In this document: one piece after another, positions 1 through 64,000 of the stretch | Layout: each line of letters starts with the position of its first letter | Numbering within the stretch: the first letter of the stretch is position 1 | From: Octopus vulgaris | Taxonomy: Eukaryota | DNA: 64,000 bases | Direction: 5' to 3' | NCBI GenBank assembly: GCA_951406725.2 | Contig: OX597815.1 | Coordinates: 48,050,001-48,114,000 of the forward strand | Program-made: the position numbers and the translations under genes | The notes under the pieces: generated by a model | What the model saw: only the letters and a program-made list of their open reading frames with translations | Told to the model about the DNA's origin: nothing | The model's database searches: none

Positions 1-167
1 CAAGTAATGTTCCCAGTTCTCTGTAAAATACCTTATCTGGCCAAAGGGAAATATTAGCTTGCTTGGAAACAAGTGAGGGTTGGCAATAGAAATGGCATCC
101 ATTCATAGAAAATCTGCCTCGACAAATTCCATCTGACCCATACCAGCAGGGAAAAGTAGGCGTTAAT
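1..167 (+). mobile_element. SINE family F 3' part (RTE-like tail), cut by window edge
   Basis: ggaaatattagcttgcttggaaacaagtgagggttggc...gaaaatctgcctc...ctgacccat module recurs at 2250-2460, 11625-11830(-), 33770-33960 and 55560-55800. Confidence 0.7.
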
Positions 168-174
168 TGATCAA

Positions 175-590
175 AATCAAGCTGTTCATTGCAACTGTCA
201 AATTAGTGCTATTATATAGCTGTGAAACATAGACACTGACACAAATATTGTCAAACGGGCTACATGGATGCTACACACGGATGCTACAAATGGCCCTAAA
301 TGTGAAACGGCAACATATGGTAAAATGAATGCCTTTAGGGAGACCAGCTGAAAGTTAGTGAGAAGATCAGGTAAAGACAGCTGTGAGCATCTGGTTACTG
401 TGTGTGTGTCACTCTGTAGAGGAAGCATTCAAATTAGTCTTGTTGAACCCATTTCATGGCGAAGTAAGAAGAGGAAAATGTCATTGGCAACTTGATGGCA
501 GACACTGGCCTAGAATGTTTCCAGAACCTCGAGGCAGCGATGATGGACCAAGAAGTTGTTACTGTAGCCCGAGTTGGAACCTGGCCATAA
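175..590 (+). mobile_element. RTE/RTE-X-like LINE 3' fragment (degenerate ORF C-terminus)
   Basis: Translates as ATVKLVLLYSCET*TLT...LHGCYTRMLQMALNV and later LVLLNPFHG...RRG, matching the post-RT 'LLYGCETW...GCYTRMLR.ALN' region of RTE-type LINEs; stops and frameshifts present. Confidence 0.75.
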
Positions 591-1542
591 TGATAAATAA
601 ATGGTGATCTAGCAGGCCAATCGACTGTGTAGATGCACCTCTTGTTGCTTCATACCAGCACTAATGTAGCAACTACAAAGGAATGAAGAATGAAAGCCAA
701 ATGGAGTGTAGAAACATTACAATTTAAAACGATAGTTTTTTTTTTCTGACTAGTTAGAAACTTTTTCGTAACTGACAGCTAACATGCCTCAACTTCTCAA
801 ATGGTAGTACCAGCTCTGTTTTACCATTTTCACAATGAACTTTGATCTTTCAGATTTGTTAGCTGTACTTAGTAGCTACTTGAAGCTGCAACATCACCAC
901 TTTTCACCATAGACATAACAATTATTTGCCAAAATTCGTTACCAAATAACATATAAGCTCATTCAATCATTCTGATAATTGCCACAACTATGGAATTCTT
1001 ATACCTTTAATATATTCTTAGAGTAAATTCCAGCTTTCCAAGATTTCTAATAACTACACACATCTCACTTGTACCCCCTAATCTTCTAACGTAAGAGGAA
1101 TATGTATCATATAAAGATAGTAAACATTATAAGCACCAATTTGAGACAGAAAAGTGCATCAGACTCACTGTTGGGTGACCGCATTACCAATTATAATGCA
1201 GAGTACCTGCTATTCAGTCTTCTCAAATTACTATAAAAGGTACTATAAATATTACAGTTCCATGTGTTTTACACATAATGATGAAAGGGAAAAGAGAAAC
1301 ACTAATATTTTTGTTTGAATTCTTGATTTCTTCAAAGGGTTTCTTTATCAGTGACATGCTACGAGTGTTATAATAACTGTAAGCTGAATATTTATAATTA
1401 TGTAAATTTGTATATTGTGTTATGAAATATATCTTGTAGTTATAAATGAGAGAATGCCACGTTTGTAAATGGAGCAGAAAATGACTGCTAGATAGGTAAG
1501 ATGGGCGGCTGTATTTACACACACACACACACATATAATAGG

Positions 1543-1710
1543 TGCAGGCATGGGTGTGTGGTTGAGAAACTTGTATTCCTACCATGTGGTTTTGGGGTTC
1601 AGTCCCTTTGCATGGCACCTTGGGCAAGTGTCTTTTACTATAGCCTTTGAGTGACAAAATCTTTGTGAGTGTATTTGGTACATAGAAACTGAGAGAAGCC
1701 ACTGTATATG
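1543..1710 (+). mobile_element. SINE family A head (tRNA-derived, CORE-like motif)
   Basis: A/B-box-like head, ggttcagtccc, gcaccttgggcaagtgtcttt; more than 12 copies in the window. Confidence 0.85.
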
Positions 1711-1884
1711 TGTGTGTATATATATATACATATATATATATGACTTCAGGATGCTGAACCTTTTAATGCAAGATGACAAAGGACTGGGATGCCTGGTGCC
1801 TTGCTGTACTCAAGAAGACCTGTGCTTCACAGCAGAAGTGTTAAGATTACTCTCCCTGATGAAGAGGATTGACCTGCAAGGGTC

Positions 1885-2203
1885 CTGTGCTGGTGTCACA
1901 TAAAAAGCACTTGTGGTGGTGCTATGTAAAAGTGCCTGTGTGGTGTCATGTAAAAGTGCTGGTGAGGTGCTATGTAAAAGCCCTTGTGCAGTACCATGTA
2001 AGAGCACCCATGCAGTGCCATGTAAAATCGCCTGTGTGGGGCCATGCAAAAGCATCCAGCACACTCCGTATAATGGTTGGCTTTAGGAAGGGTATCCAGT
2101 TGTAGAAACCTTGCCAAATCAGACAGGAGCCTGATGGAGCCAGCTCTGGTCAAACTGTCCAACCCATGCCAGCATGGACAATGGATGTTAAATGATGATG
2201 ATG
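1885..2203 (+). mobile_element. SINE family C with internal ~23-bp minisatellite and (GAT)n tail
   Basis: ggaagggtatccagttgtagaaac...ccaacccatgccagcatgga...tgttaaatgatgatg; upstream about 7 copies of a ggtgccatgtaaaagc-like unit. Confidence 0.8.
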
Positions 2204-2249
2204 TACACACACACACACACACACAAACATGCATGCATATTTGAATGGG

Positions 2250-2462
2250 TTTATGTCTGTGTCTCTTTGTCTTTATGCAGCATGATTGTTGGAAATGATT
2301 GTCACTCATACAAGCAATATCATTCAAGGGGAAATATTATCTTGTTTCTTCTAGGTAAGGATTTGTAAGATGAAAGGCATCCAGCTATGGAAAATCTGCC
2401 ACAATACTTTCCACCTAACCCATGCAAGCATGGAAAAATGGATGTTAAAAGAATGATGATGA
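2250..2462 (+). mobile_element. SINE family F 3' part
   Basis: ggaaatattatcttg...aggcatccagctatggaaaatctgcc...catgcaagcatggaaaa; same module as 1-167. Confidence 0.65.
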
Positions 2463-2477
2463 CAATTATAAATGTAT

Positions 2478-3237
2478 ATATAAATAATATTTTGATAGAC
2501 AAACCCAAAAGGCTTTGCAAGTTATGCAGAGGAAGCTACTATGGAAGGCTCATTGTATAATAACTGTATAATATATATCATACTATGAGTATGATATATA
2601 TTATATAGTTATTATACAATGAGTTTTCCATAATAGCTTTCTCTCCATAACTTGCAAAGCCTTTTGGGTTTGTTTATAAAGATATTATTTATGTAGTATT
2701 AACCCTTTTGTTACTGTATTTATTTTGAGATGCTCTGTATTTCTTTCAATTATTTTAAATATAACAAAAAATTTAATAAAATAACTTAGTTATCATTCAG
2801 CTAGTGTTAGGAACATAAATTGTGACTAAGGTTTGGTGGCAGATTATAATTCAAAACTTATGAAAACGAGACATTTGTACTCAGAGCCAGAGTCAGTTTC
2901 AGCTGGCTTGGTAATGAAAGGGTTCAGAAAGTTTAAGTATATATCAACTAAATTTGACTGAAATTGATGGGTGAGCATTTGGCTAATCAGATTCACAAGG
3001 AACCGTGTAAGCGTTTATTTGTGAGTTCGATTCAGCCTGAGGTTAGCTCATCATTTTTCAGTCATTTATTTATATTTAAACAAAAACTGTCGCTTCAAAT
3101 CAGAGAATAAATATCATTATGATATATATTATACAGTTATTATACTATGAGTCTTCCATAGTAGCTTTCTCTCCGTAACTTGCAAAGCCTTTGGGTTTGT
3201 TTATGAAAATATTATTTATGTAGTATTAAGACAGTTT
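2478..3237 (+). mobile_element. Unclassified element: inverted copy + two ~115-bp direct repeats around a Pol III-like core
   Basis: 2478-2582 is the reverse complement of 2591-2695; 2591-2934 (excluding the MITE) is directly repeated at 3119-3237; A-box-like TGGCTAATCAG at 2980 and B-box-like GAGTTCGATTC at 3023. Confidence 0.7.
2703..2922. mobile_element. piggyBac-like MITE
   Basis: TTAA|CCCTTTTGTTAC...GTAATGAAAGGG|TTCA (TTAA target with one copy mutated); removing it restores the flanking direct repeat. Confidence 0.75.
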
Positions 3238-3271
3238 GCCTTTCATAAGTCATCAATAAATAGGATATATA

Positions 3272-3516
3272 TCACGTGATCACGTGATTGACCAGGCCAT
3301 CAGATGTTGCTACACATCGCTGGTCACCCCGCTGGCTAAGCGAGCAGACCAACAAAAGAAAGAGTGAGAAAAAGTTGTGGTGAAAGAGTACAGCAGGGAT
3401 CACCCCCCCCCCTGCCAGAGCGTCGTGGAACTTTAGGTGTTTACGCTCAATAAACACTCACAACGCCTGGTCTGGGAATTGAAACCATGAGTCTGCTGCC
3501 CTAACCACTGGGCCAT
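3272..3516 (-). mobile_element. SINE family E (tRNA-derived)
   Basis: Minus-strand head tggcccagtggttagggcagc...ttcaattcccagacc; body shared with 14556-14855. Confidence 0.8.
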
Positions 3517-3961
3517 ATATATATGTGATATATATATACATCATCCTGGAAAGTGCTCATGATCAAATGTTGATCTCACCTGACCAGTGAAACATCCGTC
3601 TTGATTGAAAATAATGGAAGGAAGGAATGATCCAATTGCTAACATTTCCAAATATGGGAACAGCTATCAGATCACAAGCATTCCTGCTATATTCAAAATT
3701 TGCAGACCTTTTACTGCTTTTTGCTTCTCCTTGACTCTAAGAGAATACAAATTAAAAGTGGAAGAAGTTTTGTGGTCAAAGATATTCAAGTGGTTGACAG
3801 CACATGAAGAATTTAGCATGGGAAGGGCTGAAAGCCAGGGCAAATTCTCGTGTGAAGCCCTCTCCAACTGGCCTGTATAAGTAAACCGGTATATGTAAGA
3901 TACTTTAACCAGCAGAGAAGATTGAAAACAGCTGAATAGAATGGAATGTTGTGCATATATT

Positions 3962-4200
3962 CGTGCTGGTTCCCTGTTAAAAGCACCCAACACACACTGT
4001 AAAGTGATTGGTGTTAGGAAGGATATCCAACCATCTGTAGAAATCAAGTCAAATTAGACTGGTATGTAGTGCAGCTCTTCTGCTAGCCAGCCCTGGTCAG
4101 ACTGCACAACCCATGCCAGCATGGAAAACAGATGTTATATATTAATTAAATTTGACTGAAATTGATGGGTGATGGAAAATAGATGTTAAAGGATGATGAT
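3962..4200 (+). mobile_element. SINE family C carrying a templated 37-bp insertion
   Basis: gttaggaaggatatccaacc...acccatgccagcatggaaaacagatgtta...gatgatgat. Confidence 0.75.
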
Positions 4201-4239
4201 ATCAGCTAGGCATGCAATGAAGCAATGAAAGAGCCTGAT

Positions 4240-4445
4240 ACATGATTGTTTGACTTAGAAACAGTAGCTAAACCTCCCCCATAGTACAGCTTGCGATCTT
4301 CAAAAAAACATAGGATATATTATATAAAGTAGCCATAGTTATGCTGTCTGTAAAGATAGGATGGTCATAGCTAGAATGCCGTCAGTCATATGCCAGCTCA
4401 ATCAGGCTGAGCTAGGGCTAAACAAAACGTAACACAGCAACAATA
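4240..4445 (+). mobile_element. Old interspersed repeat (family G, ...ggctaaacaac-type tail)
   Basis: tagaaacagtagctaaacctccc... module recurs degenerately at 9635-9700, 28960-29120(-), 32000-32050(-), 40340-40460(-) and 55200-55270. Confidence 0.5.
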
Positions 4446-5307
4446 CAACAGCTCATAATCAGAACTATGGTCCAGATACCATTGACAAGGTATACTGAAA
4501 TAATTAGAGTTTGAAGATATCCAGGTGATTTGTTAATTACTCATCTAGGGAACTCTACTCAGAAACACAACAAAATGACAATGGTGGATTTGAACTCATA
4601 GTCTCTGAGCAGTCACTTCAATAATAACTCATCTGTTCAGCTGTATTGCCATTACTGGAAGTGAATATGGTGTAGTCATTGAGAAAGCTTCCAGCAGTTG
4701 TACAGAAAGAATTAATAATTGGCTTGGTGTACAACTGGATTAGTTAGTTACAATCAGTGTTTATTAACAGCTGCAGATTTAATTGTTGTTAATTAATGTA
4801 ATTAATTAATACAATTGACAATTACAAAAGTTATATGCAGTAGTTGGTCTTAATGTTAATAGCAGCTGTTGACTTCAAAGGAATAATTAATTAATTAATT
4901 AATTAAAACGATTTACAATTAGAACAGTTATTTACACATAGTAGGTTTATTAGTGTTCATAATAAATAGCAGTAGACTTGAAAGGACTAATTGGTTTAAC
5001 AAGATTTAGGTTTACTAATTGTGTGTCATTAATATTATTGTACTGTGAGAATTAGTAGGTGTGGTTTTGAAAATGTTAACTTCTGGATGAGACACCAAGA
5101 ACACATGTGTAATAGAGTATTTCAAATGTGTTAGTGACTTCCTAGAAATAGCTGACAGCTTCTGTTACTTAGTTGACCTTATTAGCAGTGGAGGCGGGTG
5201 CTCTGAAAGCATAGCAGTCAAATTAAGAACAAGAAATAGTTCAGGAAGCTATTACTTCTGCTGGTAACAGAGGGTTTTGAGTTTCTCTATATAAGTGAAG
5301 GACAGAT

Positions 5308-5470
5308 AGGCATAGGTGTGGCTGCATGGTAAGATGTTTCCTTCCTGATCACATGGTTCTGGGTTCAGTCCCACAGCACAACTTGGGCATGCATCTTCTA
5401 TTATAGCATTGGACTGACCAAAGCCTTGAGAGTGGATTTGGTAGATGGAAACTAAAAGAATCCCACTGTA
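5308..5470 (+). mobile_element. SINE family A head
   Basis: gtgtggctgcatggtaag...ggttcagtcccac...gagtggatttggtagatggaaact. Confidence 0.8.
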
Positions 5471-5589
5471 TATATTTTGCTTAGGCATTGTGAGGCTAAT
5501 AACCTGGTGTAGAACTCAATATATGTATGTTTCAGATGAAAGTGTTAGATGAATATAAGAAAAAGAGATGACACAGGAAAAATACACAT

Positions 5590-5750
5590 GATAGGTTTCC
5601 ACACAGTTTCTGCCTACCAAATCCACTTGCAAGTCTTTTGTTGGTCCAGGGCTATAGAAGAAGTCACTTGCCCAAAGGTGCCATGCAGTGGAACTGAACC
5701 TCCAATCATGTGGTTCCAAGGCAAGCTTCTTAACCACACAGCCATGCCTG
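5590..5750 (-). mobile_element. SINE family A head, inverted relative to 5308-5470
   Basis: Reverse complement of the family A head. Confidence 0.8.
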
Positions 5751-5835
5751 AACCAAGCCATGCCTCCATCTGTTTAATTCTTGTGTACATAAGCATGACT
5801 AGTGATACTTAAGGATAATTTTGTATGTAAGTCAA

Positions 5836-5916
5836 AGCTCTGATGAAGCTATATGGTCTTACTCAGATACTCAGCTATGAGTCCACAACATCGTATAGTA
5901 GAAACAGTTGTAAGCT
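5836..5916 (+). ncRNA. Minimal type I hammerhead ribozyme motif in a probable Penelope-like remnant
   Basis: agct-CTGATGA-a-gctatatg...cgtatagt-a-GAA-ACAGTTGT-A-agct: stem I agct/agct, intact core, near-palindromic short stem III, GUA cleavage triplet at 5910-5912. Confidence 0.65.
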
Positions 5917-6805
5917 AATGAAGTTCATAAGATAACCATTTATTCCTTCGTCATCTCATTTTCTTGTAAGATATGGTACACGTGTGGACCATGGGCAAAT
6001 GTAATAAAAGAGTTAAAGTGGGGGAATTACAAAAAGGATATGGTGATTCCTGTTGCAGAATGTCATGGAACCCCAGTTGGAAAGAGAGCGCCAGAAGACA
6101 GCATCCTTCATTTGGTATTAGGGTGCACATTTATTAATGTGTGGCTGGTGTATTAGGGAAGTGGGAAGCAGCATAACAGAGAGAATTAGAAATTAGGGAG
6201 AGGATGTGAGCAGAATAAAACAGAAGTAGAATAGGTAAATAAAACAATAAAAAGAAAAAGAAAGAAAAAACAACAATAACAAGCTAAAAGATCTGAAGAA
6301 TTTGTTATTTAAAAGTGAGACTCATTATCTTGAGTTAGTTTATAGAATATTGTTTTCCACCAATCTGGAATTTGTTTTTAATCTGTGCAATCAACCAATT
6401 AGTTGTTGTCAGAGTGGAAGAGAAAGTGAAGAATAAGTGAGGGTGATAAGAGAGATAGAGGTTGTTCTGCTGCTAAGGGACAGTTGTGGTTATCTAAAGC
6501 TCAATTAAAATATGAAAAAAGAAATTCTCTTGGATAGAGTCCCAGCAGATTGTTTAGGCTTCACTGAAGCTATAGTTTCAGTATCTATAACAATAATAAT
6601 AAGACCTAGCATTGACACAACTGTTAGTACCATTACTAGCTCCACTTCAATTTATTTCTTCTACAAGTTTGACTAACACTACTACTGCTGCTGTCACTGC
6701 CAACACCACCAACACCCCCTTGTTTAATGCAGTATATTCAACCTCCTTCCCCATCATTACTGCCATTATTTATGCAGCCTGACAATTGTTGTCTCACATA
6801 GACAC

Positions 6806-7070
6806 TGGCATGGCTGTGTGGTTAAGAAGCTCAATTTGCAACCATGTAGTTTCAGGTCCTCTGTTATAGCTTTGGACCTACAAATCTTGTAAGTGCGTGT
6901 GTGTCTTTGTGTTTCTCACCTCCTACTCCACTGCTTGACAACCAGTGTTGGCTTGTTTATGTCCCTGTAACATTAAGCAGTTTGGCAAACAAAAACAACA
7001 AAATAAGTATTCATCAAAGCAATGCTCCAGCATGGCTGCAGTCCAATGACAAAAACAAATAAAAAAGAAA
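6806..7070 (+). mobile_element. SINE family A, internally deleted
   Basis: ggcatggctgtgtggttaag head plus gcttgacaacc...ctccagcatggctgcagtccaatgac tail. Confidence 0.7.
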
Positions 7071-7363
7071 AGAGAGATTTGTCACAATCCATCACTCTCA
7101 ACACCTTTGCAACCACCGCCATTGCTGTCACCTATGACACCTCCACCAACACAACTTCTGTTGCCTCTACCACAGCTACTGCCATTGGTATTCATATTCT
7201 CAATGGCTAAGACCCTCACTGTTACCAGTATTGTCATTACTGTCCATCACCTTTGCCACCGTCACCGTCAACACCATCACCATTAACGTTACTACTATCA
7301 TCTCTCAACCACATCTAAACCATCACTACTAATGCTACTATGGCTAATATTACTACACTCACT

Positions 7364-7835
7364 AAGGTGGCAAGCTGGCAGAATTGTTACTGTGCAGAGT
7401 AACAATTCTATGGCGGGGAGTTGGAAGAAACGTTAGCACGCTGGGTGAAATACTTAGTGGTATTTCGTCTGCTGTTACGTTCTGAGTTCAAATTCCATTG
7501 AGGTCAACTTTGCCTTTCATCCTTTTGGGGTTGATAAATTAAGTACCAGTTACATACTGGGGTCGATGTAATCAACTTAATCCCTTTGTCTGTCCTCGTT
7601 TGTCCTCTCTGTGTGTAGCCCCTTGTGGGCAATAAAGAAATAAGAATTGTTACTGTGCTGAGCAAAATGCTTGGTGGTATTTCATCTATCTTTATATTCT
7701 GAGTTCAAATTCTGCCGAGATTCACTTTGCCTTTCATCCTTTCAGAGTTGATAAAATAAGTACCAATTGAGAAGTGGGGTCGATGTAATCGGCTTACCCA
7801 ATCCTCCAAAATTGCTGGCCTTGTCCCAAAATTTT
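7364..7835 (+). mobile_element. SINE family B (Deu/Nin-domain-like) with a second family B copy nested at ~7410-7642
   Basis: ctgagttcaaattc B-box; gcctttcatcc...gataaat-aagtaccag Deu/Nin-like motif; 16-bp TSD agaattgttactgtgc at 7380-7395 and 7643-7658. Confidence 0.85.
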
Positions 7836-8274
7836 TGTTGCTGAACCACTAAGTTACAGTGATATAAACAAACCAACACCAGTTGTCATGTGGTGGGAGG
7901 GGTACAAACACAAAGTCACATACATGATAGGTTTCCACAGAGTGGTCAGAAGAGTTGGTGTGAGAGAGGCAAGAGAGTTTATAAATGAGAGGAAAGCTTG
8001 GAGAGTATCTGTGGACAGATGAGTAAATTTGATGTTGCTCAAAGAGGTTCAGAACCAGCATGATGTGGCAGGAGTAAACCAGCATTAGCTGTCAGGCCCC
8101 ACTGCTGAGATTTGGGGTTGCGTTCCATGCCTTAACCCGAGCAAAGAACAAGGCTCACCTCTTTGAGTTGGGAAATGAAAGGAATGCCTGGTGTGTATCT
8201 TGTGGCTACCCACTCCTTAAAAAAATTGGGAATAGCCTGGATATATATAAAAACAAAAAAATATTAACCATCTG

Positions 8275-8460
8275 AAAGGTAGCAAGCTGACTGAATTGCC
8301 AGTCCATCAGGGCAAAATTTCTAGCAACATTTTGTCCATCTTTATGTCCTAAATTCAAATCTCACTTTGCCTTTTATCCTTTTAAAGTTGATAAAGTAAG
8401 TACCAGTTGAGCACTGGGGTCGATGTAATCAATTTATCCCCTGCCATTAATATTTGAAAT
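8275..8460 (+). mobile_element. SINE family B
   Basis: ttgccttttatcc...gataaagtaagtaccagttgagcactggggtcgatgtaatc. Confidence 0.7.
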
Positions 8461-8534
8461 AAATATTACTACACATACTACCTTTAGGAAAGCTGATGAC
8501 TGCAATAAACTGAAAAATGTCTACAAATTAGAGG

Positions 8535-8970
8535 TAACTTTTTCTAATTTTGGCACAAAGGCTGAAATTTTGAGAGAGGGGGAGGTCAATTACATTGATC
8601 CTAGTGTTTAAACCTTTAGCATTCAAACTGGCCATGCCATGCCCAAATATTCTATATATTTTGTATTCATACTAACTAGATAAGGCCTCTGCAATGTCAT
8701 TCTAAAAGTAAACAAACACATCATTGAAATCTTGAAGCTACAAGATAATGTGTGATAAATTCAAAACAATGTGAATAAATAAGTATCATATTTATCAGAA
8801 TAATCTGAATGCTAAAGGGTTAACTGGCACTTCTCTTATTGACCCCCAAAAGGGTAAAAGGTAAGACAGACTCTGGCAAAATTTGAACTCAGAACATAAA
8901 GAGCTAGAAGAAATGGTGTTATGCATTTTGACCAGTGTGCTAGCAATTCTGACAGCTTACCACCTCAGCA
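8535..8970 (-). mobile_element. SINE family B interrupted by a piggyBac-like MITE
   Basis: The family B reverse complement is continuous across 8612-8819 once the MITE and one TTAA are removed. Confidence 0.7.
8612..8819. mobile_element. piggyBac-like MITE (same family as 31767-31987)
   Basis: TTAA|ACCTTTAGCATTCA...TGAATGCTAAAGGG|TTAA; internal sequence shared with 31767-31987. Confidence 0.85.
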
Positions 8971-9764
8971 AATTAGAAATAATGCAACTACCCCACCCCC
9001 AAACAAATAATATTTATTATGCACCAAAAGATAACAGAGAAACTGAAATACTCGTCTTTGTCTCTGCTACATTTGTATGTTCTTGTGATTTCATTTTTGT
9101 AGATATACTTTCTTTTCCTTTCCCTGATCTGTTCCCCTTCCTACCTAGTATGTCTGTTGCAGCATTATTAAAAGACCTCGCCAATTATCTACAATCAAAT
9201 TAGAAGGTTCTGCAGGAGAGGGATCCATTAGTAAACTTTCATTCTCTTCTTGCCACGTAGACCGAAGATAAGCAGCAGAGTCACCAGACTATCGTGCAGA
9301 TTTACATTTAGAGCATATTCATTGGATATTTCCTGCACATCATAATGTAAACGAGATTATTACAACAAAAACAATCATAAACATCACGTACAAAAAGAAG
9401 AAAACAAAATAGCAAAGGTAGACTGTTATAATCTGAGAGCAAAATCTCTCTGGTTTTGGTCAGTCAAATAAATGCAAGTAGCATTTGATAATGCAGAGAG
9501 AATCTTTGATTCAATCTTAATATTCAAGATTAATATTAATGAGCAGAACTTATGAAACTTTGCAAAATTGGAATATATCTTTTTAACTTACTTGCAACAA
9601 AATACATCACAAATAGACGAGAGAACTTTTACTCTATGTAGTCATATGACTACCTAAAAACAGCAGTCAAATCTTCCTGAAATCATATCCCACATTGTCA
9701 TTATTGCCAACATCTTCATCAACCAATCCCCTCACAATTTTGCCATGTCACTCAACTAAACAAA

Positions 9765-9910
9765 GCACTTTATTTTATCAACTTCAGAAGAACGAAAAGC
9801 AAAGCCGACTTTGGTGAGATTTGAACTGTGAATTATAAAAAGATGCCAAACAGTTCTGCTAGGTATTTTGTCCAAAATGTTAATGATTTTTGCCGATTCA
9901 CTGACTTCTT
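9765..9910 (-). mobile_element. SINE family B fragment
   Basis: tttattttatcaac...aaagcaaagccgactttggtgagatttgaact. Confidence 0.6.
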
Positions 9911-10639
9911 ATCAGTTAACTGGTTAAGATCTTAATGTAAATACTATTAGACATTTTAAGTAGCAATTTTAGACAGAAATAGCACCAAATTTGAAGAGGT
10001 GGAATGACAGGTAGTTTATATTGTAACTGGTAATGCAGTTGCCTGACAGGTGTTAAACAGCATGGTTCAAGTTTCATTAGTGAGCATATTTCTCTTTACT
10101 ATCTGAAACTGGAGTTTACTGCATTATTGCCAATCTTCCACTTGAACAAAGAAAATATTATTTCCAGAGGATTTTTTAGTATGTCTGCCAATTGCAATTC
10201 CTGACTGTCATTTTATGTGTTTTTAATTTCTTTTTTATGACAGGAGGTAGGATTTGAAACACACTTGGTACATTTATCATGGCACTAGTGCAAGTGAGGT
10301 AACTTTGTATCCTGCAAAACAAAAGAAGGTTCTCACGAGTGCATGTTGTTTCTGTTCAGAGCAACTTGACCAATAGAGCAGGTAAGACAGAAGATGACTG
10401 CAGAAGAACCAGGGTGCAAGAGGAGAGAGAGAGAGCAGCAAGATATGTGGGAAAGACAGGGTGGTGGTGGGGAGAAACAGAGGAGACCATGCTAGAGAGC
10501 ATGTCCATTCACACTTTCACTTTTTGGTTTTTTCAATAAAGGATGTGATACCTGATATGCAAAAATAAAGAACACACAGTTCCAGAATAGACAGAACTGC
10601 AAGATACCTTGTCCAATGTTCCTGTAATTTTGTCTTGTT

Positions 10640-10800
10640 ACCCCCATAAACTAGTGCTTTATTTATCAACCATGAAAGGATGAAGGGCAAAGTTAACTTG
10701 GGCAGGATTTGAACTCAGAGTACAGACAAACAATCAGAACAAATAACACTAAGAATTCTATCCAGTGTTGTAGTGACTCAGCCAATATGTCATCTTATAA
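10640..10800 (-). mobile_element. SINE family B fragment
   Basis: gaaaggatgaagggcaaagttaacttgggcaggatttgaactcaga. Confidence 0.65.
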
Positions 10801-11624
10801 TGTCTAATATTATTCTTTATTTTTGTTACCGTCGCTGTTGTCTTCCATAAGATACACCTGCATAAAAGATTACAGGTGAGAAGATAATGAACAGAAAGTT
10901 AAGACAAAAATAATGGCTCATTACACATGATTGACTTCAGTTCTAATACCAGTTGTCTCTGGCACAGATCCTTAACACTTTTATTGTTCTATTTTGTTTT
11001 ATGTTTAGTTTACTTATTTATTTCTTCTAACAATTTGTTGCAGTTAGTTTTGTTGTAAGTTCAGCAATGTTAACATCTAAGATGTGAAAGAAAAAAATGA
11101 AAAAAAAAGAGGAGTATATCTTGGCTATGTATGCACAGAATTATAATTTCTAGTCCAAAACACACCAATACTATACACATGGGTATATGAAAAAATGTTA
11201 CTTCACTGTGCTACACACATAGTTTACTGTATCATTTTAATAAAGTGCTGACAGGTTATTTACAGAAGCAATAATGAACTATGAATCTATGCTTTTGGTT
11301 CCAAGAAACTAACTAGATTGTTGTCATCATCATCATCATCTTATTGTTATTGCAGTTGTTCCTGATAATCTTTTTAGATTTACCAGTGTTTATGCTAAGA
11401 CATCAGTTATGTGTCATTTAGAAATAACACATTTGAATGTAATAAACTTGTTCAAGGACAATTTGCTGGCAAACGAACACTACAAGTTGAAGTACTTTTG
11501 AGTTTGGTCTATGCGTGTGAGAATAAATATATATACACATAAATGTATATAGATAAATATTGTGTATGTATGTATGAAATACACACATTAATAAGTATAT
11601 CCTTATAAATATCCCTATCATTAC

Positions 11625-12050
11625 TTAACATCCACCTTTCCATGTTCACATGGGTTGAACAGGGTTTGTTGAGGTAGATTTTCTATGGCTGAATGCCCCT
11701 CCTGTAACCAACCCTTACCTGTTTTTGATTAAGGTAGTATATCTTGGAAGATTAGAAATGAAGGACACTGCTTGCATGGTGGTGACACTCGTTTACAACT
11801 ATCATGTGATGTCAAGACAAATAGACAGTAACACACACACACACACATACAAATGTGCACACATACATATACAAACATATACATATATATGATGGGCTTC
11901 ATTCAGTTTCTGTCTACCAAGTCCACTCACAAAAATTTGGTAAGTACAGAGTTACAGTAAAAGACGTTTACCCAAGGTGTCACACAGTGGGACTGAGCCT
12001 GAAACCATGTGGTTGGGAAGCGAACTTCTTACCATACAGTTATACCTGTG
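11625..12050 (-). mobile_element. Full SINE with family A head and family F tail
   Basis: Head at 11890-12050, CA/TA spacer, tail at 11625-11830. Confidence 0.75.
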
Positions 12051-12146
12051 CTTTTATATATATATATATATGTATGTATGTATACACACACACATATATA
12101 TATATAGACACACACACATATGTGTGTGTATGTGTGTCTGTATGTA

Positions 12147-13408
12147 TAGGGGTTTGGACAAAATAATGGAAACACCTTAAAATTTCAAGCAAATTCATTT
12201 TAATATGAGTAGGACTGCCTTTGGCAGTAATTACAGCTTGAATTCTGAGGTATGGACTCGTACAAAGTTTGAATTTTTACCAAAGGAATTTTTGTCCATT
12301 CTTCAGCTAAAACAGCCTCCAGTTCTTGTAGTGATGATAGTAGAGGATATTGACTCATTACTTGTTTTTCTAAAATGCACCATAAATGTTCAATAATATT
12401 GAGATCTGGGGACTGTGGTGGCCAGGTAAGATGTTCAACTTCACTAGAATGTTCCTTATGCCATTCAGTAAAAACTTTAGCTATGTGAATTGCTGCATTA
12501 TCCTCCTGAAAGAATTTGTTTCCCTCCAGAAACAGTTCTGCAACCATAGGATGAATTTGATCCGATAAAATGCTTAAATAGTCTTAATTTTGCCATGAAA
12601 GGAAACCATTAGGCCAGCGGATTTCCAAGATATAGCCCCCCAGACCATCACAGATTCTCCTACATGTTTAACAGTTGAAAGAAGGCAGTCTGGGTCAAAT
12701 GCTTCTTTTGGCTGTCTCCACATGTATACTCAGCCAATGACTGGAAATAAGGTAAAGGATGACTCGTCCGAGAAAATAACATTCTTCTACTGCTTTAGGG
12801 ACTAATTTTGTCGGTATAATCAAGTCTAAATGCTTTGCAACATTTGTTTTGAAAGTAGTGGTTTTCTAATTGCAGCCCTCCCATAAAATCTGGCTTTGTG
12901 CAGCTTCCAGCAAACAGTTTTGTGGAAACTGGGTTCTCAAGGTGGTCATTAAGCTCTGCAGTAATTTTGGGAGCATTACTTTTGTGATCTTTTCAAACAA
13001 TTCACGTAAGAGTCCGGCGATCCCTATCTGAAAGTTATGGTTTTCTTCCAGAGTTTTGTTCTGACGAGGAGGTTTTTCCATTTTTTCGCAAAGACTTGTC
13101 ATTACTTTCGAGACAGTACATCTTGATACACCAAACATTTTGGCTGTTTTCATTATGCTAGCACCTGCCTTATGAACATCAACAATTTGACCTCTTTGAA
13201 AGTCTGATAGATCTGTCATTTTAATGAATTTTAATTACCTTTTTCTGATGATATCAAAAAAGAAGCAGCAATTTTAGCAAAACATACTAAGCAACACTAA
13301 TAATAAATCAAAAACCCTAAAAATAAAGAAGCTTTTGATGGTTTTATGGATATTCCAAAATTATTATGCTATGATGCTAGGTGTTTCTATTATTTTGTCC
13401 AACCCCTG
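12147..13408 (-). mobile_element. Full-length Tc1/mariner DNA transposon (non-functional)
   Basis: ~30-bp TIRs (t/c)agggg(t)ttggacaaaataat(g/a)gaaacacct at 12147-12177 and 13379-13408; TA on both sides (12145-12146, 13409-13410). Confidence 0.95.
12200..13219 (-). pseudogene. Tc1-type DDE transposase pseudogene
   Basis: N-terminal HTH MTDLSDFQRGQIV...AGAS..KTA...GVSR.TVSKV; IFSDESSF; FQEDNAAIH; WPPQSPDLNIIEHLW; several frameshifts and stops. Confidence 0.93.
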
Positions 13409-13454
13409 TACGTGTAAATGGATGTAAAATGATGCTGATGCTGATGTGAATGTG

Positions 13455-13680
13455 TGTTTGTGTCTATGTTTGTCTTCCCACCACTGCTTGGTAACCAGAG
13501 TTGGTGCCTTTATGTACCTGTAACTTACCAGTTCAGCAAAAGAGACTGATAGAATAAGTACCAGACTTTAAAAAACAAAAAAAATAGTATTGGGGTCAAT
13601 TTGTTTGACTAAAGTTCTTCAAGGCAGTGCCTCAGCATAGCCACAGTCTAATGACTGAAACAATTAAAAGATAAAAGACG
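13455..13680 (+). mobile_element. SINE family A 3' half
   Basis: gtttgtcttcccaccactgctt...gagactgatagaataagtacc...gactgaaacaattaaaagat. Confidence 0.75.
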
Positions 13681-13884
13681 ATGATCCTTCCAAGATAAAA
13701 CAAAATGTTTCAACACACGATTTCACATCAAGATTCTTGCAAACGAAACACAAAACTGTAGTGTTGTATTTAATTTTGAAAATAATCAAAAATTTGGGAG
13801 GATTTAGTAAAAGAACTTAGTAATTTTTAAGCTGATGCTTGGAACATAGATTAACATAAGTTCTTAAATATAATTATTACAGAA

Positions 13885-14205
13885 GGTAAAAATCACCTTT
13901 TGAGCGTTGGGCCTCACTGAGGCAATAACGATGACTAAGATCATTGGCAATATGCTCTGCTTGGATAGAAGACCTGTCAAACCCAGTGAAATCGTAGTCA
14001 TGAAGATACTGGTGTCTTGCAATTGGCACCTGTGCTGGTGGCATGTAAAAGCACCCAGAGTGGTTGATGTTAGGAAGGGCATCCAGCCATAGAAACCCTG
14101 TCAAATCAGACTGGTGTCTGATGCAGCCCCTCAACTTACCAGCCCAGGTCAAACCGTCCAACTCATGCCAGCATGGACAATGGACATTAAATGATGATGG
14201 TGATG
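13885..14205 (+). mobile_element. SINE family C with extended 5' region
   Basis: gtgctggtggcatgtaaaagcacc...ggaagggcatccagcc...ccgtccaactcatgccagcatgga...(GAT)n. Confidence 0.8.
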
Positions 14206-14555
14206 ATGGTGGTATTCTAACTTGTAAAAAGAAAGTTTAAAAAAAACCCCTACAAAATGAAAGTTGGTGTTTTGGATAATAGAATCAAAGGCAGAATTGG
14301 ATAGACTGACATCAACAGGGGTGTATTAGTTTTTTTTTCTTCTTATTTTCCATTTTCAAAATGTTCTTTAGTGGATGTTACTCGAAATGCCCCTTTACCA
14401 ATTCTTTTCCTTATTGTTTTACTTTCTTTTATCCAAATTAGTACTAAAATTACCCCAACTCTTATTACTCTCCTCTATTCATCATTGTCTATTGCTGTGC
14501 TATATATAATTTTACAATATGTCCTTCTCCACTTATCTAATTATTTTATTTATTT

Positions 14556-14855
14556 ATGCGCCCTTTTGAAGCCTAACCAGGCTCATGGGCCCAGTTTCCC
14601 GGTTTCTATGGCGTATGTGTTCTTCCCAGTTGGACGGGATGCCAGTCCATCGCAGTGTTACTCAAGAAACAGGAAGAAAGAGTGAGAGAAAGTTGGGGTG
14701 AAAGAGTACAACAGGGGTCGCTAGCCCCCACTACCGGAACCTCGTGGAGCTTTAGGTGTTTTCGCTCAATAAATACACACAACGCCCAGTCTGGGAATTG
14801 AAACTGCAATCCTCCAACCGCGAGTCCGCTGCCCTAACCGTTGGGTCATTGCATC
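14556..14855 (-). mobile_element. SINE family E
   Basis: Shares head and body with 3272-3516 but has a different 3' module. Confidence 0.8.
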
Positions 14856-15524
14856 TCCACTTATTTGATTATACCTATGTATTTTACTTTAATCAAAGTT
14901 TAGTTCCCTTTCAGTGTAGCCTATCAACTCATTTTTCAGTCTAAAACACAATGAAATTACTGAAGAAAGGGACTTCAGTTGAGCTAGTGTAACAAATTTC
15001 AAGAATGTATGCTGTAGGGACATTGCTAATGCAAGACCTTCGTTTCAATCAGAAAGCACAATAAGAAACAAGTTACATGGAAATGGTTCAACTGAGAATT
15101 GAAATTTCATTGCAAAAATATCTTTGCAATAGTTCATATCTTTTAAAGTGCAGTCACTATGTACTCATAATAGGTGTCTCTTTCGTGTGTTTCATAAACA
15201 GAAGAGAAGATACTGAAACTTTTCTCATGCAGAAGAGCAAAACACCAATACTAATACAAAACAACTATATTCTCCTTAGGCAGAGAGTCTTCTACTTAAA
15301 CAATGTAAGCAAATTATCATGGCTTGCAAAGAAGCTAAAGTCTTTTACAGTGTCAGAGTTGAGAAAATAGATAGAGCCAACTTTGGTATATTAGTTGAAA
15401 TGATGGTATTTGAAATGATGTACAGCCATGAAGAAGAAGAAAAATGAAAAAAAATGCCAAATTCTTAAATGAAATATCTAATCTGTAACATAATGGAAAA
15501 ATACACATAGATTCAGTGCTACTA

Positions 15525-15544
15525 CTGATGATGACAATGATGAC

Positions 15545-15576
<32 letters not shown>

Positions 15577-16010
15577 CATTATTAATGATAATGGTGGCAA
15601 AAATGATGATTATGATGATAATGATAACGATGATGATCGTGATTGAAACAATCTAGTGATAATATTCACAATGATGCTGAACGTGACGATATGAATAAAT
15701 AACGATGACAATATAAATAATGATTATGACAATGACAAGAATAATAATGATGATGATGATGGTAATAACGAAGATGAAGATGATGATAAAAACAATCCAG
15801 TGATAACATTTATGACGTTGAATGTGATGATGACGATGGTAAATAATGATGAATAATGATTATGAAAATGACAACAATACTAGCAATGAGGACAAGGATG
15901 ATGATGATGACAGCAATAATGACAATAATGATGATGACACTGGAAACAATGATAATGAGAATGATGATGACGACAAACAACAGCACTGAGATTTGATAAA
16001 TCTGATAATG
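15525..16010. repeat. Degenerate (GAT/AAT/GAC)n low-complexity tract
   Basis: Trinucleotide-based array visible directly. Confidence 0.85.
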
Positions 16011-16047
16011 ATACCAAATTTTGAAGAATTTTCTCTTAAGCACTTAC

Positions 16048-16092
16048 AACTAATTGTTTGGAGTCAAACTCCAAAAACGAACTTTGACATAG
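16048..16092 (-). other. Candidate 45-nt exon (LCQSSFLEFDSKQLV in phase 0)
   Basis: Minus strand ttttatttttgcag|...|gtaagt; length divisible by 3; one open frame; no transcript evidence. Confidence 0.3.
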
Positions 16093-16844
16093 CTGCAAAA
16101 ATAAAATCACAATCAAAACCGATTGTAAAGTGATGCAGTAACTGTGTTGATTCAAGATGGTCAGATCACGGCTATCAGGGGTTACTGGAGTATCCAATAG
16201 TGACTGCTCGCTGTTTTACGCTGACAAAATGAATAATGTTGCTATGAAAACTGTATTTCCCTGGAGCATATAAAAGCTGGCCATATTTGTACATGTTGTA
16301 CTTGAGTAAGCTGCTAACAACCAATGTTATATATTAAATGAAAATAAAAACAAAAAAAAATAAGAAACATTGCTTTCCATTCTTGATAGAGGGCCAAAAA
16401 CGATTTCTACAACACTGTCAAGGAATGGTAAAACAAGCACACACACACACACACAGAAACACAGACACATACACATGCACTCACATACACATACACACAT
16501 ACATTCGCATAAATACAAAACTAATGCTTTACAGATCAGAGTTCTTTAACAGATACACATATGCACACACTACTGCACTCATGAATACACACAGTCTTGA
16601 GACAGTGTAATGAAAACAAATTATATATATATCTGTATGTGTTTGTATACATACATACATACATACATACATACACATACATGTATAGAGTATTTGAAGT
16701 GGTGCATAGATATTGAAAAAGGAGGCAATCAGAATTTTGGATAATTCTTCACTTGTTTTAATTTTGTTTTGACGAGTTTGATAAATGAACAAAATCACAA
16801 ATAAAAAATTACCCAAAATTTAGACTGCCTTCTTTTTCTCAATG

Positions 16845-17230
16845 TAGGCACAGGAGTGGCTGTGTGGTAGGTAGCTTGCTTACCAACCACATGGTTCTGG
16901 GTTCTGTCCCACTATGTGGTACCTTGGGCAAGTGTCTTCTACTATAGCCGGAGGCCAACCAAAACCTTGCGAATGGATTTGGTAAACGGAAACTGAAAGA
17001 AGCCCGTCGTATATGTGTGCGTATGTTTGTGTGTCTGTGTTTGTCTCCACCATCATCACTTGACAACCGATGCTGTGTTTATGTCCCCATAAAATAGTGG
17101 TTCGGAAAAAGACACCGATAGAATAAGTATTAGGCTTACAAAGAATAAGTCCTTGGGTCGATTTGTTCGACTAAAAAGGTGGTGCTCCAGCATGGCCGTG
17201 GCCAAATTACTGAAACAAATAAAAGAATAA
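16845..17230 (+). mobile_element. SINE family A, full length
   Basis: Complete head, TG spacer and tail ending gaaacaaataaaagaat. Confidence 0.9.
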
Positions 17231-17574
17231 TATATATATATATATATATAGTAAATGAAAGACAGAAGATGGAAGATATGAGAATTTTTATTAAACATGA
17301 CACACACACATATACATATAATGTATATACATATCTGTATATGTGTCTATGTATGTATGTGTGTGTTTGTGTATATATATATATATATATATATGCCTGT
17401 GTAACTCTCTCTGTACCTGTGTATGTGTGTGTGTATGCATGTGTATATATGTATAACTTACTTGGAAAAGGATGAACAACATTCGGTCATATAATAATAT
17501 AAAAAAATATATAAATATATGCATATATACATACATATATGTACATACCTACATATACATGTATATATACATGC

Positions 17575-18135
17575 ATATATGGCTACAGGACATCAAAACA
17601 ACGTTGAACACAATGAGAAACAGAAACATAAAAACAAAAACATAGAAAACAAACTTTTTTCAAACAAAAAAACCCCAGAGAAACGAGACATGCAACATAA
17701 AGAATATTCCCCTTCATCAGTTGTCTATGTTTCATCTACTCGGTGTTTCGAAGGCAAGGACAATACGTGACTTCATTGAAACAGTCCTTCCCGCAAAGCA
17801 AATTAAATAAAATTTGGGATTTTTTGCAGAGGGTGAAAGTGGTAACAAGAACAGGACAATGAGAACAAAACAGTAAAAACAAACAGTGAGGGCTGTTAAG
17901 TCAAGACGATAGAAAAATTATTATGGACGATAGGAGGACGAGCTTATGAGAGGAGACAGGTGTAAGCACGTGTTGTCTTTAGGAAGGAAATGGGCAGAAA
18001 GATAGATTCCGTTTCGTCACATGCCAGCGATGAGAGTCAAGGAGGAAGAGTGAGAGAGAGGGAACAGTGAAGAGGAGAGGAGAAGAATAGTGAAGGGTGG
18101 GAGAGAAAACCAGAAAGGATGAAGAACAAGAGAGG
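17575..18135 (-). mobile_element. Probable Penelope-like/unknown repeat remnant between TA microsatellites
   Basis: CpG-containing segment bounded by TA arrays, with minus-strand cgaaac...gta and ctgatgaagg motifs; hammerhead stems not convincing. Confidence 0.4.
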
Positions 18136-18146
18136 GAGTATATATA

Positions 18147-18192
<46 letters not shown>

Positions 18193-18433
18193 TGGTGTAC
18201 AGATAATATTATAATGACTCCTATATTCTATCATAGACACAAAGGCATATATTTTGGAAGGGACTATCATTGATTAGACTGACTCTTACACTTATTTCAG
18301 TGAACTTAGACAGATGAAGCACAAATTCAATCTTGCCAGGATATAAACTTAGAACGTAATATTAAATGGAATTTGATTGCAACAAAATTCCATGTAAGGA
18401 GTTTAATCAATTCTGCTAATCCAGTACTCTAAA

Positions 18434-18770
18434 TCTTATACATAAATGGCAGTTTCTGTGTCTGTCGATCTGTCTGTAACCATCTTGCTGCCTACAGCAG
18501 TGAACTGATCTTGATGAAACTTTGCATACATGTTAAACTAACATCCAGTTCAATTATAGGTTAACTGGATTTCAATGAAAATCTATAATGGGTCCCCTTG
18601 GGCGATTTTGATAAAATGAGAAGGGTGCAAGAGTGTTAGTATGAGGGAAATGCGGTAGCATAGTGAGAGTGGCTGATACAGGGAAGGGGAGAATAGCATT
18701 GTATAAGCGACAAATATAGAGTGGCAGTGGGATGGTAACATTAATACAGTTGTCATAAGTAACTTTTTAA
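18434..18770 (+). mobile_element. Non-autonomous Helitron 5' fragment
   Basis: TC start tcttatacataaatggcagtttctgtgtctgtc and gatgaaactttgcatac resemble the 5' part of the Helitron at 23440-23782; no CTAG end seen. Confidence 0.5.
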
Positions 18771-19210
18771 ACACTGGACAAAATGCTTAGTGGTATTTCG
18801 TCTGTCGCTACATTATGAAACCAAATTCCTTCGCGGTCAACTTTGCTTCCATCCTTCCAGGGTTGATTAAACAAGTACCAGTTATGCACTGTGGTCGACG
18901 TAATCAACTAATCCCTACCACCAAAAGATTTCAGGCCTTGTGCCTATAGTAGAAAGGACTACTACTACTACTACTACTACTATTACTACATCAACAACAA
19001 AGCAGTGAGCCAGCATAGTATGCCAGGCAAAATGCTTAGCTGCATTTTATTCTTTCTTATGTTCTGAGTCCAAATTCTGCCAAGTTCGACTTAGCCTTTC
19101 ATCTTTTCTGGGGTGATAAAAAAAAAGCACCAGTTGAGTATTGGGGTTGATGTAATTGACTTACCCCCAGCCCCAAAATTGCTGGCCTTGTGCCAAAATT
19201 TGAAATCATC
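18770..19210 (+). mobile_element. Two tandem SINE family B copies separated by (ACT)n
   Basis: aaatgcttag...ttcatc...aagtaccagtt...ggccttgtgcc occurs twice. Confidence 0.75.
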
Positions 19211-19571
19211 ATCATCATTGTCATCATCATCTTTTAGCTTGATTTTGGGGCATTTTAGTAAGTAGCCAGGCCTCTACCTGAAACCTAAGGCTAGTAACTA
19301 TGTTATAATTATAGGAATTTTCTCAAGAGATTAGTGGAATCTTTTGGACATTGTGCATATTTGATTTTTCAGGTATTTTATAAATGAAAATTGAAGAAAC
19401 CTTTTTTTTAACCATGCCTAGAGTAAATGTTTTCAGTTTCCACACTCTGCTGATTTCTGTCTGTGGGTCCTTGTATTTAGCTAACTTTTCAAATTGACAG
19501 ATATTTTGATTAACTGGTAGTGTGATATCTATTAGATAGTAGGCATTTTGTTGACCTTTGATAGTACTTGT

Positions 19572-19885
19572 GGCACTCCATCAGTTACAGTGTTGAGGGT
19601 TCAAGTGGATCAAATCAACAGAACAGCCTGCTCATCAAATTAATGTGCATGTGGTTGAGCACTCCACAGACATATGTACCCTTAATGTAATTCTGAGGGA
19701 GATTCATTGTGACACAGAGTGTGACAAGGCTGGCCCTTTGAAATACAGGTACTACTCATTTTTGCCTGTTGTGTGGACTGGAGCAATGTGAAATAAAGTG
19801 TCTTGCTCAAGGACACAATGTGTCACTAGGAATTGAACTCACAACCTTACAATCATAAGCCGAATACCTTAACCACTAAGCTACA
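19572..19885 (-). mobile_element. SINE family D (tRNA-derived, CORE-like ccttgagcaagacacttt)
   Basis: Minus head tagcttagtggttaagg...gagttcaattcc; copies at 24870-24980, 58578-58895 and 62915-63145. Confidence 0.85.
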
Positions 19886-20085
19886 TACCATCACATTTTG
19901 ATAATAATACAGGTCTATAGGTAAACTGGGGTAAATATGGTAACTATGGGCTTAATGTTTTTTGCTGTTTTTCTTTCCTTTTTTTTTAAAGTATTTCTGT
20001 GTTTCAAACTGAAAAATCCATTCAGATAAATATATGAAAAAATTAAAGCTTTAGCTTTTTCTTTGTTCATATGTACATATATATA

Positions 20086-20145
<60 letters not shown>

Positions 20146-20178
20146 CGAGTGTTTGAAAATGCCTAAAATGTATTGCAG

Positions 20179-20217
20179 AGGATTTCCATCAGTCAGGTGG
20201 ATTTGTTGGGGTGCCAG
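20179..20217 (+). other. Candidate 39-nt exon (DFHQSGGFVGVP in phase 1)
   Basis: ttgcag|...ccag|gtaagg; frame-preserving; weak polypyrimidine tract. Confidence 0.2.
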
Positions 20218-21269
20218 GTAAGGTAGAAATGTCAAAAATGGAACTTTGGTAAAACAGGTTCTTTTTAACTGAATAGTAATTCCAGTTGTTTGAAACAGAG
20301 GAATTCTCGAAAAAAACTAAAACAAAAAAAAAAAAAAAAGATTATGGAAAATACCACTCTTTTATCAAAAAAAAAAAATGGAAGGGGTATATAACTAAAC
20401 TGAAATTCAGGTTGGCGAGGAATGGAGTGGTGGAGAACAAAAAAATATTGAAGTTTTGAAAAATTACTTTTGTCTTTATTTTTTTTTGCATCCAGGTTGG
20501 TCATCTTTAGTTGTTTGAAACACAAGAAATAATAATTGAATAAAAAAATAAAGGAGGAAAAGTGAAAAAATAATTTTAAAATTGTATCACAAAGGACAGC
20601 AATTCCAGAACTCTGCCAAATAGTTATTGATGGGGGTGCTAACTCTGAAACTCTTCTGTTAATTTCCTTCACATTGTTGTTTGTGTTACATTTTTTTTGT
20701 CATGTTTGTATTACTGTTTAATATGGGGAGCGTGTGATTGCATCAGATTGTTTAGACATTGTTCATTAATGCTGTTTAAAATAGGAGGCCATGATCATAA
20801 GGAGATATAACTGCATCAAGGCTCCAGAGTGAGGTAAAATAATTGAAATTATTCAATTAATGAATGATATCAATAATATTAATAATGCGTCATCAATCAC
20901 CGTCATTTACATTAGAAAGTACAAATCCATGAGCAAAACAAAAAAAAAAAAACAAAAAAAAAACAAAACAAAACTAAGAACACACAAAAACAATTCAACA
21001 ACAGCAGAAAGAGTTTAAAACAGAAATTGCTTAAAAAAGAAATCTAAAAAGATTTGGGTGGGTGAGAAAATGTTACAGGTAGTAGAATCACTGCCTTGTG
21101 TTGCTGAATAATTTTGTGCCCTTAGATTAGCACTTACATCAGATTACATTGATTAGTAGCAAATGACAGTGGTAAAAAATAGTTGAAAATGTGCTCATTG
21201 ATAGATTATTATTATTATTATTATTGTGTTGATGATGTTCAAAAATTGAATAATTTTGATTATTTTGGC

Positions 21270-21575
21270 TATGTAGTTAAAACGATTGCTTTGAACCATG
21301 TAGTTTTGGGTTCAATCTAACTGTGCTGTTTTCTACCGTGGTCCAGGGCCAAACAAGTGCCTTGTGAGTGAAATTAGTAGATTGAAACTGTGTGGAAGCC
21401 TTTCACTCACAACACACATGCAGAGTGGTTGGTGTTAGGAAGGGCATCCAGCTGTAAAACCATGCCAAAACAGACACAGTAGCCTGGGGTAGTTTTCTAC
21501 CTGGCTGGCTCCAGTCAACTGACCTACCCATGCATGCATAGAAGACAGACGTATGATGATGATGATGATGATGAT
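21270..21575 (+). mobile_element. SINE family A head fragment followed by family C 3' part
   Basis: ccttgtgagtgaaattagtag... then ggaagggcatccagctg...(GAT)n. Confidence 0.65.
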
Positions 21576-21928
21576 ATATATACACACACACATACCTTTG
21601 AGCAAACAGCCTTGGAGTGAACAAAATGGAGATTGTTGAGTTAACATGTTATGAAAGATTTTGTTTCACCCAGCATTAACAGGCTAAGAGGTACAAGGCA
21701 AAGGAGAAAAGTGACTACATTTATACCATTTGCACTGATTCAAATTCCTCATACTTGCAACAGCTGTGGGCTTCTTTGCAAATCATTGGCAGGACTCAAA
21801 TGTCACATTTAACATAAGTATTATGACTGATAAAGGTAGAGTAGGTTGTCAGATTCTCAGACTTCAAAACCGACATGTGAATCCATCACACACACACACA
21901 GACACACATATATACGCACATACATATA

Positions 21929-22438
21929 TGTAGTGGTGTAGGGAGCCAAAGAGTTGAATGATGTCCCTTGTAAGAAAGATCATAGAGTAACCTCCCTTTT
22001 TCAAGTTTCTTGAAGGATCTGTGTCATGAGACATGGTTCTTAATTATTCAAGAAGCTTAGCATTTCTCTTGGAAGTTTCTAGAATGTCTAGCATTCCATT
22101 AATAAAAACAGCTTGCTAACCCACTAATTCACTTCTTAGTCGATTAAACTTAGAGCCATTCACACTATTGCTATGTTTGCCTATTTCTCTACGCCACATG
22201 ATTGAAAACCACCACCTAGCTGTTATTTCTACATTTTCTATCTCTGAACTTTCTGGCATAGATTACTTCATTCAACTAAATTCTACAATTTGATTCCATG
22301 TATCATCATCGACCAGTAAATAAAAGATATTTTTATGTAGTAAATATATAAATATTGAATTTATTCTTTTATCTCTTTTTGAACTCTTGTAATAACATAC
22401 ATTTAGCCACATCAACACCTTGTACTGACTATATATTC

Positions 22439-22445
<7 letters not shown>
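21929..22445 (+). mobile_element. Solo LTR (517 bp, probably Gypsy-type)
   Basis: Termini TGTAGTGG...CCACTACA (8-bp inverted, TG..CA); TATA on both sides as a 4-bp TSD; internal AATAAA near 22319. Confidence 0.7.
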
Positions 22446-22518
<73 letters not shown>

Positions 22519-22519
22519 G

Positions 22520-22797
22520 TGCCAGCCTCGCCTGGCCTCCATGCCGGTGGCACGTAAAAAACACCATCCGAGCGTGGCCGTTCGCAAGCCTCGTCTGGCA
22601 CCTGTGTCGGTGGCACATTAAAAGCACCCACTACACTCACGGAGTGGTTGGCATTAGGAAGGGCATCCAGCTGTAGAAACACCGCCAGATCTGACTGGCC
22701 TGGTGCAGCCTTCGGGCTTCCCAGACTCCAGTTGAACCGTCCAACCCATGCTAGCATGGAAAGCGGACGTTAAACGATGATGATGATGATGATGATG
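22520..22797 (+). mobile_element. Young SINE family C subfamily copy
   Basis: CpG-rich; near-identical to 42724-42972 and 36489-36733(-); internal ~60-bp tandem duplication. Confidence 0.9.
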
Positions 22798-22828
<31 letters not shown>

Positions 22829-22939
22829 TACATACATATATATATACATACAAATAAATATAAATATATATATACATATATATGCATTCACATGAGTGTA
22901 TGTTTATGTGCATAATCTTCGTGTTCATATTTGTACGTC

Positions 22940-23110
22940 CTCACCACTGCTTGGCAACCAATGTCGGTTTGTTTACATTACTGTAACTTAACAGTCTGGC
23001 ATAAGAGACTGATAAAATAAGTACAAGACTTAAAAAGTAAGTGCTAGGGTTGATTTGCTCAACTAAACTCAACATGGCTACAGTCCAATGACTGAAATAA
23101 GTAAAAGATA
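22940..23110 (+). mobile_element. SINE family A 3' half
   Basis: ccactgcttggcaacc...gactgaaataagtaaaagat. Confidence 0.7.
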
Positions 23111-23439
23111 ATGATTGTTCATTGATGTAGTCACTCCATCCATTAGAAATTGCAGTCAAAATCACCTCAGAATCACACCAGCCTATCATAAACAGCGTTA
23201 ATGAACAATGACCAAATGATCTCATATAATCACACACTCCCACATTAAGTAAAAACAACAGAAACATGAACAACAATAACAAAAAATAAACACTAAAACA
23301 CCACAGATTGGGAATAGTGGATGTTTAAAACAGAAATCCAAAGAGCTGCTTTTTTGAAAAAAAAAAAAAAAAAAGAGTTGGGTGCTTATTCTGTAATTTT
23401 GTTAAATCATGAAAATTCATGGGTGATTTTTATAGCAAA

Positions 23440-23782
23440 CTAGCAGCACAGTCTGGCGTTGCCCGGGTATGTAAGAGCCCCTAGTAGGCAACGACTAATC
23501 CCAATCTAGTCCTTATAAAAAGGTCGAGTTGTGTCCCCTAGACAGAAAATGTGTTGCATATAAAAAGCTTAGATTCTCGACCCCATGTCGAATTTATCAA
23601 TTATTTTCAGAACTGGGGGAACTTTTCAAAATTTTCACTGCGTTAGTTTTGAATTATGACATTGGGCTATGTGTGTGTCAAGTTTCATCAGAATCGGTTG
23701 AAAGCCGTGGTCAGGGTGAGGGTACAACCTGACAGACACACAGATACACAGACAGACAAACTGCCGTTTATATAGAGAGAGA
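23440..23782 (-). mobile_element. Non-autonomous Helitron
   Basis: Minus strand A|TCTCTCTCTATATAAACGGCAG...cccgggcaacgccaga hairpin...CTAG|T; no TSD. Confidence 0.8.
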
Positions 23783-23819
23783 TATGAGGAACCAAATGGA
23801 ATTTCTCTAAAGGATCCCT

Positions 23820-24130
23820 GGATTAATGTGACTCAACAGGGTGCATAGCCTGGAGAACAAGGAGTCTCTTTAGACTGAGCAGCAACTTCTTTGCATTGAG
23901 AGGTACTAGAGGCATGGTATTAGAATGTTGCAGGAAAAGATTGCAAGACAGATTCTTCAACACAAACCAACCAACAGGAAAACTAAGTGTAGACCAAGAG
24001 AGAGAGAGAAATGGTAGGATAGTATCAATGATATCAGTTGGTCATGCTTAAGAATCCAACAGGAAAGTGTAATGACTGTTGTAATTATAGCAGGAAGGTG
24101 TAACGACCCTTCCAAGAATGATAGACAACA
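23820..24130 (+). mobile_element. RTE-like LINE 3' fragment
   Basis: Degenerate HGIRMLQEKIARQILQHKP...RPR...W...ISWSCLRIQ; homologous to 56930-57250. Confidence 0.6.
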
Positions 24131-24401
24131 AAAATTGATTGACGGATGGAAGGGATAAAGTAAAAGATAGATGGAAAGAAAGTGAGTACATGGAAACAGG
24201 AAGCAGACATCACTGTGAATATAAGTTGTCTTTTGGTTTACTGAAATGGGATGACAGCCTTGCTTAAGCCTTTAAAATAGACAATGAAAATTAAATTTTT
24301 ATGATGAAATGTTCAAATTGGAATTATTAAGATTTTACAATATTCATTTGTTACTGAACATGAGTGCCTTGAAGTTTTGGTGAAGCATTCCATTATTTCT
24401 A

Positions 24402-24805
24402 CAGGCGCAGGAGTGGCTGTATGGTAAGTAGCTTGCTTACCAACAACATGGTTCTGGGTTCATTCCCACTGCGTGGCACCTTGGGCAAGTGTCTTCTACT
24501 ATAGCCTTGGGCTGACCAAAGCCTTGTGAGTGGATTTGGTAGACAGAAACTGAAAGAAGCCCATCGTATATATGTATATGTGTGAATATATTTGTGTATC
24601 TGTGTTTGTCTCCCCCCGCCCCCAACATCGCTTGACAAGCGATGGTGGTGTGTTTACATCCCCATAACTTAGCAGTTCGGCAAAAGAGACTGATAGAATA
24701 AGTACTAGGCTGCCAAAGAATAAGTCCTGGGATCGATTTGCTCGACTAAAGGTGGTGCTCCAATATGGCTACAGTCAAATGACTGAAGCAAGTAAAAGAG
24801 TAATA
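24402..24805 (+). mobile_element. SINE family A, full length
   Basis: caggagtggctgtatggtaag...gactgaagcaagtaaaagagt. Confidence 0.9.
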
Positions 24806-24869
24806 GATTAAAGTGGTAGAATTGTTAGCATTCTGGACAAAATACTTGGTGGCAATCAGTCACATTTTC

Positions 24870-24980
24870 AGCTGCGTGAACTGGAGCAATGTGAAATAAA
24901 GTGTACCACCCAGTCTTGAATTGAAACCACAATCTTAGGATTACGAGTGCAGCATCCAAACCACTAACCCATGCACCTTC
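24870..24980 (-). mobile_element. SINE family D head fragment
   Basis: ctggagcaatgtgaaataaagtgt...aaccactaaccc. Confidence 0.6.
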
Positions 24981-25539
24981 ACAACATTGCAAAAGATAAA
25001 TTCCAATTTGCTTTCTTTCCTGAGAGAGAGAGGGAGAGAGACAGAGAACTGTCAAGTTGAAATGATGCCCTAAGTTCCCAGAGAGTAAGCTAAAGCAACT
25101 GATCAAAAGAATGAAGCAGCAAATTTTATGAGGAAGCAAGGACCAAAGGTTAGGAACCATACAAGAGTAGTAAAATTATGGAGATAACTTTCACCTTTGG
25201 TAGGGAATCAAGAGCAAGTTAAGGCTACATAATAGTTTCCTTGTTTTTCTAAGATAAGACCCTTTAAGGGACAGCAAAATATTGAAGTTTTGGAACTGTT
25301 ATGTATTTGTGCATTTGTAACCAATAAATATTTTCAACAAAGCACAATGTCAGCGAGTTTTAATATGTTTGGCTATTGACCACAGTGGACGAGCTTTTGA
25401 GTTAAGACATGCAGAACTCTATTCAGAGCCAGCTTAGATAAAAAAAACAAAAAACAAGCTCCTTAGTTGCTTGACAATGGTTACCAGAAAAAAGATAGTA
25501 TTCATTTTGTGGAAGAAGATAGGGCCAATGTCTTTTATT

Positions 25540-25775
25540 TTTAACTTGTTTCAGTCATTGAACTGTGGCCATGCTGGGGCACTACCTTGAAGAGTTTGTC
25601 GAAAAAATGACCCCAGTATTTATTATTTAAGTCAGGTATTTATTCTATAGAGACTGGTAGAATAAGTACCAGGTTTAAAAAGTACTGGGCTTGATTTGTT
25701 CAACTAAAAAAAAAAAAACCATTCAAGGCACAGCCCCAGCATGGCCATAGGCAAATGGGTGAAATAAGTAAATGG
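25540..25775. repeat. Back-to-back inverted pair of SINE family A 3' halves
   Basis: 25540-25648 is the reverse complement of the tail found in forward orientation at 25651-25775. Confidence 0.7.
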
Positions 25776-25869
25776 GATATTCATATTACACTTGACCCAG
25801 TACTAAGGTACCTTTTCTGTCCTCTTCCTCCATCGTCGTCATCGTCATCATCTTCATCATCATCATCAT

Positions 25870-26010
25870 CATTTAATGCCCATTTTCTATGCTGGCATGG
25901 GTTGGATGGTCTGACAGGAGCTGGCATGCAGGGGAACTGCACTAGGCTCCAGTTGTCTGTTTTGGTGAGATTTCTATGGCTGGTTGCCCTTCCTAATGCT
26001 AGCCACCTTA
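25870..26010 (-). mobile_element. SINE family C 3' part
   Basis: (CAT)n then tttaatgccc...gctggcatgggttggatgg...gcccttcctaatgc. Confidence 0.75.
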
Positions 26011-26029
26011 CAAAGGGAACTAGTTGATT

Positions 26030-26550
26030 ACATTGGCTCCAGTGCTAAACTGGTACTAATTTTATCGACACCATAAGAATAAAAGACAAAGCTGACCTTA
26101 GTGGAGTTTGAACTCGGAATGTAAACATAATTATAAAACCACACAGATGGTGATGGTGGTGGGGAACAGTAGACTCACTTACACCCAGAATTTGACTGGT
26201 ATGTATTTTATCAATCCTAGAAGGATGAAATGTAAAATCAGTGTCAGTAGAATGTCAAGTTAGGTAGTATAGGAACACAACCAAATACCATAAGTCATTT
26301 TATCTAATACTGCATTGAGTCAATGATTCCATTAATGGTAATATTTTTCAACACAGACACTGTGCTGCAATTCTTATTCTGGGTGACTGCTGAGGGGTAT
26401 ATTTGGTTAAGACACCCAGTGTATAACTAATACTTATTTTGTCAATGAAAAGCAAAAGCAGTCTGGTTGGAATTTGAACTCAGATATGGAGGTACAAAAA
26501 AATTACATACTGCAAAGCATAATGTCCAACACTATTGAATTCATTTTCCC
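26030..26550 (-). mobile_element. Three degenerate SINE family B fragments
   Basis: Recurrent ctggtact..ttttatc...tttgaactc motifs. Confidence 0.55.
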
Positions 26551-26592
26551 CAACCACAACAGTAGCTATAATAATAATAAGAATATATGAAA

Positions 26593-26593
<1 letters not shown>

Positions 26594-26653
<60 letters not shown>

Positions 26654-26808
26654 TGGCGGTGCCCCAGCATGGCCACAGCTCATAAGCTGAAACTAGAATC
26701 AATCAATCAATAATAATAACAACAACAACAAAATCAGAACATGAACATGCACCTGGCAGAGCAATAGAAGCTGACACGAAACACATAATAACAATGTTGA
26801 AAGTGCAC

Positions 26809-26853
<45 letters not shown>

Positions 26854-26888
26854 GATAATAATAATAATAACAACAACAACAACAATAA
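26594..26888. repeat. (AAT)n/(AAC)n microsatellites
   Basis: Visible directly. Confidence 0.9.
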
Positions 26889-27621
26889 AGTTTCGTTTCA
26901 GGTAATTACTTCTGAAGTAGGTATGAAGTATTAAGTAATGCAATGTCTGTAATGGAAGATGAAGAACGACTTGATTAGGAAAAAGTCCAGAAGTTTGTTT
27001 TCTTGGCCCTTTCAACAACAGTAACGGCAACAACAAGAAGCAGTAAACAGGAAAACTTTTCTATTTTCTATTACATGAGCCTGAGAAGCCATAAGTTACC
27101 ATAGTAAATGTCTCCTATTTTGTATAAAATCTCTCTCTTTCTCTCTCCCTTTCCACCAGCCCTTTTAAGAGTGTAAAAAGCTTTGGATATAGACACAGGC
27201 ACAAGTTTGCAATCTATGCAGTGTGTCAGTAGTGAAAGTATGTCTTAATGTGTTTGTAAAGAAGTAATGTTTTCAATCAGTTTCTTCCACTTGCAAGCAG
27301 CTAGATGTATTTGCAAAAACACAGAGTGTGAAAGATCAGTTACGACCACAGGGTGACAGATGCAAGAAGAAAGGACACGCATCTATTCTGCAAAAAGATG
27401 TGTCGTCAGAAATGAGATTAATGCATTTAGAAAGAAGCGTGGAGCAGCAGCCACTGCTGCAACAAATATCCGCCAGCTGTGTGCAATTGCAAAAGCATGC
27501 AAATTAAAACGGTAACAGATTGGCTGAATGGATTGTATGGAGGAGAGAAATGACTGAAAGTGTAAGCATTCAAACAATACTATAGCAGAAGTCTTTACAA
27601 TTTCAATAGGATTTTGATGGT

Positions 27622-27972
27622 TACAACATACATATATATACATATGTATATGTATGTGTGTATGTATGTGCATGTGTGTATGTATGTATCTATATATATA
27701 TACATGTGTGTATGTATGTGCATGTGTGTATGTATGTATGTATATATATATACACATATATACATACATATATACATATATATATATATACGCATACATA
27801 TATATATACATATATATACATACATACATACATACATATATATATACATATATATATATACATACACATATATATATATATACACATAATATATATATAT
27901 ATATATATACATATATATACATACATACACATATATATATATATATATATTATATACACACACACACATGTA
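27622..27972. repeat. Compound (TA)/(TG)/(CA) microsatellite
   Basis: Visible directly; source of multi-frame YI/HT pseudo-ORFs. Confidence 0.95.
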
Positions 27973-29324
27973 CGACAGAATGAATATATGGGACCTTATT
28001 GAAATCTAAGCTATTATTTTTACTTTTCTTCGTCATGATTTTGATGTCTCTTTTTGCATTTATTTTTTTTATCTGTATTTTCCTGATTTTACTTTTCTAA
28101 AAAGGAAATGGACTTTTTCCCCCAAGGTAGTGGGGGGAAAAAAACCCCCAGAAAAATCAAAAAGAAAATAGAATGACGACAATCAACGCATACACATTTC
28201 AAGTGTACACATACAAGAATAAATGCAAGTACGCCATCTCCCTATGCCATTATAAATAAGGCAAGTCACACACACATACAAACAATATGCAAGCCATTGA
28301 AATAACTAAACACCTATAGAGAGATAGCTATAGGCATATAAATACGTGCACATCAACAGAATGACTTGCACCCAATTATATTCCCGCAGACAACCAAAAA
28401 AGACAGCTATAAATGTCAAATTGGCTTGCTGACCAACCCATAAATACAACTCCGCTTTGGTCCATTTACTTTCAGATTAAACATCCTTCTCTTTCATATA
28501 AAAATCATTAGATTATATTAGAAGATCAATATTGAAGAAGAGTAGGAGAGAGAGAAAGAGGGAGTGAGAGGGAGAGAGAGAGGGGGGGAATGGGGTTGGT
28601 GGTGGTGGAAAACATTTGTGTTTTGATTCCAGCAGGACACTTTTATTATCCATAGCTGAAAAACAGCAGCCTGATTCTGGAATTTCTCTACAGGCAACCA
28701 GAGTTTGTAGGAGAGTAGAGAAAGAAAAGAGATTGGTGTGTGTAAATAAATAAAGAGAAGGAAGGAAGGAAGGAAAGTCATATCTGGTATTGATGCTTGT
28801 TAAAAATCTAACAGCTATTGGCAGTGTAGTGTCATAATGCTGAAATTTAATAGGTTTTTCAGTTTGGAAATATCAGATTGTCATACTGAAATGTTTTCAA
28901 TTGATCACAGTATTATTGCCAAAAAAAGAACTGTAATTAAGTAAAGACTAAAACTGAACCATGTTGTTTAACCCCAGGTCAGCCTTGATCAGGCAGTCCT
29001 ATAATTAAAAGAATTCCATTTATGATCTTGTTTCTATACATGTGGATTTTTTTTTTCTTTAAGATGGCAGGGAAGATTTGGGTGTTATTTTTAGCAGGTT
29101 AAGCAACCAAGTAGAGATTCCTTTAGAACCAAACTGATATAAATATATTAGTTGAATAAATACTATGAGGAGTCAAATTTGTATGCCTGTATATATTTAG
29201 TGAGGTTGTGAAATTAGGTTCCATGACTTTCCAGCAGCTTGAAATGAAGACTGACATCACCATTGGGATAACAGGATCTACTTATCTTTCCTTCCCAAGA
29301 TGCTCTATCAAAGTAGCATGTAGA

Positions 29325-29337
29325 CATATACACACAC

Positions 29338-29396
<59 letters not shown>

Positions 29397-29899
29397 CATA
29401 TTATATATATATATATATACACATACATACATATTATATATATATATATATATACCAGTACATGCATATTTATATATATATATATACATATTATATACAT
29501 ACATATATGTATATATATATACATACATATTATATATATACACACATATATATGTATATTATATGTGTATATATATATGTATGTGTATATATATATACAT
29601 ATATATACATATATACATGTATATATATGTATTTACATATACACACACACACACATATATATATACATATATATACACACACACACACACACACAAAAAA
29701 AAAAAATATACACATATATACATATATATACATATATATATATATACGCATAAATATACATATATACACATATACATACATATACATATATATACACATG
29801 TATATATACATACATATATATATACATATACATACATATATATATATGCATATATTTATACATATTATATACATATGAATATACATACACACACACACT

Positions 29900-29930
<31 letters not shown>
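29325..29930. repeat. Compound (TA)/(CA) microsatellite
   Basis: Visible directly. Confidence 0.95.
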
Positions 29931-29931
<1 letters not shown>

Positions 29932-30370
29932 CCGGAGTAAACACATAAATGTGAAACAAGGTGGAAAAAAGAGTACTCAAATACCAGAGGTAGAGTAATA
30001 TCCTTTATTTAAAAGCAGCAGAAATTTAACAAAAGCTGTTACTCTTAGTTTCACGTTCCCGTTTGTTGGACAGTTTTGTTAAAATAGAACTGAGGTGACA
30101 ATTCTATCAAGACTAGTATAAACGTTACACCTTTAAAAATGGATTTGTTTGATTGGTCCTTTCAAAATGCGAAACTATCCAACAGTGTGATTTGTTTTGC
30201 ATTTTGAAAGGAACAATCAAACAAATCCATTTTTAAAGGTGTAACGTTTATACTAGTCTTGATAGAATTGTCACCTCAGTTCTATTTTAACAAAACTGTC
30301 TGACGAACGGGAACGTAAAACTCCCAGTAAAAGCTCTTGTTAAATTTCTGCTGCTTTTAAATAAAGTATA
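29930..30370. mobile_element. Foldback Penelope-like remnant with a hammerhead motif in each arm
   Basis: 173-bp arms at 30003-30175 and 30194-30366 with an 18-nt loop; hammerhead fold at 30296-30333(+) and its mirror at ~30036-30073(-). Confidence 0.7.
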
Positions 30371-30385
30371 TACATATATATACAT

Positions 30386-30524
30386 ATTAGTCATGGGTTG
30401 CTCTCATCCATTGATTCCTATCTTGTGCTGTTCCGCAACTGCAAACAGAGAGGAAATATAATTCTGTTTACCTAAAGCTACTGTCATTATTTATTTCCTT
30501 TTCGCCCTAACTACAAGAATGACC
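30386..30524 (+). repeat. Left arm of a 139-bp long-range inverted repeat (partner 37865-38003)
   Basis: tattagtcatgggttgctctcatcc...ctacaagaatgacc is the near-exact reverse complement of 37865-38003. Confidence 0.9.
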
Positions 30525-31075
30525 CCCACACCCACATAGCTGACCCTTGCTCCAATACCTCCACCTCACACTTACATCCTCACCCCATCCTACACCACCA
30601 CACCACTCCACGCATGCTAACACTGACCACTTCCCAGCATCAACACCACACCATCATCTGCACACCCACACACCATCATCCACACACCCACGCACCATCA
30701 TCCACACACTCACACATTACAGACGTACACATCCACACAACAAAGTCACAATCACCTATCCACACACAGACATTCTCACATACACATACATGCACACGCA
30801 CCTTTGTTTTGGGATCACCAATACTTTATTATCTCCCCTTCTTTCCACCTCTCCTGTCAAACCTTTTTTCCCAACCAGCCGGCATGCTTGATTGCTAAAT
30901 CCACAAGTTTTTTATTCTGTCTCTGTTTATTTTCTATTATTCCTTTCTGTGGAAGAGTGTAGGCTCAAAATATGAAAGACTTTCTAACTTTCCCGAGCAT
31001 CAAACTAATACACCTACTTGTTGTTCATACACCTGTCTTTGTCTTTTGTTTTACAGTAAATTTCAACTATATATA
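30525..31075 (+). mobile_element. Penelope-like 3' remnant with a degenerate hammerhead (30943-30978)
   Basis: cttt-CTGTGGA-a-gagt-gtag-gctc-AAA-ATAT-G-aaag; downstream catcaaactaatacacct... shared with 56420-56590. Confidence 0.55.
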
Positions 31076-31766
31076 TATGTGTGTGTGTGTGTGTATGTCA
31101 GTTAAAAACATAATAAATGCAAACACAAATGGAAAGCAGACTCAGGTCACCAAATACCCCTCAGTTAATGGCCAGATGGTCAAAGACAATTTTGCACCTT
31201 CAACAAAAATATTGATCCCCTTTTGGTGGTGTCGGCAGCAAGAAGCCACTGTGAAATGATGAGACCAAACATGACAGAAAGTGAACAAACAAATAAGAAA
31301 TGAATAGATATGCAATACAGAAAGTGGATATACGAACATGAATAAATGTGATCGAAGACAAGACTACTCGTGGGGGGATGAGGGACAAAGATGAAAACAG
31401 ACAAAATGAAATATATATATACACCACTGGTCACAATGTGCTTCCAATTTTTGATTTGATTGTAGCATTCTTTTCTATCTTAATGCAAATTGCTTGATCA
31501 CACCATCTTCCCATTGTTATGTAGGCCTTCCAAGTGGTCTTTTAATTTCTTTTGGAAACTACTCAGAAATTGCATGGGTCCAACTGTTGTCTGTGAACCT
31601 TGTAACATGTCTGACTTGGAGGAGCTTGTTCCTGTACTCTTTAATCACATTGTTCACTTCACTCCATTTTTTAATCACTTTATAACACACATACACACAT
31701 CTTTTTAATCACTTTATAACACACATAAACACATCTTTTATAACACACATACACACATCTTTTTAA

Positions 31767-31987
31767 CCCTTTAGCATTTAAACTGGCCATATCCGGCCAA
31801 AAGTATTCTGCCTGTTTTATGTTCAAAATGGCCAGATCTGGTCTCTCACACCAGCCCTACAATATCATCTTTAAAATTAACAGTTACCTCATCAAAATCT
31901 CATAGTTACAAGATAATGCATGATTAATTCAAAACAATGTGGATAAAAAAGCATTAATTTTGGCAGAATAATGTGAACACTAAAGGG
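31767..31987. mobile_element. piggyBac-like MITE
   Basis: TTAA|CCCTTTAGCATT...ACACTAAAGGG|TTAA. Confidence 0.85.
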
Positions 31988-32193
31988 TTAAAGATGTTAC
32001 AGAGGGGTTTGGCTGCTATGGCTAGCAGATCAAATGACCACTTAGAGATTACCTTGTAGTAGTAGTAGTAGTAGTATTATTAGTGGTAGTAGAAGTGGTA
32101 ATGGTGGTGGTAGTAGTAGTAGGAGGAGGAGGAGGAAGTAGATGAGGGGAGTAGAAAATCAAACGACAGCATAGAATGCAACAACTAAAACAG

Positions 32194-32279
32194 TCACTCC
32201 ACAAGATCTGTTTCACTGATGAAATGATCCAGATCTGAGTTAGAATGAAAATGGAAGCCTGCAGAACTAACCAGCTCAA
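32194..32279 (-). other. Candidate phase-1 terminal exon (ELVSSAGFHFHSNSDLDHFISETDLVE*)
   Basis: Minus acceptor ccatttcactttctgccctgtttag followed by an open 27-codon frame; unverified. Confidence 0.2.
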
Positions 32280-33017
32280 CTAAACAGGGCAGAAAGTGAA
32301 ATGGATTTTATGACAATGAAGATGGTGATAGCAATCATTAACTACTAGTATTAGTCATGAGACGATGAGCAAAGTACACACACCACCAGCACCACTGCCA
32401 CCAATAACAACAACAATAATGACATTATCAAGAAGATGTAGTTTTACCTTCCAGCAAGAAATATATCCGAGAGAATTTAGAATAGCTCTAGGCTTATCAA
32501 GTTGTGTGTTTGTCTGTGTGTACTTACATTATATATATATCTATGTATATATTTATATATACACATACATATATATACATACACACATATATACATACAT
32601 ATATATACATACATACACACACACACACACACATATATATACATATATACATGCACACACATAAATATATATATATATATATGTCTTTTCTTGTGCTTGT
32701 GCATATGTAGATGTAGGTATGAACTTTTACAGTGTGCGTGTGTGTGTGTATGAGTTTGTATATATGTGCATATACATTTGGCGAAAAATGCGAGTGAAGA
32801 TGTGTACGTTTTTCATAGTGATGTCTACGTACGCATGTGGGTGTGCGAGCGCACATGTGTGCGTATGAGCAGGCATGCTTACGTGTTTACTATGAACTTT
32901 TAACCTTATTTTAATTAGCGGTCATTGAATTAGCGCTTTTATATAAGTAGCAGACTATAACACAGTAATTTCCTTTTGTATAACGGTCTTTTTTCATAGC
33001 GTTTTTCAGATGGCTAG

Positions 33018-33076
33018 ATAACCGAAGAGATGGTGTTGTGGATTTCCACCTCGGAATCCGAAACTCAGAGTTTTAT
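33018..33076 (+). ncRNA. Type I hammerhead-like motif with CCGAAGA core in a probable Penelope-like remnant (~32880-33170)
   Basis: ataa-CCGAAGA-[31-nt stem II region]-GAA-ACTC-a-GAGT-T-ttat: stem I ataa/ttat and stem III ACTC/GAGT. Confidence 0.55.
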
Positions 33077-33769
33077 GTTGGCTACCAAATAATTGTCACA
33101 TATTAATTTACAGATAAATTTCCTCTATTTACATAATATTGAGGTTTCTTTCTTTTGTTATCTTACTGTTATACATATATATGTATATATACATACATAT
33201 GTATCCATATATATACATATGTTACATACATAGTTTTCTGAATCATCAGAGTTTTCAATATGCTAGGCCACTGGTTTTAAATTGATATTAATAAAATTAA
33301 TATTCAATTTTTCACCCTTATTACTTAAATTTATATATATATATATATACACACACACATATATACACACATATATATACACACACATATATATATACAC
33401 ATATGTATATGTATACATATATATATATGTGTATATATATATGTATACATATACATACACACACACACATATATATATATATATACACACACAAGCGTGT
33501 ATGGTTATACATATATATGACTATGTATAAACATGCATACATATATTTATATAAGCATGTATATATACATATTAATGTAATAGTATAAATATATTTTTTC
33601 TGTAAGTTGGTATGTATGTGTTAGCAAGATAAAGTAATATAACTACATTCAATGTGCACAAGGAAGTTTGTGTTTTGGAAATTCTGGTTACAGAATTCCA
33701 CACTTATGGAAAATTTAAAGTATGACCTCAAGTTTTAGTATGGTATATTCTCGGAACCATGTGCTAATA

Positions 33770-33965
33770 TTAAGTAAACATTACTGCCAATTAAGTGGTG
33801 TTGTTTGCAATCTTCCAAGAAAATATATCTGGACTAGGGCAAAAATACTACTTTTCATGGAATCAGGTATGGTTTGGTGACAGAAAGAGCATTTGGCTGA
33901 AGATATCGGCTCCAGTGAATTTTGTCTGGCTCATGCAAGCAGAGAAAAGTAGATGTGGTGATGGT
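33770..33965 (+). mobile_element. SINE family F 3' part, degenerate
   Basis: gtttggtgacagaaagagcatttggctg...catgcaagcagagaaaagtagatg. Confidence 0.55.
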
Positions 33966-34094
33966 GGTGATACTTTATCATTATTATTATTATTTTCCAA
34001 TTGATTTGCGTTTCATTTCATCTTCCTACTGGATCTCAGCCAAAGACCTAAGGCATATATATATTAGATGAAGAGAACCTTTATATATATATTA

Positions 34095-34350
34095 AAAGAA
34101 CTCTTTCTTCACCCATTCCCTTCTGGTCATTTCAATAAGTGACCGCGTGCGTATCGTTGGCGATTTTCTTTCTCCATCTTCCCTTCCTTGGACCTTCTCT
34201 TTTCCTATGTCTCTGATGAAGAGCTCCGCTCGAAACATTAAATCCTCCTTCTTTCTTTCCTTTTCTGAGTGTCCATTAACACTACACTTGTTCCCCGTCC
34301 TCGCGTTGTTGTGTTTTCTCTTGGTTCATGTTTGGATTAACTATGTATAT
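34095..34350 (+). mobile_element. Penelope-like remnant with a minimal hammerhead (34208-34243)
   Basis: CTGATGA-a-GAGC-tcc-GCTC-GAA-ACAT-T-aaa; intact core and stem II; ends in a TA array. Confidence 0.6.
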
Positions 34351-34434
34351 ATATATAATGTGTGAGGTATATTTGCCATCTCAATATGGCTAACCACTAA
34401 AGGTGGGTGTTACTGTAGCTTGTAGCCCCAGGAG

Positions 34435-34487
<53 letters not shown>

Positions 34488-34703
34488 TGGAGAAAACAGT
34501 TTTTTTCTGTCTTACAGATTGTTGGTTTCCTTGGGATTTGGTCAAAAATTTGTCAGTACTTGTCTTGATCATTCCCAGGGACCCTACAACATCAGGGATG
34601 GCTTTGGCTTTTAATTGTCATGTCCTTGATATCTCAAGGTCCTTACATTTCAGTAGTTTTTCAGATTCCTTGGCTGAAATGTTTCTATCAGTAGGCACTG
34701 TTA

Positions 34704-34763
<60 letters not shown>

Positions 34764-34829
34764 CATCATTTTACAATTACTCTTATTATCATTATTATTC
34801 TGGAAAGGTTTTGATCACAAGATAAGGAC

Positions 34830-35870
34830 CATCTTCCTGGACCCAGGAGGTAAGATGGTTATTCTGGATGTGAACAGTAGCGATGGGGGAACTTTCAGAC
34901 TGGTGGCTATTTATACTCTGATAATTGCAGGGCAGCTGGATTTCTTTAGACATCCAGAGGTTCAGCTGGCAATGCTTGCTCCTTAGTGTTACTAGATGAC
35001 TTGGATGCCATCTTTGATGCACATTTAAATTGTTTGGGGCTAGCTGTTAAAAGAGGCAGGGTCAAAAGCCTCACAAACCTGCTCAAACATGTCCAATTGT
35101 CTGACAGATACTGACTGTATTTCTTGAACATGCCTGGGTCGTATATAAGCAGAGTTTTCTGTAGACCTATAGATAAAGAGAGCATAAGATTCCCACATTT
35201 TAAAACTGGATGATTTGTCCTATGAGCTTTACTTCTTTATGCCAGACTTGCTTGGAGGACTCTTAGCACATATCTACTGCAACATGCAGCAAAGTAGGAG
35301 AATTCCTAGTTCTGTGAGTTGAGGGGCAGTGGCACTGGTAAGAAAGGACCTAAACAAGGGACATCAAATAGAAAATCTTAGGCCCGTAGCTCTTCTAAAT
35401 GCAAATTTCAAAATTTGGGCCAAGGTAGTGCAACAATGTCTTTGGGTAGATGCTAACAAGAAACAACTGACTGGTCTCTTCCAGAGGACTTTCATGTCAG
35501 GGCCCAAGGATAATTTCTTTCCCTGGCAGTGCTACCAAGGGGCATTGCTGGTTCAGGGTAAACTCTATAAGCATGGAAGCGCCATCAGCTGGGCTTGCCT
35601 GAGAAATGCGCAGAGCAATGAAACAATTCTGCAATCTGTTGTCCAGAGCCTGAGCATTGTTAAGTGTATGGTGAATCCAGCTATTGACTGAGACCATTGA
35701 GCAAATTGTCCCACCTCTTTCCTTTGGCTAGGAAAGGCAGGCACTGTCTATTTGGTAGCCTTAGTGAAAGAGAAGAAAATGTTAGCTTTCAGCAACTTTG
35801 TTGAAAGGTGGGTGAATGTGACAAGAATGGTCTGAGTGAATGGGCCTACTCCAAACATGAGTCAATTTAG
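34830..35870 (+). mobile_element. Tx1/L1-clade LINE relic, heavily deleted (APE, RT start and zinc-binding C-terminus)
   Basis: GGTFRLVAIY and DDLDAIFDAHL (APE); LDDLSYELY...VALVRKD.NKG..IENLRPVALLNANFKIWAKV (RT N-terminus); WQCYQGAL.V..KL.KHG......CLR....NETIL (zf-RVT-like). Confidence 0.85.
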
Positions 35871-36079
35871 AGAAGGAAAAGGAAGTGGTAAAGGCATTTG
35901 CTCTGATGGTCTAGGTGAATGTGGTTTTGCAGGTTTTCCACAAGCAGCCCTAGGAGTCTTGCTCTTTGGGGGAATTATTCATTGTTAGAATGTATATTGC
36001 TTTTCTACATTTTACATGATTTTTATGTAAGCCCACATTGCATTGTTCTATATGTTCCTGATGTATTCTTTTTTGTTAA

Positions 36080-36280
36080 GGGACTGAGCTAGCAAAATGG
36101 TTACCATGCCTGGCAAAATGCTTAACAGCATTTCATACATCTTTACATTCTGAGTTCAAGTTCCACCAAAGTTGACATTGCTTTTCAGGGTTGATGAAAT
36201 AAGCACCAGTCAAGTACTAGGGTTGATGTAAATGATTAGCCTCCACTCCGAAGATTCAGGCCTTGGGCCTATAGTTGAAA
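36080..36280 (+). mobile_element. SINE family B
   Basis: gagctagcaaaa...ttctgagttcaagttcc...aataagcaccagtc. Confidence 0.7.
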
Positions 36281-36488
36281 TTATCATCATCATCATCGTT
36301 GTTATTACTATTATTAAAAAAGCAGATTAAATTTCTCAAAATAGCTGCAGTTCAATTTGTTCATAACTAGACTGGGTCATACAGTGAAGTGATGATGGGT
36401 TATTACTAAGATTAACTAAACAGCTTCAAAGAACTGAAAAATTAAAGAATAGCTGCATCATATGTCATGGAGAAGAAAAGCAGACTGT

Positions 36489-36733
36489 CATCATCATCAT
36501 CATCATCATCGTTTAACGTCCGTTTTCCGCGCTAGCACGGGTTGGACGGTTTCGACCGGGGTCTGGGGAGCTCGGGACTGCCCCAGGCTCCAGTCTAGTC
36601 TGGCAGTGTTTCTACAGCTGGATGCCCTTCCTAACGCCAACCACTCCGCGAGTGTAGTGGGTGTTTTTACGTGCCACCTGCACAGGTGCCAGAGGGTCTG
36701 GCATCGGCCACGTTCGGATGGTGCTTTTTATGT
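36489..36733 (-). mobile_element. Young SINE family C subfamily copy
   Basis: (CAT)n-cgtttaacgtccgttttcc...ggatgcccttcctaacgcc; CpGs intact. Confidence 0.9.
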
Positions 36734-37864
36734 GGGGGAGGGATGCAGAAATATATAGGGGAGCACCAGTGGGGAGGGGTGGTTCAGAGAAATGATGACA
36801 GGTTCTAGGCAAGTAGAACGTAGGATATCAAGAGAGGGTAATGCATGGTGAAATAGCGTGTTGAAGAGGGGGGTTCGAAGAGTAGACACCTATAATGGTG
36901 GTGGGAGAAGCGACATCCGGTATAGATGGAACAAATATATTTTATGATTTATGAGTTACAGGGGCCAATGGAGTGCAGTTTCAAATGCATTACTAAAGAA
37001 TCTGCATACAATAAATCCACCAAAAATTAAAACTAAAGCATCTCTTAATACAGTAAGAGATGCCAACCATTTATGTTACATTTCTACATTTATAGTTGAT
37101 AAACTAATGATTTCATGAAAGTTTCTGAATAAACAAAAGGAAGTTGGTTGGACATATATAAAATATTAGCCTCGCCAGTAAAATATTCAAGAATATTAAA
37201 AGATCATCAATAATTCTATTCTCACTGAACAGGACAAAATTGGCAGCAGCAGAAAATGACTTCATATATTTGTCTTATAATGTCTGGAAACTTGTAACTT
37301 TTCCTATCATCTTTAACCATTATTTTATTATTTCGGAATTCTTACCAAATATATAACAAAGAGAATTTGTAACCCACACTTGACCTACAGTTTCTGAAAT
37401 ATTTCAAAAGAAGAATGCTTTCAATCAGAGAATATGAGAATTTTGAGATACAAATTCTAATGCTTAAACTATATTTTCTGGATGTGAAGGAGTAAAGAGT
37501 TATTTGTGTGTTTTCATTTCTTATGATTACTTGCTGTCTTATTTGATCAGGGATCAAACTCGTTTTATCAAACATAACAGGTCAAACATCCTGCAGAAAG
37601 AGCTAATAACTTCCTTTATATAATAAGGTCTATGGTAAAAACCTGATAGTTGGAAGAATAACTGATGTCAGTGCTGTAGCTACTGCATGTGTCACCCACC
37701 CCACAATCTGTGCCTCCTATATAAGCTTATACAGCAGACCCGAAAGTGCCATCCCCATTAAAAGTATCATCCAAAGCAGAAATCCCTTTGTCTCACCTCT
37801 CCTAGCTAAGCTATTGACTGTTATAACCTGAGATATGAAGGAATTTGAAGCACTGTTAAAATAA

Positions 37865-38003
37865 GGTCATTCTTGTAGTTAGGGAGAAAAATGAATAAAT
37901 AATGACAGTAGCTTTAGGTAAACAGAATTATATTTCCTCTCTATTTGCAGTTGCGGAACAGCCCAGGATAGGAATCAATGGATGAGAGCAACCCATGACT
38001 AAT
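37865..38003 (-). repeat. Right arm of the 139-bp long-range inverted repeat
   Basis: Reverse complement of 30386-30524 with a handful of mismatches. Confidence 0.9.
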
Positions 38004-38084
38004 ATTATATATGGAGACTAAGCATATGGACAGGCATTATTGATACGGAGAAGGAGCCTAAGATGATGAGCTACAGCTGTATCT

Positions 38085-38495
38085 TTTATATTTTAGACTG
38101 CGGCCATGCTGGGGCACTGCCTTGAAGAATTTTTAGTTGAATGCTTTGACCTCAGTATTTATCTTTTTAAAGCCTGGTATTAATTCTATCGATTTCTTCT
38201 GTTGAATTGCTAAGTTACAGGGATGTCAAGCAGTGGGAGTGGTGGGAAGGGACAAACACAGACACAAAGGCACACACACATATATACATATACATATGTA
38301 TATATATGTCTATACATATATATATATATGCATGTGTGTATAGGCTTCTTTCAATTTCTGTCTACTAAATCCACTCACAAGGCTTTGGTTGGCCAAAAAC
38401 TATAGGAGAAGACATTTGCCCAAGGTACCACACAGTGAGTCTGAACCTGAAACCATGTGGTTGGGAAGCAAGTTTTGTACCATACGGCCATGCCT
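38085..38495 (-). mobile_element. SINE family A, full length
   Basis: Reverse complement of head and tail. Confidence 0.8.
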
Positions 38496-38700
38496 GTATA
38501 TAAACTTTCATTTAATAAACCAGGAGTTTGGAGTATTGAGCTACTGGAAATATGTATTTCCTCTAAAGCAAAGCAAATAATAACGATATAACAATATTAA
38601 CAAAAATTTGATTATCTGTATTTTGATACTGTACTTGCATTTTCAGTCACATAGAATTATGTGTATATAAATATACACAAATATAAATGTACATATCACA

Positions 38701-39232
38701 ATGTGTATATAAATATAAAGAAACTAGCATTTGTTTTTTATGAGCATCAAAATGTGTATTGTATGATAGAGATAAGACAATATTTTCTTCTTTTTTTTTG
38801 AATGCAGAGTGTCGTTAGAATGGCAGAAATACTGATCAAATCACCCTTACAAAGCAGAAAAATTTGTCAACAAACAGCCATAGGACTCAGACCCACATCC
38901 CTCAAGACCCCAGCAGAGTGCTATACCATTAAGCTAAACTGCCTGCTGGCAAATTCATCCCCAATTTTAGATGCTAAGTAGCTAATGAACAACTATGTGT
39001 ATATAAATATTAACAAAGTAACATTTCTTTTTTATAAACATTGAAATTTGTATTGTACGATACAAATAATATGATGTCTTTTCTTTTTTTTTTAATGCAG
39101 AATTGCTGTTAGAACAGTAGACATACTGGGTAAATTACCCTTACAAAGAAGAAAAAAAAATTTCTGCTGTTCTAATGGAAATTCAGCGTTTGGAAAAAAA
39201 AAATCATCTTATTTGTATCCCACAGTACATAG
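38701..39232 (-). mobile_element. Unclassified element: two ~165-bp direct repeats around a tRNA-like core plus an inverted partial copy
   Basis: Direct repeats at 38701-38865 and 38995-39163; minus-strand TAGCTTAATGG...GGTCTGAGTCC at ~38877-38945; 39160-39230 is an inverted copy of ~39049-39124. Confidence 0.65.
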
Positions 39233-39543
39233 AACATATTTACACTAAGTGGATTGTCCTTTAGTGGTTAAGTACCTTTGCCAAAAATAGTGTAGAATTC
39301 ACGCTGCAATACAGATCTTTGACTGTTGTTAAGTCTTAGGTCAAACATGACTGAAATGATTTATTATTAAAGAGGTGCAGGTGTGGGTGTGTGGTAAGAA
39401 GCTTGCTTCCCAACCACATGGTTCTGGGTTCAGTCCCGCTGTATGACACCTTGGGCAAGTGTCTTCTACTATAGCCTCGGGCCAACTAAACCTTGCGAGT
39501 GGATTTGGTGGATAGAAACTGAAAGAAGCCTGTCGTGTATATA

Positions 39544-40023
39544 CAGGGTTGGTCAAAGGTCACCTGACAAAGGCAGCGAGATGGCAGAAACATTAGCACT
39601 CTGGGTGAAATGCTTAGGAGTATTTCGTCAGCCGCTACATTCTGAGTTCAAATTCTGCCGAGGTCGACTTTCCCCTCATCCTTTCAGGGTCGATTAAATA
39701 AGTACTAGTTATGCACTGGGATTATTATACTTGACTTAATCCATTTATCTGTCTTTGTTTGTCCCTTCTGTGTGTGGCCCCTTGAGGGCAGTAAAGAAAC
39801 AAAAGGTCACCTGACAGTAAATCAAAATTCCATAAATACTATCTGTAACTCTGTATCGAATTGAATGGAAAAATGTGTTGCTCAAGAAGGACTTCAGTTT
39901 GAACAATTTTCATGATGTTTCATATATAGATGCTTTTAATAAATTCATTCAGTTGTTAAACATAAATAAATCTTGGAATTAAATGGTTTTGATTTACTGT
40001 CAGGTGACTTTTGGCCAAACCTG
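39544..40023 (+). mobile_element. Tc1/mariner-derived MITE (~233 bp without the nested SINE)
   Basis: 37-bp TIRs cagg(g/t)ttgg(t/c)caaa(g/a)gtcacctgacagtaaatcaaaa with TA flanks; internal NTICNSVSN*MEKCVAQEGLQFEQF resembles a Tc1/mariner transposase C-terminus. Confidence 0.85.
39570..39801 (+). mobile_element. SINE family B inserted in the MITE left TIR
   Basis: Perfect 15-bp TSD aaaggtcacctgaca at 39555-39569 and 39802-39816. Confidence 0.92.
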
Positions 40024-40028
40024 TATGT

Positions 40029-40062
<34 letters not shown>

Positions 40063-40619
40063 ATGTATACATCAATGTGTGTGTATCTGTGTGTCTATGT
40101 TTATACCCCCATCACAGCTTGTCAGCTGGTGTTGGTGTGCTTACATCTCTGTAACTTAGCAGTTTGGCAAGAGAGACTGATAGAATAAGTACTAGGCTTT
40201 AAAAAAGTAAGTCCTGGAGTTGATTTGTTTGACTAAAACCTTTCAAGGTGGTGCTCCCGCATGGCCATAGTCAAATGACTGAAATGAGTAAAAGAATAAA
40301 AGAATAGAGCTATCTTTGTTTTTTTCCATGTGTGATATGCCTAGGATGACATTATATAACATTATCCATTGTGTTCTCCCAGTTTTAAGATAGCAAGGTG
40401 TGATTTAAAGGAAATTTGGCAGCTATTTCTAGCAGGACAGGTAACAATAACAGGTTCCTTAACTGTATTGTGTGGAGGCTACCTTGTAATTTCTTTATTT
40501 GTGGAGGCTCCCTTGTTGGTTCACCCTATCACTGGTAGTGAAACTAAAACTCTGATTTTACTAGCTAATGATACATCACCTGAAGAAAAACTAAAATGAA
40601 TTTAAATATTTTACTCCTG

Positions 40620-41100
40620 TTTCTGTCCTCATTCTTGATCCCTCTCCCCTCTCTCTCAATCTCTCCCTCTGACTGAGTAACCGTGCATCTTCTCTACAGC
40701 AAGACACCTGTTTCTATCCCTCTGGCACACTAACTTCTTATCACCTGGAACAAGGCCACCTCCTCCAATGCCCCTTCCCTCAAAAGATCTTTGTCTTGCA
40801 AGTTACCTGGAGACCCTGCCAGTGCTGTTGCATCCAGTCCACACTGTAAGGTGGTTGGTGTTTGGAAGGACATCCAACTACAAAACCCATGCCAAAACAG
40901 GCCTTGCTGGTGCTGGTGCCATGTCAAAGAAAAGTGAGTCCACTCTATAAGGTGATTGGTATTATGAAGGGCATCCCAGCCGTAAAAACCCTGCCAAAAC
41001 AACAGTGATGCCTGGTGCAGTCTTCTGCCTAGCCAGCTCCTGTTAAACTGTCCCACCCATACCAGCATGGAAAACAGGCATTAAATGATGATGATGATGA
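40620..41100 (+). mobile_element. SINE family C with a long 5' extension
   Basis: gcaagacacctgtttc...gtcttgcaagttacc...gaagggcatcccagcc...(GAT)n; extension mirrored at 60045-60390(-). Confidence 0.7.
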
Positions 41101-41328
41101 CAATGAGGATGATGATGACGATGATGATCATGACAGTTCAAAGTTATGATATGATTTCTCTTAAGTGAATAACTAAAAAAAAAATATTAATTTAATTAGA
41201 CTGGAATAGAGAATTTTAATTTTTCCACTATGTCAGAAAATTTTACGTAAAGAGATGGAGATATAAAAATACATGACAAAAATAACATAATTGCTCTTGA
41301 AGAAAACACTGTAAAAGACACGACATAC

Positions 41329-41421
41329 ATATTAGCAATAAACTCTTGGCAACTAAACAATGCGTTAATGCCGTCATTATGAAGAGGCTTATGGAACAAG
41401 GCACGCACACCGGATCAAATC
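41329..41421 (-). other. Candidate 93-nt phase 1-1 exon (FDPVCVPCSISLFIMTALTHCLVAKSLLLI)
   Basis: Minus ttgacctttctttcgacag|...|gtatgt; open and frame-preserving; CpG-retaining unique sequence. Confidence 0.3.
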
Positions 41422-42723
41422 CTGTCGAAAGAAAGGTCAACATTGTGAAAAGCTGTATAGAATTATGAGATTCCTTCATAGCTATGGAAAATTTGATTAT
41501 GTGCTGAACTGCTAGTGTGACCAATATGTTGGAAGGCCAGTGACATTTGACAAATGTAATGACATTTCAGTATAATAACTAAGCAGCAGAAATCTCATCA
41601 AAGACAGATTAATAAGCAGAGTGATTTGCCAAATTGTATTAAGAATAGTCATGTATATTAAACATTTTTTTGTCAGCTTATTATTCTTTTGTTTCATTTA
41701 CAAAAAAGGAGGAAAAAAATTGAGAAAGGTCAGAGATAGAACATTTTTTTAAAAGTATTTTATCTTGAAGATATTTTATACTTTTTGTAGCTTTCTTTTT
41801 TATATTTTGGAAATATATTTTTTTCTTGCTTTATTGTATATTCTATTTCAGCTGATTTAAAAGACAAAAAAAAAAAAAAAAAAAAAAAAAATTTTTTTTT
41901 TAATGTCTTTTAGCTGTTCATTTAACCTTTTCTGACACTTGTCTTCATTTCTAAAATGACTATTTAAGAAAATACCATTTAAATTTTAACTTTTAAGCCT
42001 GATGGATTAGTTAGATTTAATCTGAATATTTCTGTTTCTCCTCAAGTTTAAAGGTGGCCCCACAGAATGTCACTACCTCTAAACCGAAGAAGAAATGTTC
42101 AGTTTAACTCTTAACTGCAGGTATGTTGAGTCTGTGTTAAGTGGCATATTTAGTTGTAGTCTTTTTACTCCTGAAAATGGGCAGTTGTGAGTTGTATATC
42201 AACTTATATTTATTTCTGAAGCAATGCACCAATTCATCTCACACACACATTTACACAACTTTCCTTTAAATTTATAGTTATCAATTTCAATCTCATCAGC
42301 ATCAGCTTCAAATTCATCATAATCAGCCTCAATTTTGCTAAATTCAATTTTGATAACGTTGTTGTCTTTCTTGACTTCATTAGAGTGAGTTTTAATTGTG
42401 TCACTGGCAAAAATAAATAACAGCAGTTTAAACCTTTTACTATTATTCTCATTTCTTACCTCTTTTAATATGTTCCTCAAAAAAATTCAACAAACATTTT
42501 TGGTAACCAAAATTAGGAATAGTAAATATATATTCCATTTTAGAATGAACAGGAGAAGAGAAGACATGTGAGATGGAGAGTTGCTGAAGAGGTCACAGAA
42601 TGTGTGATGAAAGAACATTGACAAAGAAACAAAAATAATGGTAATAGCACTGAAGTGAAGACCAAATATATAGTGCATGTATTTAATTGGCAAAATATGA
42701 CCATCACTGAGTATAACAATATA

Positions 42724-42972
42724 CCTGTGTCGGTGGCACATAAAAAACACCATCCGAGTGTGGCCGTTCGCCAGCCTCGTCTGGCACCTGTGTCGGTGGC
42801 ACATAAAATCACCCACTACACTCTCGGAGTGGTTGGCGTTAGGAAGGGCATCCAGCTGTAGAAACACTGCCAGATCTGACTGGCCTGGTGCAGCCTTCGG
42901 GCTCCCCAGACCCCAGTTGAACCGTCCAACCCATGCTAACATGGAAAGCGGACGTTAAATGATGATGATGAT
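42724..42972 (+). mobile_element. Young SINE family C subfamily copy
   Basis: Near-identical to 22520-22797. Confidence 0.9.
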
Positions 42973-43874
42973 ATGTTTGTGTGCATATACAAACATGGAT
43001 AAATTTCAGGTCTTGTGTTTACACAAGTAATGCTAATCAATATCATATTAACAGACTGATAGATAGATAGATTGAGAGACTAAGAGAAAGAGAGAGTAAA
43101 ACAGAAGACACTTAACTTTATTTCTCATTTTTTTTTTGTATATTGGATGGAATGGTGAAAACAGTGATTGCATTCCAATAAAAATTGCTGTGGGGCTAAC
43201 AACATCCTTAGATGGGGTGCGAGCAGTGACAAGAGACACTATTTATGCAACTGAGTTCATAAGGGGACTTGCCAGAAAATAAATCATCATAAGCAATACT
43301 AAAAACACAAATATGTACTATATATAACTATATACATACATATATATCTATATACATATATATACATATATGCACATACATACACACACATACTTATCCA
43401 CATTCACACAAACACAAAGACTGGATTTTACTATCCCTCTTCCTTTGTGTTATACATATATCCCACACACACACACATATATATATATGTATGTATATAT
43501 ATATATATATATATGCATACACACATATGAAGACATGTATAATAAACAAACAGAAAAAGCACTAAGATTTTCATAAATAACTTTAAAAAAGAGAACCTAA
43601 GATTGAAGTTTTGGGGTCAATCTTTCCAACCATTGTGAAAACTTCGAATAATTCAGAGAATTTAAGTAGAATATTATATATTACAAGCTAAGATATGATA
43701 TCATAAAGATTCGTGTTTCTGAGAAAGTTTATGGGAACTCAGTGCCTTAAATGGTACAGGTTTACATTTCTTTCTGTCTGTCTGTCACTATATGAGTGTT
43801 TCAATATATGTACAGATATATTTATATATGCGTGTTGTGTGTTTATAGGTGCATGTATGTGTGTGTACATAAAC

Positions 43875-43912
<38 letters not shown>

Positions 43913-43919
43913 GATAGAT

Positions 43920-44078
43920 GCAGGTGTGGCTGTGTGCTAAGAAGCTTGTTTCCCAGCCACATTGTTCTTGGTTCAGTCCCACACCATGGCATCTTGGACA
44001 AGTGCTTTCTACTATAGCCTCAGGTAAACCAAAGCCTTGTGAGTGGATTTGGTAGACAGAAACTGAAGGAAGCCCATC

Positions 44079-44148
<70 letters not shown>

Positions 44149-44465
44149 TATCATATATCCCCATCATTGCTTAATGCCTGTCTTCCATGATGACATGGGT
44201 TGGATGGTTTGATAGGAGCTGGCAAGGTAGGAAGATTGCACCAGACTTCTGTGTCTTTTGGCATAGTTTTTATGGCTAGATGCCCTTCCTAACACCAACC
44301 AACACACAGAGTGTGTGTGTCTTTGTGTCTGTGTTTTTCCCTGCCACCAACACTTGACAACCAGTGTTGGTGTGTTTATGTCCCTGTAACTTAGCAGTAA
44401 GTACCAGGTTTAAATTCTTCAGTATGGCCACAGTTTAGTGACTGAAACAAGTGAAAGAATAAAGA
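43920..44465 (+). mobile_element. SINE family A interrupted by (TA)n and an inverted family C piece (44150-44315)
   Basis: Head at 43920-44080 and tail at 44315-44465. Confidence 0.75.
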
Positions 44466-44729
44466 ATATATATATACACACACATAAACATACCATAGTC
44501 ATCCTCATCAGTACTTTATATCCGCTTTCCCATGATTCTCACAAACTAAATTGGTTGCCTTTTGAATTATTGAAGTTACTATCTTCCAAAATTGATTAAA
44601 GACCATATCTCACTCATATGCTCCATTTTGTCATGGTTTCCTGGTTGGATGTCCTTATTACCAACCAATCTTCAAAAGTTTACACTTTACATAAAGGAGT
44701 TCCAACAAACAAGTAATTTTCAGTTCCTT

Positions 44730-46340
44730 TGTTATGTCTCAGAGGACTTTGAAAAATAAGAATGTGCTGAGAACTGAACTTTGATGGACACCAACTTGCA
44801 TGCTAAATTCATTGCTGACCTCATGGCTGACTCTCATCTAGTTGGCTGTGCTTCTGTACATGGTTTATATAATTTTTAAAAAACATTTGTTGATCTTAGC
44901 ATTTTTAGCAACAGTCAGATTGCAGAATGAAATCTTGCCAAAGTCCTTCACTATAGGGACTTACTTTTGGCTAAATACTTTTCTTGGAGGTGTCCCATTG
45001 GGAATATGGTGGCAGAAATATCTCTTCCTGGAACAGCTCCAAACTGTATCTCATGCAGACTAATCCGGTTCCTAATCATTTGTGCAGTTGCTCTTGCCAT
45101 AACTTTCATAACCTAGTCCAACAACTGAAGTCCTCTGAAGTTGCCTTTCTTCCTTTGCTCTTGTAACAATTGTCTATGATACTACTATACCAGTTATTGT
45201 GAATAGTATCTTTTATAATTATTAACTGATGTCAACAAGTGACTATTAAAGTACATACTTTACTTTGCTACATATTTTAAGCATCTCAGTGACTGTCTCT
45301 GATGGATCAACAGCATTCTCTGCCTACATAGCCTTAAATGCAGTTGCAGCCATACTGTAGTTGATTTTAAAGGCTGATCCATTTTTGGGGGCCTAATTAG
45401 GGAAAACTCTCTCTTTCCTACACATTTTTCACATCCAACAACTTCTTGATATAACACTTACATGCTCCTTTCTTTTCAGTGTCAATAGGAACAAGTGTAC
45501 CATTATAATGCTGTACCTACTTCTTCCCAACTATATTATAAAGCTAACTGCCTTGCATTGTGAAAGAAGTCATGCTTCTGATTGTCACTCTGATCTGCCT
45601 CTCTTCATAAGTATACATGACATCTAACTTCCCTTGTGGATGAATGATACTGTTCTATGCTTTTCCCTTTCTTCTAGTCTTTCCAAGTCTATGTCTTAGA
45701 ATTTATGGTCCATCTATTGTACCACATCATGTTCTATTACTATGTCACCCTTCGCCTAGCAGCAGTTATAGATCTGATCTATATCCCTCAGCAGATTGTC
45801 TCATAGAAACATCCAGGTGTCCTCTGTTTTATAAGTATCTATCTTTTCCTTGCTTCTGTCATATGCATCAACAAGAACTTCTGCAAAGCTACAACTGACT
45901 ATCTTGTGTCTCTAGATCTTTTTAGTTATCTACTCTGAAATCACTAATTAGTAGCCTCTATTGGGTGGTAATTTCTTGACTAGAAAAAGACTTATAACTC
46001 CCAACCATTTATTTATTCCAGTTTCTAGTGGGTATAAAGTCTATTTGGTTTGTGTATTCATCTGACTGGTAGATGAGCAAGTGGCTGGTGAGTTTTCTGC
46101 AGATAGAATTTCAAAGATTGGGTCATTTTACTCTCAGAGGTTTAGCAGCTCTGATCACTCTTATTCCTCATACCATAACAATTGCTAACAATTGCCTTCA
46201 CATATACCAGATGTTTTCCTGGTGTTGTCTCAAATAAATTGCCAGCCTTAATCATGAGGATAGGACACTGTCAGTTGTAATGGAGGTTGTTTACAAAAGC
46301 ATCTCATTAACAGTGATTCTTCTGTTCCTCAGCCACATTT
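44730..46340 (-). mobile_element. RTE-clade LINE relic (APE and RT)
   Basis: Minus strand HLLIYQSDEYTNQIDFI (APE); GNFRGLQLLD*VMKV...EIQFGAVPGR...LQEKYLAK and MQVGVHQSSVLSTFLF (RT); many disablements. Confidence 0.85.
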
Positions 46341-47109
46341 CCCAACTCTGGAAGTGATGATTATATAGAGGAAAATATCACAGTTGTGTTGTTCAGCATA
46401 CACATTCTGGTATCTCGGTCATCATATCTATTCATTTCTCTACTAACAGTATGTCCCCACCTAAAATGAGTGTGTATGAGTGTATGCATGTGTGCATATA
46501 GATATGTGTGTGTGTGTGTATGTATATCATTATATGTGTGTATAAACACATTTACAGATGTGTACATATGACATACATAAGCATACACACACTCATAAAA
46601 AAGTAATAAATTGTCATTTCCTGTCATTAATATTAATTAAGAAAGGTTTAATGACATTTAGATTCATATAGAAACTTAGTAATGTACTGTAATAAATCTT
46701 CAATACCTGCCATCTTAGCTTCTTCTGCTACTCCCTTTTTTCCAGTCTATTCAAATGTCTCTTACCAAGATATGCTTCATGATTTACACTAAATCAACAA
46801 TACTGTGTGTACTACAAAATGTATGCTTTTCTCTAATAGTCAAAATCTTCAGATATATCAAAGAGTAACACCATATGAAATAAGAGTTTGTTTCTTTGTT
46901 TTATGACATAGTTGCAGGAAGAAGAAAAGGTCCTTAATTTTTTTTAGCAGAAACTTTAGCATTGATCAGAAAAAGATAGGAAAATCCAGAAACCCAAATC
47001 AGAGAAAAGGTAACTGAGACTGAATGCTTGCAATAGAGTAGATTCAACTCAAGGCAACTGAGGACAGTTTCTGTCAAGCCAATTTCATTCACAAGACCTT
47101 GGGCTCTGC

Positions 47110-47458
47110 TTACTTTTACTTAAGCCCTTCACACCCTTTGGAGCAAAGGCCTTCAATGACCTTTCTCCACTGTTCTTGACCCAAGGCTGTCTTTTCTGTG
47201 TCCCAGAGGGAAGGCCTTCCTATCTCAAGTTTTGTTGGTTTTGAATTGCCATCAATGCTTCTCTAACTCTGCTTTTTTTCTAGACAGGGATGTTGGCCTT
47301 ATGTGCACCCATTTTACTTCTGGGAAGAGGCGGTCCATATTAGTCCGGCTTCTATCCTTTGTCCTGTCCAGCATGGGAGACCTTATAAGGAGCTTTCAAC
47401 TCTGCTGGCATAGCTCTTTGGGTCATTGAGGAACACAAACCACCATATTACAACAAGA
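47110..47458 (-). mobile_element. Short bipartite RTE derivative (5' UTR fused to 3' end)
   Basis: 5' cttgttgt...ctcaatgacccaaagagctatgccagc...ggtctcccatgctggacagg resembles RTE 5' ends; 3' part encodes EKTALGQEQWRKVIEGLCSKGCEGLK* then a taag-type tail. Confidence 0.7.
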
Positions 47459-48834
47459 ACTGAAACAATTGGTGGACCTAGGGCTAAGGTAGAATGTTAT
47501 CTAAATACCTTAAATTAAATGTCATATTATCTTCTGTAAGTAAAATAAGATGATCACTATTTTCAAAGACAAATGATCTCAGTTTAAAAGGTCCTACAAT
47601 AAAGTCAGTGTGGCAAAACAGTAAAAGCTGGTAATAAAAATGCTTGTAATGTTTTGTACAAACCATCAATGAAATGCTAAAAAATTTAATGGAATGAACC
47701 AACAGATCATACAGTCACATATTTATGCAAATCTGGTTTTACCAATTGCATTTTAACTCGTATGTAATATACATAATTCTACTTGCCCCAGTCAGCTTCA
47801 ATGGTAGCTCTACTCCCTTTTCAGGTTTGTATGATTGATGGAAGAAAGAGAATCTTGCTATGAAAATATTTGATTTCCTAATTAGAAAATGCTGAAATTT
47901 GTAATAAATAAACAATGAATACAAATAAAATTTTGTTGATGTTTTAATTTCATCATTTCAAAAACTCCCTATCTACTGTTTTGCATTTTGGCAAGGCATT
48001 GCATCATTCTGCTAAATATTCTTTTTTAAATTATCTGAAACACTTTTTTCTTTTATAGTTTTCCATAGTATTTTTTCTTTAAATAGTAAATTCTATAATT
48101 TAGGAAATAAACACATAAACTCTGAGAAATCCTCATGAAAATATTAAAAAATCCAGTTTCAAAATCTGATTGTAGATTTTTTACTTCACTTGAGTCATTA
48201 ATATTCTTGGGAAAGCAAGAATTTCATGACTGTCATTTTTCTCCCCCTAAAATCAATAGAGCCTAATTCTACACTGATGCAGAATACAACATGTAACAAG
48301 AAACAAGCCCTGCTCAATGGCTAGCTCTCTACAAAGCTAAAGTGGAAACAGCATTGGAGTATTGCTCTTACACCTAGGACAGAGCTACTGCTACTGCACA
48401 TACAAACATCCATGACAACATTTAAAAGAAGACCATTTGCTTAATTGGTAAAGACTCACTCACCAACACATTAAAGCCATTTGATCACAGGCACACTGTG
48501 TTGTAATAGTAACATTTCTGTTACTATTAGAACAGCCTCTGCTCTTCTGAAGTAACAGCCAGCATATCATCTTCATCCAAGCTTGCTTGGTCAACTCATC
48601 TTTTTATCCTATCATCCCTACCAAGTTTTACTTCCCAAATGGCATTAAGAATAAATAGCCTATTTCCTTGGCATCTACCCCAGACAAATGCTCCAGGAAC
48701 ACTGGACAATTTGTTCGGTTAAGAGGAAACACAACTATGGGGATGCAAATAAGTATTGATAAAGCTAATTACGGTTTTATTTTCATGTCTACACAATTAC
48801 AATACTTTTCGTAATTATTTGCAATTTTAGAGGC

Positions 48835-49040
48835 TTAAACAAGCAGAAGTGTTAGTGAATCAAACAAAATACTTTGCAGCATTTCTCCCATCTCTTCACA
48901 TTCTAAGTTTAAATGTCACTGAGGTCATTCTTTCAGTGTTGATTAGATAAATACCAGTTGAGCACTGGGCGGGGGGTGGTGGTGATGGAATCAGCCAACA
49001 CCTACCTCTGTAATTACTTATGCCAAAATTTGAAATCATA
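48835..49040 (+). mobile_element. SINE family B, degenerate
   Basis: cacattctaagtttaaat...ataaataccagttgagcactggg...gccaaaatttgaaa. Confidence 0.6.
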
Positions 49041-49422
49041 ATTATGATTATATACAAATATGAATCTTCTAATTGAATAAAACATAAAAATAAAACTAAT
49101 TAATTTTATTAGTACTTAACTGCACCTCCTTAGATGTGCATTAAAAAAAATTTTCTCTTAATTGTGGAAAGTATCCATGGCAAAATTAGTTAACCTACAA
49201 CTCCAACAAACAGCACAAAATACTTTCCTAATCATTCCTTTCGTGATTAAACTGCCTTGGAATTACCTCCTGGCCTATTATACAGGTATCAACCTACAGA
49301 AAGTTCACCTGTATCAATCTCAACAGTGTAGCATCTCAATAGATGATAAATAAAACTTATGAAAATGCTTTAATTGTGTCATATAAATGCAGTATTGATT
49401 ATTGATTGGGAATCACAACTAA

Positions 49423-49666
49423 GTATAGTTGGTGAGAAGTAACAACATTTAGTCCTGAGAATAAAACAGGGCCTTTGTTTTGTTTAACAGAAAATGCCTT
49501 CAAACATACACCACAATCGGTGTGGTAGCAATGTACATCTGGACTAGACCATTAAGAGTCATAACTTTGTACAGTTGGTGAAGGAAAACAACATTTAGCT
49601 ATAGAAATCAAATAGGGCCTTTGTTTTGTTTAACTGAAAATGCCTTCAAACACACATCACAATTGG
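49423..49666 (+). repeat. ~98-bp direct repeat pair with a 48-bp spacer
   Basis: 49423-49520 and 49569-49666 share agggcctttgttttgtttaac.gaaaatgccttcaaaca. Confidence 0.85.
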
Positions 49667-50767
49667 ACAAAACAATCTGGATCATCCGACTCAAACAACA
49701 CAACACTGGAAGAATAGAATTGAAATGATAACAGTAATGATGATGATGATGATTAAGTTTGGAGATTTTAGTGTCTTTTTGTTAAACTAAATGACCTTAG
49801 AAAGACTCTGTGAAGCATGACAGTGTAACCATACCAAATTAGAAAAATAAGGGACACCAGTATGTTAAAAAAAATATTTGTTCATATGACTCTATATTGT
49901 GTTTGGCGATAATGTAACTCCTGCCTGATTACAGCCAGAATGACCAGCAAGACAGGATATGGTCAAATAAACATTTTCAAACAAAATGCTAATAATCTGT
50001 TTGAATAATCTATAATGATAATAATGATAATAATAATTTTATTATCATTGTTGCTGTTGTTTTTCTTTTCTTTTTTGTTTTTAAATATTTTTCCACTCTG
50101 ATTTTTGAACAAACTGTTGTACTTAAATATTGTCATCAAAGACCTTTTCTTTTAGTTTCCAAAGCTACATACTAAGTTGCAGACACCACCACCAGTATAT
50201 CCACACCCACCACCACTACCACTACTATTACTGCTACAATAACAAATTAAAAAAGAAAAGAAAAGAAGAAAACAAACACTGCCAAAAGCCATTGTACAAC
50301 AAGGACAAGAAACAAAAATATTTGCTAATCTGGAAAGTCAAACAATTATGTGTGTCACTATTTTTGGTTGTGCTTTGTTTTTGAGCACAAATAAACTTTT
50401 AATAAAACCAATATTGACTCATCGGCACAATTAGGGTATCTTATGGCTTTATATTCTGGAGTTTTTCCTATCCAGAACGGAAGAGTAAAGAGAGTACTAG
50501 GAAAAGCAGAAGTAAGGGAATGGCATTAGAGAAAAAAAAATCAGAATTAAACCCCCCTTTTTTTTTTATTGCACTATAAACAAGTGGGTGAAAAAAATGT
50601 GTCAAATGAAACAAAGTTTGTTTGTTTAGAAGGGAACAAAAAAATCTCCCACCAAAAATGAAAAAAAAAACAAATAAAAAATAAATATAACAAAATATTG
50701 AACACAGATCAAGTGTGGCCAATTAAAACAGGAAAGAGCTAAAACTTTAATGGAAAGAATGAGGAGA

Positions 50768-51360
50768 GTAATAATAATAATAATAATAATAATGATAATA
50801 ATAATAATAACAACAACAACAATAACAATAATAATAATAACAATAATAATAATAATAATGATGATGATAAAACAGCAAAAAAATTATATATAAATAAAAA
50901 AAAAGGAATTTTACAATGATGAGCATTGTTACTTTTGTGACATCAGAAATGGATGTTTGGTGGGGCAGAAAAGTCCTGAAAGCATGTTTCTTATATTATG
51001 ATTGGAGTGGGCAGTAATATTGGTCTAGAAATTGAGGAAGAGGAGGAATAGAAGCACCAAACTGATGCACATAACTAAACTAATATCGAGAACCACCATA
51101 ACCATTTAGGCAGTACTCAATAACCTAAATGAAACATCATCATGAGCATGATCATGATCATTATTATCAACAACAACAGTAGCAGCAGCAGCAGTAACAA
51201 TAAACAGTGACTTTGAAACAGTCCTAATATGCAACTGACAGAACAGTAAACATCTCTAAAAAATATCAACCATATTTGGCATTTAGAAAATATTTCTAAG
51301 TTCCAATACCTCAGCAATATTGAACTGAACATTATTTTTTTTTCTCATAATGATTTCTTT

Positions 51361-51425
<65 letters not shown>

Positions 51426-51475
51426 TAATAATAATAGTTATTAATATTATTATTATTATTATTGTAAAAGAAATC
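50768..51475. repeat. (AAT)n/(AAC)n microsatellites at 50768-50870 and 51361-51475
   Basis: Visible directly. Confidence 0.85.
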
Positions 51476-51638
51476 ATTATTGTTATTCTAAATATTTCCA
51501 TCATAATTCTAGAGATAATGTTTTATTTTGGCTTGTCAAAACATAGGCCAGCATTGCCTTTTACATTGCCAAGGGTGAGAAAACAAGTTTTTACAGTGAT
51601 ATTAAGACAGTATCTTTTGTCTCTGAACCAACTCTTAC

Positions 51639-51647
51639 CCGTTTGAA
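51639..51647 (-). other. Candidate 9-nt micro-exon (TTCAAACGG)
   Basis: Minus long pyrimidine tract ttttcattttctatggctttctctgaactttttcccattgttaccag|TTCAAACGG|gtaaga. Confidence 0.35.
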
Positions 51648-51818
51648 CTGGTAACAATGGGAAAAAGTTCAGAGAAAGCCATAGAAAATGAAAATGAGAT
51701 TCGGAGGGAAAAACATAAAGATGAATACGAGATAAATAAGAATTCACTTTTGTACAGTAGATGAGCAGAAGGAAAACATAAATTGACATGGATACAGAAC
51801 TTGCATGGGTGTAGTGTT

Positions 51819-51853
<35 letters not shown>

Positions 51854-52049
51854 CAAAGAAAAAAGTGACAAAAACAAAAAAAGAAAACAAACTTCCAAAA
51901 ATCATGCAATAATTCCTAATATGAAATTCTAAACAATTATCATAGTAAATAATATTTTCAACAAATATTAGTACGAGAATTTTCTGTATGCATAAATCTC
52001 TCACCCCATGTTATTTCTCATCCATCTTGATTTTATTCGGCTATCTGCC

Positions 52050-52081
<32 letters not shown>

Positions 52082-52579
52082 TGCATCCTAAGTCATCACT
52101 TCCTTAGATTAAAACATAGATTAAGTAAATAGATATTAAAAAAAAGCAGCAGCAGCAAAAATCAAAGCTAAAAAAAAAACAACACTGAAAAAGAAAACCC
52201 TCAAAAACCCCCTAAAAAACCCATGGAACCTTTCCACTAAAAAAGCCACGAATTCTAAGCCTACCAGCATGACTCTGGGATCCCCAGTGGTTTTTTTCTA
52301 GAGTAGCAATGAATACTAGAGAACTCTTTTGATGCAAGTTTGGAAGAAGGAAACCTGCAGCTCTAAACATCTTGTTTGCTGCTTTGCTTGACTCAGAAAA
52401 TGCCTCCCATCACCCATAACCATTACAATAAACAACACACTTTAGATGCCACGAATCACACTTGGCACTGCTTGCTTTCCCCTTATATCAACACAGAATC
52501 TCAGTTTGTCAGAGCTAGCGCATATGAACACAGAATCATTGTCGTCTGTTATTTTCTCAGTATATAGCTAAAATTATTT

Positions 52580-52615
<36 letters not shown>

Positions 52616-52691
52616 TATATATATATATCACCTTCTCTAAATGCGGTCTTTCCACTCCGCTCTCTCTCTCAGTATACATACACAAATATAT

Positions 52692-52727
<36 letters not shown>

Positions 52728-52986
52728 CATATATATATACATACATATATATACACATATATATATACATATACACATATATAAATACATATACATATAT
52801 ATAAATACATATACATATATATAAATACATATACATATATAAATACATATACATATATATAAATACATATACATATATATACATACATATATATACACAT
52901 ACATATATACATACAAATACATATATATATACATATACATATATATATACATATACATATATATATACATATACATATATATATAC

Positions 52987-53049
<63 letters not shown>

Positions 53050-53055
53050 TGTATG

Positions 53056-53086
<31 letters not shown>

Positions 53087-53137
53087 ATATATGTATATAT
53101 ATATGTATGTATATATATATGTATGTATATATATATG

Positions 53138-53213
<76 letters not shown>

Positions 53214-53306
53214 TATATACATATATATATATACATATATATACATATATATATATACATATATATATATACACATATATATATATATACATATATATAT
53301 ATACAT
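52580..53306. repeat. Long compound (TA)/(TACA) microsatellite
   Basis: Visible directly; explains the 200-280 aa YI-rich ORFs. Confidence 0.95.
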
Positions 53307-53307
53307 A

Positions 53308-53712
53308 GGTGCAGGAGTGGCTGTGTGGTAAGTAGCTTGTTTACCAACCACATGTTTCCGGGTTCAGTCCCACTGCATGGTACCTTGGGCAAGTGTCTTC
53401 TACTATAGCCTCGGGCCGACCAAATCCTTGTGAGTGGATTTGGTAGACGGAAACTGAAAGAAGCCCATCGTATATATGTATATATGTGTGTGCGTGTGTG
53501 TTTGTGTGAGTGTGTTTGTCCCCCTAGCATTGCTTGACAACCGATGCTAGTGTGTTTATGTTCCCGTTACTTAGCGGTTCTGCAAAAGAGGCCGATAGAA
53601 TAAGTACTGGGCTTACAAAAGAATAAGTCCCGGGGTTGAGTTGCTCGATTAAAGGCGGTGCTCCATCATGGCCGCAGTCAAATGACTGAAACAAGTAAAA
53701 GAGTAAAAGAGT
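53308..53712 (+). mobile_element. SINE family A, full length, young
   Basis: CpG-intact copy ending gtaaaagagtaaaagagt. Confidence 0.92.
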
Positions 53713-54486
53713 ATATATATATACATATATATACATATACATATATATATACATATACATATATATATATACATATATATATATGTGTGTGTGTGTGCGT
53801 ATATTTGTGTGTGTATATATATATAGTCAGATATACACATAAATTCAAACCTGTGAATCACTTACATATGTAAATATGTACATATACATATGTATAAAAA
53901 CATATGCATAGACATACATATATACATAAGTACACAAATACAAGTGTGCATGTATGAGTATGTATGTATGTATGTATGTATGTATTTATGTATGCATGTG
54001 CACAAATGAATATATTTGCATGCTAACATTCTTTAAGTTCTCTCATATTTTAATTTTCCTTGTACAGATTTCTCCTTTTTACTTCTCTTTTCATCTGATT
54101 TTATTTTTCTATGTTGTTGCCATCACTGCCACAGCTCTTACTTTCATTACTACTATCTCCATCACCACTTCCACTTCCACAACCCTCACAACATATTTTA
54201 TTTATTTATATCATAATTATGTCTTACATTTTTCATATTTTCCATTGAGAAAAAGACAATAAAAACCAAAGAAACCAAACCAAAGATTAATGTGTCAGGT
54301 TGCAAAAAAGACGGGGAGAAGGTTGAGGGAATGGATAAGGCACAATTAGAAGGTGGTGGTCTAGAGACAACTAGAGCTGGAACCAGGGCTAGGGCTGGGG
54401 CATAAGCTTGGGTAGAGGGAGGTGAGATTGGAGTGGAAACGATTGGGAAAAAAAAAAAACCTGCCTTTGATTGTCCCCTCCCTTAC

Positions 54487-54543
54487 CATATGCTTTGATG
54501 TGCTTTGATTTTTCTGGAAATTTCCGCAAAGCAATTACATCAA
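54487..54543 (-). other. Candidate 57-nt phase 1-1 exon (DVIALRKFPEKSKHIKAY)
   Basis: Minus taatttttaccag|...ATG|gtaagg; frame-preserving and open in phase 1. Confidence 0.35.
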
Positions 54544-54716
54544 CTGGTAAAAATTAATTTGTGACAGCTTCTCAAAATAAAATTAAAAAAAAGAGAGAGA
54601 AAAAAAATAATAATAAAAACACTTTCTGATTTTTCTGATAATCACAAAGAAAGGAGAGAAGTTAGCATTCTGAATATCACTACATTACAGAAGTAGCATT
54701 CCAAGATTCTCCCCAC

Positions 54717-54755
<39 letters not shown>

Positions 54756-54882
54756 CATCATTATTATTATTAGCCAAACTATAATTCATATTATTGTTAT
54801 TCTCTTAACTTTTAATTCTTCTTTACTATCATAAGCAGCTGAAGTCAGATTATAATTATTATTATTATCATTATTATTATTA

Positions 54883-54914
<32 letters not shown>

Positions 54915-55484
54915 CGTAGTCAACATCATATTATCATCCTCATATGCCCCACCCCCATCCCATTTTCTGTTCTCTCTTTTGTGGCAGTCATCAGGCAGGC
55001 ATGGCACATTAGAGATGTAAAGAAATAAACATTTAGTATACAAACCTTTACTCAAATTTAACCTATTTGACAATGAGCCATAACAACAAGAACAACACAT
55101 TATCATCATCAACATTCCCTAACCCCTCACAACCACCGATTCAAAGAGAGAAATACATATATATTCTTTCTGTATGATACAGCAAGCAGATAAGTAGGAA
55201 CCTTTATCCAGTTGCTCAGCCTGTTAGAAATAGCAACCAAATCTCCTTCAAATCACAATCCAACCTTCTTAAAAAATAATTTAAAGGTAATAACAACAAT
55301 AATGGTTCTAACAAAAATTAATTGAATCAGTTAAGCATGTAAAAGGTATTCTCTTTTTTTCACACTGGCAAGGTGAAAGGCAAAAGTGAAATCAGGAACT
55401 CTGAATTCAGACAGTTGAAATAAAACATGACTGTCAGTCACACCTTGTAAATATCAATAAATATTCGTACCATGACAGAACATA

Positions 55485-55800
55485 GGAATGGCAGCATGTT
55501 TAAGAAGTTTGCTTCCTAATCCTCACTAAAAGAAGCCTGTTGGATGTATGTGTGTGTGTGTGTGTGTTTGAGTGTACCTTTGTCATGATATCACATGATG
55601 GTTGTGTACAAGCACCCCTGACATACAAGTGATGTCATTTGTTTCCAGTCTGTTGTAAACAATGTCTAGCTTATGGAAAAATATTACCTTGCTTGGAGAT
55701 AGGTGAGAGTTGATGGTAGGAAGGACAACTGGGGGTAGAAAATCTGCCTCAACAAATTCTGTCTGACCCATGCAAGCATGGAGAAGCAAATGTTATACAT
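55485..55800 (+). mobile_element. SINE with deleted family A head and family F tail
   Basis: taagaagtttgcttcc...(TG)n...tattaccttgcttgg...aatctgcctc...catgcaagcatgga. Confidence 0.7.
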
Positions 55801-55965
55801 ACATACATTCATATAGTTTATAGTTCCAATGTAAGTAGAATAAAAAAAAAATACTTCATCAAGTGGAGATACATGGAGCATTTTATAAATATGTCTAATC
55901 AAAGTATCATAAAAGCATGAAATTATTAGTAGCTCTTATGGTTGTGAATTAAATTGATATATATA

Positions 55966-56350
55966 TCTTTATATATAAAAAGTCAAGTTGTGTGTCTGTT
56001 TCCTACGATTTAGATTCCTAACTACTCCCACATTTTGCGGTGCAGTTTAACCAAAACCGGGTATCTTATAGTCGTGATTCATATCGAGCCCTTCTGGGTA
56101 TTAGTGCGTGTCTACGATGAGTCTACGATTTAAAAAAAATTTACCATCATTTTTTCCATTTTAATGCATTTTTTCGCTATTATATAAGGGAAGTAACTCT
56201 CTAAAAATGTCTACGATGAGTCAACGATTTAAAAAAAAATTTACCATAATTTTTTTCCATTTTTAATGCATTTTTTGGCTATAACTCTCTAAAAATGCTT
56301 ATATAGTTATTTCACTTACAAACCCGAGCAACGCCGGGCGATACTGCTAG
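55966..56350 (+). mobile_element. Non-autonomous Helitron with an internal ~100-bp-period duplication
   Basis: A|TCTTTATATATAAAAAG...cccgagcaacgccggg hairpin-cgatactg-CTAG|T; gtctacgatgagtc...tgcatttttt repeated at 56110 and 56209. Confidence 0.85.
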
Positions 56351-56419
56351 TATATATATAAATATATATATATACACACACATACATGTGTGTATATATA
56401 CATACATTATGTGGAACTA

Positions 56420-56590
56420 TTAATCTCCACACATTTTTAGCTCTCCATTTTTACCTCTCAATCCTTTCTGTCAAAAAGTATAGACTCAAAACATCTAAGT
56501 CTTTTCCATTTTTCCCAGGCATCAAACTAATACACCTGTTTGTTTTTCCTTCACCTGTCTTCATCTTTTGTTTCCTGCAAATTTGAACTA
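56420..56590 (+). mobile_element. Penelope-like 3' remnant (same family as 30900-31075), hammerhead decayed
   Basis: cctttctgtcaaaaagtatagactcaaaacat...catcaaactaatacacctgtttg...aatttgaacta. Confidence 0.55.
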
Positions 56591-56608
56591 CACACACACA
56601 CACACACA

Positions 56609-56900
56609 CAGTGGCAGACTGGGTCTAAAAATATTGGTTGCCAGGAGACTAAGGGGGCTCACCCGCAACTACAATGCTATCATTTATTTATTTTTGCTCG
56701 TTAACCGTATTCTTTTCAACTGTCTACAAACACAGCCAGGCTGAAATAATTAATGAATTCTTCCAGGAGTGAATAAAAAATTCTCAAACTTGAGGGGATG
56801 GGCCCCTTAGATACTAACATGGACCTCCATATATGAATTCTAATGGCACAGGGACCCACTTGCCATCAGGCAAGCTGGCAACCTGGCCAGTCTGCCACTG
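56609..56900. mobile_element. hAT-like MITE
   Basis: 14-bp perfect TIRs CAGTGGCAGACTGG / CCAGTCTGCCACTG; 8-bp TSD cacacaca. Confidence 0.85.
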
Positions 56901-56929
56901 CACACACATGCACACATATCATTCCATCG

Positions 56930-57250
56930 TCTCTGCCCGCTATTACTGATGGAGTTCTCAGTTAGTGTCCTATCAAAAGCAACCATCATTAGACTTTCTG
57001 GCTGAATTCCAAAGCTTGACCAACTGAGACAATGGATATCATCCAACCATCTCATTCTAGGTGTACCCCTACGTTTCCTGCTGGCTGGCTTGACTTGAAG
57101 AATCTGTTGCAAGTCTTCCTTGCGATATTCTAATAACATGCCCAATGCGGTGAAGCAGCCGCTTGAGCTGGAGAGTTACCCCAATCTCTGAACTATGCAC
57201 CCTCTTGTGTAATGTTACTCCAGAAACCCTTTGGAGGGGCCCCATTTTGA
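56930..57250 (-). mobile_element. RTE-like LINE 3' fragment
   Basis: LQRVSGVTLHKRVHSSEI...GHVIRI and ILQVKPASRKRRGTPRMRWLDDI..LSWS..GIQP. Confidence 0.8.
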
Positions 57251-57854
57251 CCATTTCTATTCACAATATTCTTTTGGTCATTACCTAACATTTGCGAACA
57301 CCAATGCATACAAGTGAAGTCTAATGGGAAGACCTCTCAGAAAACTTACTACTACCCAGAATGAGAACCATGTGGAATTTGGGTGGCACACTTAATCCTG
57401 TGCACCTTAGTTTACCTACCTGTCACAAACAAATAACAAGTTTCTTTTTGCTTTAACCTGAGATTGATGGTTGTTCTGTCATAGAAAAGATTTATCTTTT
57501 ATGAACCTCACATCAAGAAGCCAGAGCTAAGAACTAGACCATAAGACGCATAGGTCTTTTGAGAGACATATGTATCGGTATAATTGCTATCAATGGTGGA
57601 GATTACAATGTTTAGAAACAATTAAAATATAAATTTTTTTTTTAAATCAATAAAAATAAAAATAAGTCGAACTCTAAGACTATTGAAGATTCTTTAAAAT
57701 ATATAAAAATAGAAAACCATAAAATGCAAATAAATATTTCACAAGAAAACTAAAAGTATAGAATTTTTAAAACAAGTCTAGTGTTCAATGGAAACAGAAA
57801 CAGTGCAATAATAATAACAACAACAACAACAATAATAATAAGAATAATAGAAGA

Positions 57855-58450
57855 ATGGTTTCAAATTTTGGCACAAGGCTAGTAGGTTTATGGAAGGAAG
57901 CTAAGTCAATTAGATTACCTCCAGTGCTCAACTGGTACTTATTTTATTGATCCCAAGAGGATAATAGCCAAAGTCAACCTGAGTGGAATTTGAACTCAGA
58001 ACATAAAGAAGAATGTTCCAATTGTTCCATCAATGGAACTACCTGCTCATTGAATTACAGTGTAAGTCATCAAATATTAGACAGATGCTTGTACACTTAA
58101 TGTAGACCCCAGGCAGAATCTGCTAACAAGACTTAATTTTTGAGTTACTGGTACAATTCAACTGACAATTTTCATATAGTTTCCTTCATTCCAATTTCAC
58201 TTCCAAAGCTTATGTTGACCCAAGGCTTTAGTAGAAGATATTTGACAAAGGTACCATGCAGTGTGTTCAAACACACAAACTCATGATTAAAGTGGGGGAA
58301 TTGCAGAATCAGGAGAGCAATGAGCAAGACACCTTGTGGTATTTCTTTCAGCTCTTAACATTCTGAGTTCAAATCCTGCCAAGGTCAACTTTGCTGTTTG
58401 TCCACTTGGGGGTAGATAAAATATAGTACCAGTCAAGAACTGGAATTGAA
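57855..58450. mobile_element. Cluster of SINE fragments: B(-) 57855-58010, D-like 58020-58150, A(-) 58180-58290, B(+) 58290-58450
   Basis: Family motifs as above, degenerate. Confidence 0.6.
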
Positions 58451-58577
58451 GTAAAAATTGCCAGACATGCGCAAAAATTCGAAACACATTAGGAAGAAAA
58501 TGTCTAATGCATTTGGTCATGCTTGCCCCTCTGAATGTGCAAATTCATAAGCATACAAATGCAGACACACATATACT

Positions 58578-58895
58578 GGCACTACATCAATTATGATGAC
58601 AAGGGTTCCAGTTGATCCGATCAACAGAACAGCCTTCTTGTGAAATTAATAAACAAGTAGCCGAACACTCTACAGACACATGTAACCATAATGTGGTTGT
58701 CAGGGAGATTCGGTGTGACACAGAATGTAACAGGGCTGGCCCTTTGAATAACAGGTACAACTCATTTTTGCCAGCTGAGTGGACTGGAGCAATGTGAAAT
58801 AAAGTGTCTTGCTCAGACACAATGTGCCACCAGAAATTGAACTCATGACCTTATGATTGCAAACTTATGATCCTAACCACTAAACCATGCATCTT
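58578..58895 (-). mobile_element. SINE family D, full length
   Basis: Colinear with 19572-19885. Confidence 0.85.
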
Positions 58896-59719
58896 CACAC
58901 AGATACACATATACAAATGTGTAAATGCTACCAACTCTTTCAAATACAGAAATATGCACCTTAAGATAAACATCTGTGTATATCATTATGCACATAGAAG
59001 AGAACATATGTATGCAAATACATGGTTACTAGAAATGCACCTGTATGAACAGGTGGTAGGATGTATAATGCATGTATAATGAAATGTATAAATGCATGCA
59101 AACACAGAAATATGAGGGTGATCCCACTCACGCACACACATTCACACACAGATACATATGAACATCAAGATATGCAATACTTACAAAGTTATATGATGTC
59201 TAAGGTTGACTGAATCAATGCGGTGTTTACTAATAATCTCATTCAGTTTTGTGAATTCAGCTTTAAGGGATCTGAAATTAAATCATAAATCCACAGTCAA
59301 ATACAAATATATATAAATAAATTTAGTCTTCAGAACTGACATGCATTAAGGACAAAAGAGTCTGTCTGGAGACACCAGGACAGCTTTAGATATCGTCGTA
59401 GGCGTTATCAGCACAGTAGTTGTTTTACTCTGACTCAAGCAGATGAAATACTTATACATGTAAAAAGCATAGAGAACATTAAAAGCTCAGGATAATTTGC
59501 AGAATTAAAACGAAAATGAGCAAAGAAAAATAGCTCAGAGTTACCATTGCTATGGATTTGAACAACACAAACAAATAAAGGCATGTTAAACACCATACAA
59601 AAGAAATTCTTAATTTATTGAAGTTATTTCCAGTCCTGGAGAAGGCAAAACGACACTTTGTAGCAATTGGATTTGACTGAAATGAGAAGGGGAGGTAACC
59701 TCAAAAATTAATTGGGATC

Positions 59720-60390
59720 ATCATCAACATCATTTAATGTCTGTTTTCAATGTTGGCATGGGTTGGACAGTTTGACAGGAGCTGATCAGCTGAAGGGCTA
59801 TTCAGGCTCCATGTCTGTTTTGGCATGATTTCTATGGCTGGACACCCTTCCTAATGCCAACAGATAAATCAGCATGCCATTAAGGAAAAGACAATCTAAC
59901 TGGCTTGAGACAAATAGACAACAGATGTTTCTGCCTTAAAATGCATCATCAGCACAGCACAACACTTGCTCTCTCTCTCTCATACATACATACATTCATA
60001 TATATATTCACACACACAAACATATATATCTAGAGATATATATGTCATCATCATTTAATGTCTACATTTCATGCAGGCATGAATTGAATGGTTTAGTAGG
60101 AACTGATGAGTTCAAGGACCATATTGAGTTCCAGTGTCTGCTTTGGAATCGATTTAATGGCTAGATACCCTTCCTAATGCTAACCACTCAGTATGGACTG
60201 AGTGCTTTTTTCATGCTACCTGCACTGTTGAGGTCACTATCCAGTTTGCAGGACTACAAGCTCTGGGGGTTGTGGTGGTGGGTGAGGGGTCAACTTCATG
60301 TTTGGGGAGGAGGGGATTACTATGAGATAAGGGGAGGGGCAGGACAGGTTCTTGTAGAGGGACTTGCATGGTTACACACATTTGGTATAT
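59720..60390 (-). mobile_element. Two SINE family C pieces (59720-59860 and 60045-60390)
   Basis: catcatttaatgtc...gcatgggttggac...cccttcctaatgc. Confidence 0.7.
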
Positions 60391-61772
60391 GAAAAAGGAA
60401 AAAAAATGGGGAATGTCCAGCAGAGGTTACAAGGCATAGTAGGTGCAGGCTATCACAAATGAACTTTAAATCAGCGACTGATTGTTTTACAAATAACATT
60501 TCTGAAAATCCATAAATATCCAAAGAGTTTATATGATTATTCACAAGCAGGATAGAGTGAACAAATGTTATTATTGCATAAATTTACAATTGTTTCATCA
60601 ATATTTGATCTCAATCATACAGATATATTACTATTCCAGAAGTATCCTTATACTGATACAATCAAATGACAAATCTTCAGAGTAATGCATGAATTCCACT
60701 TACTACCATAATTTGTATTATCAACAAAAGGACTCACTCACTCCATTCTCCTTGGTTATGATTATATAAATTTTCTCCAACCCCACAGAAGTGGGGTCAG
60801 GGAACATTTCTGGTATAAAAATATCTACTAGCTTCAAGAATATTACTAATTAGGAGATCTGAACTTGCTGTCATACAGATACATGCACAATTATATGCCA
60901 ATAGATGAAGGCACACACATAACATAAATAAAAGAGTAATGATGAGCTGATAAATGTGTCCATTTCCCGATCATTTGATTTACTAGAAAGAGCAACTGAC
61001 AAGTCTTCTTCAATTGACAACTCCCTGTCTTAAACAGGAAGGACATGCTAAATAATGTAGTCGTCAGTAGCGTCTTTCTGGAAAAGCAACTGGAATGCAT
61101 TTGGTCAGTGGTCAGCTATACCAGAACTGACCAGTGGCAAACAACAACAACAACAACAACAGCAGCAGCAGATAAAGAAGAAGAAGAAGAAGAAGAGAAG
61201 TGACCAAAGAAAACAAAAGTAAAGCAAATGCTAATTTTTAAATCCCACCCAAAATTGTCAACAAAATAGTAAATAAAAATAAAGAATCTATCTCCTGAAT
61301 ATTCAAAAATATCATGTTGTCAAGTACCTCTAAATTACAAAAGTGGCTTCAGTGATGACTCATCATAATGCTGATGATGACAACAGACTGACATTATTGT
61401 CATCACAACACTAAAATCTTCTTTCAGAAAGATCTGACTTTGTAATTGTCACCAGACTAACGAAAACATTTCTTTTATTTTGATTTCTTTTGTTAAGGGG
61501 CGGAGATGGAGAGGGTGTGACAGTAGGTCTTGAAGACAGAGACTTTCTATTCAAGAGTCAGAGTTTGGCACTATATAACGCATGTAACTACATTGTCATA
61601 CCAAGAAAATTAGGTTCCCACCCCCAATAAAAATCTTCTCCAATTACTTTCACTTTTGTTTGTTTAGTTTCCATACATTTTTTCTTTAATCTATACCTTA
61701 TATATATATATATATACACACATACGTACACACACATATGTGTGTGTATATATGTATGTGGGTGTATATATG

Positions 61773-61829
<57 letters not shown>

Positions 61830-62569
61830 TGTTGGCCATGATGTTGACAGTGGTAGTGATTGTGTTGGTGTCTCAATACAAAAACTCAAACATTTTCCTG
61901 TTTCTGTTTTTGCCCAATTAGCAAGCTAACCGATAATATAAAGAGTTCCACCTGAGGTAGTAAATACATGTATATGTGTGAGAGAGTGAGAGAGAGAGAA
62001 TAAGAACACAAGTATGCAATTTCTATGTATGCGTACGCACACACATATATATATTCTCACAAACGCACATACACATATATGCAATGTGTGTGTTGCTGCA
62101 TTTGATTATTTCTAAGTAAAAGGTGTCCCTAATCATATTGTCCTTACTTTGTATTAATGTGTTCCCTAAAGGGCATTCCATTCATCAAATAAGAACAGCA
62201 GTACTTGACCAGTTCAGTCCCCAAATCAGGTAACCCTTTTCTTCTAGTGGGGTTCTACAAATAAAAGGGTTGCTGTACACATATATGTAACTATTAGGAA
62301 ACGACAGAGACAAGGAAAGAAAATTAGAGTGTGAGGTGAGAAGAAAAAAAAAGAGAGAGAGAGAGAGAGCATGAGAGACAGAAAGAGATAAAGAGAGTGA
62401 ATGATAAGCCAAATGATTAAACAGTATGCTCAGCTGGGAGGTTAGCCAGCTGTCTCCTGTCTCACTAAATTGGAATGTAACTGACTGACACACATAAACC
62501 CAATAACACTGACCAATGAGTAACTTACAGTATGTTAGACATGTGTGTACATCATGCAAACATTTACGC

Positions 62570-62600
<31 letters not shown>

Positions 62601-62914
62601 CACACACAGGTATGTATACATTAAGAGATACACTCGTATATGCATTCATATATACATGTGCAGAGATACACATGTTCTAAACAAGGAAGTGGCAGTATGT
62701 TATATGTTGGAACATTTTGAGTAGACTCGAGACACTGGGTTTGTTATGAAGAAAGGAACACATGAAGCTGTGAGGTTCAAGTCTGTAACTAGAGAGCATA
62801 AGCTAAATGAAAATGACTTTCAGCAGAAACTGAAGCTGTTTCATACATGTAGCTTTCCTATGACCTCACCACCAACTATGCAGTCTTATATATGTTATTG
62901 TAGATGTTTGCAGG

Positions 62915-63145
62915 TACATGGCTCAGTGGTTAGGATATTCTGCTCATGATCGTAAAGTCATGAATTCAATTACTAGCGGTATGTTGTGTCCTTGCGCAAG
63001 ACACTTTATTTCATGTTGCTTCACTTCACTCAGCTGGCAAAAATGTCAAAGAGCCAGCCTTGTCACATTTTATGCTGCACTGAATCTCTCTGAGAACTAT
63101 GTTAAGGGTACATGTGTCTGAAAAGTGATCAGCCACTTGCACTTT
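62915..63145 (+). mobile_element. SINE family D
   Basis: tggctcagtggttaggatattc...gaattcaatt...tgtccttgcgcaagacactttatttc. Confidence 0.8.
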
Positions 63146-63325
63146 AAGGTTTTCTGATGCAAATGACCTAACCATTTGCAGTGCTACTTCAGAGAATTGG
63201 CCTACTCCTTAGTCACCAACCACAGAAGTGAACATTTACTAGGATGGATGGTACTGATGCTGAAAGAAACTTTTGCTAGACATGGTGTTAGAGTATGTTA
63301 GGTGACATGTATGTTATGAAGGAAG

Positions 63326-63370
<45 letters not shown>

Positions 63371-63404
63371 ATAGATAGATAGATAGATATAGAAAGATAG
63401 ATAG

Positions 63405-63650
63405 GGACAAGAGTGGCTGTGTGGATAGGCATGTGGTTCCAGGTTCAGTCCCACTGCATGGCACCTTGGGCAAGTGTTGTTTATTATAACCTCAGGCCAA
63501 CAAAAAAGCCTTGTAAGTGGATTTGGTAGATGGAAACTGTCATATATATGTATATATTTAAGTGTGTGTATTTGTGTCTTTCCCCCCTCCTTCCCATTGC
63601 TTGACAACCGATGTTGGTGTGTTTACATCCCCGTAACTTAGCGGTTTGGC
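63405..63650 (+). mobile_element. SINE family A truncated by a satellite-like block
   Basis: Family A stops abruptly after gtaacttagcggtttggc. Confidence 0.8.
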
Positions 63651-63659
63651 TTACAAAAA

Positions 63660-64000
63660 ATACTTTGTGATGTTTTGAAAATTTTTGCCATACTTTGTGA
63701 TTTTGGCAATGCTGGCTATCCATACTTTGTGATTTTGTCACCACTGGCCTTCCATACTTTGTGATTTTGGCACCACTAGCTTTCCATACTTTGTGATTTC
63801 GGCACCGCTGGCCTTCCATACTTTGTGATTTTCCTCCAAAATTTTTCGAAATTTTATCCAATAATTTTTCGAAAATTTTCACCGAAAACTTAACCCAAAA
63901 ATTTTTCGAAAATTTTCACCGAAAATTTTACACAAAAATTTTTCGAAAATTTTCCCGAAAATTTTTCGAAAATTTTCACCGAAAATTTTACACAGAAATT
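63660..64000. repeat. 32-bp minisatellite followed by a quasi-palindromic AAAAATTTTTCGAAAATTTT array
   Basis: ccatactttgtgatt at 63688, 63720, 63752, 63784 and 63816 (32-bp period); aaaatttttcgaaaattttc units from ~63838 to the window end. Confidence 0.9.

What the first reader, a model, noticed from the sequence alone, without database searches (positions are those of the whole stretch)
2478..3237. Inverted + direct + direct repeat element around a Pol III-like core (element 1)
Seen: a ~105-bp-arm hairpin (2478-2582 / 2591-2695). Its right arm recurs directly at 3119-3237, giving a ~305-bp unit once the piggyBac MITE is removed. The unit contains A-box-like (2980) and B-box-like (3023) motifs inside a further ~22-bp inverted repeat (2955-2976 / 3041-3064). 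Known: partial tandems with an inverted segment at the 5' side are typical of Penelope-like element insertions. Inference: a non-autonomous Pol III-driven element mobilised by PLE (or tyrosine-recombinase) machinery rather than by LINEs. I see no hammerhead in it and no LINE-like tail.
Basis: partly seen in the sequence, partly recalled or inferred. Interest (0 to 1): 0.7.

Follow-up and report, generated by a model that had tools for sequence, protein, structure and literature searches.

The report
Ribozyme-free tRNA-promoter passenger of Penelope elements
This is one old copy of a 302-base non-coding repeat, present at a few hundred places in an octopus-type genome, that carries tRNA-type promoter motifs but no self-cutting hammerhead RNA and was likely pasted in by the enzyme of a Penelope-like retrotransposon, which would make it a little-described kind of genomic hitch-hiker.

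Summary
In detail: a 108-bp hairpin, a direct repeat and a nested piggyBac-type MITE; the unit is 303 bp here and 302 bp in the family. It is one decayed copy (median 90% identity) of a family of a few hundred loci. In 109 loci (164 arms), 128 arms end at two TA-rich sites (A, B), usually against microsatellite. Left ends vary, arms cross the unit junction seamlessly (up to 551 nt), 38 loci hold back-to-back pairs (1 tail-to-tail), and TSDs are at chance level. This is the Penelope-like (PLE) footprint; tyrosine-recombinase, Helitron, MITE and ordinary SINE readings fail. No hammerhead was found in any strand order. The A-like and B boxes lie 45 nt apart, as in this genome's tRNAs. However, a T5 terminator follows 20 nt after the B box, so Pol III alone would give ~95 nt; the transposing RNA needs read-through or another promoter. 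No autonomous partner was found, and RNA data are uninformative. The scan noted similar ribozyme-free, tRNA-bearing PLE passengers in other genomes, and hammerhead ones in this genome. Verdict: new variant of a known kind, moderate interest.

The parts
2477..2581 (-). Inverted, 5'-truncated copy (unit positions ~193-299); its outer end is priming site A, against a short TA run
2582..2590 (+). Hairpin centre; these 9 nt equal 3144-3152 of the unit and fold back on themselves (3-nt loop), suggesting a template slip followed by snap-back (inferred)
   Evidence: sequence
2591..2702 (+). Partial upstream copy (unit 193-302 plus TTAA = unit 1-4), the pseudo-LTR-like direct repeat
2703..2922 (.). Later-inserted 220-bp piggyBac-type MITE (CCCTTT...AAAGGG ends, TTAA target, right copy decayed to TTCA); not part of the element
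2923..3225 (+). One full unit (303 bp), 92% identical to the family majority
2927..3093 (+).
2980..2991 (+). A-box-like motif (one mismatch); in the family majority it is also a CCAAT box (GGCCAATCAG)
3025..3033 (+). B box, 45 nt after the A-like box; 13 nt identical to a tRNA-Thr(TGT) of this genome
3054..3058 (+). T5 run, a predicted Pol III terminator inside the unit
3132..3144 (+). Site B (unit ~209-220): second fixed end used by 66 of 164 arms in the family, not used as an end in this copy
3214..3225 (+). Site A (unit ~290-302): fixed end used by 62 of 164 arms
3226..3237 (+). 12-nt tail running into the next unit (unit 1-12)

Best explanation
This is a decayed copy of a 302-base non-coding repeat with tRNA-type promoter motifs and no hammerhead ribozyme, likely copied into TA microsatellites by the reverse transcriptase-endonuclease of a Penelope-like element. 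Shown: two fixed, TA-rich right ends (A at unit ~302, B at ~209-220), variable left ends, seamless partial tandems, back-to-back pairs with both fixed ends pointing outwards, and no TSD. Inferred: (1) RNA polymerase III starts near unit position 35-45 in a tandem source copy and sometimes reads through the internal T5 into the next unit, giving an RNA longer than one unit with redundant ends. (2) A PLE protein nicks both strands of (TA)n and primes cDNA inside the RNA at A and at B, mostly one from each strand (twin priming). (3) Seamless arms longer than one unit come from a multimeric RNA or from jumps between redundant ends, and B-primed arms of about 480 nt or more would rebuild a source copy. 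The symmetric hairpin of this particular copy is a minority outcome, likely a cDNA snap-back. Odds by step: PLE mobilisation ~0.75; tRNA origin of the boxes ~0.75; Pol III making the transposing RNA ~0.5.
For: Ends: 128 of 164 arms in 109 loci end in two windows covering 62 of 302 positions (windows as). No search query ended at B. TA-rich flank at 35 of 61 A ends and 27 of 61 B ends, versus 19 of 156 left ends and 6.8% background. Architecture: 40 head-to-head pairs in 38 of 109 loci, 1 tail-to-tail locus; 20 of 40 pairs are A+B (permutation mean 13.4, p 0.011); in 10 of 40 one arm stops within 8 nt of the other's priming site (mean 5.2, p 0.017). Two copies of a subfamily-marking site within one locus agree in 107 of 121 comparisons (44-65% expected by site). 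TSD-like repeats in 6 of 65 loci versus a mean of 2.7 (max 6) for shuffled pairings. Partial tandems, an inverted 5' copy, tails and (TA)n preference are the PLE hallmarks in PMC8557442, which lists octopus Naiad and Hydra as (TA)n-targeting. A PLE protein nicks and extends both strands, starts internally at two sites, and does not need hammerhead cleavage in vitro (PMC11167929). The genome holds intact 781-aa RT + GIY-YIG frames and Naiad copies. Promoter: A-B spacing 45 nt versus 44-47 in 27 tRNAs with a B-box match, out of 35 called; A + B + T-run arises in 0.27% of 3000 shuffles. 3 of 109 loci are long enough to hold start, full unit and second T5.
Against: No autonomous partner: the unit matches none of the PLE loci sampled. 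End comparisons gave only 2 of 14 nominal p<0.05 alignments, both AT-rich, and 10 unit motifs are absent from the PMC8557442 supplement. The T5 is well conserved (4% divergence) and lies upstream of both priming sites, so read-through is required and unshown. The A-like box lacks the usual downstream GG (consensus recalled; YGG in PMC10886601) and is equally a CCAAT box (1.2% of shuffles), a motif also seen in PLE end repeats here. Boxes are no more conserved than the rest of the unit. Left ends near the predicted start are only weakly enriched: 11 vs 7.3 expected (p 0.12) in all 156 arms, 7 vs 3.0 (p 0.03) in 74 less biased arms, and other windows are as high. 30 of 40 pairs do not abut. The two sites are 82-93 nt apart, not the 30-40 nt of published tails. 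The rod shows no covariation signal (term -0.21).
Confidence: 0.5

Rival explanations
1. It is the orphaned end repeat (pLTR) or a deletion derivative of an unsampled or extinct PLE family, transcribed by Pol II from the CCAAT box or by host read-through; the tRNA-like boxes are a relic or make only a ~95-nt by-product.
For: GGCCAATCAG is a CCAAT box; PLE end repeats in this genome carry CCAAT motifs; the T5 would stop Pol III early; only 150 of 6136 and 150 of 12459 PLE candidates were scored.
Against: In 2 of 109 loci PLE coding sequence lies nearby, and both are separate insertions downstream of the arm; arms cross the unit junction into more unit, never into an ORF; tRNA-exact box spacing.
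Confidence: 0.2
2. It is a retrozyme-like circular RNA element whose circle is made by an unrecognised ribozyme or by host tRNA-processing and ligation enzymes, then reverse-transcribed round the circle by a PLE protein.
For: Seamless junctions crossed twice in arms of 505-551 nt; the circular unit folds well on the + strand (z -4.7, 66% paired); no indel hot spot that would mark a jump point; known metazoan retrozymes are circular and RtcB-ligated (PMC7229834).
Against: No hammerhead core in any strand order (majority 0 on both strands; control 12 of 25 Naiad loci); no Rfam ribozyme at E<=10; pairs such as L030 and L131, where one arm passes the partner's site, need strand displacement on a monomer circle.
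Confidence: 0.17
3. It is a tRNA-derived SINE moved by a microsatellite-targeting LINE (for example Dong-R4 or RTE), with L1-style twin priming causing the inversions.
For: tRNA-like boxes; abutting pairs resemble twin priming; Dong-R4 and RTE families are active in O. vulgaris (PMC13282606 passages).
Against: No fixed 5' head, no poly(A) or LINE-like tail, no TSD, two internal priming sites and seamless tandems; inversions in 38 of 109 loci. LINE 3' ends were not compared directly.
Confidence: 0.08
4. It is a DNA-level element: a non-autonomous DIRS/Ngaro (tyrosine recombinase) element or a rolling-circle Helitron derivative.
For: No TSD; inverted plus direct repeats in this copy; the unit starts with TC in the majority.
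Against: The repeat layout differs among copies, with near-continuous left ends; only 4 of 40 pairs are symmetric like this one; no CTRR at either fixed end.
Confidence: 0.03

Closest known systems
Non-autonomous Chlamys PLEs such as MRC1, and Naiad/Hydra PLEs (Craig et al. 2021, PMC8557442; passages, section 6 and supplement searches seen)
   Same: Partial tandems, adjacent inverted 5'-truncated copy, short tails, (TA)n targets, no canonical hammerhead.
   Different: Those generally share their 3' end with an autonomous family; none was found here. No tRNA-type promoter is mentioned in the passages seen.
Metazoan non-LTR retrozymes (PMC7229834, passages; bioRxiv 10.64898/2026.07.22.740005, part 1 of 5)
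   Same: Non-coding unit of similar size in tandem, proposed PLE dependence.
   Different: Defined by a type I hammerhead in each unit, which is absent here; circular RNA is unshown here.
Schistosome Sm-alpha SINE-like repeats (as reviewed in PMC6765202, passages)
   Same: Pol III promoter inside a tandem unit, multimeric transcripts, tandem needed to keep the promoter.
   Different: Sm-alpha is released by a hammerhead; here there is none, and a T5 lies just after the B box.
Cassandra, Helenus and Ajax TRIMs (PMC10886601, passages)
   Same: A small-RNA-derived Pol III promoter inside the repeat of a non-autonomous retroelement; Cassandra RNA starts in one repeat and ends in the next, giving redundant ends.
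   Different: They are LTR elements with PBS and 5-bp TSDs moved by Copia/Gypsy; this one has the PLE footprint and no TSD.
Poseidon_Ac of the green anole (PMC11167929, parts 1-2 of 4 read)
   Same: Mechanistic model: both strands nicked in AT-rich DNA, two internal start sites, hammerhead cleavage dispensable in vitro.
   Different: Autonomous, with adjacent start sites not homologous to the target; here the sites are 82-93 nt apart and TA-rich like the target.

Membership tests
Non-autonomous Penelope-like element | Partial tandems forming pseudo-LTRs, with variable 5' truncation | tested here: met
   43 of 65 loci cross the unit junction; 43 of 164 arms exceed 312 nt
Non-autonomous Penelope-like element | Inverted 5'-truncated copy adjacent to the 5' end | tested here: met
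   38 of 109 loci head-to-head, 1 tail-to-tail
Non-autonomous Penelope-like element | Microsatellite/AT-rich targets without regular TSD | tested here: met
   empty sites were not available
Non-autonomous Penelope-like element | Two internal start sites giving an optional 30-40 bp tail | tested here: inconclusive
   Two sites are present but 82-93 nt apart; tails of 1-33 nt in a few copies
Non-autonomous Penelope-like element | 3' end shared with an autonomous PLE of the same genome | tested here: inconclusive
   No match in the PLE loci sampled; only the best 150 candidates per search were scored
Non-LTR retrozyme | Type I hammerhead in each unit | tested here: not met
   No CTGANGA on either strand; order-free core 0 in the majority, 3 and 5 of 76 arms by strand, control 12 of 25; Rfam none
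Non-LTR retrozyme | Abundant circular monomer RNA | not testable with these tools
   Only standard cDNA RNA-seq was available
tRNA-derived SINE | Internal A and B boxes at tRNA spacing | tested here: met
   B box exact, A box with one mismatch, spacing 45 vs 44-47; no tRNA call by ARAGORN or Rfam
tRNA-derived SINE | Fixed 5' end at the tRNA head | tested here: not met
   Left ends are spread round the unit; at most a weak excess at 30-45
tRNA-derived SINE | LINE-like or poly(A) tail and TSD | tested here: not met
   LINE 3' ends not compared directly
tRNA-derived SINE | Transcription by RNA polymerase III | not testable with these tools
   needs ChIP or in vitro transcription
DIRS/Ngaro tyrosine-recombinase elements | Fixed inverted or split direct terminal repeats | tested here: not met
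   Layout varies among 109 loci
Helitron | 5' TC and 3' hairpin-CTRR ends (recalled) | tested here: not met
   Neither fixed end is CTRR; left ends are not fixed
piggyBac-type MITE (nested 2703-2922 only) | Short TIRs and TTAA target duplication | tested here: met
   11 of 11 other copies have TTAA on both sides, 220-221 bp

The most novel reading that the evidence does not exclude
A member of an unnamed class of 'PLE-dependent SINEs': tRNA-promoter repeats with no ribozyme and no sequence taken from their carrier. They keep their promoter by Pol III read-through of an internal terminator and are twin-primed by a Penelope-type enzyme at two fixed internal sites of one RNA. They may also shed a ~95-nt rod-shaped Pol III RNA.
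Probability: 0.35. Interest if true: 0.7.

Novelty: new variant of a known kind. Interest (0 to 1): 0.48.

Why it matters
SINEs are normally paired with LINEs, and the small passengers linked to Penelope-like elements are normally defined by a hammerhead ribozyme. A passenger with a tRNA-type promoter, no ribozyme and the full PLE footprint would show that neither a ribozyme nor a carrier-derived tail is needed. That agrees with the in vitro result that hammerhead cleavage is dispensable. Its insertions also record how the unexplained tandem and inverted PLE structures arise: two fixed priming sites, with A preferentially paired with B. The family is old and no partner is known, which limits how directly it can be tested.

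Tried and rejected
Partner search: GIY-YIG family search, 20 widened loci, Naiad motif and protein searches, BLAST and end alignments and motif searches of the PMC8557442 supplement gave no partner. A slight likeness of the unit junction to the Naiad 3' end was not significant (p 0.6-0.7). The first ribozyme scan had no working positive control and was replaced. Rfam gave only generic miRNA-hairpin scores far below gathering thresholds and noise. Wobble-compatible variants were dropped as evidence for the rod, because most sit at CpG sites and RNAalifold shows no covariation. The idea that the rod is a separate nested MITE was rejected: in the 16 new loci found with the rod alone and the 29 pattern hits, the rod lies within arms of the unit and never appears as a TIR-to-TIR insertion with a TSD. 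The run search listed no RNA holder. Reads laid from three cDNA runs (108-132 of about 12 million read per run) come largely from one other locus read through from its flank, in both mate orientations, and none covers this copy's left arm. Such libraries lose short or circular Pol III RNAs, so this says nothing either way. A sequence look-up and a 'near' look-up in earlier notes found nothing.

Full report
Observation. The hairpin is real: arms 2477-2584 and 2588-2695, 91% complementary, E 9e-81. A contig of run X1 crosses its centre without a difference. The right arm recurs at 3112-3229 (92%). Between them lies a 220-bp MITE (2703-2922) whose 11 other copies examined all sit in TTAA. Removing it leaves a 303-bp unit (2923-3225) and a 12-nt tail. 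The genome is 2.8 Gb. It holds a Naiad 5' end carrying a motif from the published Naiad_Ovul/Obim sequences, so I call it octopus-type.

The family. A search with the unit gave 847 first-look candidates, of which 40 were scored. I pooled loci from five anchored searches and one fetch. I removed duplicates and two paralogues of L135, leaving 109 loci with 164 arms. Exact-pattern counts calibrated on known arms (29 hits, 10 of 70; 24 hits, 4 of 61) and recapture (13 of 29 already among 94 loci) suggest a few hundred loci, as a lower bound. Arms are 82-94% identical to the 302-nt majority (5th-95th percentile; median 90%), so the family is old.

Ends. Taking the + strand of this copy as RNA sense, 62 arms end at site A (unit 290-12) and 66 at site B (190-226, peaks at 209 and 220); 36 end elsewhere. 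A is favoured by queries that ended there, but B was never a query end. Among 156 arms of 40 nt or more, TA-rich flanks follow 35 of 61 A ends and 27 of 61 B ends, against 6 of 34 other ends, 19 of 156 left ends and 6.8% background. Left ends are spread round the unit. TSD-like repeats occur in 6 of 65 loci, against a mean of 2.7 (max 6) for shuffled pairings, and most are simple sequence. The junction between units is seamless, and L135, L138 and L132 cross it twice in arms of 513-551 nt.

Inversions. There are 40 head-to-head pairs in 38 of 109 loci (two loci give two pairs each) and 1 tail-to-tail locus. 20 pairs join an A end to a B end (permutation mean 13.4, p 0.011). In 10 pairs one arm stops within 8 nt of where the other began (mean 5.2, p 0.017); 30 pairs do not abut. 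Copies of a marker site within one locus agree in 107 of 121 cases. This fits priming from both target strands on RNA of one source, with modest support for one molecule. This window's copy is atypical: both outer ends are A-type and the two left ends coincide (4 of 40 pairs are so symmetric). Its 9-nt centre repeats 3144-3152, which suggests a template slip followed by snap-back (inference).

Ribozyme. There is no CTGANGA on either strand and no Rfam ribozyme in this copy or in the near-majority copy L002. Earlier scan notes describe a rewired hammerhead in Naiads, so I ran an order-free test. It finds 12 of 25 Naiad loci, nothing in the majority unit, and 3 and 5 of 76 decayed arms by strand, which I read as chance. 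An unknown ribozyme class is not excluded.

Promoter. The unit has one B box, an A-like box 45 nt upstream and one T5 20 nt downstream. tRNA genes of this genome have 44-47 nt spacing (27 of 35 with a B-box match), and the best alignment is to the T-arm of a tRNA-Thr(TGT) (z 3.7, best of 35). The three motifs together arise in 0.27% of shuffles. The cassette therefore looks like a decayed tRNA gene with its terminator, refolded into a rod (z -6.2 on +, -3.6 on -; no covariation). Left ends near the predicted start are only weakly enriched. The A-like box is also a CCAAT box, as in PLE end repeats here, so a Pol II reading stays open.

Carrier. The genome has thousands of GIY-YIG candidates, intact 781-aa RT + GIY-YIG frames, and 273 exact matches to a Naiad 3' motif. 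None of the sampled PLE loci shares sequence with the unit beyond one independent family copy in L074. PLE coding sequence near 2 of 109 loci is a separate insertion. The assignment to PLE machinery therefore rests on the footprint described in PMC8557442 (passages and section 6) and on the in vitro behaviour in PMC11167929 (parts 1-2 of 4).

Expression. Three cDNA runs gave 108-132 reads on L002, largely from one other locus read through from its flank. This copy's left arm has no reads. This is uninformative for short or circular RNA.

What is known. Retrozymes (PMC7229834 passages; bioRxiv 10.64898/2026.07.22.740005 part 1 of 5) need a hammerhead. Sm-alpha combines Pol III with a hammerhead (PMC6765202 passages). 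MRC1-type non-autonomous PLEs share a 3' end with their partner. Searches for a Pol III or tRNA-bearing, PLE-mobilised element (listings and abstract starts only, except the papers named above) showed no description of one. The library lacks most subscription journals and Repbase, and PMC13282606 (passages) lists 893 unclassified recently active SINE families that I could not inspect. Unchecked scan notes report the same two-end footprint for hammerhead repeats in this genome and ribozyme-free tRNA-bearing passengers in other genomes; they are leads, not support.

Verdict. The feature is real. It works like a retrozyme or non-autonomous PLE but fails retrozyme membership (no hammerhead) and ordinary SINE membership (no fixed head, tail or TSD). 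New variant of a known kind; interest 0.48.

Noticed in passing
window 4136-4172: A 37-bp fragment of the unit (positions ~16-52, 95-97% identical) sits 0.9 kb downstream inside a SINE tail, between two ~18-bp direct repeats (4121-4138 / 4172-4189); it looks like a templated repair patch, and its end is neither A nor B.
   Followed up: partly
window 29998-30371: A second symmetric fold-back (375 bp, 91%) with TA runs near both ends, carrying a decayed hammerhead-like motif near 30300; probably a back-to-back pair of PLE 3' ends from another family.
   Followed up: partly
window 34213-34235 (+): Compact hammerhead-core-like motif (CTGATGA...GAAA with a short stem II).
   Followed up: no
L135-L137 (G000:C14, 73.98, 74.25 and 74.37 Mb): Three near-identical paralogous copies of one of the longest arms (505-513 nt), apparently carried by a segmental duplication.
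   Followed up: partly
L061-L063, L065-L067, L079: A young C-terminal GIY-YIG PLE family with many intact 781-aa frames (95-100% identical); another family shows 784-aa frames.
   Followed up: partly
L226-L250: Naiad 3' ends (273 exact motif matches in the genome) with GAAA upstream of CTGATGA and stems I and III pairing in 12 of 25 copies, in line with earlier notes on a rewired hammerhead.
   Followed up: partly
window 25541-25772: A diverged (67%) palindromic repeat of about 230 bp, likely an old MITE.
   Followed up: no

What the first reader, a model, noticed from the sequence alone, without database searches (positions are those of the whole stretch)
29930..30370. 173-bp-arm foldback with mirror-image hammerhead ribozymes
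Seen: arms 30003-30175 / 30194-30366 with an 18-nt loop. The right arm reads ctgt-CTGACGA-ACG ggaa CGT-AAA-ACTC c CAGT-A-aaag. The left arm (minus) reads ctgt-CCAACAA-ACG ggaa CGT-GAA-ACTA a GAGT-A-acag. Combined, they reconstruct a complete type I hammerhead, each copy broken at different positions. The inner ~100 bp have one mismatch while the ribozyme part has about nine. Inference: an inverted Penelope terminal-repeat pair. The CTGACGA/CCAACAA pair fits CpG decay of an ancestral CCGACGA. The near-perfect stem could feed siRNA/ADAR pathways or be homogenised by conversion.
Basis: partly seen in the sequence, partly recalled or inferred. Interest (0 to 1): 0.75.

Follow-up and report, generated by a model that had tools for sequence, protein, structure and literature searches.

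The report
Decayed two-armed Penelope retrotransposon insertion
The mirror-image stretch is real but ordinary: it is two broken tail ends of a very common jumping gene, joined head to head in a TA repeat, with self-cutting RNA motifs that are predicted to be dead, and sampling suggests hundreds of similar palindromes in this genome.

Summary
The palindrome is as described: 173-nt arms, 11 mismatches, 18-nt loop. Its centre also lies in a contig from a run with another organism code, which argues against an assembly artefact. Both arms are 3' ends of a Hydra-clade Penelope-like retrotransposon (711-aa RT/GIY-YIG-type ORF, TA-repeat target). The left arm has the family's ~67-nt tail; the right stops at the family's second 3' end. 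The layout is routine here: 85 of 159 sampled tail-less ends have a tailed inverted partner alongside, and 37 carry both hammerhead spans. Peculiar to this locus: both arms share a ~1.1-kb deletion junction found nowhere else, and the mismatches cluster outward, which suggests later fold-back copying (about even odds). Of more interest is the family pattern: arm lengths match, pile up at 85-90 nt, and mostly run through the predicted cleavage site. This fits two cDNAs running off one uncut RNA. siRNA or ADAR use is untested. Earlier notes of this scan describe such palindromes elsewhere in this genome.

The parts
29340..29931 (.). (TA)n-type microsatellite, left side of the insertion target
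   Evidence: Tandem Repeats Finder period 2; 86 of 90 young and 47 of 72 old-type tail-less ends are followed by three or more further TA
29932..29997 (-). Tail of the element, present on the left arm only (long 3' end)
   Evidence: Matches the family terminus, query positions 1-67
29998..30166 (-). Left arm: 3' terminal repeat (pLTR) body, older subfamily
   Evidence: 91-95% identity to the 40 scored genome copies; alignment
30026..30082 (-). Left hammerhead relic. Helices I and II intact; core CCAACAA (G5 and G8 lost); helix III palindrome broken; predicted cut between 30040 and 30039
   Evidence: helix III self-dimer -1.7 against -7.8 kcal/mol in an intact copy
30167..30192 (-). Junction bases plus a ~23-nt piece from ~30 nt behind the ORF stop codon, joined to the pLTR across a ~1.0-1.1 kb deletion; forms most of the loop
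   Evidence: junction found only at this locus
30189..30202 (+). Right arm's copy of the same deletion junction; 30189-30192 is a 4-nt overlap that fits both arms (fold-back or annealing point)
   Evidence: Sequence against the family alignment
30203..30371 (+). Right arm: pLTR body ending at the family's short (tail-less) 3' end
   Evidence: Exact match to the old-type tail-less end pattern, 1183 places in G000
30287..30343 (+). Right hammerhead relic. Core CTGACGA good; GAAA box lost (G12 to A); one helix I pair and the helix III palindrome broken; predicted cut between 30329 and 30330
   Evidence: helix III self-dimer -0.1 kcal/mol
30372..30387 (.). Short TA-rich remnant, right side of the target
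   Evidence: Sequence

Best explanation
This is a decayed two-armed insertion of a Hydra-clade Penelope-like retrotransposon: two 5'-truncated 3' ends lie head to head in a TA repeat, likely made when both ends of the cut target primed reverse transcription on the same source RNA. Shown: family identity, TA target, one tailed and one tail-less arm, a deletion junction shared by both arms and private to this locus, broken ribozyme cores. Inferred (about 0.7): one target end primed at the tail end and the other ~67 nt further in, and the two cDNAs were joined through the 4-nt overlap at 30189-30192. Inferred (about 0.5): the insertion was once longer, and a later template switch removed ~1.1 kb and copied ~110 nt of the left arm over the inner right arm. 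That would explain the shared junction, two shared derived bases and the clean inner stem. The copy likely does nothing by design; in a read-through transcript the long stem is predicted to exclude the ribozyme fold.
For: Family: 2387 candidates, 40 scored, at 91-95% identity; the same repeat flanks 727-codon open frames in 3.36-kb units. The ORF has RWK, DKT, YRDD, CxCx5C, GVVY/YTG, CxxC and CxH and lacks the CX2-5CxxC finger, the marks given for Hydra. Its RT segments match the printed Hydra alignment by eye, and Atlas neighbours include GIY-YIG/RVT_1 clusters. Layout: 14 of 14 ORF-anchored two-armed insertions with both ends in view have one tailed and one tail-less end (20 hand-picked loci). 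85 of 159 consecutive tail-less ends have a tailed inverted partner within 40 nt, and 1 has a tail-less partner. One source per insertion: two-copy variants are shared by the two arms of one locus 158 times (136 from one divergent locus) against once across loci; arm-to-arm distance is below the cross-locus median in 12 of 13 loci. Private junction: 2 matches in 2.8 Gb, both here. Mismatch gradient: 9/66 outer against 2/107 inner, Fisher P 0.003; clean run of 87 nt or more under family site rates P 0.001. Hammerhead helix pair probabilities about 0 in the long-stem ensemble (the probed pairs were offset by one base).
Against: Pfam and PDB sequence searches gave the ORF no hit, Rfam gave the motif none, and no tree was built. 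Two pLTR-anchored two-armed loci, L017 and L026, have tails on both arms. L057's arms differ more than the cross-locus median. Total arm divergence here (11/173, 6.4%) equals that of old-type mini-palindromes (71/1183, 6.0%), other old palindromes show no clean-inner pattern, and the gradient tests are post hoc. Three of four runs laid on the centre gave no contig over it.
Confidence: 0.86

Rival explanations
1. Same element, but everything happened at insertion: the source RNA already carried the deletion, or the reverse transcriptase jumped and snapped back, and the uneven mismatches are chance plus CpG decay. This differs from the best explanation only in the history of the centre.
For: The arms of one insertion usually share source variants (L014's arms share a 1-nt deletion). 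Near-symmetric centres are the family norm (38 of 85 within 3 nt). The ribozyme stretch has 5 CpG in 36 nt against 2 in 87. Self-priming at inverted junctions is proposed in PMC3846280 (passages).
Against: No other copy has the junction at up to 3 mismatches in 25 nt. Family site rates differ little between the two stretches (0.056 against 0.049) and put only 26% of expected mismatches in the ribozyme part.
Confidence: 0.42
2. The palindrome is a kept, functional hairpin RNA locus (siRNA source or ADAR substrate) whose inner stem is held perfect by selection.
For: An 87-nt perfect stem. The centre is present in a run coded as another organism, and the unitig ends suggest perfect arms there (inference). 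Palindromic repeats are heavily edited in frog, and octopus is rich in near-perfect dsRNA loci (PMC5625713 passages).
Against: Hundreds of equivalent palindromes are expected from insertion alone. Overall arm divergence is typical of neutral copies. No host exon was recognised among 150 of 223 open frames scanned.
Confidence: 0.07
3. The palindrome is an assembly or amplification fold-back artefact.
For: Three of four runs laid have no contig over the centre.
Against: The arms differ at 11 positions, each arm with its own changes from the family majority. The right arm stops at the family's second terminus, not at a mirror of the left end. Run X8 has a 74-nt contig over 30148-30221 with 3 differences (one contig, depth 7.4, 28 nt on each side of the loop, short of the tool's 31-nt rule).
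Confidence: 0.02
4. The whole palindrome is a mobile unit (a MITE-like or retrozyme-like element).
For: Compact inverted-repeat shape with ribozyme motifs.
Against: Centre and junction are single-copy. Other palindromes of the family have other centres; recurrent ones sit at a 4-nt internal palindrome. There are no tandem monomers here.
Confidence: 0.02

Closest known systems
Hydra-clade Penelope-like elements (Craig et al. 2021, PMC8557442; passages, section 11 and supplement hits seen)
   Same: C-terminal endonuclease, RWK, DKT, CxCx5C linker, CxxC and CxH, (TA)n targets, hammerhead in the 3' repeat, partial tandems, inverted 5'-truncated copy, tail on one end. The record printed just before Hydra-1_Obim in the supplement (a coral element by its order) has the same helix I and helix III letters around a CTGATGA core.
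   Different: Tail ~67 nt, not 30-40. Unit ~3.36 kb, not under 3 kb. The older subfamily has C at core position 4. The listed octopus family Hydra-1_Obim has a related protein but another ribozyme and 'no pLTR', so this is a different family (comparison by eye).
Inverted pLTR structures of endonuclease-positive Penelope elements (Arkhipova et al. 2013, PMC3846280, passages; Cervera and de la Pena 2014, PMC4209133, abstract to discussion)
   Same: Head-to-head junctions with palindromes, optional tail on one inverted pLTR, microhomology joins and deletions, paired ribozymes 100-700 bp apart on opposite strands, short palindromic helix III suited to dimers.
   Different: Those papers describe few copies and favour self-priming on an antisense template; here hundreds of young copies give arm-length statistics.
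Anolis Poseidon (PAc) in vitro (Frangieh et al. 2024, PMC11167929; abstract, main text and start of methods)
   Same: Two internal reverse-transcription start sites that define the tail, cutting and extension of both target strands, ribozyme cleavage dispensable for insertion.
   Different: Other clade; that work does not reconstruct a joined two-armed product in the parts read.
Animal non-LTR retrozymes (bioRxiv 10.64898/2026.07.22.740005, first of five parts)
   Same: Type I hammerhead in a non-coding repeat tied to Penelope-like elements.
   Different: Retrozymes are tandem monomers; this is the 3' end of a coding element, single and inverted.

Membership tests
Penelope-like element, endonuclease-positive | Single ORF with RT and GIY-YIG-type endonuclease linked to the repeat | tested here: met
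   The repeat flanks a 711-aa ORF with FDIIDFYPS, YRDD, NHP, GVVY/YTG; Atlas neighbours with GIY-YIG and RVT_1; Pfam and PDB searches blank. The ORF is in relatives, not in the window.
Penelope-like element, endonuclease-positive | pLTRs from partial tandems, inverted 5'-truncated copy, tail at one end | tested here: met
Penelope-like element, endonuclease-positive | RT phylogeny within Penelope-like elements | not tested
   No reference proteins could be brought into the script box; comparison by eye with the printed alignment only
Hydra clade | RWK, DKT, CxCx5C linker, CxxC and CxH flanking the EN end, no CX2-5CxxC | tested here: met
   Motif scan against the definition
Hydra clade | (TA)n insertion | tested here: met
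Hydra clade | Canonical hammerhead in the 3' repeat | tested here: inconclusive
   Young subfamily has CTGATGA/GAAA/TA but a 2-bp helix II; the window's subfamily has C4 in 28 of 33 copies; no Rfam hit
Type I hammerhead ribozyme (window copies) | Intact core C3 U4 G5 A6 N7 G8 A9, G12 A13 A14, U16.1 H17 | tested here: not met
   Left CCAACAA; right GAAA box reads AAAA
Type I hammerhead ribozyme (window copies) | Three helices, short palindromic helix III able to dimerise | tested here: inconclusive
   Helices I and II largely form; helix III self-dimer -1.7 and -0.1 against -7.8 and -7.4 kcal/mol in intact copies
Type I hammerhead ribozyme (family) | Self-cleavage | not testable with these tools
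   Needs an assay; 142 of 159 tail-less arms extend past the predicted cut, so their templates were uncut there
Non-LTR retrozyme | Tandem monomers each with a hammerhead | tested here: not met
   Single inverted pair, repeat belongs to a coding unit
MITE | Whole unit dispersed in many copies | tested here: not met

The most novel reading that the evidence does not exclude
The family's short palindromes are a fossil record of how Penelope-like elements make inverted insertions: both target ends prime at two fixed sites ~67 nt apart in the 5' pLTR copy of one uncut RNA, both cDNAs run off the RNA's 5' end about 90 nt upstream (an initiator-like site at the foot of hammerhead helix I), and the two ends anneal. 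This turns out mirror-image-ribozyme hairpins by the hundreds and, with the kilobase-armed insertions, could supply much of the near-perfect double-stranded RNA that this heavily edited lineage is known for.
Probability: 0.4. Interest if true: 0.6.

Novelty: new member of a known kind. Interest (0 to 1): 0.28.

Why it matters
The locus itself matters little: it is a dead fragment of a described layout. The family matters more. How Penelope-like elements form tandem and inverted insertions is named as open in PMC8557442. Here a young family with many open 727-codon frames leaves countable products: a near-strict tailed/tail-less pairing, matched arm lengths, a pile-up at 85-90 nt with none at 91-99, and templates uncut by the ribozyme. 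One transcription-start map would test the run-off model directly. An older subfamily spread to over a thousand copies with a non-canonical C4 core, in line with cleavage being dispensable.

Tried and rejected
Rfam: no hammerhead hit; only long-hairpin miRNA models far below their gathering scores. Pfam and PDB sequence searches on the ORF: blank. Pure fold-back from the tailed strand predicts that the tailed arm is always longer; rejected, since tailed was longer in 7 and tail-less in 7 of 14 long insertions, and 20 against 27 among short ones differing by over 3 nt. Pile-up of arm ends at the predicted cleavage site (42 nt): not seen; 2 of 90 young and 6 of 69 old arms end at 36-43 nt. Splicing as the cause of the deletion or of the 90-nt boundary: no AG at the window junction, and young arms keep the bases 5' of the AG. 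A parent with the deletion: none. The other six of seven loop-pattern hits showed no family sequence nearby. Expression: no RNA holder listed; contigs cannot show it. Three runs without cover at the centre show nothing about absence. Host gene: 150 of 223 higher-complexity frames scanned, only Tc1/mariner remnants, so intron versus intergenic is open. The script stopped before its second simulation and its uniform-rate control; these were not rerun. My notebook entry 'arms closer in 13 of 13' was wrong: it is 12 of 13. L122 was dropped from counts as the same insertion as L121; L068 was left out; L063 is cut off at one end. Papers fetched but not used as support: PMC6431247 (passages). Search by sequence among earlier findings: nothing.

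Full report
Observation. The arms 30003-30175 and 30194-30366 are 173 nt with 11 mismatches around an 18-nt loop; nine mismatches fall in 30033-30068, none in 30069-30155, two further in. The hairpin is far beyond chance (z -37). The two hammerhead-like strings read as quoted. Rfam does not recognise them. A run coded as organism C holds a 74-nt contig over 30148-30221 with 3 differences and a 41-nt contig at about twice its depth over the arm. The contig ends are symmetric about the axis, as expected if the arms are perfect there; that is my inference. It is one contig with 28 nt on each side of the loop, and three other runs gave no cover. Contigs in three runs join the last 15-28 nt of the right arm to the unique flank. 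An artefact is unlikely.

What the arms are. The left arm with its outer 66 nt finds 2387 candidates in G000 (2.8 Gb); the 40 scored are 91-95% identical. One copy runs into an RT-like frame, which finds 5739 candidates, many of the 150 scored with 727-codon open frames. In 20 hand-picked loci the repeat lies directly before the ORF and again ~1.1 kb behind it, in 3.36-kb units. The 711-aa protein has RWK, DKT, FDIIDFYPS, YRDD, a CxCx5C linker, GVVY/YTG, CxxC and CxH, the features listed for the Hydra clade (PMC8557442 section 11). By eye it follows the printed Hydra alignment, but the listed Hydra-1_Obim has another ribozyme and no pLTR. Pfam and PDB gave nothing; the Atlas gave neighbours at 0.96-0.99 with GIY-YIG, RVT_1 and HTH_animal labels on part of their members. 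No tree was built. That the host is an octopus is my recall of genome features plus earlier AI notes, not a test.

The ribozyme. The window's subfamily reads CCGACGA in 21 of 33 close copies and has C at position 4 in 28 of 33; helix II is 3 bp with a GNRA loop, helix I 4+9 bp with a bulge, and helix III a short palindrome. The youngest subfamily reads CTGATGA with a 2-bp helix II. U4C lowers activity in vitro but supported viroid infectivity (PMC3088659 passage). In the window the left copy has lost G5 and G8 and the right G12, and both have lost the helix III palindrome. Loss of these bases abolishes cleavage by established hammerhead chemistry (own knowledge; G8C also in PMC11167929).

The layout is the family norm. 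The family has two 3' ends ~67 nt apart. All 14 ORF-anchored two-armed insertions with both ends in view have one of each; two pLTR-anchored loci have two tails. Exact tail-less ends number 1183 (old type) and 1718 (young type). I took them in listing order on C1 and C2: 69 old and 90 young. A tailed inverted partner lies within 40 nt in 43 and 42; a tail-less partner in 1 and 0; 29 young arms ran beyond the 470 nt viewed. Both ribozyme spans are present in 12 and 25, which scales to roughly 680 mirror-ribozyme palindromes. Inverted copies, one-sided tails and opposite-strand ribozyme pairs are in print.

Mechanistic signals in the family. The arms of one insertion come from one source. Arm lengths match within 3 nt in 25 of 42 young (11.4 expected by permutation; 0 of 20000 reach it) and 13 of 43 old (5.0 expected; P 0.0003). 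Tail-less arms end at 85-90 nt in 23 of 90 and 17 of 69, and at 91-99 nt in none; 8 unpaired arms stop there too. The boundary lies at the 5' foot of helix I on a YYANWYY initiator-like word (recalled consensus). 142 of 159 arms pass the predicted cut, so their templates were uncut. Either arm may be the longer, which rules out simple fold-back from the tailed strand. With the two internal start sites and two-strand extension shown for Anolis Poseidon, the simplest reading is priming from both target ends on one RNA, run-off at its 5' end, and annealing by a few bases. This is inference; an RT stop at the helix or RNA processing could also set the boundary. Paper searches for Penelope-like with twin priming or pLTR, for inverted/palindromic Penelope, and for octopus with Penelope listed no paper that, by title and abstract start, reports such arm-length statistics. 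Subscription papers are not covered, and only one supplement (PMC8557442) was searched.

What is special here. The loop is element sequence from ~30 nt behind the ORF stop, joined to the pLTR across ~1.0-1.1 kb. Both arms carry that junction, and it occurs nowhere else at up to 3 mismatches in 25 nt. Both arms also share two derived bases, at 30091 and 30095 (2 and 0 carriers among 34 alignments), while each has its own changes further out. The split of 9/66 against 2/107 is unlikely by chance (P 0.003; 0.01 if the loop-edge mismatch is counted), though total divergence is typical (6.4% against 6.0%) and the test is post hoc. A later template switch that deleted, snapped back at the 4-nt overlap and copied ~110 nt accounts for all three facts; such events are described in PMC10710096 (abstract only). 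An insertion-time origin from a lost, deleted source remains nearly as likely.

Function. No evidence of use. No host exon was recognised and no RNA holder was listed. If transcribed, the stem would be an ADAR or Dicer substrate by established biochemistry; PMC5625713 (passages) reports octopus rich in such loci and did not analyse its repeats.

Verdict. Earlier notes of this scan, read only after my tests, say the same of other loci; they are not independent support. Interest 0.28, carried by the family statistics rather than by this copy.

Noticed in passing
L143-L232 and L113-L142, L233-L272 (G000 C1, C2): Arm ends pile up 85-90 nt from the tail-less end with none at 91-99, at an initiator-like word at the foot of hammerhead helix I; arm lengths within an insertion match far above chance.
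   Followed up: partly
L057:1717-7803 and L061:1501-7660: Palindromes with ~3-kb arms and a 16-nt or 0-nt loop; L061 has a 26-nt perfect fold-back followed by a short deletion on one arm.
   Followed up: partly
L053:5372-7552 and the list: Young subfamily with many identical-scoring 727-codon open frames, probably recently active.
   Followed up: partly
L053 against L007: Old and young subfamilies differ at both core CpG positions (CCGACGA against CTGATGA), loop II, the helix I bulge and the centre of helix III; the young one has lost a helix II pair.
   Followed up: partly
L056:4621-4708 and L059:4592-4655: Centre fillers: an 88-nt piece that looks like a common short interspersed repeat (recalled), and a 64-nt run of a 10-nt unit taken from the element's own junction.
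   Followed up: no
tail-less ends: The C five bases before the tail-less end is usually replaced by T, as if the TA primer paired over it.
   Followed up: no
window 12203-13234 (-): Broken Tc1/mariner-type transposase (DDE_3 and HTH hits).
   Followed up: no
window 35323-35691 (+): Short frame resembling a LINE reverse transcriptase fragment (recalled motif; no Pfam hit).
   Followed up: no
window 16837, 24394, 39359, 43907, 53298 and others: Dispersed 130-220 nt repeat families (D17-D20), probably short interspersed elements.
   Followed up: no
window 63688-64000: 32-nt and 12/24/37/60-nt tandem arrays at the window end.
   Followed up: no
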